Shown: positions 1 through 64,000 of the stretch, in pieces
Position numbering within the stretch: position 1 is the first letter of the stretch
How the letters are laid out: each line of letters begins with the position of its first letter
Notes under the pieces: model-generated
Told to the model about the DNA's origin: nothing
Databases searched by the model: none
What the model saw: only the letters and a program-made list of their open reading frames with translations
NCBI GenBank assembly: GCA_963665115.1
Contig: OY762007.1
Span: 5,344,001-5,408,000, forward strand
DNA length: 64,000 nucleotides
Origin: an uncultured Rivularia sp.
GTDB taxonomy: Bacteria > Cyanobacteriota > Cyanobacteriia > Cyanobacteriales > Nostocaceae
Direction of reading: 5' to 3'
Translations under genes and position numbers: made by a program

Positions 1-181
1 TTTACAATCCCAACCAAACAAGATTTTATACGCTAGCGAAAAAGTGGAATTAAATCATCAAGGAGATTCGCGAATATTTTTAAATATTCCTCCCCGCACG
101 GGATGCGTTATCAGTTAACAGTTATCAATTATCAATTAGTAATCCACATCAAGACATATTCCTTACCCACAAGTCAGGAAT

Positions 182-207
182 GTAGAGACGTAGCACTGCT
201 ACGTCTC
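182..207 (+). repeat. REP-like palindrome with GTAG foot
   Basis: GTAGAGACGTAGCACTGCTACGTCTC; a near-identical copy in the opposite orientation lies at 36755-36780. Confidence 0.8.
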
Positions 208-267
208 CAAAAGAGTTGTGAGTTAAAAACGATCGATTCAAAACTGTTAACTGTTTACTGTTCACTG

Positions 268-2157
268 TTAACTGTTCGCTGATAACTGCTGCGGTATCCA
301 TACGGTGAAGATTGAACCCTTACCAACTGTGGATTCTACATCAATTCTGCCTCGATGCAGTTGCACAAGTTGTTTAGTTAAAGCTAAACCTAAGCCGGTA
401 CCTTCGTAACTTCTACGATAAGGATTATCAAGCTGATGAAATTTTTCAAATAGCATCGATAATTGTTCTTCGGGAATGCCAATTCCAGTGTCTTCTACTT
501 GGAAAACGGCATTTTCGTCTTCTATCCAAACCCTCAAAGTGACGCTGCCACCTTCAGGGGTAAATTTTATTGCGTTAGTTAATAAATTTAATAAAATTTG
601 ACTGACTCGTCTTAAATCGGCGGTAAATTTATCTTTTTGGGAATTGAAAAGCAAGTCAAGTTTCAGATTTATTTGTGCTTTTGTTGCTTTTTCCGCTAAA
701 CCACGATCTATAGTGTTTTTTACTGTATCAGTTAAAGAAAATTCAGTAATATCTAAGACTGCTTTCCCTGCTTCTATCTGAGATAATTCTAAAATATCGC
801 TAATCATCTCTAACAAACGTTCGCCGCTATCATGAATAGTTTGTAAATAACTTCGCTGTCGTTCAGTTAATTCACCAAATGACCAACGTAGTAATGTAGA
901 AGACATTCCAATGACGTAAGTCAGCGGCGTTAATAATTCATGACTGATAGTCGCAAGAAATTCGTTTCTTAAACGGTTTGCTGATTCTGCGGCTACTAAT
1001 GCATCGTGTAGCTCAATAGTTCTGTCTTGTACTCTTTGCTCTAAAGTCAATTTATCCGACTTTAAAGACTGCATTAACTCAGATTGATGAATGGCGATCG
1101 CCAATTGTTCGGCAACTAAAGTAAGTAAAATTTGTTCGTTTTCCGTCCAGTTACGGGTAGCATCGCATTGATGGGCTATTAATAAACCCCAAAGTTTTTC
1201 TTCAAAGACAATAGGTGCGGCAAACTTTGCTTTAACTCTAATTTTTTTTAAATATTTTAATAAACACTTTTCCAGAGCATAAGTTTTTTCTACATCACTC
1301 ACAGCTAAAGTAAAACCCTGGCGAAATTTATCCCAACATTTAGTTGAGGGTTGCAAACATCTTCCTTCAGAATAATTTAACACCGAAGAGATACTGTCAT
1401 TTGCTAAAACTTCGTAAACTACACAACCAGCATAGTTTATTTGTTTTTGTATATTTTGGTGCGAATAATGTTCGTCAGTACTAAGATTTAGTTCGTCAAA
1501 TTTGTAAATTACTAATCTATCTAATTTAAGAAACGATCTAACTCGATCCATTGCAGTTTTCATTATCACTGATAAATCTAAGCTTTTACGAGTTTGCGTA
1601 ATTACCTTATTTAACAGTCTTTCTTGAGCAATCTGTTTTTCTAACGCATTTTCAACGTGTTCGCACGAAATTATTTGGTTAGTAGAATTTGATACGTCTG
1701 GTTGGTTTTGCTGTCTAGTTAAGTGTTTTAACAAAAGTACTGTAAATTGACTTTGCAGTGTAGCATCATTAACAACAGGAATTCGACAATATTGTTCGAG
1801 TCTTTGATAAGTATAAGAATCGTTTTCAAACAAATCTCTTAATGTTTCAAGAAACTGAATTATTTCTTTTGGTTCAAACGTCAGAAAAACATTCACCGCA
1901 GAATCATCATCACTTGTACTAATGGCGGGTGTTTGTGGTAAACCTACTAGTAAACCGCTAAATCCAGAAGAAACTACAACTGTAAACTGTTGCATCTGCC
2001 ACTCTCCTGGAACGGGGATGCGTGCCAAAACAGCTTCTGTCAATATCACTGCTGCATTTCCTACTGGAGAAATCATTTGCTGTAATAATTCCTCTAGCTG
2101 TTCAAATGCATTAATAGTTAATACTTGACAAAAGCTTAAATCGGGAGAACTAAGCAT
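268..2157 (-). CDS. cikA: GAF-domain sensor histidine kinase, CikA-like (no C-terminal pseudo-receiver)
   Basis: GAF domain (LDRLVIYKF...LWGLLIAHQC), HisKA H-box (FLATISHELLTPL) and HATPase (NLLTNAIKFT, GTGLGL). It lies divergent from cobN, as in the Nostoc cikA-cobN-furA-sigC region. Confidence 0.7.
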   Translation of the reverse strand: MLSSPDLSFCQVLTINAFEQLEELLQQMISPVGNAAVILTEAVLARIPVPGEWQMQQFTVVVSSGFSGLLVGLPQTPAISTSDDDSAVNVFLTFEPKEIIQFLETLRDLFENDSYTYQRLEQYCRIPVVNDATLQSQFTVLLLKHLTRQQNQPDVSNSTNQIISCEHVENALEKQIAQERLLNKVITQTRKSLDLSVIMKTAMDRVRSFLKLDRLVIYKFDELNLSTDEHYSHQNIQKQINYAGCVVYEVLANDSISSVLNYSEGRCLQPSTKCWDKFRQGFTLAVSDVEKTYALEKCLLKYLKKIRVKAKFAAPIVFEEKLWGLLIAHQCDATRNWTENEQILLTLVAEQLAIAIHQSELMQSLKSDKLTLEQRVQDRTIELHDALVAAESANRLRNEFLATISHELLTPLTYVIGMSSTLLRWSFGELTERQRSYLQTIHDSGERLLEMISDILELSQIEAGKAVLDITEFSLTDTVKNTIDRGLAEKATKAQINLKLDLLFNSQKDKFTADLRRVSQILLNLLTNAIKFTPEGGSVTLRVWIEDENAVFQVEDTGIGIPEEQLSMLFEKFHQLDNPYRRSYEGTGLGLALTKQLVQLHRGRIDVESTVGKGSIFTVWIPQQLSANS

Positions 2158-2251
2158 TTTTAAAAAAGTAGAAGTGAGAAGAGTGGAAAGCGGCGCACAA
2201 ATTTTTTTAAATTATGTTCTAATAAACAGTTTAAGACGGTAATACAGGATT

Positions 2252-5200
2252 ATGCATCGGACAGCAGCCAGTAAGACAGAATTTAACTTACAGTTAGAAG
2301 AATTAATATTTCTAGAACAAACTACTGCAAAGTTTGTATTTTTAACTTCAGCCGATACAGATATTCAGACTATAGCAGCAGCAGTTTCCAAATTACCGAC
2401 CACATTCGATGAAATTAGAGTTGCTAACTTATTAAATTTACAGCATCAAATAAGTATTGATAGTTATGCAGAGCAAATTTTGGAATTTGCCCAAGTTATT
2501 ATCTTACGGTTATTAGGAGGAGTTTCCTACTGGGCTTATGGTTTAGAAGTAGTACAAGAAATTGTCCAGCGTAAAGGTATTGATTTAATTGTAATTCCAG
2601 GAGACGATGCTCTAGACCTAAACTTAATATCTCATTCCACTTTACCTCTGGCCAAAGTTAATCAAATATCTCGCTATTTCAGCCAAGGTGGGGTTGACAA
2701 TTTCGTTAACGCTTTTAAGTTTATTGCCGATAATTGTCTTTCAACATCATATAATCCTTCGCCTCCCAAGGAAGTACCGTTTTTTGGTTTGTATGATTAT
2801 TTGGGCATTGGGCATCGGGCATCGGGCATTGGGCATGAAATAATTACTTCGATCCCACAAGAAGAATACCGAATCAAGGGAACAGGGAGCAGGGAGCAGG
2901 GAGCAGGGAAAGAAATTAGATCGGTAATCTCAGATAGGGAAGAAAGTAACAATGCCCAATGCCCAATGCCCAATTCCCATTCCCCGAAAGTCGCTATCCT
3001 CTTCTACCGCGCTCATTATTTAGCGGGAAATACTTTAGTTATTGATGCTTTGTGTGAAGCTTTAGCCAAACGAAATATAAATCCAGTTCCAGTTTTTATT
3101 TCTTCGTTGCGCGAAATCGACGTTCAAAATGAATTAACTGAATTTTTACAAAATCTAGATGGGGAAAGTGTTTCTTTCATACTTAACACTACCAGTTTTT
3201 CTTTAGCGCGATTGGAAACCGAAAGACCATCTGTAGAATTGTGGGAAAATTTAGATGTTCCCGTACTGCAAGTCATCCTCAGCAGCAGTTCAATTGAACA
3301 ATGGGAATCTTCTTCTCAAGGATTATCACCCCGCGATATTGCCATGAATGTGGCGCTCCCAGAAGTTGATGGACGCATTATTAGTCGTGCTGTCTCTTTC
3401 AAAACGGTAGAAAATAAAAATTCGGCTTTACAAACAGACGTTGTAATTTACAAACCAGTCGCTTCGCGGATTGAATTTGTCGCGGATTTGGCAGCAAATT
3501 GGGTGAAACTGCGCTATAAATCTCCCCAGAAACGTCGTATAGCTTTGATTTTGGCAAACTATCCCACTCGCGACGGACGTTTAGCTAATGGAGTTGGATT
3601 GGATACACCCCACAGCTGTATTGAAATTCTGCAAGCCTTGCAAAACGCCGGTTATCAAGTAGAAAATTTACCCGAAAACGGAAATGAATTAATAGAATTA
3701 CTTACCGCAGGAGTTACAAACGATCCAGAAGCCAGGGATTTAAGAAAAATTCGCCAAAGTCTTTCCCCAGAAGAATATCAAGAATATTTTGCTTCCCTAC
3801 CAGAAACTGTACAGCAAGGTATTACTCAAAGATGGGGGGACAATGTTGAAGAAGATTCTACCCCCTCTACCCCCTCTACCCCCTCTTACCCATTCCCAAT
3901 CCCCGGCATCCAACTGGGTAACGTCTTCATCGGAATTCAACCTTCCCGTGGCTACGATATCGATCCTAGCTTGAATTATCATGCGCCGGATTTGGAACCT
4001 ACTCACGCTTATTTGGCTTTCTATCACTGGATAAGAAAATCCTTTGCTGCTGATGCTGTGGTTCATGTGGGAAAACATGGAAATCTGGAATGGCTACCGG
4101 GTAAAAGTATCGCCTTGTCGGAAAATTGCTATCCAGAAGTTGCTTTTGGAACGCTTCCACACCTTTATCCTTTTATTGTCAATGACCCTGGGGAAGGTTC
4201 TCAAGCGAAACGCCGCGCTCAAGCTGTGATTATCGATCACCTGACTCCCCCTTTGACTCGTGCTGAACTTTACGGCCCTCTTGAAAAGCTAGAAAATTTG
4301 GTCGATGAATATTATGAAGCTGAAAATTTAGACCCCAAACGTTTGCCAATTATCAACGAGCGGATTACCGAATTAGTTCTTCAAGAAAATTTACATTTAG
4401 ATTTGGAAATTAACAGCGAACAATTAATAAATCAACGACAAAATCAAAATCAAGCTTTAGACTATTTAGATGGCTACCTATGTGAATTAAAGGAGGCTCA
4501 AATTCGGGATGGTTTGCACGTATTTGGTAACTGCCCCAACGGAAGACAATTGAGAGATTTAATTGTGGCGATCGCCCGTCATCCAAATCGCCATCATTCA
4601 GGATTAACTCGCGCCATTGCTCAAGATTTAGGCTGGGATTTCGATCCTTTAATAGATAATCCAATTCAAGCTTTTGAAAATCACAGCGTGCCTTGTCGCA
4701 ATGTGGGTGATGCAATCGAGCTTGTAGAAGAATATGCTGCTTGTGTTGTTGAGCAAAGCATAAAAAACCTCACCCCGTCCTATCGGACACCCCTCTCCTT
4801 ATCAAGGAGAGGGGAAGAAGCCAAGGTTTCTCTTCATACACCCCTTTCCTTATCAAGGAGAAAGGAAGATAGCGACGAGGCTTCTCTTCATAAGCCCTTA
4901 TCAAGGAGAGAGGAAGATAGCGACGAGGCTTCTCTTCATACACCCTTCTCCTTAACAAGAAAAGGGGAAGGGGAGGTTTATCTTCATACACCCCTCTCCT
5001 TAACAAGGAAAGGGGAAGGGGAGGCTTCTCTTCATACACCCCTCTCCTTTACAAGGAGAGGGGAAGGGGGTGAGGTTCTTCCTGCTCAAATCCAAACTCC
5101 ACAATCCCAAACTCAATTGGTTCTAAATTGGATTGATAATTATCTTCTTCCTGCTTTAATACAAACCGATTTAGAAATTAAAAATTTATTACGAGGACTT

Positions 5201-6484
5201 GACGGCAGGTACGTAAAAAGCGCTCCTAGTGGGGCACCTACAAGAGGTCGTCCGGAGGTTCTACCTACTGGCAATAACTTTTATTCGGTTGATATTCGTG
5301 CCATACCTACGGAATCGGCTTGGGATGTTGGTAGAAAGGCAGCAGAAACTCTTGTGGAAACTTACACGCAAGAACATGGCGAGTATCCCAAAACGCTTGG
5401 TTTGTCGGTATGGGGAACCTCTACAATGCGAACGGGAGGCGATGATATTGCTCAAGCCTTGGCTTTATTAGGGGTACAGCCAGTATGGGATGGTGCTTCT
5501 CGAAGAGTGGTAGATTTTGACGTTTTACCGATATCAGTTTTACAGCGTCCCCGTGTAGATGTGACATTAAGAATATCTGGTTTCTTTCGAGATGCTTTCC
5601 CCAACTTAATCGAACTTTTCGATCGAGCCGTTGGGGCAGTAGCGGCGTTAGATGAATCTTCAGAGTACAATCCCCTAGCAGCGCAAGTAACATCTGAAAC
5701 AGAACTTCTGATTAAACAAGGATTAAATTTGGATGCAGCAGAAGCGCGATCGCGGTATCGTATTTTTGGTAGTAAGGGAGGAGCTTATGGTGCTGGTTTA
5801 CAGGGATTGATTGAATCTCAAGAATGGAATAGTAATGAAGATTTGGCCCGTGCATACATGAACTGGAGCTGCTATGCTTACACGGGTAAGGGTTTATGCA
5901 CAGCGGCACCAGAAGCTTTCGAGCAACGTTTAGTTAAAATGCAAATAGTGCTGCACAATCAAGATAATCGCGAACACGATCTGCTCGATTCCGACGATTA
6001 TTATCAGTTTCAGGGTGGTCTAACAGCAGCAGTGCGTTCCTTAACGGGGAAAAATCCCCAAACGTATTTTGGCGATAATTCTATTCCTGCCAATCCGCGA
6101 GTGCGTAAACTACAACAAGAAATAGCCAGGGTGTATCGTTCGCGAGTTATCAATCCCAAATGGATTGAAGGAGTGATGCGTCACGCTTATAAAGGTGCAT
6201 TTGAAATCGCAGCGACGGTAGATTATTTATTTGCTTATGATGCCACTGCGAACTGCGTTGAAAATCATATGTATCAGGGAATTTGTGAATCTTATCTTTT
6301 CGACACAAACGTCTGTGAATTCATCGAGGACAACAATCCCCACGCTTTACGTGATATTGCTGAAAGATTATTAGAAGCATACCAGCGCGGTTTGTGGCAG
6401 GATGTAAATATATCAACATTAGATAATTTACGAAACCTGGTTCACCAAGCAGAAGCAGCAATCGAACAAAAATCGGTGGTGTAA
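2252..6484 (+). CDS. cobN: Cobaltochelatase subunit CobN, with three in-frame repeat-derived insertions
   Basis: Motifs NGVGLDTP, HVGKHGNLEWLPGK, PTGNNFYS, RVINPKWI; 1410 aa. Confidence 0.95.
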   Translation: MHRTAASKTEFNLQLEELIFLEQTTAKFVFLTSADTDIQTIAAAVSKLPTTFDEIRVANLLNLQHQISIDSYAEQILEFAQVIILRLLGGVSYWAYGLEVVQEIVQRKGIDLIVIPGDDALDLNLISHSTLPLAKVNQISRYFSQGGVDNFVNAFKFIADNCLSTSYNPSPPKEVPFFGLYDYLGIGHRASGIGHEIITSIPQEEYRIKGTGSREQGAGKEIRSVISDREESNNAQCPMPNSHSPKVAILFYRAHYLAGNTLVIDALCEALAKRNINPVPVFISSLREIDVQNELTEFLQNLDGESVSFILNTTSFSLARLETERPSVELWENLDVPVLQVILSSSSIEQWESSSQGLSPRDIAMNVALPEVDGRIISRAVSFKTVENKNSALQTDVVIYKPVASRIEFVADLAANWVKLRYKSPQKRRIALILANYPTRDGRLANGVGLDTPHSCIEILQALQNAGYQVENLPENGNELIELLTAGVTNDPEARDLRKIRQSLSPEEYQEYFASLPETVQQGITQRWGDNVEEDSTPSTPSTPSYPFPIPGIQLGNVFIGIQPSRGYDIDPSLNYHAPDLEPTHAYLAFYHWIRKSFAADAVVHVGKHGNLEWLPGKSIALSENCYPEVAFGTLPHLYPFIVNDPGEGSQAKRRAQAVIIDHLTPPLTRAELYGPLEKLENLVDEYYEAENLDPKRLPIINERITELVLQENLHLDLEINSEQLINQRQNQNQALDYLDGYLCELKEAQIRDGLHVFGNCPNGRQLRDLIVAIARHPNRHHSGLTRAIAQDLGWDFDPLIDNPIQAFENHSVPCRNVGDAIELVEEYAACVVEQSIKNLTPSYRTPLSLSRRGEEAKVSLHTPLSLSRRKEDSDEASLHKPLSRREEDSDEASLHTPFSLTRKGEGEVYLHTPLSLTRKGEGEASLHTPLSFTRRGEGGEVLPAQIQTPQSQTQLVLNWIDNYLLPALIQTDLEIKNLLRGLDGRYVKSAPSGAPTRGRPEVLPTGNNFYSVDIRAIPTESAWDVGRKAAETLVETYTQEHGEYPKTLGLSVWGTSTMRTGGDDIAQALALLGVQPVWDGASRRVVDFDVLPISVLQRPRVDVTLRISGFFRDAFPNLIELFDRAVGAVAALDESSEYNPLAAQVTSETELLIKQGLNLDAAEARSRYRIFGSKGGAYGAGLQGLIESQEWNSNEDLARAYMNWSCYAYTGKGLCTAAPEAFEQRLVKMQIVLHNQDNREHDLLDSDDYYQFQGGLTAAVRSLTGKNPQTYFGDNSIPANPRVRKLQQEIARVYRSRVINPKWIEGVMRHAYKGAFEIAATVDYLFAYDATANCVENHMYQGICESYLFDTNVCEFIEDNNPHALRDIAERLLEAYQRGLWQDVNISTLDNLRNLVHQAEAAIEQKSVV
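4766..5077. repeat. In-frame array of CCCCTCTCCTTwnnAAGGAGAGGGG hairpin units bounded by AACCTCACCCC/GGGGTGAGGTT inverted ends
   Basis: About six units read as HTPLSLxRxGE. A degenerate single copy lies at ~19985-20040. Confidence 0.85.
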
Positions 6485-6493
6485 GAAAAAAAT

Positions 6494-7654
6494 ATGGACA
6501 ATCTTGCGTATTTGCACTTAGCGGTCGTCTATGAAGACCCCTCAGCCAGTGAATTGGTTTACCTTAATCCCTGGTTGAAAACCGCACAAACTCCAGACTT
6601 GAAACGCTTTTCGAGTAAGGCTTGGAGGTATATGTTACCTCTAGTCTTAACTGTTTCTATTCTCAGCATTGCCAGTAGCGCCTTAGCACTGCAAAAAGGA
6701 GATAGAGGCCCATCTGTCAAAAATTTACAACAAGATTTGCAAAGGGCTGGTTTTTATCAAGCTCCTGTGACTCAGGTATATGACATTAAAACAGAAGATG
6801 CTGTTAGGCGCTTTCAAAAAGCTGCTAGCGTCAGCGTTGACGGTGTAGCCGGACCTGCTACATTACAGAAATTACAAGGCTGGCGTGCGGCTGTAACGGT
6901 AAATACGTCGAGAGCAGCCACGACGAAAAAGCCTGTCGCTAAAACTAACTCAAACAACCAAAAACCATCAATAAAGGTGGCTGCCAATACCACCAAGCGC
7001 CGCAATCCTAATTTACTGGGTAAAGGCGATGAAGGTGAAGCTGTCAAAGCTTTGCAAGAAAGATTGCGGGTAGCAGGATTTTATTACGGTAATTCGACGG
7101 GTATTTACGGCCCAATTACCGAAGATGCCGTGAAGCGCTTCCAAAGAGCTTATGGTTTAGATGTTGACGGCATCGTAGGAGCGCAAACACTAACAAAATT
7201 ACCGCCAATGGGTGTTGGTTTTGGTGAAGAAGCTCCCAAAAGCATGACAATAGCCGCTAGAAGAGGAAATAAGGAATTTCTTGGCTTAGGCGATCGCGGC
7301 GAACCTGTAAGAATCCTGCAAGCCCAATTAATCAAAGCAGGATACTTAAAGGGACAACCAAATGGTTATTTTGGTCCTTATACTGCTGATGCGGTGAAGC
7401 GGTTCCAAGATTCTAATTATTTGGCAGCTAGCGGTATTGCCGGACCTACTACTCGCGGCAAATTGTATAGAAATGTTAACGATGCCGACAAAGCTGAGTT
7501 TAACGTTCTAGAAATACAAAGACGCTTGCAAGCAAAGGGTTTCTATAAAGGTTCTCTAAACGGAGAAATGGGTAAAGATACCAAGAAAGCCATTCAGCAG
7601 GCTCAGGAATTTTACGGCATCAGTTTAAAGGATGTGAGAAACGGACGATTTTAA
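6494..7654 (+). CDS. Peptidoglycan-binding domain protein (Alr1690-like)
   Basis: Signal/TM segment followed by 4 PG_binding_1 repeats (GDRGPSVKNLQ...DGVAGPAT); tail-to-tail with furA. Confidence 0.9.
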   Translation: MDNLAYLHLAVVYEDPSASELVYLNPWLKTAQTPDLKRFSSKAWRYMLPLVLTVSILSIASSALALQKGDRGPSVKNLQQDLQRAGFYQAPVTQVYDIKTEDAVRRFQKAASVSVDGVAGPATLQKLQGWRAAVTVNTSRAATTKKPVAKTNSNNQKPSIKVAANTTKRRNPNLLGKGDEGEAVKALQERLRVAGFYYGNSTGIYGPITEDAVKRFQRAYGLDVDGIVGAQTLTKLPPMGVGFGEEAPKSMTIAARRGNKEFLGLGDRGEPVRILQAQLIKAGYLKGQPNGYFGPYTADAVKRFQDSNYLAASGIAGPTTRGKLYRNVNDADKAEFNVLEIQRRLQAKGFYKGSLNGEMGKDTKKAIQQAQEFYGISLKDVRNGRF

Positions 7655-7691
7655 CATCCGTTCCGCGTTCGTAAAGTGCATCTATATGCTG

Positions 7692-7743
7692 CGAGCAGTT
7701 ATCCCTCTTTAGAGAGGGAGTAAAAGACTGCTCGTTTTTTTTT
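7692..7743 (+). terminator. Rho-independent terminator
   Basis: GCGAGCAGT...ACTGCTCGT stem followed by a 9-T run. Confidence 0.7.
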
Positions 7744-7799
7744 GCTGGGAACACATCCTATAAGGTTACGCTTACACAATCGTAAAATACTCCCAAGTG

Positions 7800-8255
7800 T
7801 TATAAAGGCATTAACGCCCGCTGGCACTTAGGACATACTCCGTGAATAGTCAATTGGCAGTCAAGCAGATGATAGCCATCTTTTTGAGAAGTTTTTAAGC
7901 CAATTTTTAATATTGAGTCATTCTTGAACTCGGTAGTCGTGTTACACCTAACACAAATTAAGTGATGGTGATGGTGAGGGTAAGGCTGGTTAAGTTCATA
8001 ATGCTTATGACCTTCGCCCAGTTCCAATTCCCGCAAGATTCCCATACGTGCCATCAACTTGAGAGTGCGATAAATCGTTGAAAGACTTATTCCTTCATTA
8101 TCGACTTGTAATCTTTGATAAAGATCCTCGGCACTCAGATGCTCCCCTTGAGGAAGCTCCTGAAAAATGTGTAGAATTACTTCTCTCTGAGGTGTTAAAC
8201 GCCAACCTCGTTCGTTGAGTTCTGCCTTGAGTGAAGCAGTGCTGTAAATAGTCAT
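7800..8255 (-). CDS. furA: Ferric uptake regulator FurA
   Basis: RLTPQR, HLSAEDLY, HHHHHLICVRC, CPKC; 151 aa from the ATG at 8255. Confidence 0.93.
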   Translation of the reverse strand: MTIYSTASLKAELNERGWRLTPQREVILHIFQELPQGEHLSAEDLYQRLQVDNEGISLSTIYRTLKLMARMGILRELELGEGHKHYELNQPYPHHHHHLICVRCNTTTEFKNDSILKIGLKTSQKDGYHLLDCQLTIHGVCPKCQRALMPL

Positions 8256-8332
8256 ACTAATTTTTCTCAACAAACCCTATCAATTGCGAATATAGCAAAT
8301 AATTCCACCTGTTTGCAATAATTCTTGCTTGT

Positions 8333-8347
8333 TGATAATGATTGTTA
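8333..8347. promoter_or_regulatory. Putative Fur box (autoregulation of furA)
   Basis: TGATAATGATTGTTA has 2 mismatches to the 7-1-7 consensus TGATAATnATTATCA and lies ~80 bp upstream of the furA start. Confidence 0.5.
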
Positions 8348-8813
8348 ACTGCCTGGGGTAGAATTTGATTTCATACCGGAGACAAAATCGAAATTACGAT
8401 TCCTTTTAATACAGGCAATTAAAGGAATATAGGTGGCAACTTGTTTCTATAACACAAGTAGAAAAAGTTTGCCATAACTGATTTATAGGATAATTTGAGG
8501 AATTATTAGATAGAAAAATTAACTGAATTTGAGATTTTGGATTTTGAATTTTGGATTAAAGATTCTCGCCAATAAGTATTTTATTCATGTCTATTCAAGC
8601 CCTAACATCAGTGCTAGTGGTCAATCTAAAATCTAAAATCTAAAATCCAAAATTGACTAGCGTCGGGTATGGGAACAATTACCCGCTTGTAGAGAGAAGT
8701 GCTGGCGCGGAATATGATTTCTAACGGGGAAGCCACACCTTCAAGATGAAGGGGAAGAAAGAGGACGAGCGGCTTCCCAAAAACCGCGCTTGTTCACTTT
8801 GAAAACGAAAGTT

Positions 8814-10074
8814 TTAGCTGAGGGATTCTAAATAATCGCGAATCAAGTTACGTCGCTTGGGTTGACGTAGCTTTTGTAAAGCCTTGGACTCAATTTGTCT
8901 AACACGTTCGCGTGATAAATCTAAAGCGCGTCCAATTTCTGCTAAAGAGTAAGGATGACCATCAGCCAAACCAAAACGCATCAAAATGACATCGCGTTCG
9001 CGAGTAGTTAAATCGGCCAAAAGATTTTGCAAGTCTCTTTGGAGAGATTCTCGCATCAACATTTCTTCTGGTGTTACACCATCGGTTTCGAGTAATTCAC
9101 CTAATTCGGTATCTTTATCTTTACCGACTTTTGTTTCAAGAGAAACAGAACGAGGAACTCTTAGTAAAACTTCCCGTACTTGAGCGGGAGTCATTTCTAA
9201 CTCAACAGCCAAGTCTTCCAAAGTCGGAGTGCGACCTTTTTCTTGGGCTATTTTACGTTGAGCCTTCTTGATTTTGTTTAACTTTTCGGTGATGTGGGAC
9301 TGGTAGGCGAATAGTACGCGACGAAGTGGCGATCGCTCTAGTAATACCTTGACGAATCCACCAGTAAGCATAGGTACTAAAACGATAGCCCTTGGTTGGA
9401 TCGAACTTTTCTACCGCTCTTTCCAAACCTAAAGTACCTTCTTGGACTAAATCCAATAATTCCAAACCACGATTTTGATATTTCTTAGCAACAGAAACGA
9501 CTAGACGAAGATTCGCCTTAATCATATGTTCCTTCGCTTGCAATCCTTGGGTTTGAACTTGCTCTAATTCCTTAACGGTCAAATTAGCAGTTTCAGCCCA
9601 ACGACGCTTACCTTGGGACAAAGCACCTTTCAACTCGGACTCTTCAATACCAGCAGTATTTGCCCATCTTTTCATCGAGGGGCGATGTCCTAACTCGGAT
9701 GTCAAACGTTCTTGAGCTTCAACAATTCTCAAATAATGAGCAAGTAATTCATCACCTTGGGTTGCAGCTTCGGACAACAGTATCCGTAACTTCAAATAAC
9801 GCTGGACTTTTTGAGCTTCTGAAACCTCTTCATCTCGGCCTAATAACCGAACTCTACCAATTTCCTGAAGATATAAACGAACCAAATCCGTGCTGCGGGT
9901 TTTCGTACTAGCACTCGCTCTTTCTGTTTCGGCAGAAGTTATCTCCAGTTGCTCCAAATCCTCATCTGCTGGAGCGTCCGCATCATCAGCGGTTACTTCC
10001 GGCTCCAAGTCTTGACGGGATTTTCGAGTATCGTAAGCGGCATCGGCATCTGCATAAAAAGATGTTGCTGGCAT
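8814..10074 (-). CDS. sigC: Group 2 RNA polymerase sigma factor SigC (apparent +1 frameshift at GGG 9296-9298)
   Basis: [36 protein letters not shown]; removing one G restores [14 protein letters not shown] and region 4. Confidence 0.85.
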
Positions 10075-10679
10075 AAGAATATTCTCAACGGCTCCAGGTA
10101 ACAATTATTAGCCTTTTAGCTAATCAACTGATGCTATTGTTCCCGCGATTAACGGAGAACTAACATTATTTAGAAATTAATTTGGTTTTTTTTTAAAGAA
10201 AACCATACTGATCTCATTTGATACTGATTTAATTTAGGCGTATCAGTCTAGTAATTTATTTGAACCAACAGCAATCCAAACCCTTAACCAGACTGCAATT
10301 AACCGGCATTGCCAGTCATGCTTCCTACTTCATAAATCTTGACGTTACCATTAATACATGGTATAAAGATAGACAAGTGAAAAAAGTAATAAATCGTATG
10401 CATAGTCATATCTACATAGCTATGCAAGTTATTTCCTGACGAAATTTTTTTAAATCGTCAGGGAATCTTGGTATTTTAGGTCAAAGGTTAAAAAAGTTAG
10501 GAGTTAAGAGTAGGGAGTAGAGAGTAGAGAGTAGCAAGTAAATCACTTTTTATTATTGTCATAAATGTCGCTCATAGCTGCCCGTCTATTTTTACTCGCT
10601 ACTTATTACTCACTACTCACTACTTACTACTTTAATAATCTCCCTTTCTTCCCCCTCTAGCTTGAATGTCCCATCCCCA

Positions 10680-11609
10680 TTAATAGTTATATTCGGGTTT
10701 AATATCTCGCTTCATTAAATCCAACAGTGCTTGTCTTGGCGTAACTTCGGCTTGAAGTAAACGATAAACTTCTTGAGTTATCGGCATGGAAATATTTTGT
10801 TGTTTGGCTCGCTGTACTAAAACGGATGCTGTATTTACTCCTTCGGCAGTTTCCTGGAGTTGAGATAATACTTCTGCAAGCGTCTTTCCTTGGGCTAACT
10901 GATATCCGACTTGGTAATTACGACTTAAAGGACTGTTGCAGGTTGCTAAAATATCACCCAAACCGGATAAACCGTAAAAAGTTTCTAGTTTCGCACCCCA
11001 ATGTACGCCGATACGAACCATTTCAGTCAGCCCGCGAGTCAGTAGCGCCGCTTTGGCATTGGTTCCCAACTGCAAACCGTCACATACACCAGCGGCGATC
11101 GCCATCACATTTTTTAAGGTTCCCCCTAATTCCACTCCCAAAGGATCGGAATTTGTATAAACTCGAAATCTAGTTGAATTTAATACTAGCTGCACAGATT
11201 CCGCAGCACTTTCAATATTGCTAGCAACTACAGTCGCTGCTGGTAATTCCTGGGTAATTTCCTTGGATAAATTAGGACCGCATAAAACCACTACTGGATT
11301 ATTAGGAAAACTTTCTTGCCAAATCTGCGAAGGTGTGCAGGTAGTTTGAGGATCTAAACCTTTAGTAGCAGTGACAAAAATAGTTTGAGGAGAAATAGAT
11401 AAAGATTGGAGTTGAGAAGCAACATCTCTAACCCCTTTCATCGAAACAGCACTGAGAATAATATCGGCACCTTCCACCGTTTGTTTTAAAGTTTGCGAGG
11501 CGCGACGCGAGTATATTTTTACATTATGAGCGTTAGTTTGGGCAAGAGTTGCAAGAGCTTTTCCCCAAGCACCCGCACCGAGAATAGCAACTGTTTTTTG
11601 ATTAGTCAT
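10680..11609 (-). CDS. gpsA: NAD(P)H-dependent glycerol-3-phosphate dehydrogenase
   Basis: GAGAWG, ATKGL, GPNLS, LKNVMAIAAG, GLGDILATC, SRNY. Confidence 0.93.
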   Translation of the reverse strand: MTNQKTVAILGAGAWGKALATLAQTNAHNVKIYSRRASQTLKQTVEGADIILSAVSMKGVRDVASQLQSLSISPQTIFVTATKGLDPQTTCTPSQIWQESFPNNPVVVLCGPNLSKEITQELPAATVVASNIESAAESVQLVLNSTRFRVYTNSDPLGVELGGTLKNVMAIAAGVCDGLQLGTNAKAALLTRGLTEMVRIGVHWGAKLETFYGLSGLGDILATCNSPLSRNYQVGYQLAQGKTLAEVLSQLQETAEGVNTASVLVQRAKQQNISMPITQEVYRLLQAEVTPRQALLDLMKRDIKPEYNY

Positions 11610-11660
11610 AAAAATTACGTATGCGACGGTGGGAAATATAGCATTTTAGGTGTTATTTTT

Positions 11661-11716
11661 CGCCCTCACTCTGGAAGAGTGGGGCTACAATTACAAAGCC
11701 CACCTGCGTGGGCTAA
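11661..11716 (-). repeat. Two-hairpin dispersed repeat (CCCACGCAGGTGGG-type)
   Basis: Related copies at ~12725-12778 and ~32973-33066, and more divergent ones at ~18896-18950 and ~51562-51615. Confidence 0.7.
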
Positions 11717-11784
11717 ATAGAAAGCATCATTATAAAGAGTTGGTATCAATCTTGTTTTAATTATTTTGACAGCGATTATTATTG

Positions 11785-12405
11785 CTATACCGCACCAGCT
11801 TGAAAGATTTGGTTAGCTGTAAGTTTTAAATCGGGAAAAGTTTGAGAAACAATTAAATCATCATTTTGAAATTTATTTATTCGATATTCCCCATCAACTA
11901 AATTACAGATAGATATTGTTGGTTGTTTGGGATTTCCAATAAAATTACGTCCACCCAACGCTGCATAATCTATAATCCAATATTCTGGAATACCCATTTC
12001 CTCATAGTCAGCATACTTAAAGTAGTAATCATCTCTCCAATTAGTTGATACAACTTCAATTATTAAAGGTATTGATGCAGCACTAGTAAGAGTTGATGCT
12101 TTTTTCCACAATGATTCGTTTATCAAATTTGCGCGATTTAGTACCAGAATATCCGGGAAATAGCCAGTATCTTTTTGAGGAGGTTTGACTATAACTTTAT
12201 TAGGGATACTATAAGATAAATTTAATCGGTCAATTAAAGCACTGAGCTTTATAGTTAGAAATCCTGTAACTTCCTCATGTTCTCCAACTGGTTGCGCCAT
12301 TTCGATGATATTTCCATTGTGTAGTTCGTAGCTAATACCCGAATTTTCAGGTAGCCAATCGATAAATTCTTTAAAGGTTACTAATTTGGGTGGTGCTTGA
12401 GTCAT
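11785..12405 (-). CDS. Uma2 family (DUF820) endonuclease-like protein
   Basis: PDILV, IIEVVS, K.ADYEEMGIPEYWIID. Confidence 0.9.
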   Translation of the reverse strand: MTQAPPKLVTFKEFIDWLPENSGISYELHNGNIIEMAQPVGEHEEVTGFLTIKLSALIDRLNLSYSIPNKVIVKPPQKDTGYFPDILVLNRANLINESLWKKASTLTSAASIPLIIEVVSTNWRDDYYFKYADYEEMGIPEYWIIDYAALGGRNFIGNPKQPTISICNLVDGEYRINKFQNDDLIVSQTFPDLKLTANQIFQAGAV

Positions 12406-12534
12406 TGGTGGATAATTAATGCTTTGGAAATATTATCTCTAATTAAAAGGGGTTAGGGACTGCTTTGCTCCGACATAAGCAACCTCTGAACAAGTTTTGC
12501 CTAAATGAAGTTATTAGATAAATAAGTGAATCGC

Positions 12535-12993
12535 TTAGTTCGTACTACTAATGTCTACAATCATTTCCCCTTGTCGTAATCTTTCCAATGCATCGGGTAA
12601 TGTGACAATTAGAAGTTCGCGTAGATAACGATTAGTGACGTTACCACAAGTTAGCCAAATAATTTGGGGTGGTGTGCCTAGCCGACATACTAATACCAAT
12701 TCTGTATGAGGCTGCGCTTAATCACCCACAGCCTAGAAGGCTGAGGCTATAGCAACAAAGCCCACCTACGTGGGCTTAATTCGGCGCATCTTTATAAAGA
12801 AATGGTATAAGTCAACGAAGTCACTATCTTTTGTGATGATGACTGCGTTAACAGTCCGCGCCACTTCAAAAATATCGGTATCTTTTGAGTCTCTTAATCC
12901 AATATCTCGCAGTGCTGAAGCCTCTAAGCTAAAAGTATTTGCGATCCAGTTTGCTAAGGTTGGGGGTAACTGAGCATCAATCCAAATTTTCAT
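12535..12993 (-). pseudogene. DUF5615 PIN-like toxin interrupted by a MITE
   Basis: MKIWIDAQLPP...ITKDSDFVDL | VCRLGTPPQIIWLTCGNVTN...DISSTN* once 12694-12810 is removed. Confidence 0.85.
12694..12807. mobile_element. 114-bp MITE with imperfect 24-bp TIRs and TAA target duplication
   Basis: Ends TACCAATTCTGTATGAGGCTGCGC and (revcomp) TACCATTTCTTTATAAAGATGCGC match at 19/24; TAA at 12691-12693 and 12808-12810. Confidence 0.8.
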
Positions 12994-13214
12994 GCAGTCA
13001 AACGAGAGAAATCAGTGCGTCGTGCAGCAAACAGTAGACAAGCTTGGATATTTTCAGGTTCTAGATCGGGAAAGTCTTCTAAAATTTCAGTAGTACTAAC
13101 ATTTTCTGCCAACATTTATAAAATATCGCTTACCCTAATTCTCATACCTCGAATGCAAGGGCGACCACCGCACTGACCGGGTATTTGGGTAATCCGAGTT
13201 AATAAGTTATTCAT
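12990..13214 (-). pseudogene. DUF433 antitoxin with a premature stop
   Basis: MNNLLTRITQIPGQCGGRPCIRGMRIRVSDIL*MLAENVSTTEILEDFPDLEPENIQACL...; TAA at 13116-13118; its stop overlaps the toxin start (ATGA). Not in the ORF track. Confidence 0.85.
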
Positions 13215-13291
13215 CGAATGCCTCAAGGTGAGATTCTCTTATCATACAAAAGTGGTGCGGCGTTGCGGAATAAGTTCCAAATTTTACAAAA

Positions 13292-13476
13292 AAGGCAGTC
13301 GGCAATCGGCAGTCGGCAGTGGGTAAGAAGTATCAATTTAAACTTTAGTTCTGAGTTTAAAGCTCAGTAAAAATAAATAATTATACAGAGGCTGCTTGCA
13401 GCGAGGTATAAAACGTCAATTTTTCAATCTCACTCTTTTAAGGGTGAGTCACTACTGCCCACTGCCTACTGCCTAT
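13292..13476. repeat. MITE-like element with inverted heptamer-repeat ends
   Basis: Left end AGGCAGTCGGCAATCGGCAGT; right end ACTGCCCACTGCCTACTGCCT. Confidence 0.5.
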
Positions 13477-13497
13477 GAACTTTGGGGGATTTTGCTG

Positions 13498-13719
13498 ATG
13501 AGCCGAGTTAACTATAATGCAATGTCCGATGCTGAGTTAAAACAGTATTTTCTTAAACATCGTGGAGATGAAATTGCTTTTCAAGCATATTTAGAGAGAA
13601 TCAATCAACGTCCGTTGAGAATTATTGCAAGTGCGGGTGATGCTGATTTTGATGATAAAGTTCAAGCGGCAATTCGTCAAAAGTTAGAAGCTGCGAGGAT
13701 AAGTAGAAATCAGCAATAA
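13498..13719 (+). CDS. Small cyanobacterial protein, DUF6887-like
   Basis: MSRVNYNAMSDAELKQYFLKHRGDEIAFQAYL pattern; start at the ATG at 13498. Confidence 0.6.
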   Translation: MSRVNYNAMSDAELKQYFLKHRGDEIAFQAYLERINQRPLRIIASAGDADFDDKVQAAIRQKLEAARISRNQQ

Positions 13720-13777
13720 GAATGTTAAGTGAAAAGCGATTGATTAAGAGTAAAACAGTGGCGATCGCTTAAAATTT

Positions 13778-14006
13778 ATGTCTTCCTTCACAGCGTGTTG
13801 TGCATAGCAACCCTGAAATATTAGGGGGAACACCTGTATTTATTGGCACTCGCGTACTGATTAAAACTTTACTTGATTATCTGGAAGCGGGTGACTCTTT
13901 GAATGAATTTATTGACCATTTCCCAAGCGTTAGTCGGGAGCAAGCAGTTGAAGCGCTGGGATTAGTAAAGGAAATAACCAATTTCCAAATACATGACATC
14001 AAATAA
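13778..14006 (+). CDS. Orphan DUF433 antitoxin-like protein (frameshift just after the ATG at 13778)
   Basis: HSNPEILGGTPVFIGTRV...DYLEAGDSLNEFIDHFPSV; no toxin gene follows. Confidence 0.8.
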
Positions 14007-14754
14007 AATTTTTATTCCATTAATATCTCTCATTTTATTAATGCTTGGAAGTTCAATTGTTTTAAATATCATTCTCTATAATCAAGCTAAAAAATATTAC
14101 CTCCAGGTTAATGAAACTCGTTTAGATCCTTTTGGGTTAAGTCACTATCCCGTAAATCTCAATAAATCTACCGACGAAGATAAAATCCGTGTAGTTTTCT
14201 TCGGTGACTCCAGAGCGGATGGTTGGATATCGCCTAAAATCGATGGATATGAGTTTATCAATCGTGGAATTCATGCTCAAACTTCGGTGCAGACACTTGA
14301 GCGGTTTGAATATCACGTTAATTCTTTGCAACCTAATATAATAATTATCCAAGTTGGTGTTAACGATTTGAAAACTATTGCTTTGTTTCCAGAGCGTAGA
14401 AATTCAATTGTTGCTAATTGTCGAGCAAATCTTAAGCAAATTGTAGATGAATCTAAAGAATTAGGTGCAACAGTCATTTTAACTACTATTTTTCCGGTGG
14501 GGGAAGCACCACTTCAACGCAAGCCTTTTTGGTCGGATGATATACAATCGGCAGTTAATGATGTGAATGATTATATAGCGACATTAGCTGAAGACAAGGT
14601 GATTATATTTGATAGTTTCTCGATTCTTGCCAATAGTCAAGGAATGATGTTGCAGGAATATGCTTTGGACGAATTACATTTGAATAATCTGGGATATGAA
14701 ATACTTAATAAAGAACTGGTGCAGCTACTTAATAAGATAACTAAAACAAATTAA
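13993..14754 (+). CDS. SGNH/GDSL hydrolase with N-terminal membrane anchor
   Basis: FFGDS, NRG, GVND, DELHLN blocks. Confidence 0.9.
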   Translation: MTSNKIFIPLISLILLMLGSSIVLNIILYNQAKKYYLQVNETRLDPFGLSHYPVNLNKSTDEDKIRVVFFGDSRADGWISPKIDGYEFINRGIHAQTSVQTLERFEYHVNSLQPNIIIIQVGVNDLKTIALFPERRNSIVANCRANLKQIVDESKELGATVILTTIFPVGEAPLQRKPFWSDDIQSAVNDVNDYIATLAEDKVIIFDSFSILANSQGMMLQEYALDELHLNNLGYEILNKELVQLLNKITKTN

Positions 14755-15043
14755 TCGCCCTTTTTTATTAGCAAACCCGAACTTTACAAGATTTAATCGG
14801 GGCGTTGCTTTTCATCATCTTAAACCGAGTGTTTGCAGATAATAAAAAGGTAATTCATTGGGTACGAATGCTTTCAGAAAAATTTTGGATTGTCTCAGAT
14901 TATACGAGCTTGGTATGGCGTAACTAAGAGTTTAGAGAGGTTTGCACAAAAGCATTTCCAGCCCTTTCGCCATTTCCGAAACCAGATAGGTTAATGATGC
15001 TAGCTTTGGATCTTTATGTAAAAAAGCCTTAGTTTTAAATTTA

Positions 15044-15262
15044 ATAGACGTGAATCCATTAACGTTTAGCTCGTTTGTCTCTCAAAATTCGTCAAATATG
15101 ATAGACAAAACTTTTTGATGTGAATGGGTTAACGTCAAACTAGTTTGTCTCTCAAAATCAGCCAAATATGATAGACAAAGCATTTTGATGTGAATCTGTT
15201 AACGTCAAATTAGTTTGTCCTTCAAATTTCAATATTTATTGAACTCTAATAACTTTGATGTA
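15044..15262. repeat. About 3 tandem 70-bp units made of two alternating palindromes
   Basis: GTGAAT recurs at 15050, 15120 and 15190; TTTGATGT recurs at 15254-15261. Confidence 0.85.
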
Positions 15263-15298
15263 AAAATATCATTGAATATTAATATCTAATTCAAACTC

Positions 15299-16435
15299 AT
15301 GGGGTCGAGAGTTATGGTTCTTAAGTTTGATAATGCGGTGGATTATCATTACGATAAATTTCCTCCAAATACCCTTGATTACGGAAAATTTGTAGAGTCA
15401 TTAGTAAAAGCGACTGATGCTGTGGCTCGGTATGACCAGATGCTGAAAAATATGCACAACAGTGAAATACTGTTAGCACCTTTAAGAAACCGAGAAGCAG
15501 TTATATCTTCGAGAATTGAAGGAACTGTTAGTACGATGGATGAAATTCTTAAGTACGAGGCAGATAGCGATGATGAATCAGGAGTTACCTCAAACGTTAG
15601 ATTGGAAGTTATTGAAACTATTCTTTACCAAAGAGCGCTCAAAGCAGCCCAAAGAACTATAGAAGATGGTTATCCGCTATCGCAACATTTAATAAAAGCA
15701 ATTCATCAAGAGTTATTATCTATTGGTCGGGGAAAATCAAAATCACCCGGTGAATTTAAAAATGAACAAAATTATCTCGCCGATACCTTGACAAGAAACG
15801 TATTATTCATCCCTATTAGTCCTGAAAAGCTACAGGATGGATTGGATAAACTGTTTCAATATATCGAGCAAAGTACGCATACTACATTAGTTAAAACGGC
15901 TATTACGCATGTTGAATTTGAAGCGCTGCATCCATTCCAAGATGGAAATGGACGCATCGGCAGAATGCTGATTACGTTAATGCTATGGTCTTTTGGAGCA
16001 ATATCAAAACCTCATTTTTATATTAGTGGATATTTGGAAGATAACAAAAATCTGTACACAGATACAATGAGAAATGTTTCTATAAATAATGACTGGGAAG
16101 GATGGTGCAAATTTTTTCTAGAAGCTATTGAGCAGCAAGGAATCAGAAATCTTACGATTGCAGAAAATATACAAGGCTTGTATGAAGAAATGAAAGTTGT
16201 ATTTTCGGATGTATTAAACTCAAAATGGAGTATACATGCTCTTGATTACGTGTTTACAAATCCGATATTTAGGAATAACAAATTTACAGCAAAAAGCGGT
16301 ATTCCAACAGCTAGCGCTGCAAGATTTACCAGGATATTGCTAGAAAATAATCTTCTAAATATAGTGGAAGAAGCATCTGGAAGAAAAGCAGCACTATATT
16401 CTTTTGAACGGTTAATGAAACTTGTTAGGGTTTAG
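15299..16435 (+). CDS. Fic family protein (Fic_N + Fic, probable C-terminal HTH)
   Basis: Canonical HPFQDGNGRIGR motif and SSRIEG inhibitory-type motif. Confidence 0.92.
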   Translation: MGSRVMVLKFDNAVDYHYDKFPPNTLDYGKFVESLVKATDAVARYDQMLKNMHNSEILLAPLRNREAVISSRIEGTVSTMDEILKYEADSDDESGVTSNVRLEVIETILYQRALKAAQRTIEDGYPLSQHLIKAIHQELLSIGRGKSKSPGEFKNEQNYLADTLTRNVLFIPISPEKLQDGLDKLFQYIEQSTHTTLVKTAITHVEFEALHPFQDGNGRIGRMLITLMLWSFGAISKPHFYISGYLEDNKNLYTDTMRNVSINNDWEGWCKFFLEAIEQQGIRNLTIAENIQGLYEEMKVVFSDVLNSKWSIHALDYVFTNPIFRNNKFTAKSGIPTASAARFTRILLENNLLNIVEEASGRKAALYSFERLMKLVRV

Positions 16436-16440
16436 TTGTG

Positions 16441-16816
16441 ATGACAACCGAGCTAATGATCAATTTTATCTCAGGTCATCTTGATTTAACTCAAGAAGAA
16501 TTTGACGAACATTGTCGCCATCAAATTAATAATGCTCTAGAAAAAAATCAAAGTTTTGTTGTTGGAGATGCTGTCTTGTGCAGATACGTTAGCACAGCAA
16601 TATCTTTTTGGTAAAACAAAGGCAGTTGTGGTTTATCATATGTTTGAAAGTTCTTGGTTCGGGATGCGGGGTTTCCTACTCGCGGGGAATTTCAAAGTGA
16701 TGCAGAACGCTATGAACAAATGAAGCGGGATTCTCCTTGCTGATATTGCTTGGGTAAAATCGGGTAGAAAAAAGTCTGGAACTCAGAAGAATCTAGATAG
16801 ACGGAATCGAATTTAA
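16441..16816 (+). pseudogene. Degraded small SLOG-like protein gene
   Basis: Fragments across frames read MINFISGHLDLTQEEF...FVVGDA / ADTLAQQYL...VVYHMF / DIAWVKSGRKKSGTQKNLDRR; several frameshifts. Confidence 0.5.
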
Positions 16817-16854
16817 TTCATAATTGATACATTTACTATCGATCAGTTAATCTT

Positions 16855-17574
16855 ATGTCGGCGAAATTTTATCAGCCTTATCAACCATTATTGTTACGTA
16901 TTCTTCACGGTTTAATTGGCTTATTTACGATTTTAGCCATTATTACTGCTTTTTGGACTTACGATATTTATGATGCACGTTGGGGGACAATTTCGCTACC
17001 TAAATTTACAGAGATTGAAGGTATTCATGGGACGTTTGGATTGTGGACTTTACTAATTTTTCCTCTATTTGTTATCTATGCTTTTCATCGAGGTCAAAGA
17101 AGATTAATTCAGTCAGATTCGTTGAATGCACTAACTAAATTTGCAAAACCAATTTGGTGGTATACTCTGCATCGCTTAATTAATACTTTGAGTATTTTGA
17201 CTGTTACTTTTGCTGTTTTTTCTGGCAAGATGATGGATGAAAAGTGGCTTCCTCAAGGAGAACTTAATCACTCCTGGTACTATGCTCATCTTTTTTCTTG
17301 GCTTGTTTTAGTAACTTGTATCGCTCTTCATGTATCGATGAGTATTAAGCTTGGAAGTGTACCTTTAATTTTATCAATGCTGAATCTACAGTTTCGTAGT
17401 CAAGATAATCCAAATTTGTGGCGCAAAAATTTTGATAATTGGCGTTCTAATTTTGAGATGGTGATGGTTAAGGAATGGCTATCATCTCTTTCTTTACTTA
17501 AGATTATAGAAATTTTTGTATTATTTTCTATTGTTTTAAGTTGGATAATTTCGTTGATTAAAGAAATTGGCTAA
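16855..17574 (+). CDS. Cytochrome b/b6-domain membrane protein (Ni/Fe-hydrogenase cytochrome b-like)
   Basis: Multiple TM helices with spaced His residues (LRILH, GIHG, YYAH, IALH). Confidence 0.7.
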   Translation: MSAKFYQPYQPLLLRILHGLIGLFTILAIITAFWTYDIYDARWGTISLPKFTEIEGIHGTFGLWTLLIFPLFVIYAFHRGQRRLIQSDSLNALTKFAKPIWWYTLHRLINTLSILTVTFAVFSGKMMDEKWLPQGELNHSWYYAHLFSWLVLVTCIALHVSMSIKLGSVPLILSMLNLQFRSQDNPNLWRKNFDNWRSNFEMVMVKEWLSSLSLLKIIEIFVLFSIVLSWIISLIKEIG

Positions 17575-17653
17575 TTATTTGTGTAATTTATAGTTTAATT
17601 AATTTATATGTTTTACTGTTTCTCTGTTAACTTTTAAATAATTACTTGAATAT

Positions 17654-18779
17654 ATGGATCAATATTTTGCAACGGTTGCTCGTGGATTGGAAGAACTTGC
17701 AGCTAAAGAGTTAGAGCAATTGGGTGGGAAGTCTGTAGAGCCTGGGTTTTGCGGCGTGGAATTTAGTGGCGATCTCACTCTACTTTATCGGGTAAATCTC
17801 TGGGCTAGGCTACCATTCCGAATTTTATTCAAGGTGCATTATTTTCCTTGCAAAACCTCAAAAGACCTTTATAACGGTATTCAAACTATTGAATGGCAAG
17901 ATTATCTCACGCCAGAAGATACGTTAGCGGTAAACTCTACTGGTAAAAATGACGAACTCAACCACACTCACTTTACAGCGCTTCAGGTGAAAAACGCCAT
18001 AGTTGACCAGCAGCAGGAAGTTTTTGGGGAACGTTCTAATGTTGAGCTTTACAATCCAGATTTACGGGTTAACGTACATATCCGTAATGATTTTTGTACT
18101 GTTAGTCTTGATAGCTCCGGTACTAGTTTACACCGTCGGGGTTATCGTCCAGCGGTTGGAGCGGCTCCTTTGAAGGAATCTCTAGCGGCTGCTTTAATTC
18201 AGCTTTCTGGCTGGCAACCGGAACAAATGTTCTACGATCCACTTTGCGGTTTCCGGTACTCTACCGATAGAAGCTTGTTTAAAGTCATTGAATATTGCAC
18301 CGGGTTTATTCCGAGAATCTTTTGGTTTTGAAACCTGGAGAGATTTTGATTTGTCGCTTTTGGAAAAGTTAATCGCGGAAGCGGAAGCTTGTCAATTAGA
18401 TACACTTCCTGCATCGATTTGGGGAAGCGATAATAATGAAGATGTTATCGAGCAAGCAAATATTAATGCGACAAATAGCGGTGTTGAAAATCATATTTAT
18501 TTTTCACAAATGGAGCTTGCTGAAGTTGCAGCACCCGCAGATAGTGGGGTTTTGTTCTGCAATCCACCTTATGGGGAACGTTTAGGAAGAGATAGCGATT
18601 TAGGGTTATTTTATAAGCTTTTGGGTGATGTGATGAAGCAGCGTTTTAAGGGTTGGACTGCATTCATATTGAGTGGAAATAAGGAATTGGCTAAATATAT
18701 AGGATTGAAATCATCGCAGCGGATTGCGGTATATAACGGGACTTTACCCTGTCAGTTGATGAAATATGAATTGTATTAG
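17654..18779 (+). CDS. THUMP-domain RNA methyltransferase (RlmL-like), apparent +1 frameshift at TTT 18250-18252
   Basis: SLHRRGYR, APLKESLAA, DPLCG(SGT), NPPYGERL. Confidence 0.88.
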
Positions 18780-18981
18780 CAATACTAGGCTATTTTTTCA
18801 GCCTCAGAGCGCAGAGTTTTTAAACTTATTTGTTAAGTTAAGTAATTATTACCAAAAAAAGTAACCAATATTACTATTAATTACGTTTAAATTATTAGTC
18901 CATTTTAACGGACTTTTGCTATTAGCTGGGGGTTTGCAACCCCCAGTGGATATAAGCATAGTTGAATAATTAAAATATCGA

Positions 18982-19755
18982 TTACCGCATAAAACCCGCA
19001 AAAGGACAGCGACTAACTTGTGAATTTACGGTTGTTGGTTTTAATTTTGGTTGAAATAAATTCTTGATAAAACCCCAAAATTTCTGTTGTAAAGAAGAAG
19101 ATGAATTTTTACCACCTGATGTAAGTTTATCTAAAAATTGATTATTGTCATAATAGTGTTCTAATGACAATATTTTCAAATCATCATTCACTTTAACAAT
19201 ACTCATGCCAATTACTTCAATTTTTTCTTCCGTGGGAAGATAATCTTTATAAGCTCCTCGGAAATGTCCCCAATGTCTCCATTTAACAGTAATTGTTGGT
19301 GGTGCGGAATATACTTCTAATACTTCCCATAAAAAGCCTTCGGGGAATGCTGAATGAAAAAGATGAGTGGAAGTTTCAAAGTCTTCTTCTGATGCTTTGT
19401 AATGTTCGGTGTTACCAATTAATAATTTATAGGTACCGGAATCTAGTAAATCTTCTAATTTATAGTTAGTTCCACCGTTGGTACTCATGCGAAACTTATC
19501 TTGTACGACGGATATCCACTGTTGAGGATTGGTTTTGAAATTGGCTTCAACATCGAATGTTCTGACTAAGTTTTGTACGAGTGCTTCTAATGAATTTTGG
19601 GGATGATTTTGAGTGCTTTCTGTAGCTAATTTTTCGTTAGAGTAAGTATAATCTGGTTGTTTACCATAACGCCACTGTACGTTTTTATCGGACTTTAATA
19701 CGGTGTCGCGATTTTGTACCCAGAGCGGTAGTTTTTCGGTGTTGATAGGATTCAT
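18982..19755 (-). CDS. SnoaL-like 'pathogen-related protein' homologue
   Basis: WRYGKQPDY, FPEGFLWEVLEVYSAPP, WRHWGHF motifs. Confidence 0.75.
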   Translation of the reverse strand: MNPINTEKLPLWVQNRDTVLKSDKNVQWRYGKQPDYTYSNEKLATESTQNHPQNSLEALVQNLVRTFDVEANFKTNPQQWISVVQDKFRMSTNGGTNYKLEDLLDSGTYKLLIGNTEHYKASEEDFETSTHLFHSAFPEGFLWEVLEVYSAPPTITVKWRHWGHFRGAYKDYLPTEEKIEVIGMSIVKVNDDLKILSLEHYYDNNQFLDKLTSGGKNSSSSLQQKFWGFIKNLFQPKLKPTTVNSQVSRCPFAGFMR

Positions 19756-21593
19756 AATTGCCTCTTACAAGCTATAAAGGAATACTGATAAATTACAAAT
19801 TGGCAAATAAATCGTATATTTGGCAGCAGTTGATACAGCGCTTTAATTATTTGGGAATAATCTAATTAATAACTGCAATCTGCTGTATTTGTAATTTCAT
19901 CTATAAGCATGATGTCATTTATTAATTTTCAGTACCAGGGAAGTTCGGGAAGTTAAGGAAATAAGTTATTTATATTCAATAAAAATCTCATCTCATCCCA
20001 TCCTCTTTCCTTTTTAAGGAGAGGGAAAGGGGGTGAGGTTAAAATCCATAACTTCTATATTAAATATAATTATGACGGGACAAAAAAGAGGTAGAGGAGT
20101 TGTTTTAACAAGTGAAGGATGGGATAAACTACAAAAAGCTTTACAAGAATGGGAAAATAAAACTAATTCTGATAAACCATTAACTATTGAGGCTTTAATT
20201 GAAATTACTCAATTAGATCCAGCTACAATTTCTAAAGTTTTACGTCGAGAGGTTGGAGTTGATAGACGTACTTTAGAAAGATTTTATCGTAGTTTTAATT
20301 TGGAGTTGGATAAACATGATTATACAAAGTTGAATTTAAGAAATAAACATAAAAAACATAAGCATTTTTGCAGTGAAGCACCGGATGTTTCTATTTTTTA
20401 CGGACGTACTGAAGAATTAAATATATTACAAAAGTGGATTATAACTGATTGCTGTCGTTTAATTACATTAGTAGGAATTGGTGGTATAGGGAAAACAAGT
20501 TTATCTGCTAAATTAATTCAAAATTTCAGAGATAATTTTGATTTTACAATTTGGTTTTCTTTGCGAAATGCTCCACCACCTTTAGAAATCATTACTAATT
20601 TATTACAAGTTTTATCGAATGGGGAAGAAATTGATTTAACTAAAAATATTACTTTGTTAATCAATAAATTACTTAGTTCTCTACAAAATCAACGCTGCTT
20701 ATTAGTTTTCGATAATGTTGATGCTGTTTTTTGTGATAGTAAAATTGCAGGGAATTATCTAGAAGGGTATGAGGGTTATAGTGAGCTTTTTCAAAAATTA
20801 GGTGAAACACAACATCAAAGTTGCCTGTTAATTACTTCTAGAGAAAAGCCAAAAGAAATTGCTGCTATTGAAGGGAAGGAATTACCCGTTCGTTATTTAC
20901 AAATGAATGGTTTGGGAATTCCGGAAGTTAAGGAAATTTTTAAAGCAAAAGGAATTAATAATACTATAGATTCAGATTGGGAACAGTTAACTATTAATTA
21001 TGCTGGAAATCCTCTATATCTGAAATTTATCGCTACTACAGTAATAGAATTATTTGATGGGAATATTTCTGATTTTATCGCTCAAGGAAGTACGGTATTC
21101 GGTGATGTTCGCAATCTGATAGCACAGCAATTTAATCGTTCATCGGAATTAGAAAAATCGTTATTATATCGGTTAGCGATTCATCAAGGTGCTGTCGTTC
21201 TAAAAGAACTGGACGATTTTAATCAAAATCAGTCATTTCACTTATTAGAAATACTAGAATCATTAAATCGTCGTTCGCTGATTGAGAAAAATAATTCTAA
21301 ATTCTCGCTTCAACCAGTAGTCATGGAATATGTGACTATAAATTTCATCGACAAAATATATCAAGAAATTATTTCTGGGGATATTTCATTATTCAAGAGT
21401 CATGCTTTACTAAAAGCTACTTCACCGGATTATATTCAAGATATACAAAAACGTTTAATTATTAAACCAATTATTGAACGTTTAGAAATGTTTTTCGGAA
21501 ATAACAATCAAATTGAAACTCATTTAATTAATATTTTAGATGATTTTCGAGGTAGAACGCAGTATTTTACAGGTTATGTTATTGGAAATATAA

Positions 21594-23184
21594 GGTTCTT
21601 CAACACTTAGTATGCTAAAAATACATTAAAAAAAGTGAAAGTAAAGATTAAATAGCGCAAATTGACTCGTTAGAGCGGCGAATTGAACTACCGCTCCGCT
21701 TGATTCAATTGCGTTGAGACGGGCTTAAAATCAACTCGTAAAAACCCTAAATACTCATAGCCCGCCTCAACGCCGCTACGCTAATCGAATCATAGTTCAA
21801 TTCTTAAATATAAATAAGTATATCAAATAATTACTAAAAATAAAAAAACAACTGGCTTCGTGTTACTAGTTATAAAATAGATTTATAAAACCTGGTATAT
21901 CTTACTATAATGACTTCAAAAAAAGATATTAAAATATTAACACAACTACTGGATTTGTCAGGAATAAAAGTTATCTCACATCATCAATACAAAGGTGTTG
22001 GAATAATATTACAAATCGAATCAATTAATAATGAGAGTATCTGTCCCCGTTGTGGAAAAAAAAGTCATCATTTACATCAAAATCATAAATCTATAATTAA
22101 AGATTTACCTCTAGGAGAGCAACAAGTTTTTCTAGAAATAAATAAACGACAGTTTAAATGTCAAAAATGCCAAAAACCTTTTACAGAAGACTTATATTTT
22201 GTAGAAACAAGAAGAAAATATACCAAAAGGCTTAGCAATAAAGTAATAAAAGAAGTATTAGATTCAGATATTAATAGTGTTGCAGAAAAGGGTATTGTTA
22301 CTACTAGAGAAATAGAAAGAATGCTCAAAGATGCTTCAAATAATGCAATAATTAGAAAGCCTTCATATTTAAAAAGACTTGGTATTGATGAAATAGCTTT
22401 AGTTAAAGGTAAAGGAAATTACTGTGCTGTATTGGTAGATTTAGATAAGTCTGAATTAATTACAATTTTACCCCGAAGTTCACAAGAAATAATCAGAAAA
22501 GTACTTAATTCATGGGGAAAAGAAATTTTAGACCAAGTAGAGGAAGTAAGTATAGACTTATGGCGAGGTTATAAAAATATAGTTCATGAACTAATGCCAA
22601 ATGCACAAGTTGTTGCAGATAGATTTCATGTAATGACACAAATAAATCAAGAATTAGATAAGACTAGAAAATTAGAAAAACGAAAATTAGAAGATTTAAT
22701 CAAAAAATCTAAATCTAAATCTGATAAAGATGAATATGAAAAAATTCTAAATGGATTGAAAAAAAGTAAATATGCTTTACTAAAGAATGAATTAAATCTA
22801 AATGAAGAACAGAAGACAAAACTTGCTGAAGTTAAACAAGTATCTTCAAACCTAAAAATAATGCATGAACGGTCATGAGAACATCAGAATTATTTTTAAC
22901 GATACATATGATTGGTTAGCAGGACTCTTTAAACTTGGTATGTGGCTAGATCAAGCGAAAACATACTTTCCAGTTAGTCAGAAAACTATTATTCGGTGGA
23001 TTGATGAAATTATCGCCTACTTTGATAATGGTACAACTAGTGGTGTAGTTGAGGGCATTAATAATAAATTGAAACTTATTAAACGCTCGGGTTATGGATT
23101 TAGAAACTTTGATAATTTCAGAACTAGATGTTTACTTAATTGGCATTTAAAATGTTAGTTAAGCATACTAAGTGTTGAAGAACC
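21594..23184 (+). mobile_element. ISL3-family insertion sequence, 1591 bp
   Basis: Perfect 23-bp TIR GGTTCTTCAACACTTAGTATGCT; 8-bp TSD AAATATAA at 21586-21593 and 23185-23192. Confidence 0.95.
21910..23158 (+). CDS. ISL3 transposase (frameshift near 22870)
   Basis: Zn-finger CPRC/CQKC, GIDE, SIDL, ADRFHV, EGINNKLKLIKR.GYGF. Confidence 0.92.
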
Positions 23185-25226
23185 AAATATAATCAATTTA
23201 CTATCTTATTTATTTTCAGAACTTCGCAATCAAGATTTTTCTAATTTAAATATTAAACAAGCTAATTTACAGGGAATCAATTTAAGTAATATTGATTTTA
23301 GTAACAGTAATTTTATCAAACCAACTTTTACTAATAGCTTTGGAATTATTTTTAGTCTTGCTTTTAATAATGATGGAGAATATTTAGTTACAGGAAGTAT
23401 TGATGGTGAGGTTTGTTTATGGAAATGGCAAGAAAATCAATTAATATTTCAACATCAAGCACATAAAACTATAGTTGAGTCGGTTGCTTTTAGTCCCGAT
23501 TCTCAAAAAATAGCTAGTTCGAGTCGAGATAGAACGGTGAAATTATGGGATGCTGCTACTGGACAATGTATTTTAACGTTAAATTCACCAAATCAAAGTA
23601 TAGTTAAAAGTCTTATTTTTAATCAGCATGGAAATAAGTTATTTGGTTACTCGAACAAACAAATATTAATTTGGGATTTAGAGACGGGTACTTTTCATAT
23701 ATTAGTCGAATCTCAAAGTCCTATTTGTTCTCTAATTTCAACGATAGCTGATATTTTAATCTTTGGTTGTGAAGATGGTATGGTTTATATCTGGGATTTA
23801 AATACAGAAGCATTTATAAATCAATTTTCAACTAGTAGCGGCGTTGTTTTATCGGTTAGAGTTACTGATGATAATCAAATTTTAGCTTGCGGTATTAAAG
23901 ATAAGATTGTCAAAATTTGTAATTTAAATAATTCTGAATCTATACAAATACAATCTCAAAGTTATAATATCTCCTTGATTGATATTAATCGTAACGGACA
24001 ATATATAGCGACTGGTAGCGGAGAAAAAATTATTAAAGTATGGGATATTGATGCGGGTTTATATTTACAAAGTTTGTCGGGACATCTTTCAGAAATTAAC
24101 GCTATAACTTTCAGCAATACAAATAAAATATTAGCAACTGCTAGTGTCGATCGAACGGTAAAAATTTGGGATATCGCTACGGGAAAATGTCTGAAAACTT
24201 TACAAGGACGTGCAGACTTTGTTCATTCTGTGATATTTAGTAGCGATAATCGGACAATTATTAACGGTAGTCAGCATTCAATTAAATTTTGGGATGTAGA
24301 ATCTGGGCAATGTATATCTACTTTATTCAAAAGCAAAGATTGGTTTTCTTCAGTAATTATTAGTCCCGATGAAAAAACAATTGCTTGTGCAAATATTGGT
24401 AATGAAAATAATATTATCCGAATTTGGCAAGTAGAATCTTTAAATCAAAGCCATCAAATACCGAATAGAATCCTTACAGGACATGATGATAACATTTGGG
24501 CGATCGCCTTTAATTCTGATAGTACAAAAATAGTTAGCGGTAGTAGCGATAGAACAGTAAAAATCTGGAATTCTCAAACAGGACAATGTTTAAAAACCTT
24601 TTACGGCCATAATCGTCCGGTGCTTTCAGTTGCTTTTAGTCCGAATGGAAATACAATTGCTAGTTGTGGTGGTCATTCGATTATTAAACTTTGGAATATT
24701 GAAACTGGAGAATGCGATCGAACAATTCAAGAAAAAGCTTCTTATACTATTAAACTTAATTCCAACGGTTTAATTTTAGCTAGCGGACATACTAGCGGTA
24801 TTGTTAAACTTTGGGATACAAATAATGGTCAATGCATACAGACTTTAGGAAAACTTGGTAAACCAATTGTTTCTATAGCTTTTAGTCACGATGGTGAATT
24901 TATCGCTTATGGAAGTTACGACGGTACTGTAACTGTATGGGATATCAACAATAATAAATCTATTGCCATATTACAGGAAAATTTTTCTTCACCTTGGAGT
25001 CTCGCTTTTAGTAACTTTAGCCAATATTCAAATTTATTAGCTGTAGGTAGAGATAGCGAAGTTGTTCAAATTTGGGATATTAAAACGAGTAAGTTAGTTG
25101 CATTTATGAGAGGCGATCGCCATGCCGAAAAAGTTAATATCACAGGAGTTACGGGTTTGAACGCTTCAACTATTGCTTCTTTAAAAGAATTGGGAGCTTA
25201 TAGTTAACTGGTTTTTTCCAAACGTT

Positions 25227-25352
25227 AAGATCCCCCCAACCCACGCCACTTCCTACAACGGAACGCCACTTCTCTCAACGCGGGGAACCCGCGCACGAGA
25301 GTGGCTCGGGAACCTCCGCAACGGAGTGGCTCCCCTTATTGAAGGGGGGCTT
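25227..25352. repeat. Triple-nested small dispersed repeats
   Basis: An outer CCCCCC/GGGGGG hairpin element contains an ACGCCACT...GTGGCTC unit, which contains a second such unit. Confidence 0.8.
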
Positions 25353-25381
25353 TTTGTTGTAATTCTTAGTTAACAATCAAA

Positions 25382-26266
25382 TTAATCCTTAGTTTTCTCT
25401 CGTGGATATTGTTTCATCAACTCCCTTACCTGCTCAGCATGATAAGAACTTCTTGTCAACGGAGAAGAAACAACTTGTAAAAAACCGATTTCTTCACCAT
25501 ATTTTTTCCATGCTGCAAACTGTTCAGGATGAATAAAATCACCAACTTTTAAATGCTTTTGACTGGGTTGCAGATATTGTCCAATAGTTAAAATATCGCA
25601 ATCAACAGCGCGTAAATCTTGCATAACTTGCCGAATTTCTTCATCGGTTTCCCCAAGTCCAACCATAATACCCGATTTAGTATAAACCCAAGGTGCAAAT
25701 TGACGAGATATTTTTAATAATTCCAAAGTTCTTTTATAATCACCTTGGGGACGAGTACGTTTATATAACCGAGGAACAGTTTCTGTATTGTGGTTGAGAA
25801 CTTCCGGTTGTGCTTTAAGGATAATTTCCAAAGCTTCCCAATTACCGCATAAATCGGGAATCAAAACTTCAATAGTAGTCTTCGGTGAAATAGTACGTAC
25901 TGCTTCAATACAGCGAACAAACTGGGAAGCACCCTCATCCGGTAAATCGTCACGGTTTACAGAAGTAATCACCACATGATTCAACTTCATCCGACGAACA
26001 GCTTCCGCTAAACGCGAGGGTTCCGTAGGATCTAAAGGTTGCGGTTTTTTCTCAAAATCAATATCGCAGTAAGGACAAGCACGAGTACAGGCTGGCCCCA
26101 TAATTAAAAACGTAGCGGTACCTGCCTTGAAACACTCACCAATATTCGGACAAGATGCTTCCTCACAAACAGTATTCAGCGATAAATCCCGCAAAGTTTC
26201 CTTAACATTACCAACACGTTCCCATTGAGGAGCTTTTACCCGCAACCAATCTGGTTTTACAGTCAC
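25382..26266 (-). CDS. lipA: Lipoyl synthase
   Basis: [24 protein letters not shown]; likely GTG start at 26266. Confidence 0.95.
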
Positions 26267-26384
26267 AATCCTACCACTTGTTGATATACAGGATTTATGG
26301 TAACGCAAATTTGGTTAGTTGTTAGTGGTTAGTTGTTAGTTGTTAGTTGATATGAATTTCTTCCCCCTCTTCCCCCTCTTCCCC

Positions 26385-27891
26385 CAGGGCAAACGCATCT
26401 AAAATTAAGCTAGGTGCGGCGTAGCCGCACCAGCGCGGGCAAGCTGTGGTAAAAATCAGCCCATAACCCAGAATTTAGCGTAAGCCTAAAAATAGGTATT
26501 AAATAATACGAACATTTTTGATTAATAGGCAGTAAATACCAGTAGATATAATCATCTTAAATAACTAAAAATACCATTTTAATTAAAACTAATTGATTAG
26601 CAACTTAATTCTAAAACTTTCGCTAGATACTTATCATCCATAGCAGCTAAAAATTGTTTATTCTTAATTCCAAGTTTTTTACTTTTTTCTTTACCTAAAA
26701 GGTTGATTGCAATGTGACGAAGGACAGCAAAATTTTGCGGCGCATTATCCTTTCTAATTTTACAATCATCTTCATTTAATGCTACATCTAATATCCAATG
26801 CAAGGAATTTTCAATACCCCAGTGGCTACGAACTGAATCTCCAAACTTTTTTGCATCCAAGTTTAAACTGCTAATATAATAACGAGTTTCAACAGTTGTT
26901 TTACCATTTTCAGTTCTAACTGATTCAACCATACCTATGCTTTTTAAATTATCCCATTTATTGTCCAAGTCAATCTTATTTGATATATCAGAAAGCATTA
27001 AATAATTACGTATTTCTTCGCGTCCATGCCCTGAACCCTTGGTACTGTAATGACTTGTACTAAAACCTTCATAATTTTTCGATATTGCTTCTTTAAATAG
27101 TAATTCTACATCTCCATACAAGCTTTTTTGATTCTTTTTTAACGCAATTACATAATCTGCATCTTTTTGGGATATAAGATTTACTATTTCTTTTTGGCAT
27201 CCAATTGCATCAATTGTAACAACACAACCGGCAATATCTAATACTTTTATTAGCTCTGGTATTGCAGTAATTTCATTTGACTTACTATCAACTTTTCTTT
27301 GAGCAAGAACTAATTTATTAGTTTCGGCCCAAGCACTAACCATATTGATGGCGCGATTTCCAGCTTTTTTATCATATGAATGTTTTAGACTTTTACCATC
27401 AATTGCAATCACTTCTCCATCTGTTAAAATTGCAACTGATTTTATCCATGATAAAAAACATTCCTGAAATTTTTCTGGATTAATTAGAGCAAATATTCTC
27501 GCAAATGTATCATGGGATGGAATACCGTTTGGTAGCTCTAAAAAACGCTTCAACCATTTTTCTTTAACTTGCCCATATGTTTCAATTGCTACCCACGAAT
27601 CTGCTCCACAAATTACTGCACAAATCGCAATTGTTATTACATCAATCAGATGATGTCGCTTTGTCCGTTCGATTCGCGGGTCTTCAACATCCACAAAGTA
27701 ATCTGTAATTGTTGTCTTTGGTTTCAGCTTCATTTTTGACCACTCCGCACCCCATCCTGATTTTTTTAGGCTACCACAGATTCACCAACCAGCAGTTCTT
27801 TGGCAGGGCGATCGCACCGACGGTGCAGAGTGCGCCTGCGGCGCACCTGCACCTTTGAAATTTTTAAATAAATTTAGATGCGTTTGCCCTG
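26385..27891 (-). mobile_element. ISAs1-family insertion sequence, 1507 bp
   Basis: 19-bp perfect TIR CAGGGCAAACGCATCTAAA; 10-bp TSD CCTCTTCCCC at 26375-26384 and 27892-27901. Confidence 0.95.
26597..27733 (-). CDS. ISAs1 transposase (intact)
   Basis: DPR, PSHDTF, AIDGK, KSNEI, HWGIENSLHWILD. Confidence 0.95.
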   Translation of the reverse strand: MKLKPKTTITDYFVDVEDPRIERTKRHHLIDVITIAICAVICGADSWVAIETYGQVKEKWLKRFLELPNGIPSHDTFARIFALINPEKFQECFLSWIKSVAILTDGEVIAIDGKSLKHSYDKKAGNRAINMVSAWAETNKLVLAQRKVDSKSNEITAIPELIKVLDIAGCVVTIDAIGCQKEIVNLISQKDADYVIALKKNQKSLYGDVELLFKEAISKNYEGFSTSHYSTKGSGHGREEIRNYLMLSDISNKIDLDNKWDNLKSIGMVESVRTENGKTTVETRYYISSLNLDAKKFGDSVRSHWGIENSLHWILDVALNEDDCKIRKDNAPQNFAVLRHIAINLLGKEKSKKLGIKNKQFLAAMDDKYLAKVLELSC

Positions 27892-27958
27892 CCTCTTCCC
27901 CCTCTTCCCCCTCTCTAATTAAAATTCTGTGATATGATAATAACCGCAAGGCTAATGC

Positions 27959-28032
27959 CGGGATGTAGCGCAGCTTGGTAGCGCACTTCGTTCGGGACGA
28001 AGGGGCCGCTGGTTCGAATCCAGTCATCCCGA
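27959..28032 (+). tRNA. trnP: tRNA-Pro (anticodon CGG)
   Basis: Cloverleaf CGGGATG...CATCCCG-A; anticodon arm CTTCG-TT CGG GA-CGAAG; T-loop GGTTCGAATCC; CCA not encoded. Confidence 0.97.
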
Positions 28033-28163
28033 TTTTTTTGTTGAATAACAGATTATTTGTCGTCTTTGATTTTTTTCAGAGACGCTTGCTTTTTATTGAT
28101 TATAGGACAATAGAGGAAAGTAAAATCCTAATAATCATTATTAAGAAAGATTGAGGGAAAATC

Positions 28164-28736
28164 ATGCAATCAGCAATTAATCTTTTCACGGTTGAGGAAT
28201 ACCTAGAATTAGAGAAAACCAGCGAAGTTCGTCACGAATACCTCGGTGGACAAATTTTTGCTATGTCTGGGGGTAGTAAAGAACATAATACTATTAGTTT
28301 AAATATTGCTAGCAGACTACGTTCTGATTTGAGAGGTGGTTCCTGTAGCGTATTCATGGCTGATATGAAAGTGAATATACGAGTAATCAATCAAAATAAA
28401 AATATATATTACTATCCCGATGTTGTTGTTAGCTGCGATTCTGATGATAAAGACCGTTATTCTTTAAATTATCCTTGTTTAATTATTGAAGTACTTTCAC
28501 CAAGTACAGAAATCACAGATAAACGAGAAAAATTTGTGAATTATCGTGATTTAGAAAGCTTGCAAGAATATGTTTTAATTTCTCAGAATGAAATCAAGAT
28601 AGAAGTTTATCGTCAAGATAATCAAGGGAATTGGTTAATGCAAACTTTGGGTAAAGATAATGAATTACATTTAAATTCGATTAACTTAACTCCAACAATG
28701 GCAGATATTTACGAAGATGTAATCAAAATAATATAG
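28164..28736 (+). CDS. Uma2 family protein
   Basis: AMSGGS..H, YYPDVVVSC, IIEVLSPST. Confidence 0.92.
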   Translation: MQSAINLFTVEEYLELEKTSEVRHEYLGGQIFAMSGGSKEHNTISLNIASRLRSDLRGGSCSVFMADMKVNIRVINQNKNIYYYPDVVVSCDSDDKDRYSLNYPCLIIEVLSPSTEITDKREKFVNYRDLESLQEYVLISQNEIKIEVYRQDNQGNWLMQTLGKDNELHLNSINLTPTMADIYEDVIKII

Positions 28737-28747
28737 GATAAATTATT

Positions 28748-29326
28748 ATGACTGCTTTAACTTTACAAATACCTCCTTCACTCAAATTTACAGATGAAGA
28801 ATTTGAGCAGATTGTCGAATTTAATCAAGAATTGCGTTTGGAATTAACTGCTGAAGGAAAATTAATTATTATGTCACCAACTGGGGGAGAAACGGGAAAC
28901 CGTAATTTTGAAATTTATATTGATTTAGGTATTTGGAACCGTAAATACCGTCTCGGAAAAGCTTTTGATTCTTCTACAGGTTTTAAACTTCCAAATGGTG
29001 CTACTCGTTCCCCCGATGCTTCTTGGATAAAAATGGAAAGATGGGAGGAACTCACACCACAACAAAGAAAGAAATATTTACCTTTGTGTCCCGATTTTGC
29101 TGTGGAATTAGTATCTGAAAGCGATGATGTGGAAGATACTAGAAAGAAGATGCAAGAGTATATTGAAAATGGTTTGAGGTTGGGTTGGTTAATTAATCCC
29201 AAAGATAAGCAGGTTGAAATTTATCGTGCTGGTAAGGAAGTTGAAATTTTAGATTCTCCAACAAGTTTATCTGGGGAAGATGTGCTGGAAGGGTTTAGTT
29301 TGGATTTACAAACAATTTTTGGATAA
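28748..29326 (+). CDS. Uma2 family protein (tandem copy 1)
   Basis: DSSTGFKLPNGATRSPDASW, CPDFAVEL, KMQEY, LGWLINP. Confidence 0.92.
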   Translation: MTALTLQIPPSLKFTDEEFEQIVEFNQELRLELTAEGKLIIMSPTGGETGNRNFEIYIDLGIWNRKYRLGKAFDSSTGFKLPNGATRSPDASWIKMERWEELTPQQRKKYLPLCPDFAVELVSESDDVEDTRKKMQEYIENGLRLGWLINPKDKQVEIYRAGKEVEILDSPTSLSGEDVLEGFSLDLQTIFG

Positions 29327-29340
29327 TTTCAATATTAATT

Positions 29341-29919
29341 ATGACTGCTTTAACTTTACAAATACCTCCTTCTCTCAAGTTTACAGACGAGGAATTTGAA
29401 CAAATAGTTGCTTTTAATCAAGAATTGCGTTTGGAATTAACTGCTGAAGGGGAATTAATTATTATGTCACCAACTGGAGGAGAAACGGGAAATCGTAATT
29501 TTGATTTAATTGGTCAAATATGGTTTTGGAGTCGTAAAAACAATTTAGGAAAAGCTTTCGATTCTTCTACGGGTTTTAAACTTCCAAATGGTGCTACTCG
29601 TTCCCCGGATGCTTCTTGGATAAAAATCGAAAGATGGGATGCTCTAACACCACAACAAAGAAAGAAATATTTACCTGTGTGTCCCGATTTTGCTGTGGAA
29701 TTAGTATCTGAAAGCGATGATGTGGAAGATACTAGAAAGAAGATGCGAGAGTATATTGAAAATGGTTTGAGATTGGGTTGGTTGATTAATCCTAAAGATA
29801 AGCAGGTGGAAATTTATCGTAGTGGTAAGGAAGTGGAAATTTTAGAATCTCCTACAAGTTTATCTGGGGAAGATGTGCTGGAAGATTTTAGTTTGGATTT
29901 AGAAATTATTTTTGGGTGA
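29341..29919 (+). CDS. Uma2 family protein (tandem copy 2)
   Basis: Near-identical paralogue of 28748-29326. Confidence 0.92.
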   Translation: MTALTLQIPPSLKFTDEEFEQIVAFNQELRLELTAEGELIIMSPTGGETGNRNFDLIGQIWFWSRKNNLGKAFDSSTGFKLPNGATRSPDASWIKIERWDALTPQQRKKYLPVCPDFAVELVSESDDVEDTRKKMREYIENGLRLGWLINPKDKQVEIYRSGKEVEILESPTSLSGEDVLEDFSLDLEIIFG

Positions 29920-29933
29920 ATTAAAAATTCATT

Positions 29934-30047
29934 ATGACAGCCTTAACATTACAAATACCTCCCTCACTTAAATTTACAGATGAAGAATTTGAGCAGATTG
30001 TCGAATTTAATCAAGAATTGCGTTATCTAATTGTAAAAAAACACTAA
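29934..30047 (+). pseudogene. Truncated third tandem Uma2 copy
   Basis: MTALTLQIPPSLKFTDEEFEQIVEFNQELR, then homology stops at ~30023. Confidence 0.85.
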
Positions 30048-30114
30048 AAAATTCGGAAAATTTTGTAATATGTTTGTAAACTTCAGTATTACTAATTAAG
30101 ATAGGTACAAACTC

Positions 30115-30573
30115 ATGGTAGAACCTTTAACGGCAGCAGTGATTGTCTCCTTATTTTTCTCTGAAGCAATTAAAGAAGGTGGAAAAACTTTAGGAAAAGG
30201 GATTGCAGATACATTTAGCAAACTGGTAAACACGATTCGAGAGAAGTTAAAGGCCGAAGGAACAGAAGGGTTATTGACACGAGCAGAAAAAGACCCCACG
30301 GAAGCTAATAAGGCAAAATTACAAGATGAATTACAAACACAAATAGATGGGGATGGTGCATTTGCTAATCAACTCAAACAGCTAGTAGAACAACTACAAG
30401 CACAGGATGAGAAAATACGTCAGGTAGTTCTAAGTGAAATTGAATTAACTGGAGATTTAAAGGCTCAAGATATTACTCAGAAAGCCGCTAAAGATGGTGC
30501 TGTTGAGCAGGAAATGATTAAAGGGGTGAAAGCTACAAACATTGATGTTGGTAATTTAAATCAAGAAGCTTAA
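30115..30573 (+). CDS. Putative Bell-like helical effector with C-terminal double amyloid-type motif
   Basis: Hydrophobic N-terminal helix, a ~100-aa helical domain, and two Q-bounded pseudo-repeats (res 103-122, 132-150). Confidence 0.65.
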   Translation: MVEPLTAAVIVSLFFSEAIKEGGKTLGKGIADTFSKLVNTIREKLKAEGTEGLLTRAEKDPTEANKAKLQDELQTQIDGDGAFANQLKQLVEQLQAQDEKIRQVVLSEIELTGDLKAQDITQKAAKDGAVEQEMIKGVKATNIDVGNLNQEA

Positions 30574-30577
30574 ACCA

Positions 30578-32666
30578 ATGAATCCCAATTCAGAAAATCG
30601 CAATACGCAAAAAGCGGTTGAGAATCTAAGAGCCAGTGGTAATATCACAATTGGAAATATTACCCAAAATATAAACAATTCGAGTAATCTTCCTAAACCA
30701 ATAGGTTCCCACCAAAACCTTCCCCGCAGTGGTGTAATTAAATTTGTCGGAAGAGAAGAAGTTTTAGAAACCTTACATCAGCAGTTACAAGAAAACGAAC
30801 GGGTAGCGATTTCGGCAATTACTGGTATGGGTGGTATCGGTAAAACAGAATTAGCGCTGCAATATGGCGATCGCCATTGCAAACAAGGTACATATTCTGG
30901 TGGGGTTTGTTGGTTTCGAGTACGCAATGAAGATGTCGGAATTCAAATTATTAATTTTGCCAGAGAAATCGGTTTACAACCACCAGATGATTTTGATTTA
31001 CTAAACAAGGTTAAATATTGTTGGCGAAATTGGCAAGCTGGTGATGTATTGGTAGTATTTGACGATGTGAGGGAATACGAGCAGATAAAAGACTATTTAC
31101 CTCCCAAAGAAGCACGATTTAAACTTTTAGTAACTACCAGACAGCAGTGGTTAGGACAATCATTTAAGAAAGTGATTTTAAAAGTATTAGATGAAAAATA
31201 TGCTTTAGAATTGCTTATGTCTTTTGTTGGGGAATCAAGAATTTATCAAGAAAAGGAAGAAGCGAAAAAACTTTGTGCTGATTTGGGATATTTACCTTTA
31301 GGTTTGGAATTAGTAGCAAGGTATTTACAGCGTAAACCAAATTTATCCCTGGTGGAAATGCGTCAAAGATTGGCTTTAGAACATCGTTCGCTCCAAGAAA
31401 CATCAGGGGACATGACAGCACAATTGGGAGTTAAGGCTGCTTTTGAATTAAGTTGGCGAGAATTAAATCAACATGGACAAGGATTAGGTTGTTGGTTAAG
31501 TGTTTTTGCTTTAGCTCCGATTCCTTGGGAATTAGTTGAGCGTTGTTTACCGCAAGAAGACAAGGAATATTTAGAAGATGTTAGAGATGATTTTTTAGTA
31601 AATTTCAGTTTACTGGAGGATAAAGGGGAAAATACTTATCAACTGCATCAGTTAATTCGAGAGTTTTTGATAGGTAAGCGCGAAGAGTTACCTTATGCTG
31701 AAAATATTAAACTTCGGTTTTGTGAGTTAATCGCTAAAATTGGACGGAAAATTTCTCCGATTCCTACTCAATTAGAAATTATAGAACTTACTCCAATAAT
31801 TCCTCATATTGTAGAAACTGCAACTAATTTAAAAAATTATTTAACTGATGAATATTTCATTTCTCCCTTTGCTGGCTTGAGTCGATTTTATCAAGGACAA
31901 GCAACTTATGAGCAAGCGTTACCTTGGTGCGAGCAATGTTTAGCGACTTGTAGAGAACGTTTTGGAGAAGAACATCTTTACGTTGCGACTAGTTCAAATA
32001 ATCTGGCTTTAATTTACGTTTCACAGGGACGCTACCAAGGAGCAGAAACCCTTTTACTCCAAGCTTTGCAAATAAATAAAAAACTGCTGGGTGAAGAACA
32101 TCTTGACGTTGCACTAAGTTTGAATAGTCTAGCTGGACTTTACTACTCTCAGAGATGCTATCAAAAAGCAGAACCTCTCTTCTTACAAGCTTTGCAAATA
32201 AATAAAAAACGACTAGGGGAAGAACATCTTGACGTTGCACTAAGTTTAAATAATTTGGCTGCATTTTACTACTCACAGGGACGTTACCAAGATGCAGAAC
32301 CCCTCTTCCTCCAAGCTTTGAAAATGTGGAAAAAACTGCTGGGAGAAGAAGACCCCCTACGTTGCAAATAGTTTGAATAATCTAGCAGGGCTTTACGTTT
32401 CACAGCTACGCTACCAAGAAGCAGAATCTCTTCACAAGCAAGCTTTGCAAATGAGAAAAAAACTGCTTGGAGAAGAACATCACGACGTTGCAAATAGTTT
32501 GAATAATCTGGCAGAACTTTACCATTCACAAGAGCGTTATGAAGAAGCAGAACCTCTTTATCTGCAAGCTTTATCAGTCGCTGAAAAAACATTGGGAATA
32601 AATCATCCTCACACTAATGCTATCCGTGAGAATCTGCAATATTTACGCGATGTTCACAATTCATAA
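30578..32666 (+). CDS. NB-ARC + TPR NLR-like receptor with short N-terminal motif (apparent +1 frameshift at CCCCC 32353-32357)
   Basis: FVGRE, GMGGIGKT, LVVFDDV, LVTTR, GYLPLGL, LHQLI, then 42-aa TPRs continuing in ORF 32373-32666. Confidence 0.9.
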
Positions 32667-33087
32667 TTTTAGGAAGCTGTTGTTCTTTTGGTGATATCAT
32701 TCCCTTTTTGCAAAAATATGAATTTAAAAAAACCGCAGAGACGCAGAGAACCCAGAGGAAAGAAATAAAGAGAGATAATTTAGAGCGGTATAGAATAAAT
32801 TTAGAATCAAAATGCTATTACTCTACTTTTATAAACCGCAAATAATTATAAAAAATTTGTGCAACAGGTTGTTGCACTATTAGTTTATTAAAATAACCTT
32901 CTGCAAAAGCCCTGCGTATAAAAAATTGAAACAAATTAATTCGTCCAACAACTTGTTGGGCTATTTCTCATTAACCCACGCAGGTGGGTTTTGCCCGTGT
33001 AGACAAGCCACTGCGTTGGGCGGGTTCCCCGACTTGTAGCAAGTGGCGCGCGGTTTCCAACCGCCAGGTAAAATATAAACCACACCA

Positions 33088-35355
33088 TCATTCCTGATAA
33101 ACCAAAACCGGAACTCTTTTAAAAGCCGGAGTACCGCAACGCTCTTCAACTTCCGCTTTAAATATCGCATTAACTTCCGGATAAAACATTACTCCGGCAC
33201 CTTCACGCACCTCTCCAAAAATAATTTCCACATTCTCTAATTCCCCCACATTTCCTCTTACATTAACCCGTTGATGTTGTCTAAACCCTGCTTTTCCAAC
33301 ATCATTTTTATTCATTAAAATACAGTTACGATGCGGTATTCCGCGATATTTATCTTCAGTTTGATAAACTACTGTATTATGTTGCGCGTAACTGCGTCCG
33401 GTCATTAATGCGACAACTATTCCTTGGGTACTATCGGCAACGTCAAAGTCTTTTATTTTAGGAAGTTTTAATTCTGGTAATGGTGTAACAAACATTTTGG
33501 CTTTACCGGAAGGTGTGGAAAATTTAGGACTTTTTAAAATTCTTCCTTCAATAGTAAATTCTTCTTCTGTTTTGTCAATCTCCCCGATTTTCTCGTATCC
33601 GGGAATTGTTTGAGCTATCAATTGTCTAACGTATTTAGTATCTTGTAATTTACGCCAGTTGACGGGATATTCACCATGTATTCGATGTGCTAATTCTGTA
33701 AGAAAATCAACTTCTGAAATCAAGTCGGATTTTTTGAGATGGGTTTCTCCTTCGTCGTTGAGTCTGACAAAGTTATTACCGGATTCAACTGTAGTTTTGT
33801 GAGGATTTTCAAAGCGGTTAAATACAGGAATAATAATCGTATTTTTATTAGCTAATCCGTGGAAATGTCCGAGGTTTGGTTTTGTTGCTAAATAAATGAT
33901 GGTTTCAATTTTATTTAGCGCTCTTTTTACTTTATTCAAATCGGGATTAGCAGCATATAAATTACCACCGACGCAAATTAATGTATCAACTTTGCCAGCG
34001 TCAGCAGCTTCAATTAAAGCGTGGGTATCGTATCCTTTGACTTTGGAGAGCGATCGCCCTAATATTTTTTCTAATGCTTGTTGAATTTCTTTTTTAAGCC
34101 TTACCGTGACACCCATTGAGCCGAAACCTTGGACGTTTGAATGTCCCCGTATCGGCATGACTCCAGCACCTTCTTTACCGATATTACCAGTCATCAAAGC
34201 GGTATTGACAATACTATAAATGTTATCAACACCGTTTTTTTGCTGAGTAATTCCCATAGCCCAAGCAAATACAACTTTTTGAGAATTAATAATTATATTC
34301 GCAGCGGTTTCAATTTCTATTTGAGACACACCGCAAATAGAAGTAATCTTATCCCAACTTGTATTTTCGACATGATTAATTACCGCTTGCCAATCTTCGG
34401 TATAAGCTTGTAAAAACTCATTTTTAATTTTACCTTTTGCTAATAAATATTTTTGAATTCCTGTAAATAATCCCACATCGCTACCGGGAATTGGCTGTAA
34501 ATAAATTGAAGCAATATCCGAACCTGTAAACAATGAATTTAAAAAAGCAGGGGAAGCAAATTTTTCTAAACCAACTTCCTTCATTGGATTAATTACAATT
34601 ATTTTCCCTCCACGCTCCCTTAATTTAATCAATTCATTCATCAACCGGGGATGATTGTAAGCAGCATTTGAACCAGCTAATACAATGCAATCCGCTTGTT
34701 TCAAACTTTCTAAACTAACAATAGAAGTACCAGTACCAAGAGTTTGTTTCAATCCAAAACTCGAAGGAGCATGACATAAATCCGAACAGTCAGCTAAATT
34801 ATTAGAACCCAAAGTTCTCATCATTAACTGTAATAAAAATGCCGCTTCATTAGATGAACGCCCGGAACTGTAAGAAGCTATTCTCTCCGGGGTTTTAGCA
34901 AAAGCTCGATCGCAAATACTATAAATTTCATTCCACGAAATACGTTCGTAATGCGACTTCCCCGCACGCAAAATTACAGGGAAACTCCATCTTCCCAATC
35001 TATCAGCTTCTCGTGAAGTTAATTGCTGCAATTTTTCAATATTTCGCTGTTGAAAAAACTGCTTGGGAATCGCTGGTTGAATTTCTGCTGAAATCGACTC
35101 AACACTCTTCATACACCGCTGCAACTTTTCCCCTTCTTCGTTAGTAAAACCACCTTTTTGTCCACCAGTACCCCAAGCACAAGATAAACAAGCGCTTTTA
35201 TGCAATAAAGTTTTCCAAAGTTTGACTCCTTCGGGTGACAAAGTATGTTCAGCCCAATAGCCGATAATAGGTAAACCTCCACCCATATCCGGTGCATTTT
35301 CGTTTGTATTGTCAAATGTCGGAGTTGGTTTGGGGTAGGAATTATCTTTATTCAT
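33088..35355 (-). CDS. FdhF/YdeP family molybdopterin oxidoreductase
   Basis: CLSCAW, YSSGRSSNEAAF, DCSDLCH, PIRGHSNVQG, GRSYAQHNT. Confidence 0.9.
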   Translation of the reverse strand: MNKDNSYPKPTPTFDNTNENAPDMGGGLPIIGYWAEHTLSPEGVKLWKTLLHKSACLSCAWGTGGQKGGFTNEEGEKLQRCMKSVESISAEIQPAIPKQFFQQRNIEKLQQLTSREADRLGRWSFPVILRAGKSHYERISWNEIYSICDRAFAKTPERIASYSSGRSSNEAAFLLQLMMRTLGSNNLADCSDLCHAPSSFGLKQTLGTGTSIVSLESLKQADCIVLAGSNAAYNHPRLMNELIKLRERGGKIIVINPMKEVGLEKFASPAFLNSLFTGSDIASIYLQPIPGSDVGLFTGIQKYLLAKGKIKNEFLQAYTEDWQAVINHVENTSWDKITSICGVSQIEIETAANIIINSQKVVFAWAMGITQQKNGVDNIYSIVNTALMTGNIGKEGAGVMPIRGHSNVQGFGSMGVTVRLKKEIQQALEKILGRSLSKVKGYDTHALIEAADAGKVDTLICVGGNLYAANPDLNKVKRALNKIETIIYLATKPNLGHFHGLANKNTIIIPVFNRFENPHKTTVESGNNFVRLNDEGETHLKKSDLISEVDFLTELAHRIHGEYPVNWRKLQDTKYVRQLIAQTIPGYEKIGEIDKTEEEFTIEGRILKSPKFSTPSGKAKMFVTPLPELKLPKIKDFDVADSTQGIVVALMTGRSYAQHNTVVYQTEDKYRGIPHRNCILMNKNDVGKAGFRQHQRVNVRGNVGELENVEIIFGEVREGAGVMFYPEVNAIFKAEVEERCGTPAFKRVPVLVYQE

Positions 35356-35565
35356 ATGACTTACCAATAATAAGAAGGTAGCGAACATCTCTAAGGTGCC
35401 CACTCTCTTCTTTATATATAGAATCACTATTAATAAATGGAACGTTATACACCATCAGCAATCGGATAATCTCGCATCTTCCTACCTGCATCGGTTCAAA
35501 CGCTGCTCATAGCGACTGATAGGCTTAACATATGAGTCCTATAAAACAAACTTTATTAAAAAAAC

Positions 35566-35594
35566 TTTACAAAACGTAAAAAACACGTTAATGT
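35566..35594 (+). promoter_or_regulatory. Putative psbA promoter
   Basis: TTTACA-N17-TAATGT, ~60 bp upstream of the ATG. Confidence 0.45.
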
Positions 35595-35656
35595 ATAAAT
35601 GTAGGTAAGCGAAAAAGCTTACTGATATATATAAGACAAACGCAATTATCTGAACC

Positions 35657-36739
35657 ATGACAACCACATTACAAAGACGCGAAAGCGCATCAGCGTGGGA
35701 GCAGTTCTGTGGGTGGATTACAAGCACCAATAACCGTTTATACATCGGTTGGTTTGGTATGTTGATGATTCCTACCCTCTTAGCTGCTACCACCTGTTTC
35801 ATCATCGCTTTTGTTGCAGCACCTCCTGTTGACATCGATGGTATCCGCGAGCCTGTTGCAGGTTCGTTGATTTACGGAAACAACATCATCTCCGGTGCTG
35901 TTGTTCCTTCTTCTAACGCTATTGGTTTGCACTTCTACCCAATCTGGGAAGCAGCTTCTCTAGATGAGTGGTTGTACAACGGTGGTCCTTACCAGTTGGT
36001 ATGTTTCCACTTCCTAATTGGCGTATTTTGCTACTTAGGTCGTGAGTGGGAATTATCTTACCGCTTGGGTATGCGTCCTTGGATCTGTGTTGCATTCTCT
36101 GCTCCAGTAGCAGCAGCAACCGCAGTATTCTTGATCTACCCCATTGGACAAGGCTCTTTCTCTGACGGTATGCCTTTAGGTATTTCTGGTACCTTTAACT
36201 TCATGTTCGTGTTCCAAGCTGAACACAACATTTTGATGCACCCCTTCCACCAGTTAGGTGTTGCAGGTGTATTCGGCGGAAGCTTATTCAGTGCAATGCA
36301 CGGTTCTTTGGTAACTTCAAGTTTGGTACGTGAAACAACTGAAACCGAATCTCAGAACTACGGTTACAAATTCGGTCAAGAAGAAGAAACTTACAACATC
36401 GTAGCTGCACACGGTTACTTTGGTCGTTTGATCTTCCAATACGCTTCCTTCAACAACAGCCGTAGCTTGCACTTCTTCTTAGCAGCATGGCCTGTAGTAG
36501 GAATCTGGTTTACCGCTTTGGGAATCAGCACAATGGCGTTCAACTTGAACGGTTTCAACTTCAACCAGTCAGTAATCGATTCTAGCGGTAGAGTTGTAAA
36601 TACCTGGGCTGATGTATTGAACAGAGCTAACTTGGGTATGGAAGTAATGCACGAGCGTAACGCTCACAACTTCCCACTTGATTTGGCTGCTGGCGAAACT
36701 GCTCCTGTAGCAATCAGCGCTCCCGCAATCAACGGTTAA
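35657..36739 (+). CDS. psbA: Photosystem II D1 protein, standard O2-evolving form with Glu130 (D1:2 type)
   Basis: 360 aa; Y161, D170, E189, H332, E333, D342 and A344 present; GREWEL. Confidence 0.99.
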
Positions 36740-36785
36740 TAATTAAATAATTTGGAGACGTAGCACTGCTACGTCTCTACATCAT

Positions 36786-36820
36786 AAAAACGCCTTCCGA
36801 GCAATCGGGAGGCGTTTTTT
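36786..36820 (+). terminator. psbA terminator
   Basis: AAAAACGCCTTCCGA-GCAA-TCGGGAGGCGTTTTTT. Confidence 0.85.
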
Positions 36821-36929
36821 GCTGTGCGATTTTTATTCTGTTTAAAATACAAGTAGTTATTATAGGTTCAAAATTTTAATTTTAACTTCACTGTTAACAT
36901 CGAAATAGAACTAAATTAGAAAAATAATC

Positions 36930-37511
36930 ATGGTGGCAATTCCTAATTATCAATACATGACACCCCAGGAATACTTAGACTGGGAGGAACAACAACCGCT
37001 TAAATACGAATACATTGACGGCGAAGCTTTTGCGATGACGGGGGGAACCGTCAATCATGGAACTATTGGTGCTAATTGTCATTATCAATTAAAAACTCAC
37101 CTTCGAGGAGGCTCGTGTCGTGCGTTTGTTTTCGATGTGAAACTCGGTATATCAGAAAATGGTCCCTTTCACTACCCCGATGTAATGGTAAGTTGCAATG
37201 AAATAGATAAACGCGCCACAAAAGTAATTTATCATCCTTGTTTAATTGTCGAAGTTCTTTCTCCTAGTACCGAAGGAATAGATAGAGGAAAAAAATTTCA
37301 AAACTATCGACAAATATCAACTTTAAAAGAATATATTTTAATCAGCGCAGAACAAATAATGGTCGAATGTTTCCGACTCAATGATAAAGGTTTGTGGGAA
37401 CTTCAAACTTATAATCAAGGTGATGAAATTAATTTAACAAGCGTTGATTTCAAATTTCCTATTGAATTACTTTACGAAGATGTAATATTTGAAAATACCG
37501 AATCAAATTAA
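36930..37511 (+). CDS. Uma2 family protein
   Basis: [23 protein letters not shown]. Confidence 0.92.
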
Positions 37512-37625
37512 TTATCAATTATCAATTACCAATTATCAATTACCAATTACCAATCACCAATTACCAACTACCGATTTTACCAACTCCCAATGCCCAATGC
37601 CCTATGCCCAATGCCCTATTCCCAT
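37512..37625. repeat. Heptamer short tandem repeats (CCAATTA, CCAATGC; STRR-type)
   Basis: Visible directly. Similar tracts at 8525-8652, 10495-10630, 38545-38590, 47820-47876, 54140-54186 and 57130-57280. Confidence 0.85.
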
Positions 37626-37666
37626 TACAATAACGACGATATGACTTAAATTTACGGGAAATTATA

Positions 37667-38539
37667 ATGACTCAGGCTCAAATTGGAGTTATCGGTGGCA
37701 GTGGTTTATACAAGATGGATGCGCTGAAAAATGTTGAAGAAATCGAGATAGAAACTCCTTTTGGTAAACCTTCCGATGCTTTGATTGTAGGTAAATTAGA
37801 AGATACGACCGTTGCTTTTTTACCCAGACACAACCGCAATCATACGCTTTTACCTTCGGAGTTACCGTTTCGCGCTAATATTTACGCCATGAAAAAGCTG
37901 GGTGTGGAGTATATTATCTCAGCTTCTGCGGTGGGTTCGTTGAAAGAAGAAGTTAAACCGTTGGATATGGTGGTACCAAACCAGTTTATTGACAGAACAA
38001 AAAATCGAATTTCTACCTTTTTCGGTGAAGGAATAATTGCTCATATTGCTTTTGGCGACCCAATTTGCAATAATTTAGCTGAGATTTTAGCAAGTGCGAT
38101 CGCCTCACTAAATCTCCCTGATGTTACTTTACATCGCGGCGGTACTTATGTATGTATGGAAGGGCCAGCTTTTTCTACAAAAGCGGAATCAAACCTTTAT
38201 CGGAGTTGGGATGCAACGGTTATCGGCATGACTAATTTAACCGAAGCGAAGTTAGCAAGAGAAGCGGAGATTGCTTATACTACCTTGGCTTTAGTGACAG
38301 ATTACGATTGCTGGCATCCCGACCATGATAGTGTAACTGTAGAAATGGTAGTCGGTAATTTACAAAAAAATGCCGTCAACGCTCAAAAGGTAATTCAAGA
38401 AACGGTAAAACGTGTAAGTCAAAATTTCCCGGATAGCGAAGCACATTCAGCTTTGAAAGATGCACTTTTTACAGCTTTGGATAAAGCACCAGCTAAGACG
38501 AAAGAAAAATTAAAGCTGTTGTTGCAGAAGTATTTGTAA
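37667..38539 (+). CDS. mtnP: S-methyl-5'-thioadenosine phosphorylase
   Basis: [37 protein letters not shown]. Confidence 0.93.
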
Positions 38540-38691
38540 GAATTGGTAATAGGGGATTGGGCATTGGGGATTGGGCATTGGGGATTGGAAACAGTTAGGG
38601 AGTTTTCTGCCTGCCACTACAAATTGTTTATTTATAAATCTTTCTCCTTGTCTCCCCTCTTCCCCCTTTCTCCATTAGCTATTACCAATTA

Positions 38692-38860
38692 CGGTGTTGC
38701 TGAATCCGGGTATGAGTTTATTTTTTCCTTGATAGTGATGCCGCCTAAATCCCCCAATTCTGGGGGACTTTTAATTATCTTGTTTCCTCATAATTGGAGG
38801 CTCGCGGGGGCTATTCATACTTTTATATGGCTAGCACCACGCTTCGCTAACAGCAACGCT
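38692..38860. mobile_element. MITE-like element with nested repeats
   Basis: GTTGCTGAATCCGGGTATGA ... TCATAC...CAGCAACGC ends; internal CCCCCAATTCTGGGGG hairpin and an ACGCTTCGCTAAC insert. Confidence 0.55.
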
Positions 38861-38915
38861 GAATTTGCTATTTATACAATAAAGCGGGTAATATTACCCA
38901 CTTCCTAATCGATTT

Positions 38916-41633
38916 CTAACTAAAGAACCAACGTCCTATTTGTCCATCATCAAGATCGACATAATAAAGCTTTCCATCGGGACCTTCGATAATCTGCACG
39001 ACTACATTAGCACCCGTTGCAAATGTATCTACAGAAGTAACATTTCCTAATTCGTCAAAGCTGACATTACGAACAATTCCTTGACCTAAATCATTAAAAA
39101 ATAAGTCTCCTTGATACTCTTCGGGGAAAACATTATCCGTATAAATATCTCCTAAAACAATGGCATTAATTCCCGTGGTACCGTGATTCAAGCCTAATAG
39201 AGAAGGGGTAACTTGTTGGTTGCTAGCATAAAAAGCTTGAGCTGCTGCTAAATTTCTGTAACCACCTGTTTGTAAACTATTGCCATTACCACCTTCATAA
39301 TACGGCCAGCCAAAGTTAGCTCCTGCACCAGCACTATTAATTTCTTCCCATTGCGTCCAACCGACATCCCCTACATAAAGGTCGCCATTTCGGGGGTCTA
39401 CGGTAATACGGAAGGGGTTACGCAAACCTAACTGATACACTTTTGAACGGTTAGAATCAGGGTCCCCATTGTAAAAAGGATTAATAGATATGTGGTTGTT
39501 GTTGATATCCCAACCATTTTGATAAGTATCAAATTCGATTGCTAAACTTTGAGAAATACCAGGAGTAGAAGTATCCTGTATACTGCCATAGCCAAGGTCC
39601 CCTCCTCTAAAACCTAATGCATTTAGGGCTTGGGTGCTATTTTGCAGCATGAAAGTAAATCCATCAGCACCTCCACTTCCTCCTGAAAGTTGGAATTGGA
39701 ATTGAGTCTCAAAAGAAGTACTAGCATTAATAGCTAATGGTCGGTCAAAAAATGCGCTACCTACTTGGAATCCTTGAGAAGATGTCAATCTGAGTGCATT
39801 ACCGGCTTGAGTTGCATTACCGTTCAGGGTGAGTGGAGTAGTATCGGCAAAGTTATCAAAGTCAAGAATTGGTTCTAGTCCAGTTTCATTATCGAGAATA
39901 TTAACTAATGCAGTTCTTGGAGCGAGTAAGGTTGCACCACCAATAATATTATCGATTGTAAAACTAAAATTTTCTCTTCCTTCTGCTAAGCTATCATCCA
40001 AAATCGGAATAGTTACAGCTTTTCTTGTTTCACCATCTGCAAAGGTAACAGTACCAGTAGTAGCACTGTAGTCATCTTCGGCAGTTGCAGTCGCATCAAA
40101 AGTCTGATAATCAACTGTTACAGTACCATCGCTTCCTTGAGTACGCTCAATGATTACATCAACCGTACCGTCTGTTTCGTTAACTTGATAATTATTGGTT
40201 TCTAGCTTAATGACACCAGGATTATCTTGATTATCAATCAATCTAACTTCAACATCATCTAAATAAGCCCCCAAACGGTCGCTGTTACCAATAGCGCGAA
40301 ATTCTAATGGGGTACTATTATCGCTTGCGCTGACATTATAAGTATAGGTTTGCCAGCTATTACTACTTCCTCCAGACCGACTGATGGTATCAATTAATTG
40401 TCCATCCCAGTAAACAGCAATACCATTACTTGCACTCGAAACATTAGCACGAGGACTGTAGGCAAAAGAAAGTTGATATTCGCTGTTGACAGTAGTTTGT
40501 AGATTTTGAATTATTCCACCATTACCCCGACTGTCTAATTCAACCCAAGCAGTACCATCATCTGCATTTCCGAACCGATTAGTTAGCTCTTGAACTTCGA
40601 TTACTGATTGAATCGTAGGGGACCAACCGGGTAAATTTGTAACCAATCCCCACCTGTTAACTGCAATTGGATTATTTTCAAAGCTACCGTTGGTGACAAT
40701 GTTTGAGCCGAGATTAGGAGTGGTGGTGTTATCTATTTCGATGATGCCACGTAATCGAGCCGTCGGGAAATGGTCATCCCACTGACGACTTCTTCCATAA
40801 TTTATCCAGCCAAAGTCTTGAGAACCACCGCCATTATTGGGTTCTCCAGGATACCAATTAGTATAGGTGACAGTTTCTCCACTAGCCCATTCAAACTGTC
40901 CTTCAACACGACGGTCATTAATTCCAATCCAAAAACCTTCATTTTCTCCAAAGGTTTGTTTGAGCCAAGTTTCTTCAGTAGAGTTATTAATCGTAACTAA
41001 ATTCCCTCCCAAACTTTCAGCTTCGGCTTGAGCTTGTTCCCAGCTTTTAACACCATTAGTTAATAAATATTCTTTACCGTTATAAGTAGGTAAAATTGAT
41101 TGATAAGTATTTCGCGTAGCAGCATCAATGGCTAAATTAGCTTCGATATTGCCGACAGTTACTTCTAAGTCCCAATCACCACCTAATTGACTATTACCAG
41201 TTAAATCATCAGAGGCTGCGACATCAGCATTAGTTAATTTACTGAAATTGTTAACGAAGTCAATTCCTGTGATTCCTGCGGCAACATTGCAACCATAAAA
41301 AAGAATATCGCCATTTTCTTTTAAAGAGTCAGACCAGGTTGCTAAATCTTTACTATAGCTACTTAAATTACTAGTATTGAGATTAGTTGAGCCTAATTGT
41401 AGAGAACCTGCTTCACCGTGAGAAAGGATATGAATGCTATCAATTTGATGATAATTAGATAGGGTTTCGGTAATTTGTTCTATACCATCAGAACTCGAAT
41501 CTAAGAGAATTACCTGTGCATTGTTAGCTCCTGAAATTAGAGTTTGATAATTATCTATATTTGAGTCAATAAAAAGAATATTGGAATTAACTTCAAAGTT
41601 TGTATTAATATTGATATCGTTAATATCTATCAT
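38916..41633 (-). CDS. Secreted-type mosaic protein: DUF4347, C-type lectin, DUF642-like, Calx-beta, partial L-lectin, partial PQQ/GSDH propeller
   Basis: SHGEAGSL/YGCNVA; WIGIND..EG..W, EPNN; NGSFE..ELD; GTVTFADGET; GADGFTF, AIEFDTY; GLRNPFR, GDVGW, NFGWP. Confidence 0.8.
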   Translation of the reverse strand: MIDINDININTNFEVNSNILFIDSNIDNYQTLISGANNAQVILLDSSSDGIEQITETLSNYHQIDSIHILSHGEAGSLQLGSTNLNTSNLSSYSKDLATWSDSLKENGDILFYGCNVAAGITGIDFVNNFSKLTNADVAASDDLTGNSQLGGDWDLEVTVGNIEANLAIDAATRNTYQSILPTYNGKEYLLTNGVKSWEQAQAEAESLGGNLVTINNSTEETWLKQTFGENEGFWIGINDRRVEGQFEWASGETVTYTNWYPGEPNNGGGSQDFGWINYGRSRQWDDHFPTARLRGIIEIDNTTTPNLGSNIVTNGSFENNPIAVNRWGLVTNLPGWSPTIQSVIEVQELTNRFGNADDGTAWVELDSRGNGGIIQNLQTTVNSEYQLSFAYSPRANVSSASNGIAVYWDGQLIDTISRSGGSSNSWQTYTYNVSASDNSTPLEFRAIGNSDRLGAYLDDVEVRLIDNQDNPGVIKLETNNYQVNETDGTVDVIIERTQGSDGTVTVDYQTFDATATAEDDYSATTGTVTFADGETRKAVTIPILDDSLAEGRENFSFTIDNIIGGATLLAPRTALVNILDNETGLEPILDFDNFADTTPLTLNGNATQAGNALRLTSSQGFQVGSAFFDRPLAINASTSFETQFQFQLSGGSGGADGFTFMLQNSTQALNALGFRGGDLGYGSIQDTSTPGISQSLAIEFDTYQNGWDINNNHISINPFYNGDPDSNRSKVYQLGLRNPFRITVDPRNGDLYVGDVGWTQWEEINSAGAGANFGWPYYEGGNGNSLQTGGYRNLAAAQAFYASNQQVTPSLLGLNHGTTGINAIVLGDIYTDNVFPEEYQGDLFFNDLGQGIVRNVSFDELGNVTSVDTFATGANVVVQIIEGPDGKLYYVDLDDGQIGRWFFS

Positions 41634-42055
41634 TTATTAATGATTATTGAAAAATATCCTTCTTTAATTTCTTGTAGAAGGTATTATCAAAACTATCATT
41701 AGATATTCGTAGATAAAATCAAGAAATGGTAAAATAGGAATTGCTAGTATAAAAATAAAATCAAGATTACTTAGGCTTTATTTTATATACAAATCAAGAA
41801 TATATGAAGCGATTTATTAACATTAAAAATTGATAATTTATGATTAAATAATATTTTTAATCGGAATTAATCTGAAATTAGAATCAAGTTTCAGTATATT
41901 TAATCTTTATAAGGTTGATTTGGATGGCAAGAGATATTCATCTCAAAAAACTTTTGTCATATCAGTTGCGGTTAATGCTTACTGTATGTGATATATAGTC
42001 GCGACAAAATTAGACGAAAGAATACAAATGCTATATTCACTAAAACTGGTACTAC

Positions 42056-42179
42056 TAGTCCTTTTCATTTGTTCTGACGGGTAAAGATGCGGAGGGGGAA
42101 GAGGGGGAAGAGAGGGTAGAGGGGGTAGAATAATCTTTTATTTTTTCTATACACCCATCAGAATTTATGCAATCAACTA
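42056..42179. mobile_element. MITE carrying GA-rich repeats
   Basis: Imperfect 27-bp TIR (19/27), TAGT...TTCTGAyGGGT. Confidence 0.55.
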
Positions 42180-42180
42180 C

Positions 42181-42311
42181 TACTATTCCACCACATTAAT
42201 TTTGCGGGGTTAATAATTGTTCGTAGTTGCGCTTCAGCGCCTCCGGATACCGGAATATGAGGCGCTGAAGCGCAACTACGTACCCCTCAGAATTAATGTG
42301 GTGGAGTACTA
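42181..42311. mobile_element. MITE carrying a GTAG REP doublet
   Basis: 29-bp TIR (25/29) TAsTAyTCCACCACATTAATTyTGmGGGG; internal GTAGTTGCGCTTCAGCGCCT/AGGCGCTGAAGCGCAACTAC. Confidence 0.75.
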
Positions 42312-42702
42312 CTAATAACCAAAAGTTTAATATGCTTAAATTTGCATCTAATAAACTTGTAGTGCGTTCAAGTTTTTCGCCAACACTACGATCTATTTCT
42401 TCTTCTACTTCTTTTTCAATTAAATCTTTTATTTCTTGCTCTCGCTCAATTCTCTGTAATTTTTCTACTACCGCATCGGCACTTGATGATGTTGGTTTTT
42501 GAGCAGTTGTAGTACCTATAGATATTAAAATAATCGACAAAGCAAGCGTAACCTGATTTTTGATTTTCATGGCAGTTTAAGAATCAGGTAAATAACAATA
42601 CAATAATAGCGACTGTGTAAGCAGCCGCTACATTTGTAGCACACTTAGATTTATAGAGTTGATTGGTTTTCTCTAATACATCTGCTCTGAATATTTACGC
42701 AA

Positions 42703-44910
42703 TTAAATTACCTGAAATACGAAGTTAAAACTTGCCCAGTGATTAACATTCCACACCCAAGAATCAGCAGACAAATTTTGTGTTTCATCTTTTGTAATGC
42801 TGGCTTGATTCAAGTCTTGTAAAAGTGAAGAAGCTACTTCTAAAGGATTTAGCAATGGTGAAATGCGGTGAGTCTCTCTTGAGGAATGTTTACCTTCTTC
42901 TAAAGCTGTCAAAGTTTTTGTAAAAGGTGAGGTACTAAGAATCATCTGGGTTTCACACCAAAAATCTGGCCCTGACATCACCCATTCAAAACCAGCAGTA
43001 GTTTTAGGTATTGTTATCGTTTCCCTAGGAGGAATAATTACTTGTTGAAGTTCGGGTTTGCTGGAATTTTCTTCGGAGTCTTCATCTTTATGCCAAGGAT
43101 AAAGAGCGATTGGATTCTTATTATTATTTAATCCCAGCAACATTAGATACAGCGGTCTATCTCCGGTGTTTTCTACCCGGTAGCGTATTTTACTACCTGT
43201 AGATACGGTAGGAATTCCTGGGGAAGAGACATCATCCGTTTTCTTACTGGATTCCATACCTAATGTTCGTCTTGTTTGACGCTCCATTAAAGTATGGGGC
43301 AATTTCTTGTCAATTACTTCTAAACTTACTTTGACGCTCAAACCCGAAGAACCTTCATTTTGCGTCAATTTCCATAATTTAGCAGCTAAAAGCGTTTTAA
43401 GTTTCGGAGCTAACCGATAAACCGCGACTTTTAATGCTTCTCCTTCTTCGCCGAGAGTATCGGGAATTAAATCGCCTCCCAAAGTAAATAAGCCATAGCG
43501 ACTTGAAGACGACATCGCCATTGCATTATTTACTTCGGTGCCGGGAACTTCGGTTTCTGGTAACTTGCCAAATAAATAATCGGCTGGTTGTTCCCCGGCT
43601 ATTACGCTCCCTACGCGCTCAATAGAAGCAAAAGCACTTGTAGCGTCAACTCGTTCGATTCTTTCTAAACTTACGTCATCAAGGGCAATTTTTAATTTAA
43701 CTTCTTTGGGTAAAACTCGCAGCCTTTCCCTGATAAGCTGTCCAACTTGGGGAGTTATTTGCCGATCGTTCACTTGCTTTAATGTAGCTTTTGCTTTTAA
43801 ACCATTGCGACTGCGTAACACCAAAGGTGTAGTTGAAGGTGATGTTGCCGAATAAAAGGTAAATCGCGAATTAACTCCATAATATTCCAGCACTTGCGGC
43901 GGTATTCCTCCCAACCACAAATGAACGGTTTTACCGTCATCTTCTACAGATGTTACAGTTCCTTGCGCTCCTGCAATTGGCTTCGATTGTACATTAGCAG
44001 CAATTAAAGCTTTGGTTTGATTGTTGTTTTTAAGTAAAACTGGTTCTTGTTTACTACCTAAAGACAGCATTGTACTTCCGACGCGGGATAAACTTATTTG
44101 AATCGTTTTTGCTGCCGTTGTTTCCCAAAGATATTGCGTCAAGGCGTAGGTAAATAACCCGGCGCTAAAATCAGAAAGTATGATTTCTTTGGCCAAATCT
44201 TTCGAGTTGGAGGTAGATGCAAGCAAAACATTGAACTTATCGGGAGCAATTTTCTTTGTTAGCTGCTTTTGAAACTCGACTTCTTCAGCTAAAAATATTC
44301 CTTCTAAAGGAGCTTTCCAAGAACGACTTCTTAATCCCGTAGGTTGAGAAATGCTGGGTTTGTAATAACTAGTGTCTAATATTGCCGTTGCCCGTTCCGT
44401 AGCTAACGACTGCAACATCAGCAATAAAGTATCTTCTAATAAATAATTAGCAGTTGTCTCTGAATTTTCTATAACTTGGCTTCCATCGACGGGAATCAAA
44501 GCATTTTCCATCCCACCGAGCAAACTTTTCGTTTTAATCCGACTACCGTAACCGCTGAAATGAAAGACAACCGCATCACCGGGTTTTGCCTGCTTGACAA
44601 GATGCTCAACAAATGCATTTTCAATACCTTGTCTAGTTGCTTGCTTGTTTGTCAAAGACAAAATATCTGACGGTTGGAAACCAAAGCGATGAATCAAAAG
44701 TTCCCTTTGCAGTTCCACATCCGTCAGACAACCCTTAAGTGCAGGGATTTTCGGGTATTGATTGATGCCTACCAATAACGCCAATTTGCGTGGAGTAGTA
44801 TCGGCTAATGCCTGTTGTAGACTGTTAGCCCTCGTCCACCATTCGGACTCGGTAACTCCCAATACCGCCAAAATCGAGCCAATTCGTTGTAAAAAGATTC
44901 GCCGCTTCAT
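42703..44910 (-). CDS. Caspase-family (C14) pseudo-orthocaspase with DUF4384-like C-terminus
   Basis: ALLVGINQY, LKGCLTDV; catalytic motifs altered to HFSGYG and ILDTSY; twin-Arg-like N-terminus MKRRIFL. Confidence 0.85.
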   Translation of the reverse strand: MKRRIFLQRIGSILAVLGVTESEWWTRANSLQQALADTTPRKLALLVGINQYPKIPALKGCLTDVELQRELLIHRFGFQPSDILSLTNKQATRQGIENAFVEHLVKQAKPGDAVVFHFSGYGSRIKTKSLLGGMENALIPVDGSQVIENSETTANYLLEDTLLLMLQSLATERATAILDTSYYKPSISQPTGLRSRSWKAPLEGIFLAEEVEFQKQLTKKIAPDKFNVLLASTSNSKDLAKEIILSDFSAGLFTYALTQYLWETTAAKTIQISLSRVGSTMLSLGSKQEPVLLKNNNQTKALIAANVQSKPIAGAQGTVTSVEDDGKTVHLWLGGIPPQVLEYYGVNSRFTFYSATSPSTTPLVLRSRNGLKAKATLKQVNDRQITPQVGQLIRERLRVLPKEVKLKIALDDVSLERIERVDATSAFASIERVGSVIAGEQPADYLFGKLPETEVPGTEVNNAMAMSSSSRYGLFTLGGDLIPDTLGEEGEALKVAVYRLAPKLKTLLAAKLWKLTQNEGSSGLSVKVSLEVIDKKLPHTLMERQTRRTLGMESSKKTDDVSSPGIPTVSTGSKIRYRVENTGDRPLYLMLLGLNNNKNPIALYPWHKDEDSEENSSKPELQQVIIPPRETITIPKTTAGFEWVMSGPDFWCETQMILSTSPFTKTLTALEEGKHSSRETHRISPLLNPLEVASSLLQDLNQASITKDETQNLSADSWVWNVNHWASFNFVFQVI

Positions 44911-45022
44911 AAGTTCACCCCTCAACCCTCAATTCATTAGCTATCAGATTAAAGGGCTGAATTCAATTATGTAAAGCTATAGCTTATACGGTTTTTCAAG
45001 CAAAATATGTATTATGCCCTAA

Positions 45023-46203
45023 TTAAGCTTTAACTGGAACTCGCATGGCACGTACTAACTCCGCTGCAACCTCCGGACGAGAAAATTCTGCTGGGGGTGA
45101 TTCTCCCCGACGCAACATTTCCCGTACCTTGGTTCCAGAAAGGTGAATCCGTTCTTCTTTCTTGCTAGGGGACTAGTCTTTGCAGTCGCCATCTGCTTGG
45201 TGCGAGTGCAGTAAAAAGCGTGTTCAAACTTCATTGGGAGAATGCCCAATTCACCCGGTTCAAACTCATCAAAGATGTGCTGTGCGTCGTAAGTACCGTA
45301 GTAGTCACCAACCCCAGCATGATCTCGTCCAACAATAAAGTGAGTACAGCCATAGTTCTTACGAACTAAAGCATGAAAAATTGCCTCGCGAGGGCCAGCA
45401 TAACGCATTGCAGCCGGATTGATAGCCAAGATAACTCTATCATCCGGATAATAGTTTTCTAATAAAATTTCGTAACAACGCATCCGCACGTCGGCAGGGA
45501 TATCATCTGATTTTGTTGCTCCCACCAAAGGATGCAAAAACAAACCATCAACAGTTTCTAAAGCGCATTTTTGAATATATTCGTGAGCGCGGTGGATGGG
45601 GTTGCGAGTTTGGAAACCAACAATAGTTTTCCAACCTTTTTCCCTAAACATCTTTCTTGATTCGGCTGGATCGATTTGGTATTTAGGAAATAGTGGATTC
45701 TCCTTACGTTCCAACAACCACACATCACCAGCTATATTTACCGAGCCTTGATTGTAAACAACTTGTACGCCGGGATGCTTATCCTCATCGGTACGATAAA
45801 CATTAATGGCTTCTTGTTTTTTATCGTAAGTATATTTTTCAGTGAATTCTAATACCCCAATAAATTCACCATTTTGATTATCCAAACGAATTAAATCGCC
45901 TTGATTAAAAGAATTAGCAACTTCTTCGGTTACTGAAAGCGTAATTGGAATCGCCCAGGCAACCCCCGAAGCCAAACGCATTTCCGAAACTACGCGCTTA
46001 TAGTCCGACTCATTCATGAAACCAGTCAGCGGACTAAAACCACCGATCGCAATCATTTCCAAATCCGAAACAGCCCGTTCATCCAGTTCAACTCTAGGTA
46101 AACTATCAGCTTTTGACAAAAATTCTTGTTTTTGTTCGGGTGAAGCGATGCGATTTATCAACTTTCCGCCATGTGCGGCAATAGCATCGAGATTATTACT
46201 CAA
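45023..46203 (-). CDS. sat: Sulfate adenylyltransferase (frameshift at GGGG 45168-45171)
   Basis: [26 protein letters not shown]; the C-terminus [14 protein letters not shown]...RPEVAAEL lies in another frame. Confidence 0.93.
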
Positions 46204-46267
46204 CGTATCTCCTTCCTTAACTGCTACTTTTTCTCGCTATGAATAACTTAGCAAGAAATGGGTATAT

Positions 46268-46471
46268 CTACGCGGTTTTTGGGAAAAGGGAGTGGGGAGA
46301 GGGGGGAGAGGGGGGAGAGGGGGTAGAGGGGGGAGAGGGGAAGAGGGGGTAGAGGGGTAGAGGGGGGAGAGGGGTAGAGGGGGAGAGGGGGTAGAGGGGA
46401 AGAGGGGGGAGAGGGGAAGAGTGGGGAGAGGGGGAGAGGGGAAGAGGGGGGAGAGGGGGTAGAGGGGGAGA
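46268..46471. repeat. ~200-bp G/A-rich nonamer tandem repeat (GAGGGGGGA / GAGGGGGTA / GAGGGGAA)
   Basis: Visible directly. Confidence 0.9.
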
Positions 46472-46525
46472 TATAGCGAGCAAGATGCTCGCACTACGAA
46501 TTATTTACTGATAACTGTTCACTGT

Positions 46526-46927
46526 TCACTGTCGCCGATAGCGCATCATTTTTCGGACTTTTTCGCGACTTATTCCAAGTTCGTTGCTTATTCGTGCTTC
46601 TACAGAAAGGATATCTGTGGTGTTTAAGATAATTTCAGATTTCTCATATTTTGTAATAATTTGATTTATTGCTTTCTTTACTGTTACTAAGGAAATACCT
46701 TTATTGGGATATATTTCTACTTTTATTGATGCTATTCCATATCCATAATCTGGTTGGATTGCTTGCAACTTAACGGCATCATTATTGTACGTACTTAAAG
46801 TTTTCTCAGTTAACCATCCACCAACAAACCAAAAACTTAGCGCTAAAAGTGGTAACGGTAGCCAGAATTCTATTCCTAATGATTTAAGGAATTTTAGCCA
46901 TTGAGGAGAAAGGTTTTTTGAAGTCAT
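46526..46927 (-). CDS. Hypothetical membrane-anchored protein, divergent from the two-component pair
   Basis: One TM helix (LGIEFWLPLPLLALSFWFVGG). Confidence 0.7.
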   Translation of the reverse strand: MTSKNLSPQWLKFLKSLGIEFWLPLPLLALSFWFVGGWLTEKTLSTYNNDAVKLQAIQPDYGYGIASIKVEIYPNKGISLVTVKKAINQIITKYEKSEIILNTTDILSVEARISNELGISREKVRKMMRYRRQ

Positions 46928-47062
46928 GACAGTGAGCAGTGAACAGTTAGGAGTTAGGGATTATTTTTCAATTACCAATTACCAATTACCAGTTTATATA
47001 GCTGTACTGTTTGCTAAAAGACTTTAAATGTATCTTATAACTGTTAACTGTTAACTGTAATT

Positions 47063-47738
47063 ATGGTAATTCTACTTGTAGAAGATGATACGAGACAGTT
47101 GGAGCCTTTGCATGCGGCTTTATCGGCGGTAGGTCATATTGTTGATGCTGTTGAAGATGGTGATACGGCACAGTGGCTAATTACTCAGAAAGAATACGAT
47201 TTATTAATTTTAGATTGGATGTTACCAAATGTAACAGGTGTTGCATTATGCCATCAGTATAGACGAGCGGGAAAAACTTCTCCGGTATTGATGCTAACTG
47301 CTAAAGATACTACTGACGATAAAGTTACTGGCTTAGATGCTGGTGCCGATGACTACTTAGTAAAACCAGTTGACGTGATGGAATTGTTAGCTAGAGTAAG
47401 AGCATTAGGAAGGCGATCGCCACTTTGGCAAGGTGATATTCTCAAGCTGGAAGATTTAGAATTACATCTAAATACTTTGACTTTAACGCGAGGGGAAGCA
47501 AAAACTAAATTATCAACTCGCGAATTCCAATTAATGGAATATTTAATGCGTCATCCCAATCAAGTTTTATCACGCGAACAAATTGAAGATACCCTTTGGG
47601 AATGGGGAAACTCAACCAGAAAGTAATGCTGTCACGACTTTGGTACGAAGAGTAAGACAGCGTTTAGAATCAGTAGGTACAAAGGATTGCTTGGAAACAA
47701 TTTATGGTATGGGTTATCGGTTGAATGCACCGAAGTAA
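47063..47738 (+). CDS. OmpR-family response regulator (apparent +1 frameshift at 47604-47610)
   Basis: LLVEDD, ILDWMLP, LMLTA, DDYLVKP; the wHTH end (SNAVTTLVRRVRQRL...ETIYGMGYRL) lies in the next frame. Confidence 0.92.
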
Positions 47739-47876
47739 AGGGAGGGGGAGATGGGGAGAAGGGGAGACAAGGGGACAAGGAGAAGTTGATTCCCAACTCG
47801 CTACTTGCTACTTACTACTCTCTACTCATAACTCCTAAATGATAACTGCTCACTGATAACTGCTCACTGATAACTG

Positions 47877-49163
47877 ATGCTAACTCGTAGTCGTCGTCGC
47901 TTAGCTTATTTATTCACCCTTGCGATGGGTGGGATTTTGGTTACTTTTGCTTTTGTAGTTTATTACTTTTTGGTTAGAGAAAGGCTACGCAATTTTGACC
48001 TATTTTTGAAAGATGAAACTCAAAGTTATGTTTTTGAATTTAAGTATCCTTCAGAAAACAAACAATATCGAGTGGAGTTTGGAGGTACACCGCTTAAATC
48101 TTCTTCGGAAATGCTTCGCAAGGGATTTGAATTTGCTTGCTGGTATGACAGGAATAAAATACCTTTAAAAATTAATGATAATATTTGTCCTGGACAAGAT
48201 TCAGTTAAACCAGGCTTTCAAACCTTTAAATTTAATTTAGAGCCAGGCGAATCTGAAACAGTTTGGCTGCGACAAATAACCTCGTCAATTCAAAATGGTA
48301 ACAATAAAATTGGCTATATTCTTGTTGCTAAATCTCTACAACCAACTCAGAAAAGTTTAGCAAAATTACGGTTTTATTTATCGCTGGGAGTTCCGACTAC
48401 GTTAGGAATAGTGGGAATTGTTGGTTGGTTTTTGGGTGGAGTAGCGATGAAACCGACAAAGCGCTCCTACGAACAGTTACAGCGGTTTACCGCCGATGCT
48501 TCTCATGAATTACGTGCGCCAGTTGCCGCGATTTTAAGTAATGCTCAAGTTGGTTTGCTGGCTCCTGTTGATAATAGCGAACTACCTCGTCAACGTTTGG
48601 AAAACATTGTTGATATTTCTAAATCAATGAGCGCTCTGATTGGTAATTTATTATTCTTAGCCAGACATGAAGGACGTTTAAATCCAAAAGATTTACGAAG
48701 TGTTGAAATTGTTGGTTTACTACAACATTTATCAGATGAATATCAATTAATTGCGTCAGAAAAAGAATTAACTATTATAACTGAGTTACCATCTCAAGAA
48801 ATAACATTATTAGCCGATCGAGATTTATTACAGCAAGCAATTAAAAACCTGTTAGATAACGCTTGTAAATATACTCCAGAAGGCGGTACGGTAAAGCTGA
48901 AAATGTTTACCCAAATGCGACGAGTTTCTATTCAAGTAATTGATAATGGAGTTGGTATCCCCTCAGAAGATTTACCCAATATTTTCGAGCGTTTTTATCG
49001 TGTGGATAGCTCGCGTACTCGTTCATCCGGTGGTTTTGGTTTGGGATTGGCGATCGCTCAGCAAATAGTCAAGGCTCATAGTGGGGAAATTACTGTCGCA
49101 AGTAAAGTTAATGAAGGTACGACTTTTCAAGTTTGTTTGCCGTTGAAGAAGGTTTCTGGTTGA
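47877..49163 (+). CDS. Membrane sensor histidine kinase
   Basis: Two TM helices, FTADASHELRAP, NLLDNACKY, FERFYRVD, GFGLGL. Confidence 0.93.
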   Translation: MLTRSRRRLAYLFTLAMGGILVTFAFVVYYFLVRERLRNFDLFLKDETQSYVFEFKYPSENKQYRVEFGGTPLKSSSEMLRKGFEFACWYDRNKIPLKINDNICPGQDSVKPGFQTFKFNLEPGESETVWLRQITSSIQNGNNKIGYILVAKSLQPTQKSLAKLRFYLSLGVPTTLGIVGIVGWFLGGVAMKPTKRSYEQLQRFTADASHELRAPVAAILSNAQVGLLAPVDNSELPRQRLENIVDISKSMSALIGNLLFLARHEGRLNPKDLRSVEIVGLLQHLSDEYQLIASEKELTIITELPSQEITLLADRDLLQQAIKNLLDNACKYTPEGGTVKLKMFTQMRRVSIQVIDNGVGIPSEDLPNIFERFYRVDSSRTRSSGGFGLGLAIAQQIVKAHSGEITVASKVNEGTTFQVCLPLKKVSG

Positions 49164-49383
49164 TAAAGGATTAGGGAACAGGAACTTAAACTACGAAATC
49201 GCAGGGTAAATCTTACCCCGCGAAAAAATCTGAATGCGTTATTTATTTCTATATTAAGAATTCAAGATAAAACAAAATATTAATAGCTGATGAACCCTTA
49301 AAATGATAATTACGAATTGATAATATTAATTCTTTATTGAGTTTTTACGAATACATTAATAACAAACGCAAAACTTCACTTTA

Positions 49384-51258
49384 TCAATCGCTAATCCATC
49401 CAAACTTATATTCATGTCCACCATGAAGAGAAGAATATGCATCGGTCAAGCAATACATTTGTGTCATAACTCCAGCAGTCTTTGCCTTATAAATTATGAT
49501 ATCTCCGATAATGATATTGTCTATCTTGAGTTCTGATACATCGATTGTTCCTGAAACAGTTTTATTTGCATCACTAGTTTTGCATATTATTTTGGTTCTA
49601 CCAGTAAATCTGTCCCGTAAAACTAGTTCTTTATCCCACGTATGACCCCTATCAATAACAAGCTTAACTTTATCGCCGGATAAGGAATTATTTCGCTTAC
49701 ACGATACTTTTACTCTATCCCAATCTTGAAGTTTATTGCGCTCAGAATTTTTTAAATCATTAAATGTAATATGATGCAATCCGTTTGGTGGTTCGGGTTG
49801 TCGGGGAGCAGGAGAATCACTAATCCATTGAAGCTTAAATTCAGTTCTATTTAAAAGTGCATCATATGTGTCGGTCATGCAATACATTTGTGTCATAACT
49901 CCGGCTATTTTGGCTTTATAAATGATGATATCTGCCATCAGGATGCCGTCCATGATAACTTCTGATAAATCAATTGTTCCCTCAGCCTCTGGATTTTCAT
50001 CACTGGTTTTGCATATTCTTTTAGTTTCACCATTAATTCTATTTCGTAAAACAATTTCCTTATCCCATGTGGAACCTCTATCAATAACAATCTTTACTTT
50101 ATCGCTTGATTTAGGGGACTTTGCTTGCGACAATACATATACTCTATCCCCATCTTTAAGATGATTACGATTAGCAGAATCTATTAAATCTGTAGATGTA
50201 ATATTATGTAAATCGCTTGGTGGTTGAGGGAGATAAGTTCCGTTAATAATTTGGACTAACCTGCTTACTCCTCCATTATTTCCAACTTCTACAAAATCAG
50301 TAGCGATAAAGTTTGGGTAACGTTTAGCTTCTAGGAAGCAACGATGGACTTTTGCTAATATCTTATAAGCATCCATATCCCCACCAATTTGACTATATGC
50401 AGCTGCAATTGTTGGAGCAATAGCAGCCGAACTAAGAATTAATAAAGGAGTGATAGTAGAACCAATTATAGGTAAAGGAAAAGTAGCTAGAGCAGCAAGC
50501 GTACTTAATCCAGCAAAAGGAGTGACCATACCCAGATGAAAAGTATACGCATAGTTCATAACAAACAGAGGTTTACACAAGTCAGACCCCAGAGGCTTAT
50601 GATTACCGTTATCAAATTTGTGTCGGCTCAATGCTTCGTCTAAATTCATACTGTCAGCACCGAACCTGTTCTCCATAGCATGATTCTTCGATTCTGGATT
50701 TCCATCGTGTCCGTTAGAAAATACTACGAGACGTTGACCCTCGTTGACCATCTGCTCAAGTGTAGACCAAGGCTTTGACAACAAATCACATTTTTTATAA
50801 AGATAAGGCCACGAGGAACCGAGTCCTTCATTATAAACTTGTTGCATTGTATTAGGTAATATATCGTAAGTCTCGAAGATAATCGTGATTATGGCATTAG
50901 GATTATCATCAAGGAATTTCTTAAAAATTTTTAAAGTGTCGCTTAAAGGTTTTGAACCTAATGGTTCTTGTACGCGCCATAATGCTTGAAGATTTTGTCC
51001 ATGTGCGACAACTGCAACTCCATTATCAAGATGTGCATCTATCATAAATGCACGCACACCCATTTCTAATTGCTCTTCTATAGTTAAATTTTGCTGATAA
51101 TAAGTCCAGCCACTATTTCTTGCAGCGAAAGCATTATGAGAACATATCCAGCAAACCTCGTCATAACGATGATTTTTTAATTGTTCCCAATTTTCTGGTG
51201 CATCTGGTGCGACTTCGTTGGTTTGTTTGTCAGTAGGTACAATTTTATCTATCGGCAT
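49384..51258 (-). CDS. PI-PLC-like phosphodiesterase with hydrophobic insert and duplicated C-terminal domain
   Basis: SHNAFA, QLEMGVRAFMIDAH, FLDDNPNAIITIIFE, PNFIATDF; two ~140-aa repeats each ending in WISD. Confidence 0.7.
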   Translation of the reverse strand: MPIDKIVPTDKQTNEVAPDAPENWEQLKNHRYDEVCWICSHNAFAARNSGWTYYQQNLTIEEQLEMGVRAFMIDAHLDNGVAVVAHGQNLQALWRVQEPLGSKPLSDTLKIFKKFLDDNPNAIITIIFETYDILPNTMQQVYNEGLGSSWPYLYKKCDLLSKPWSTLEQMVNEGQRLVVFSNGHDGNPESKNHAMENRFGADSMNLDEALSRHKFDNGNHKPLGSDLCKPLFVMNYAYTFHLGMVTPFAGLSTLAALATFPLPIIGSTITPLLILSSAAIAPTIAAAYSQIGGDMDAYKILAKVHRCFLEAKRYPNFIATDFVEVGNNGGVSRLVQIINGTYLPQPPSDLHNITSTDLIDSANRNHLKDGDRVYVLSQAKSPKSSDKVKIVIDRGSTWDKEIVLRNRINGETKRICKTSDENPEAEGTIDLSEVIMDGILMADIIIYKAKIAGVMTQMYCMTDTYDALLNRTEFKLQWISDSPAPRQPEPPNGLHHITFNDLKNSERNKLQDWDRVKVSCKRNNSLSGDKVKLVIDRGHTWDKELVLRDRFTGRTKIICKTSDANKTVSGTIDVSELKIDNIIIGDIIIYKAKTAGVMTQMYCLTDAYSSLHGGHEYKFGWISD

Positions 51259-51637
51259 ATCATCATTCCTTATTTATAACTATTTGGATTTGAGTTAAAA
51301 AGTATAATTAATCTCTTTAACCCGAACTAAAATTACCTACCTTCAGAATAATTATATTTCCGGAAAAGTATAATATCAAACAATAATCTTAAAATTACTT
51401 TGCAAACTTGGTTAAAACAAATGTTATTTAAAATACTAAATAAATGATACAACGCACTTTTGGGGATTTTTCAAGTGAGGGAATTGTGCCAAACAGCCAA
51501 ACAAAATTAATTGGTAATCTCAACCAATCATATTTGTAAATCATTTTACGTATTATTTTTTTAGTCCTCTTCTAGAGGGCTTTCGCTATGAGACTAAGAA
51601 TTATATTCGCAGGTGGATGTAAACTTAATTTTCAACC

Positions 51638-51668
51638 TGACATATTCTTGTCATATTTGGCTGTCATA
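51638..51668 (+). promoter_or_regulatory. OmpR-type direct repeat box 1
   Basis: TGACATATTCT TGTCATATT (11-bp period). Confidence 0.6.
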
Positions 51669-51674
51669 TTAAAG

Positions 51675-51800
51675 CTATCGGGTAAAGAAACGAGTTCGCA
51701 CCCAGAAATAATATAAGCGGATATCTAACTTTTCTCTGAAACCACACACACACTAAGTTTCCGGTTACTAGGAATATCTATCTTTCTAGTAACTGGATTA
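51675..51800 (+). ncRNA. Candidate small RNA
   Basis: Follows box 1; no ATG; CA-rich run at 51742-51753; ends in a 15-bp stem at 51760-51797 with two G-U pairs. Confidence 0.35.
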
Positions 51801-51932
51801 CCTAAATTTAGAAGGCAACAGGAAATAGGCAACAGGGAACAGTTTGTAGGTTGTATTTACCTGCCCTATTCAATCCAGAACAAATTTAAAATTTAAAATC
51901 CAAAATTCAAAATCCAAAATTCAAAATCGAGT

Positions 51933-51965
51933 TGACATATTCCTGTCATATTTAGCTGTAAAACT
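51933..51965 (+). promoter_or_regulatory. OmpR-type direct repeat box 2 (htrA promoter)
   Basis: TGACATATTCC TGTCATATT followed by TAAAACT. Confidence 0.65.
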
Positions 51966-52019
51966 AAAGTTAACAACAAAATTCCTAATTAAACTCTTAA
52001 CAACTAACAACTAACTATT

Positions 52020-53126
52020 ATGAATAAATTATCATTTCCAAAATCACTAGCTTATTTATCTGTATTTGTTGCTGGGGCTGCTTTTACCTTGCCCGTCACT
52101 CAATTATTGCCAACTGAAGCTCTACAACAAGAGCAAAAAATAGCTCAGTTACCAGGTACTACTGCTCAAGCTGTTCCTAATAACTTTATCGCTACTGCGG
52201 TAGAAAAAACTGGTCCTGCGGTTGTCCGAATCGATTCGACTCGTACTTCTACCAGAGGAAGACGCTCAAGACAAGCAAGCGGAATAGGTTCTGGATTTAT
52301 CATTAATTCAAACGGAACTATCCTTACCAACGCTCATGTAGTCAAAGGTTCTTCTAAAGTTCGAGTGACTTTAGGTGATGGACGTAATTTAATGGGTGAA
52401 GTTGTCGGTTTAGACGATTTAACCGATGTTGCTGTAGTCAAGGTTTCGGCGAATAATTTGCCCAAAGTAGAAATAGGTAATTCCGAAAGTCTTAAACCTG
52501 GTGAATGGGCGATCGCCATTGGTAATCCTCTGGGATTGGACAATACCGTAACTGCTGGAATCATCAGCGGTACAGGGCGTTCGAGTGGAGTAATCGGTGC
52601 TGCTGACAAACGAGTTCGCTTTATCCAAACCGACGCAGCAATTAACCCCGGTAATTCCGGTGGTCCTTTGTTAAATCAACGCGGTGAAGTTATCGGTATA
52701 AATACTGCTATCATCGGACGCGCTCAAGGTTTAGGATTTGCAATTCCTATTAATAAAGCCCAACAAATAGCCAGTCAGTTAGTTGCGGGTGAAAAAGTAG
52801 CGCATCCTTACTTAGGTGTTCGCATGACGACATTAACTTCCGATTTGAAAGAAGATTTAAGTCGCGAACTTGGTTTAACTTTAGCTGCGAACAAAGGCAT
52901 CGTAATTGTAGACGTTGCTCGTAATTCTCCCGCAGCCAGAGCAGGTTTACGCCCTGGAGATGTAATCCAACAAATTGACGGGCAATCAGTAAAAACCGCA
53001 GACGATGTTCAATTAGCAGTAGAAAAAACAACAGTAGGCGGTAACGTGCAAGTAGCAGTTAATCGCGCTGGTAGAAACGTAAATATCCGAGTTCAACCCG
53101 GACAATTTCCAGTTTCTCAAGGCTAA
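52020..53126 (+). CDS. HtrA/DegP-family serine protease with one PDZ domain
   Basis: Signal peptide, TNAHV, DVAVV, INPGNSGGPL, PYLGV PDZ. Confidence 0.95.
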   Translation: MNKLSFPKSLAYLSVFVAGAAFTLPVTQLLPTEALQQEQKIAQLPGTTAQAVPNNFIATAVEKTGPAVVRIDSTRTSTRGRRSRQASGIGSGFIINSNGTILTNAHVVKGSSKVRVTLGDGRNLMGEVVGLDDLTDVAVVKVSANNLPKVEIGNSESLKPGEWAIAIGNPLGLDNTVTAGIISGTGRSSGVIGAADKRVRFIQTDAAINPGNSGGPLLNQRGEVIGINTAIIGRAQGLGFAIPINKAQQIASQLVAGEKVAHPYLGVRMTTLTSDLKEDLSRELGLTLAANKGIVIVDVARNSPAARAGLRPGDVIQQIDGQSVKTADDVQLAVEKTTVGGNVQVAVNRAGRNVNIRVQPGQFPVSQG

Positions 53127-53152
53127 TTTCAATTTTGGATTGAATAATTAAT

Positions 53153-53328
53153 TGTAGGGTGTGTGACGCTTTTAGATATGCACGAAAGATACACCATATT
53201 TCATCTTTGTGAGGTACATTCGGACGGGCAGGGATGCCCATCCCACAAGAGTTTTGTAATATGAGACTATACCTCACTTATTTGCAAAGTACTGTAAATT
53301 AATATTTTGATCGAGCGTCACGCACCAA
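53153..53328. repeat. Nested REP/MITE composite
   Basis: Outer GGTGTGTGACGCT...AGCGTCACGCACC; middle GTGAGGTA...TACCTCAC; inner GGACGGGCAGGGATGCCCATCC. Confidence 0.65.
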
Positions 53329-53433
53329 GATTAATTTGTAACAACGATCAACCTAAATTCAAATTAATCTAAAATTCAAAATTCAAAATCGAACAAATTT
53401 CCACAATCACATTCAAGAGGTAAAAGATTATCT

Positions 53434-53934
53434 ATGAAACGCTTTGATGCTATAGCTATTGTTAGTACCGGCATCGTTAGCAGTTTACTGATATCATTAA
53501 GGGCTGCACCTGCATTCGGACAAGTAGAATCAATATCAAATGTTCGAGAAGAAAGAACATTACCGCTACAAAAAAATAGTAAATATCAACCAGTCGTATA
53601 CACCGCCGATGTTTCTTCCCAAAACAATGAGAATCAAATCGGTGACAATACTACAATATTAGGCTTAGCAGCAATGGGTATTGGTACTGCTGGCTTAATT
53701 TGGAGTTTCAACCGACAAAATAATAGAACATTATCGCCCCAATCCGGTAATCTGAGTCATGATATCTCAATAGAAAAAGCGAATCCGCGATTGAGAAAAG
53801 AATTACTCAGATTAGTTGGTGGCGATCGCCCAACAGCAAATCGATTAGTAGCTGGACTAAAAAAAAGCCATCCCGAAAAATCAATCAACTGGACAGTAGA
53901 AAAAGCAATTTACGATCTAGAGCGCGATAGGTAA
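53434..53934 (+). CDS. Hypothetical exported/membrane protein
   Basis: Signal-like N-terminus, one TM helix, C-terminus EKAIYDLERDR. Confidence 0.75.
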   Translation: MKRFDAIAIVSTGIVSSLLISLRAAPAFGQVESISNVREERTLPLQKNSKYQPVVYTADVSSQNNENQIGDNTTILGLAAMGIGTAGLIWSFNRQNNRTLSPQSGNLSHDISIEKANPRLRKELLRLVGGDRPTANRLVAGLKKSHPEKSINWTVEKAIYDLERDR

Positions 53935-54191
53935 TAATAAGGTCAAAGGTTAGAGGTTAGAGGTTAAAGGTCAAAGGTAAATATTTATCATTACGACTCT
54001 TTCTTTAGTTACTTAATAAATCTATCAGCAATACATTTTTGCGCTCTAATAATTTAAATCGATTCCTTGCAGGATCAGCCTTTGCTAACCGTTACTTAGC
54101 AAAGGTTTTTTATTTGTAAGTTGTAAGTTGTTATTTATCAATGCCCAATTACCAATGCCCAATTACCAATGCCCAATTACCAATTCCTATT

Positions 54192-54224
54192 TGTCATATT
54201 GATGTCATATTGTTAATTCATACT
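54192..54224 (+). promoter_or_regulatory. OmpR-type direct repeat box 3
   Basis: TGTCATATTGA TGTCATATT followed by CATACT. Confidence 0.65.
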
Positions 54225-54264
54225 AAAAATAATCGAACTAACAAAAAGATTTGGGGCATTCAAA

Positions 54265-54591
54265 ATGAAGTCTAAATTAATGCCAATACTGGCTGCATCT
54301 GCTATTTTTACTCTTGCACTTCCTTTGGCTGCAAATGCTTGTGGAGACAAGAAGAATTTGACTCAAGCACAACGCGCTCAAATGGAACAAGTAAAAGACA
54401 ATGCTCGTTCTCAAGTTGAAGCCGTTTTAACTCCACAACAACAAGGAGAATTTCAAAGCGCTGTAGAAGACGGACAAAAAATGCGTTCTGCTGTAGCTAG
54501 CTTAAACCTTTCCGAGGAACAGCAAACTCAAGTAAACGAAATAATGAAAGTATCAAAAGAGCAAAAAAGAGCAATTTATCGCTCAAATTAA
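54265..54591 (+). CDS. Spy/CpxP-like periplasmic chaperone (LTxxQ repeats)
   Basis: Signal peptide; NLTQAQ, VLTPQQ, NLSEEQ. Confidence 0.75.
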   Translation: MKSKLMPILAASAIFTLALPLAANACGDKKNLTQAQRAQMEQVKDNARSQVEAVLTPQQQGEFQSAVEDGQKMRSAVASLNLSEEQQTQVNEIMKVSKEQKRAIYRSN

Positions 54592-54663
54592 CTAAACTCA
54601 AACTAAACAATAACTTTTTACAACGTTTCAACAATTCCCTTAGAAAATACTCTCAAATGTACT

Positions 54664-54695
54664 CGATTTCCAATAGAAATCGGGTCTTTTTTTAT
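54664..54695 (+). terminator. Rho-independent terminator
   Basis: CGATTTC-CAATA-GAAATCG stem followed by a T run. Confidence 0.6.
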
Positions 54696-54876
54696 TGGGC
54701 ATAGGGGATTGGGCATGGGGCATTGAATAATAATAAGCACTCACTAATAAATTTTGAGTTAATAAGTAGGGTTTGCAAAATTCATTAAACAGTAATACAA
54801 GATATATAAATAATTTTGCTTACCTACTAACTCCTAACTTCCAATTCCTAACTATTCCCTATGCCCAATTCCCCAA

Positions 54877-55932
54877 TTAATCAAACCGTTCAATTATTCC
54901 ACCACCGAGGACTTTTTCACCGTCGTACCATACGGCTGCTTGCCCTGGGGTGATGCTAAATTGGGGTTCGTCAAATACGATTCTGACGCGGGAGTTTTCT
55001 AAAGGAATTACGGTAACTGGTACTGGTTGCGAACGATAGCGGATTTGAACTTCTGCACGAATTGGACTTGAAGGCTCTGCTATAGATACCCAATTTACTC
55101 GCGCTACGTTACATTCTGGATTGGTTGCTGTAGTGCGATCGCCAACTACTACCCGGTTAGCTCCTGCATCTAAACCAATTACATATAAAGGTTGTGAAAA
55201 GGCAATTCCCAATCCTTTGCGCTGTCCGATGGTGTAGTGATGCACGCCGTCATGTTCTCCCAATACCTTACCGTCAGCGTCTACAATTTCACCTTTTTTA
55301 GGAGCCAAATATTTATCTAGAAAAGCACGCATCGAACCGTTGCTTTCTACCAAACATAAATCTTGACTTTCTGGCTTATCGGCTGTTTGTAAATTGTATT
55401 CGGCAGCAATCCGACGGGTTTCCGATTTTTCTACTTCTCCCAGTGGAAAAACTGAACCGCTAAGTAAATCTTGCGACAAATCATATAAAAAATATGTCTG
55501 GTCTTTATTGCGGTCAAATGCACGCAGAAGTTCGTAACGTCTGGTGGTTTCGTTGTAATTAATGCGAGCGTAATGTCCTGTAGCTATTTTTTGAGAATCC
55601 AACTTTTCCCGCGCATATTCGAGCATCGGGCCAAACTTGACAGTTTTATTGCACTGCGAACAAGGTAAGGGCGTAACACCAGCACTGTAACCAGTAACCA
55701 GATAATCTACAATATTGCTTTGAAAGACATCCCGGATATCAACAACGTGATGGGGAACGCCCAGCTGTTCGCAGATATGAGCCGCGTCAACCATACCTTC
55801 AGAGCAACATTGACCTTTACCCTTCATTAGCCAAAGGGTAAGACCAATCACTTCATAGCCCCGATTGTTTAAAATGGCGGCTACAGCAGAACTGTCAACG
55901 CCACCGGAAAGACCTACTACGACTTTTTCCAT
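54877..55932 (-). CDS. mnmA: tRNA 2-thiouridine(34) synthase
   Basis: SGGVDS, TGHY, KDQTYFL, ESQDLC, TIGQRKG, TPGQ. Confidence 0.96.
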
Positions 55933-56109
55933 ATCCGTATAACTTGCTAGGCTGTTATTTCTAAGTTAACACTAGTAATTGCTACTACGCTTAACTCAGT
56001 TAATTCATTTTCAAAGTTATCTATATTATTATCTATTTCGGATTTAAGAAAATCATCCTTCTGATGAAAACTTACCCAAAGCATTACAGAGGGAAATCAA
56101 ATATTTAAG

Positions 56110-56282
56110 TACTTAGGCAAAATTAATTGTGTATTTGTCATTGCGAGTGGAACGAAGTGAAATGAAGCATTCACCGAAGGTGTGGATCATCGCGACACTT
56201 TGAGATTACTATGTCCTATCGGACACGCTTCGCTAACGCTGTCGCTCGTAATGACACAATTAATTTTGCAGACCCACTTACC
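56110..56282. mobile_element. MITE-like element containing a GTCATTGCGAG...CTCGTAATGAC palindromic repeat
   Basis: GCAAAATTAATTGTG / CACAATTAATTTTGC inverted ends. Confidence 0.6.
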
Positions 56283-56426
56283 ATAGCTAAAGGCAGAGTG
56301 AGGTTTTTCGGTAAGTAATCAATATAATTGATACCATAATATTTTTTACAAGTAATTACGCGGACATGATATTAATTCGTGGGAATAATCTAAAATCTAA
56401 AATCCAAAATTTAACGAGTACTACTT

Positions 56427-57128
56427 ATGTTTAATAAACTTTCCAACTTGATTCGACCTTCTTTAATTGCCTATTCCTTACTAGGAAGCTGTTTAACCCT
56501 CATCTCTATTACACCGACGCAAGCCAAAACTCCTAAAAACTCTCAAAAATTAGCACAAATACAATACGCTCAAAACGAATTCGATTTTAATTCACAATTC
56601 AATCCAAATTCCGAAAGCTATTTAGTGATTGTAGATAATGCTGACCCTAATTTACTTCAACAAGTACGCATTGTTGAACCTACCGCTTTTGCAGGTGACT
56701 TTCTAGGACGTTCTGTCATCCAAGCAGGAGTATTCAGACAGTTAAACAATGCTCAAGAAAGAATTAGACAGCTACAAGCTTACGGTGTCGGTTCCCGCAT
56801 CTACAGCCAGAATACTGGCAGAGAAATCGCTAATTCCTATGATGGCAATTTTTCTCCTACCGATCCTATTGCCAGAAATAATAATAGAACAGAAAAGACT
56901 AAATATTACTATGTAGCCATTCCAGACAAACCCGACAAACTATTTCAAATTGAAAACCAAATTAAGCAAAGTGCCGGAGGAAACACCGTAGGAGTATTCG
57001 TCAGAAACGCTCCCAGAGGACCTCACGTAGCAGTAGGCCCTTTTGCAGGACGTTTACAAGCCGAACAGTGGCACTACTATATACGTTCTCTAGGATTGAA
57101 TAACGCTAGAGTTTATTACGGAAAATAG
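56427..57128 (+). CDS. Exported hypothetical protein, possibly SPOR-like repeats
   Basis: Signal peptide; IQAGVF...NNA and VAVGPF...QA segments. Confidence 0.65.
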   Translation: MFNKLSNLIRPSLIAYSLLGSCLTLISITPTQAKTPKNSQKLAQIQYAQNEFDFNSQFNPNSESYLVIVDNADPNLLQQVRIVEPTAFAGDFLGRSVIQAGVFRQLNNAQERIRQLQAYGVGSRIYSQNTGREIANSYDGNFSPTDPIARNNNRTEKTKYYYVAIPDKPDKLFQIENQIKQSAGGNTVGVFVRNAPRGPHVAVGPFAGRLQAEQWHYYIRSLGLNNARVYYGK

Positions 57129-57285
57129 AGAATTGGGGATAGGGGATAGGGGATAGGGGATAGGGCATTGGGCATTGGGCATTGGGCATTGGAGACAAGG
57201 AGACAAGGAGACAAGGTAGAATTCTAATTGGTAACTGGTAACTCCTCACCTTTGACCTTTAACCTTTAACCTTTGACCTTTTCCA

Positions 57286-58927
57286 ATGTTTGATAACCGA
57301 GAATTAATTTCCCAAGTCGCAGTTACCGCAGCCCAAATGCGCGATATTGAAGCGCGTATCTTTGCAGCAGGAATGCCTGTAGCCGCTTTGATGGAAAAGG
57401 TAGCCGGACTTATTACTCATCGAATCGAAGAGACTATCGGACAAGAAGAATATGTAAAAAATATTTATTCTACCCCCTCTACCCCCTCTTCCCCCTCTTC
57501 CCCCTCTTCCCCCTCTACCCCCTCTCCCCCCTCCCCCACTCTCCGCGTCGGCATCCTCGCAGGGCCAGGTCATAATGGTGGTGATGCTTTAGTTGTTGCT
57601 CGCGAGTTATATTTTCGCGGATATGAAGTTAGCGTTTATTGTCCGATTTCTAAACTGAAGGAATTAACTTCGCAGCATTTACAATATGTCCGCAGTTTGG
57701 ATATTCCTTGTTATGAATCGGTTGAAAAGCTGCAAGATTGCGATTTTTTTGTTGATGGTTTATTTGGTTTTGGTTTGGAAAGAGATATTACCGAACCGAT
57801 CGCAAGTGCTGTCGATCAATTAAATCAATGGAATAAACCAATTTTTAGTATTGATGTTCCTTCTGGTTTACATACAGATACGGGAAAAATTCTGGGAGTC
57901 GGGGTTCGCGCTACCTACACTTTGTGTCTGGGTTTGTGGAAATTAGGTTTACTGGAAGATCAAGCCCTAGAATATATCGGTGAAGCTGAATTAATAGATT
58001 TTGATATTCAATACGCAGATGTACAAGCTGTATTAGGAACTCCCCAAATTAACCGCATCACAACAGCATCTGCACTTTCTACTCTTCCTTTACCCCGTCA
58101 ACAAGTAACTCACAAATATAAAGAAGGTCATTTACTGCTTGTTTGCGGTTCTCGTCGCTATTCGGGAGGTGCAATTTTAACTGGTTTGGGAGCGCGTGCT
58201 TCTGGTGTGGGAATGCTTTCTATTGCCGTACCGCAATCTCTGGCAAGTACGATGGTTTCACATTTACCTGAAGCGTTAATTATCGGTTGTCCAGAAACTG
58301 AAAGCGGCGCTATTGCTCAATTACAATTACCTGATAATACCGATTTAAATACCTTTGATGCGATCGCTTGCGGCCCCCGGCATAACGTTGGATGCTAATT
58401 TAATTTTACAAGAAATATTAGATAGCTCTAAGCCTTTACTCTTAGATGCCGATGGTTTAAATATTCTCGCGAGCATAGGAACCCGGCAAACACTGCAAAA
58501 ACGAACAGCATCAACCATACTTACTCCCCATCCTGGTGAATTTAAGCGGCTATTCCCAGATATCGAAAATGTTAACCAAAATAGAATTTCAGCAGTACGA
58601 GAAGCCGCAGAAAAATCTGGCGCAATAGTTTTATTAAAAGGTTCAAGAACTGCGATCGCGAATCCTCAAGGTTGCGTTTGGATTAATCCTCAAAGTACCC
58701 CAGCTTTAGCCCGTGGGGGTAGTGGTGATGTGTTGACTGGATTACTTGGTGGATTAATGGCGCAAGCTGTATCGCGTAATTTATCTGTAGAAAAAATGGT
58801 TGCAACTGCTGCATGGTGGCACGGTAGGGCAGGCATTCTAGCCGCTCAAGAACGTACTCAGTTAGGGGTAGATGCTTTTACTTTGACCCAATATCTCATG
58901 TCCGTTTTAACATCAGTGAAGAAATAA
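57286..58927 (+). CDS. nnr: Bifunctional NAD(P)HX epimerase/dehydratase (apparent +1 frameshift at CCCCC 58374-58378)
   Basis: LMEKVA, GPGHNGGD, SIDVPSG, HKYKEG, LDADGL, LTPHPGE, GGSGDVL; in-frame nonamer insert at ~57468-57542. Confidence 0.92.
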
Positions 58928-58962
58928 TTATTAAGCCGAGTCATCTTTATAATCGATTAAAA

Positions 58963-59202
58963 TTATGAGTTACACACCATGCGCGACTGAGCTAAATCGC
59001 GGATTAATGGTACGCGGGAGCTAATATATGTACTCATTTCGTTAATTTGTTCGCCAGTAAGTAACTTCTTGTTTTCTAATTGCTTGAGCAGCTGTCCAAT
59101 TAAGTCTGTGTCATTCAAACTTAAAATCGTCTTTGTTTCGGTTTCTTCAATCACCGACCATACATGACGCATTGTAACTGCTCGCTCTCTAAGTCCTAAC
59201 AT
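58963..59202 (-). CDS. Small hypothetical protein
   Basis: WSVIEET...L.L.DTDL...YISSRVPLIRDLA pattern; start uncertain. Confidence 0.65.
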   Translation of the reverse strand: MLGLRERAVTMRHVWSVIEETETKTILSLNDTDLIGQLLKQLENKKLLTGEQINEMSTYISSRVPLIRDLAQSRMVCNS

Positions 59203-59613
59203 CGCTTTATCATTCCAAATCTAAATTAAATATTCAATTCTTAACCCTAACCTACAGTAGATGATTAAAGAAGTTCAGCCCTGTAAAAGAATGCTTCTTA
59301 TCATGCAGGTTAGTTAAACAACCTAAAGAAAATATTAAGCCTAAAATCTAAAGAAAATCTTAAAATTTACAATACGTAACCAATTAGATGAGAATCTAGA
59401 CAATCAGTTACATAAATAAATTTTTTCGAGGTTACTTACTTTAAAGACCTTTAAGTTTTAAACGAGGACAGCTTATATAAAGTCCTTGAATATATAAAAA
59501 GAAGCGTTAACTACAATTTTATGATGGTTGCCGCTTTTTATTTATAAGAGTTGAGTATTGATTGTATGGGATAAATTTATTAATCTTCCAAACGTCCAAA
59601 CGAAAGCCCCGCC

Positions 59614-59826
59614 AGGGAGTAGGGAGTAGGGAGTAGGGAGTAGGGAGTAGGGAGTAGGGAGTAGGGAGTAGGAAGTAGGGAGTAGGAAGTAGGGAGTAGG
59701 GAGTAGGGAGTAGGGAGTAGGGAGTAGTAAGTAAAAAAATTACCAATTACCAATTACCAATTACCAATTACCAATGCCCAATTACCAATTACCAATTACC
59801 AATTCCCAATGCCCAATGCCCAATTA
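59614..59826. repeat. Heptamer tandem repeats (GGGAGTA)n then (CCAATTA)n
   Basis: Visible directly. Confidence 0.92.
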
Positions 59827-59929
59827 ATAAGTATGTTTTCAAGTATTTGTCAGTTTGAATACTGCGAACAATAACTTAAATAGTTGACACTGAGTATATA
59901 TATATAGTGCAACTTTTTTTAATAACGAT

Positions 59930-61931
59930 ATGACCGATATCAAGGATTTTCGACGGTTAAATACTTCCGATAGAGGAATCACTCCAGCGCTGACGAGTTT
60001 TCTTGAAGATTTATATGACTTTTATCAACCCCTTAATGAAGGAACGGTTGCACAGAATATACCGGAGTTGGCTAAAGCTAACCCGGATTGGTTTGGAATC
60101 TGTGCGGTTGATGTGGATGGTAAGGTTTTCGATATCGGTCATACTACGCAGGATTTTAGTATACAGTCAATTTCTAAGCCTTTTGTGTATGGGTTGGCTT
60201 TGGAAGATTGGGGTAAGGATTACGTACTCGAACGTATTGGTGTGGAACCAACTGGGGAACCTTTCAACTCGATTATGGAACAGCAGGAAATATGGCGACG
60301 ACGCTATAACCCAATGGTAAATGCGGGTGCGATTGTGACTACCAGTTTAATCAAAGGTTCGGATGCCGCTCAACGTTACAATCGTTTGCTGGAGATGTTT
60401 CGACGCTACATTGGTAGAAATGTATCTATTGATTTGGGAGTATGTAACTCTAAGCAAACCAGCGACCATCTTAATAGGGCGATCGCCTACATGATGCTGA
60501 ATTTCGGTTTAATTGAAGGAGATATTAATGAGATTATTAATCTGTATTTCCAACAGTGTTCTTTAACTATTAACTGTCACGATTTAGCCGTGATGGCGGC
60601 GACTTTAGCGAATGTTGGCTTAAACCCGATGACGGGAGAGCGAGCTATAGATAAAAAGTACGTCAAAAATATACTCAGTATAATGTATACCTGCGGACTG
60701 TATGAATTTTCAGGTCAGTGGGCTTACAAAATTGGTTTACCGGCAAAGAGCGGTTTGTCGGGTGCAATTATCGGAGTTGTTCCCAATCAAATGGGCATAG
60801 CTGTATTTTCTCCTCCTTTGGATCAACGTAAAAAAAGTTGGAGAGGCGTGAAAGTTTTTGAAGCACTTTCAAAAGAATTTGGACTGCATATTTTTACTAC
60901 CGACAACGAAGATTCCGGTATACAACAGCGGAAAGTTCACTTCACCGATCCATCAACTCCGCAGATTCCTACTCAACCAACCATAAAGACTCAATTAAAT
61001 CTACCTTCAAAATCGTTGACTGAATTTTTGCGGGAATTACATTACAAATATCTTCCTTTAAGAGATGGAAAAGTTTATGTTAGCGAACCTGGTTTAAAAG
61101 AAATTAATCCCGATTGGTTTGCTATCTGCATCGCAACTATTGACGGACAAGTTTACACTGTAGGCAATTGGGAAGAGTCATTTTTAATTCAGTCAATATC
61201 AAAAGTTTTTGCTTACGGATTAGCACTTGAAGACAAAGGAAGAGATTACGTTTTAACCAAAGTTGATGTCGAACCAACCGGAGACGCTTACAATTCCATC
61301 ATTAAAGTAGAATCAAAATCCAAACGACCTTATAACAGTATGGTGAATACCGGAGCGATCGCCACCACCAGTTTAATCGAAGGAGCAGGCCCCCGGACAT
61401 AGACTCAAACGAATATTAGAAATGTACCATCGCTATATCGGACGTAGAGTTTTTGTAGACACACCTATACTCGTATCCGAACAAAATAATGGCGATCGCA
61501 ATTGGGCAATATCATATTTGCTGCGTAATTTTGGCATGATTTCTGGGGATATCAGTCAAACTCTGAGTTTATATCTTCAGCAGTGCAGCGTAATCATTAA
61601 CTGTCGAGATTTAGCATTAATGGGAGCGACTTTAGCAAATAATGGCGTAAATCCAGTTACCAAAGAACGAGCAATTAATTCTGGCTATGTGAAAGACATT
61701 CTCAGCGTCATGCATACCTGTGGGATGTACGATTTTGCTGGAGAATGGGTATATAAAGTTGGATTTCCCGCCAAAAGTGGAGTCGGTGGGGGAATTATTG
61801 GTGTAGTTCCCAATCAGATGGGAATTGCAGTTTTTTCTCCTCCTTTAGATTCTCGTGGTAACAGCGTTCGGGGAATTAAAGTTTGCGAAGAACTTTCAAA
61901 GTACTTGGGTTTACATATTTTCGCGCAATGA
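59930..61931 (+). CDS. glsA: Tandem two-domain glutaminase (apparent +1 frameshift at CCCCC 61390-61394)
   Basis: Two QSISK motifs, two VEPTG, two PAKSG, two FSPPLD. Confidence 0.85.
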
Positions 61932-61958
61932 AAAGGGTTTTGTTATAAGTGGCTTTTA

Positions 61959-64000
61959 CTACCGAACTTTTATTTCAATAAGAAACTCAGAACCTTCTCC
62001 AATTATTGATTTACAGTGAAGGGAACCCTGATGTTTTTTTACGATTGTTGAGTAACTAGTATATAAACCCAAACCCATACCGCTTCCTACAGATTTAGTA
62101 GTAAAAAATGGGTCGAATATTTTTGGCTGTATTTCTTGAGGAATGCCAATACCGTTATCAGCAATAGTAATAATTACTGTGTTTTTATCCGTTAATTGGG
62201 TACGAATACAAATTCTGGGTATTATTTCACTCTTACTGATTTCTAAAGCATCAATCGCATTATTTATGATATTCATAAAAACCTGATTTAATTCTGCTGC
62301 ATAACAATTCATTTTAGGTAATTGAGCATATTCTTTGATTACTTCAATACCTGTTTGCTCGCTATCTTTTTGCAAGCGGTTTTGTAAAAATAGTAAAGTA
62401 CTATCTATACCTTGATGAATATCTACTGGTTTCATTTCGGATTCATCCAACCGGGAGAAGTTTCTTAATGAAAGTACAATATTGCTAATCCGCTCTGCTC
62501 CATCTTGGAAAGAGTTAAACAGCTTTTGTAAGTCTTCTGTGATAAATTCCAGTTCGATATTTTCTAGTTCCTCTTGAATATCTTTGACTGGTTGCGGGTA
62601 ATACTTTTGATAAAGATTTATTAGATGCAGTAAATCTTGTACATATTCCTTTGCAGGTTCGAGATTGCCGTAGATAAAACTAATTGGATTGTTAATTTCA
62701 TGAGCTACTCCAGCTACCATCTGTCCTAAACTGGACATTTTTTCTGATTGAATTAATTGAGCCTGGGTATGTTTTAATTTTTGAAAAGCTTGCGTCAACT
62801 CCTGATTTGTTTCGCGGAGTTTCTTTGTTTTTTCATTAACTTTTTCTTCTAAGCTTTGTGAGTATTCCTCTAATTTGAGATTAGCCTGTTTGAGATTTTC
62901 AGTTGTTTTAGATAAATTAGCGTAAAGTAAGGCATTTTCTAACGAAATAGCCGCAGATACGCTCAGCATTCTTAAAACTTCTTGGCGCTGGGGAGTAAAT
63001 GCACTTGTAGTTAAATTGTTTTCTAAATAAAGGATACCAATCAGTTTACCTTGATGCTCAATTGGGATACACAATAGAGATTTAGGCTGATATTTGACGA
63101 TGTAATCATCATTTAAATCTAAATTTTGATTTAAAATATCATTATTCAACAAATATTTTTTAGTATTTGCAACATAGTTAATTACAGAAAGCGGTAATTC
63201 TTCACAAGTGTTTAGGGACAATGATTCTTTTATTGAAGCAGCTGCAAGCGAAATATCCTCTGCATTGATATTAGTAACTAAAGCTTCTACAACCCAATTG
63301 TCTTCCGAAGGTAAAATCAAAGCAGCCTTGGTTGCTCCAGCATTCTCAATTACAACTTGCATCAAATTTAAAACAAGCTTGTACAAATCAATTTCTTTAG
63401 CTAACGTTTGGGAAGCTTTCATGATAGTTTCCCAATCTAGAAGTTTTGTAATTTCGGCACTGGTATAAGCAACAGTAGCACTAGAAATATCAGCCAGAGT
63501 ATTACCGTGTTTGAGACTAAAATTTTCCGGTTTAATAACTTGTTCGAGTAATTCCCGATAGCGTTTTTCTATATGTTTAACTTTAGTTGTTGCTCCCCAG
63601 CGAATGTAACAGTAGTAAGCATCTATCATGTACACTTGAGCAATTTTCTTTTTACCCCATTCCAGGTAGAATTTTGCAGTGAGTTCGTTAGCGAGTGCTT
63701 CTTCCTGGATATATTGATTATTCTTTGCACCAGCAATCGCGGATTCGTAAAATTCTATTGCCTTAAAAGTTTTACCTTGAACTCGATATAACTCTGCTTT
63801 GACTAAATCATATTTATGTAGATGATTCATAGGAGAAAATTTCACCCATTTTTTCATCTTATTTTGATTGTCTTTTATTTTATTCAGAATATCTTTTTGT
63901 TTTTTAAAAGAACTATGATGATAAACAGCCAGTTGAGATAAAGAATTATAAAAGTAAAATAACGGAGCAATAACTCCTCCAGCCAATCCACCAGTTAAAT
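61959..64000 (-). CDS. C-terminal part of a large Ser/Thr kinase-AAA-GAF-histidine kinase hybrid (5' end outside the window)
   Basis: WGATTKV, GAF (GILYLEN), SEKMSSLGQMVAGVAHEINNP, FDPFFTTK. The N-terminal domains are inferred from the family architecture. Confidence 0.85.
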   Translation of the reverse strand, partial: LTGGLAGGVIAPLFYFYNSLSQLAVYHHSSFKKQKDILNKIKDNQNKMKKWVKFSPMNHLHKYDLVKAELYRVQGKTFKAIEFYESAIAGAKNNQYIQEEALANELTAKFYLEWGKKKIAQVYMIDAYYCYIRWGATTKVKHIEKRYRELLEQVIKPENFSLKHGNTLADISSATVAYTSAEITKLLDWETIMKASQTLAKEIDLYKLVLNLMQVVIENAGATKAALILPSEDNWVVEALVTNINAEDISLAAASIKESLSLNTCEELPLSVINYVANTKKYLLNNDILNQNLDLNDDYIVKYQPKSLLCIPIEHQGKLIGILYLENNLTTSAFTPQRQEVLRMLSVSAAISLENALLYANLSKTTENLKQANLKLEEYSQSLEEKVNEKTKKLRETNQELTQAFQKLKHTQAQLIQSEKMSSLGQMVAGVAHEINNPISFIYGNLEPAKEYVQDLLHLINLYQKYYPQPVKDIQEELENIELEFITEDLQKLFNSFQDGAERISNIVLSLRNFSRLDESEMKPVDIHQGIDSTLLFLQNRLQKDSEQTGIEVIKEYAQLPKMNCYAAELNQVFMNIINNAIDALEISKSEIIPRICIRTQLTDKNTVIITIADNGIGIPQEIQPKIFDPFFTTKSVGSGMGLGLYTSYSTIVKKHQGSLHCKSIIGEGSEFLIEIKVR

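Follow-up and report, generated by a model that had tools for sequence, protein, structure and literature searches.

A BASS4-type Bell/NLR gene pair with a receptor gene of mosaic origin in an uncultured Rivularia

The gene pair described here lies in a 64,000-nucleotide stretch of DNA (contig OY762007.1; hereafter the window) from an uncultured Rivularia sp., a cyanobacterium. The effector gene (30115..30573, + strand) encodes 152 amino acids, a Bell-type helical domain followed by two BASS4 pseudo-repeats. It has 218 homologs at E ≤ 1e-3 and 69 genome loci, and the named loci are cyanobacterial. According to the ORF reading, the receptor gene (R0-NB-ARC-TPR, an NLR of probably 695 aa; 30578..32666, +) starts on the same strand after a gap of 4 bp. 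The effector length and the spacing are thus as claimed in the original prediction, which had been made by reading the window alone. Three Uma2-family genes (28164..29919, +) and a molybdopterin oxidoreductase gene (33088..35427, −) form the left and right sides of a variable slot around the pair, and the gene at 35657, one that we take to be psbA-like, fits a cyanobacterial host, as do the named homolog loci. Elsewhere in the window (21910-25207), split transposase-like ORFs lie directly 5' of a WD40 repeat ORF without an N-terminus, possibly an interrupted WD40 NLR.

The effector opens with a hydrophobic helix (30115..30174, +) with a MEPIS-like start and an acidic residue at position 3, E3, which is invariant among 37 effector homologs. 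This helix, which had been claimed from the sequence, supplies the protein's most hydrophobic 19-mer (KD 1.64), is modelled by AF2 at residues 7-20 and is predicted to insert into membranes. With 81 diverse homologs aligned, AF2 predicted five helices (7-20, 28-47, 51-59, 63-79 and 81-97), corresponding to a domain of aa 1-97 (30115..30405, +), and two copies of one strand pattern in the tail, at aa 101-123 and 130-151; the mean pLDDT of the model was 82.6. With a shallow alignment of 37 close homologs the tail was disordered (pLDDT < 50). Read from secondary structure, the strand pattern of the deeper model is as expected for a two-rung beta-solenoid, with matching predicted rungs over the two repeats, in line with the stacked beta-solenoid that had been suggested for the repeats. 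The domain has the features expected of a Bell domain: it comprises five helices in ~100 aa, the first of them hydrophobic, and the second or third residue is acidic. The first-helix criterion is that of Dyrka 2020 (10.1101/2020.01.06.895854) and Ibarlosa 2024 (10.1101/2024.11.07.622273).

Database searches gave the domain no other name. No Pfam or NCBIfam family exceeded its cut-off for the effector and PADLOC named none; at the pair, PADLOC matched no system beyond a weak TPR match. A PDB sequence search returned coiled-coil noise only, and Foldseek found nothing at E ≤ 1e-3 for the effector model, the tail being barely probed in the fold searches. The best matches in VIA fold searches (Z 6.0 and 5.8) stood among unrelated bundles, and neither MLKL (Z 4.0, rank 47) nor a plant resistosome chain (Z 5.4, among ties) was counted as evidence. 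Bab (9H9V) was absent from the matches listed in these searches, and no distinct fold match to a reference Bell, Babybell, HeLo or MLKL domain emerged from them; the family libraries scanned hold no Bell profile. Labels such as 'Fis family transcriptional regulator', given to homologs in their source records, were rejected as unsupported. HetE-N, present in 18% of the members of the effector's Atlas neighbour cluster, was not upheld either: PF20701 does not match this gene, and the available text of PMC8195603 does not mention it. The same helical domain also carries other amyloid-like tails and occurs fused to TIR, alpha/beta-hydrolase, CHAT, EAD4 and GUN4 domains.

Repeats R1 (30421..30480, +) and R2 (30508..30564, +) occupy the effector tail, and a single repeat of the same type, R0 (30608..30667, +), stands at the receptor N-terminus; all three read exactly as first reported. 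Their claimed alignment is above chance for R0, with global scores of 40 against R2 and 26 against R1, each reached by 0 of 5,000 shuffles, while the likeness of R1 to R2 is weaker (score 12, reached by 1.4% of shuffles). Plain local alignment was non-discriminating: a score of 40 was reached by 13 of 7,141 N-termini in the genome, this NLR and 12 other ORFs, and the BASS7-type tail of a different effector from the same genome gives R0 a score of 40 as well. Such matches would be expected if the three segments were low-complexity ends, rich in N, Q, G and I, that resemble one another by chance. Profile scores argue against this. An effector-repeat HMM built from other genomes only placed this NLR first among the 7,141 ORF N-termini of the genome, narrowly ahead of the next (9.8 versus 8.4 bits), and none of the 483 control N-termini taken from the loci scored as high (control maximum 6.1). 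An R0 HMM built without this R0 gave 28.3 bits for this NLR against a maximum of 5.1 among the 483 controls, with only the locus itself removed and close relatives kept in the profile. Chance is hardly credible in view also of the presence of the motif in the published BASS4 set, and is refuted by the synteny counts of effector homologs (both below). At four loci (L011, L013, L015 and L056), R0 is preceded on the receptor by an extra N/Q/G-rich segment, which may give that receptor a second amyloid motif.

Whether the motif was catalogued or new had been left as a question, and the published peptides answer it: judged by sequence, R0, R1 and R2 are BASS4, already catalogued. Cluster C06, which the README of supplement 1 of PMC8086366 equates with BASS4, contains peptides near-identical to R1, R2 and R0 in the part of the supplement available to us. 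The assignment was made by eye against C06_s015, s060, s043 (the match for R2), s093 (of the same type as R0) and the NLR-side entries. Among the latter, C06_OYE01066.1 corresponds to the receptor N-terminus at L004 and C06_BAZ20405.1 to that at L013; the effectors of these two pairs share 82% and 78% identity, respectively, with that of the window. The tails of an 81%-identical homolog (P0062) are found in the published Bell-side set. As C06 holds both near-identical peptides and the receptors of close homologs, the pair belongs to a known family and, on these sequence matches, is an expected member of the published BASS4 Bell/NLR pairs. It shares with them the motif, the effector-to-receptor order, the short gap, the NB-ARC-TPR receptor, the doubled effector-side repeat and the cyanobacterial host. 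It differs from them in its NB-ARC-TPR body, which comes from a clade fused to CHAT in congeners.

According to the available text of PMC8086366, BASS4 frequently occurs in repeated form in the Bell partner, as HET-s does, and has HET-s as its closest grammar match. Of the bacterial motifs, BASS4 bears the closest likeness to the two-repeat HET-s prion. Dyrka 2020 (10.1101/2020.01.06.895854) gives a general account of pseudorepeats, of partners with CHAT and TIR, and of all-in-one architectures, and the portion available reports prion behaviour and fibrils for BASS1 and BASS3 and an enrichment of Bell/NLR pairs in multicellular bacteria. Ibarlosa 2024 (10.1101/2024.11.07.622273) describes the function of Bell/NLR pairs as still to be worked out. 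No experimental work on BASS4 was found in the available text of these three sources.

We looked for R0 beside the effector homologs, calling it wherever the first 70 residues of an ORF matched the R0 profile above all controls. An R0-bearing ORF lay no more than 800 nt downstream of 51 of the 55 full-length effectors. The exceptions were two loci with none (L012 and L020), one at a contig end (L030) and one with a divergent R0 below the threshold (L040). Among the 14 broken or altered effectors, only one had such a neighbour (L056), and there the effector repeats are kept in a shifted frame. Homologous genes are therefore syntenic elsewhere and co-conserve the motif, as the original prediction would have it. 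NB-ARC domains like that of the window's receptor were present in 42 of 52 partners, and in 30 of the 52 the gap to the effector is exactly 4 bp.

The covariation of the motifs, proposed in the same prediction, held for one repeat and failed for the other. In the 29 pairs left by dereplication at 80%, R0 is closer to its own R2 than to the R2 of others (permutation p = 1e-4; p = 0.015-0.03 after dropping the 2-5 most divergent pairs), in a test inflated by linkage (the two are 43 nt apart in one cassette) and by kinship of the pairs. R0 did not covary with its own R1 (p = 0.28, 29 pairs), and at three loci (L042, L043 and L051) it matched its own effector poorly (rank 22-25 of 29). Covariation with R2 only would fit a finite complex in which R0 caps the R1-R2 beta-solenoid and no self-propagating amyloid forms; the folding of R1-R2 within the AF2 monomer and the many charged residues of the repeats point the same way. 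However, single-chain AF2 models cannot separate a monomer from one layer of a fibril, and every BASS motif tested in the literature available to us (1, 3 and 11) forms fibrils and transmissible foci, making a capped complex unlikely.

Several R0 partners are of other kinds. One kind consists of R0-bearing TPR proteins that lack a Walker A motif and have 1-4 hydrophobic segments (L025:5543-7567, L032:5467-7668, L037:5449-7239, L038:5477-7249 and L057:5733-7070), which from their sequences are possible transmembrane, NTPase-free BASS4 receptors. A second, non-NLR type is a protein of ~170 aa with no Pfam family, overlapping an uncharacterised ORF of ~420 aa (L031:5443-7219, L033:559-2311 and L085-L087). 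Further types occur at L040 (235 aa) and L059 (HEAT repeats). At L089:1983-2634 an inserted two-gene module, which we presume to resemble a PIN toxin–antitoxin pair, separates a BASS4 effector from its R0-NLR.

In the window's receptor, R0 precedes an NB-ARC domain (30755..31366, +; PF00931, E = 8e-18, aa 60-263) and a TPR_10/TPR_12 array (31985..32612, +) that is the likely sensor. The NTPase motifs are intact, and their positions on the + strand are those of what we take to be Walker A (30824), Walker B (31049), a GLPL-like motif (31286) and an MHD-like motif (31637). Upstream of the NTPase region Pfam matched no family, consistent with the claim that the receptor lacks an effector domain of its own. 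As assembled, the frame stops at 32371 (597 aa), after four TPR_10 stretches, and two more follow in another frame (32373-32666). The break maps to one extra base in a C5 run at 32353. This base is missing from the contigs of two sequencing runs (X1 and X2) out of four, the X3 contig breaks exactly there and X6 does not cover the position; the runs belong to one study, possibly the assembly's own source. Since the contigs of two runs do without the extra base, the break is likely an assembly error and the gene intact at 695 aa, and a true pseudogene break is unlikely.

The receptor gene is mosaic in origin. Its NB-ARC is 87% identical to that of a CHAT-NB-ARC-TPR NLR in a congener (G011), with which it groups in a quick tree (SH-aLRT 99), but at most 57% identical to that of any BASS4-paired receptor, and 48-55% identical to the receptors whose effectors are at least 75% identical to this one. 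The same NB-ARC-TPR body is found in G032 (87%; a CHAT form, at this slot) and in a TIR-fused NLR of G027 (60%); these all-in-one NLRs differ from the window pair in having a fused, enzymatic effector and no amyloid relay. At the DNA level, positions 30578-30712 are 72% identical to L007, 69% to L002 and 40% to G011, whereas positions 30713-30800 are 61-62% identical to L007 and L002 and 90% to G011. The shift places a likely recombination junction, in frame, at 30713..30718 (+), where the effector-R0 cassette meets the NB-ARC-TPR body. Given the sharp junction and an NB-ARC so close to that of a CHAT-fused NLR, the cassette was likely recombined onto this receptor body, and recently.

The slot between the Uma2 genes and the oxidoreductase (window 28164-35427; L080, L081 and L104-L114) is a variable hot spot, which among congeners is empty or holds Trypco2-CHAT-NLR, remnants or other genes. 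In G010 and G011 Trypco2 and the CHAT gene directly follow the same Uma2 gene. Nineteen further congener stretches beside the oxidoreductase contained Uma2 (11), Trypco2 (3), a CHAT head (2) and NB-ARC (2; whole in G032, partial in G038), and in none of them was there a Bell gene; deleted remnants occupy the slot in G010, G038 and G005. In the simplest history, by unrooted comparison of these sequences, a Trypco2-CHAT head would have given way to the effector-R0 cassette. Because the cassette was likely recombined onto a body that congeners fuse to CHAT, the effector-R1-R2-R0-linker unit is likely an exchangeable output arm. The same receptor body with a protease head in congeners makes a matched natural pair, in which one can ask whether an amyloid relay and a fused enzyme are interchangeable, and what the TPRs sense. 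A recent mosaic junction, a frame break in the assembly, remnants at the slot and broken effectors at 14 of 69 homologous loci could also describe a non-functional chimera or a decaying locus. We find this very improbable: the extra base is missing from the contigs of two runs, the junction is in frame, and the NTPase motifs, R0, R1, R2 and the 4-bp spacing are all intact.

We therefore read the pair, with a probability of roughly 0.7, as a BASS4-type Bell/NLR functioning as an amyloid-relayed cell-death switch. Synteny, the presence of R0 beside intact effectors and the predicted fold support the HET-S/NWD2-like Bell/BASS logic put forward in the original prediction. In such a switch the receptor TPRs would sense a cue, likely foreign or from an invader, upon which the NB-ARC would oligomerise. 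The clustered R0 would then template R1-R2 of the effector into the predicted two-rung beta-solenoid, and hydrophobic helix 1, once freed, would damage the membrane. Amyloid templating is suggested by analogy with the BASS1 and BASS3 prions and with BASS11 in Bab/Agp; membrane damage and a role in abortive infection or phage defence are suggested by relatives, including Bab/Agp.

The available text on Bab/Agp (BASS11; 10.1101/2024.11.07.622273) describes an amyloid Abi system in which beta-breakers and a change in helix 1 abolish T5 resistance. It shares with the window pair a small helical effector with a MEPIS-like first helix and a C-terminal motif, and an adjacent receptor with an N-terminal motif. 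It differs in that the receptor is TPR-GreA/B-PIN and not an NLR, the motif is another one and the effector domain is shorter (~80 aa); its function is proven, whereas that of the window pair would follow by analogy. The relay could be real with a trigger or output other than phage-induced death, such as developmental sacrifice or non-self recognition in filaments. The enrichment of Bell/NLR pairs in multicellular bacteria would suit such roles, no ligand is known and PADLOC gave no match; yet Bab kills infected cells (10.1101/2024.11.07.622273, in the part available) and the turnover of the slot among congeners, between empty, Trypco2-CHAT and remnant states, resembles that of a defence hot spot. 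We consider such roles quite unlikely. HET-S/NWD2 (HRAM) likewise has R0 on an NLR and two pseudo-repeats on a helical effector, but its NLR, NWD2, is NACHT-type and its effector domain HeLo, going by the available text of 10.1101/2024.11.07.622273. No Pfam, PDB-sequence or fold match to HeLo or HET-s(218-289) was listed for our effector, with the tail barely probed by fold, so we describe the pair as HET-S-like in working and do not file it under HRAM/HeLo.

The genome (G000) carries two further Bell/NLR loci, and three motif types coexist in it. At one of these (L082; G000:C1:3088391-3092255), a Bell ORF ends in TGA, a stop that the run contigs bear out. Beyond it the frame stays open into an NB-ARC, and no start codon lies between the stop and the P-loop. 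The same junction recurs at six congener loci; at two of them (L094 and L101) an ATG lies in frame upstream of the P-loop. A 30-nt post-stop pattern, which excludes the stop codon itself and by its design favours a stem, was found in 28 of 401 genomes from 10 families, compared with 2 for a reversed control. Of 36 matches, 30 loci were fetched, and 29 have an in-frame stop directly before the pattern (21 TGA, 8 TAG). A Bell-like ORF with varied tails precedes the stop at 20 of the 21 TGA loci. The eight TAG loci, spread over six genomes that belong to a single family, have an upstream ORF that is not Bell; in the single one scanned, it has an alpha/beta-hydrolase-like domain. Twenty-six of the 29 have an in-frame P-loop downstream, and in 22 of these 26 no ATG precedes it (ATG was the only start codon scored).

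A 5-bp stem lies 8 nt after the stop, a spacing that resembles that of viral readthrough signals. In 29 distinct rows, aligned without the stop-less locus L143, it is paired in 145 of 145 cells, and double-sided changes at two of its five pairs were reached by 0 of 500 shuffles. ARAGORN listed no tRNA-Sec in G000, Rfam gave no credible match for the element, and no description of the architecture was found in the literature searched. The best reading of the stop and hairpin, as a candidate drawn from sequence comparison, is programmed readthrough; the data would also be compatible with re-initiation from a non-standard codon or with a site of DNA recombination at the junction. Readthrough does not apply to the window's own junction, where the two genes are in different frames; the hairpin is absent from the whole window, as it is from 69 of 69 BASS4 loci.

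One gene of the one-frame form would yield both a free Bell-amyloid effector and a Bell-amyloid-NLR receptor with an identical motif. It is somewhat probable, in our view, that cyanobacterial NB-ARC-TPR sensors are served by three exchangeable output wirings: CHAT-fused, BASS4 amyloid-split and one-frame with readthrough by design. If true, readthrough would guarantee the identity of the receptor and effector motifs and set their ratio via translation, many such NLRs would be mis-annotated as truncated genes or pseudogenes, and the architecture would matter more than the window pair. Loci with a Bell (or hydrolase-like) ORF and an NLR in one frame are L082, L092-L096, L101 and L125-L154. The other additional locus of the genome (L083; G000:C1:3134115-3137916) is a regular Bell/NLR pair with a BASS7-type motif, by comparison with C12 peptides in the available part of the published set, and its TPR array also has a frame break in the assembly.
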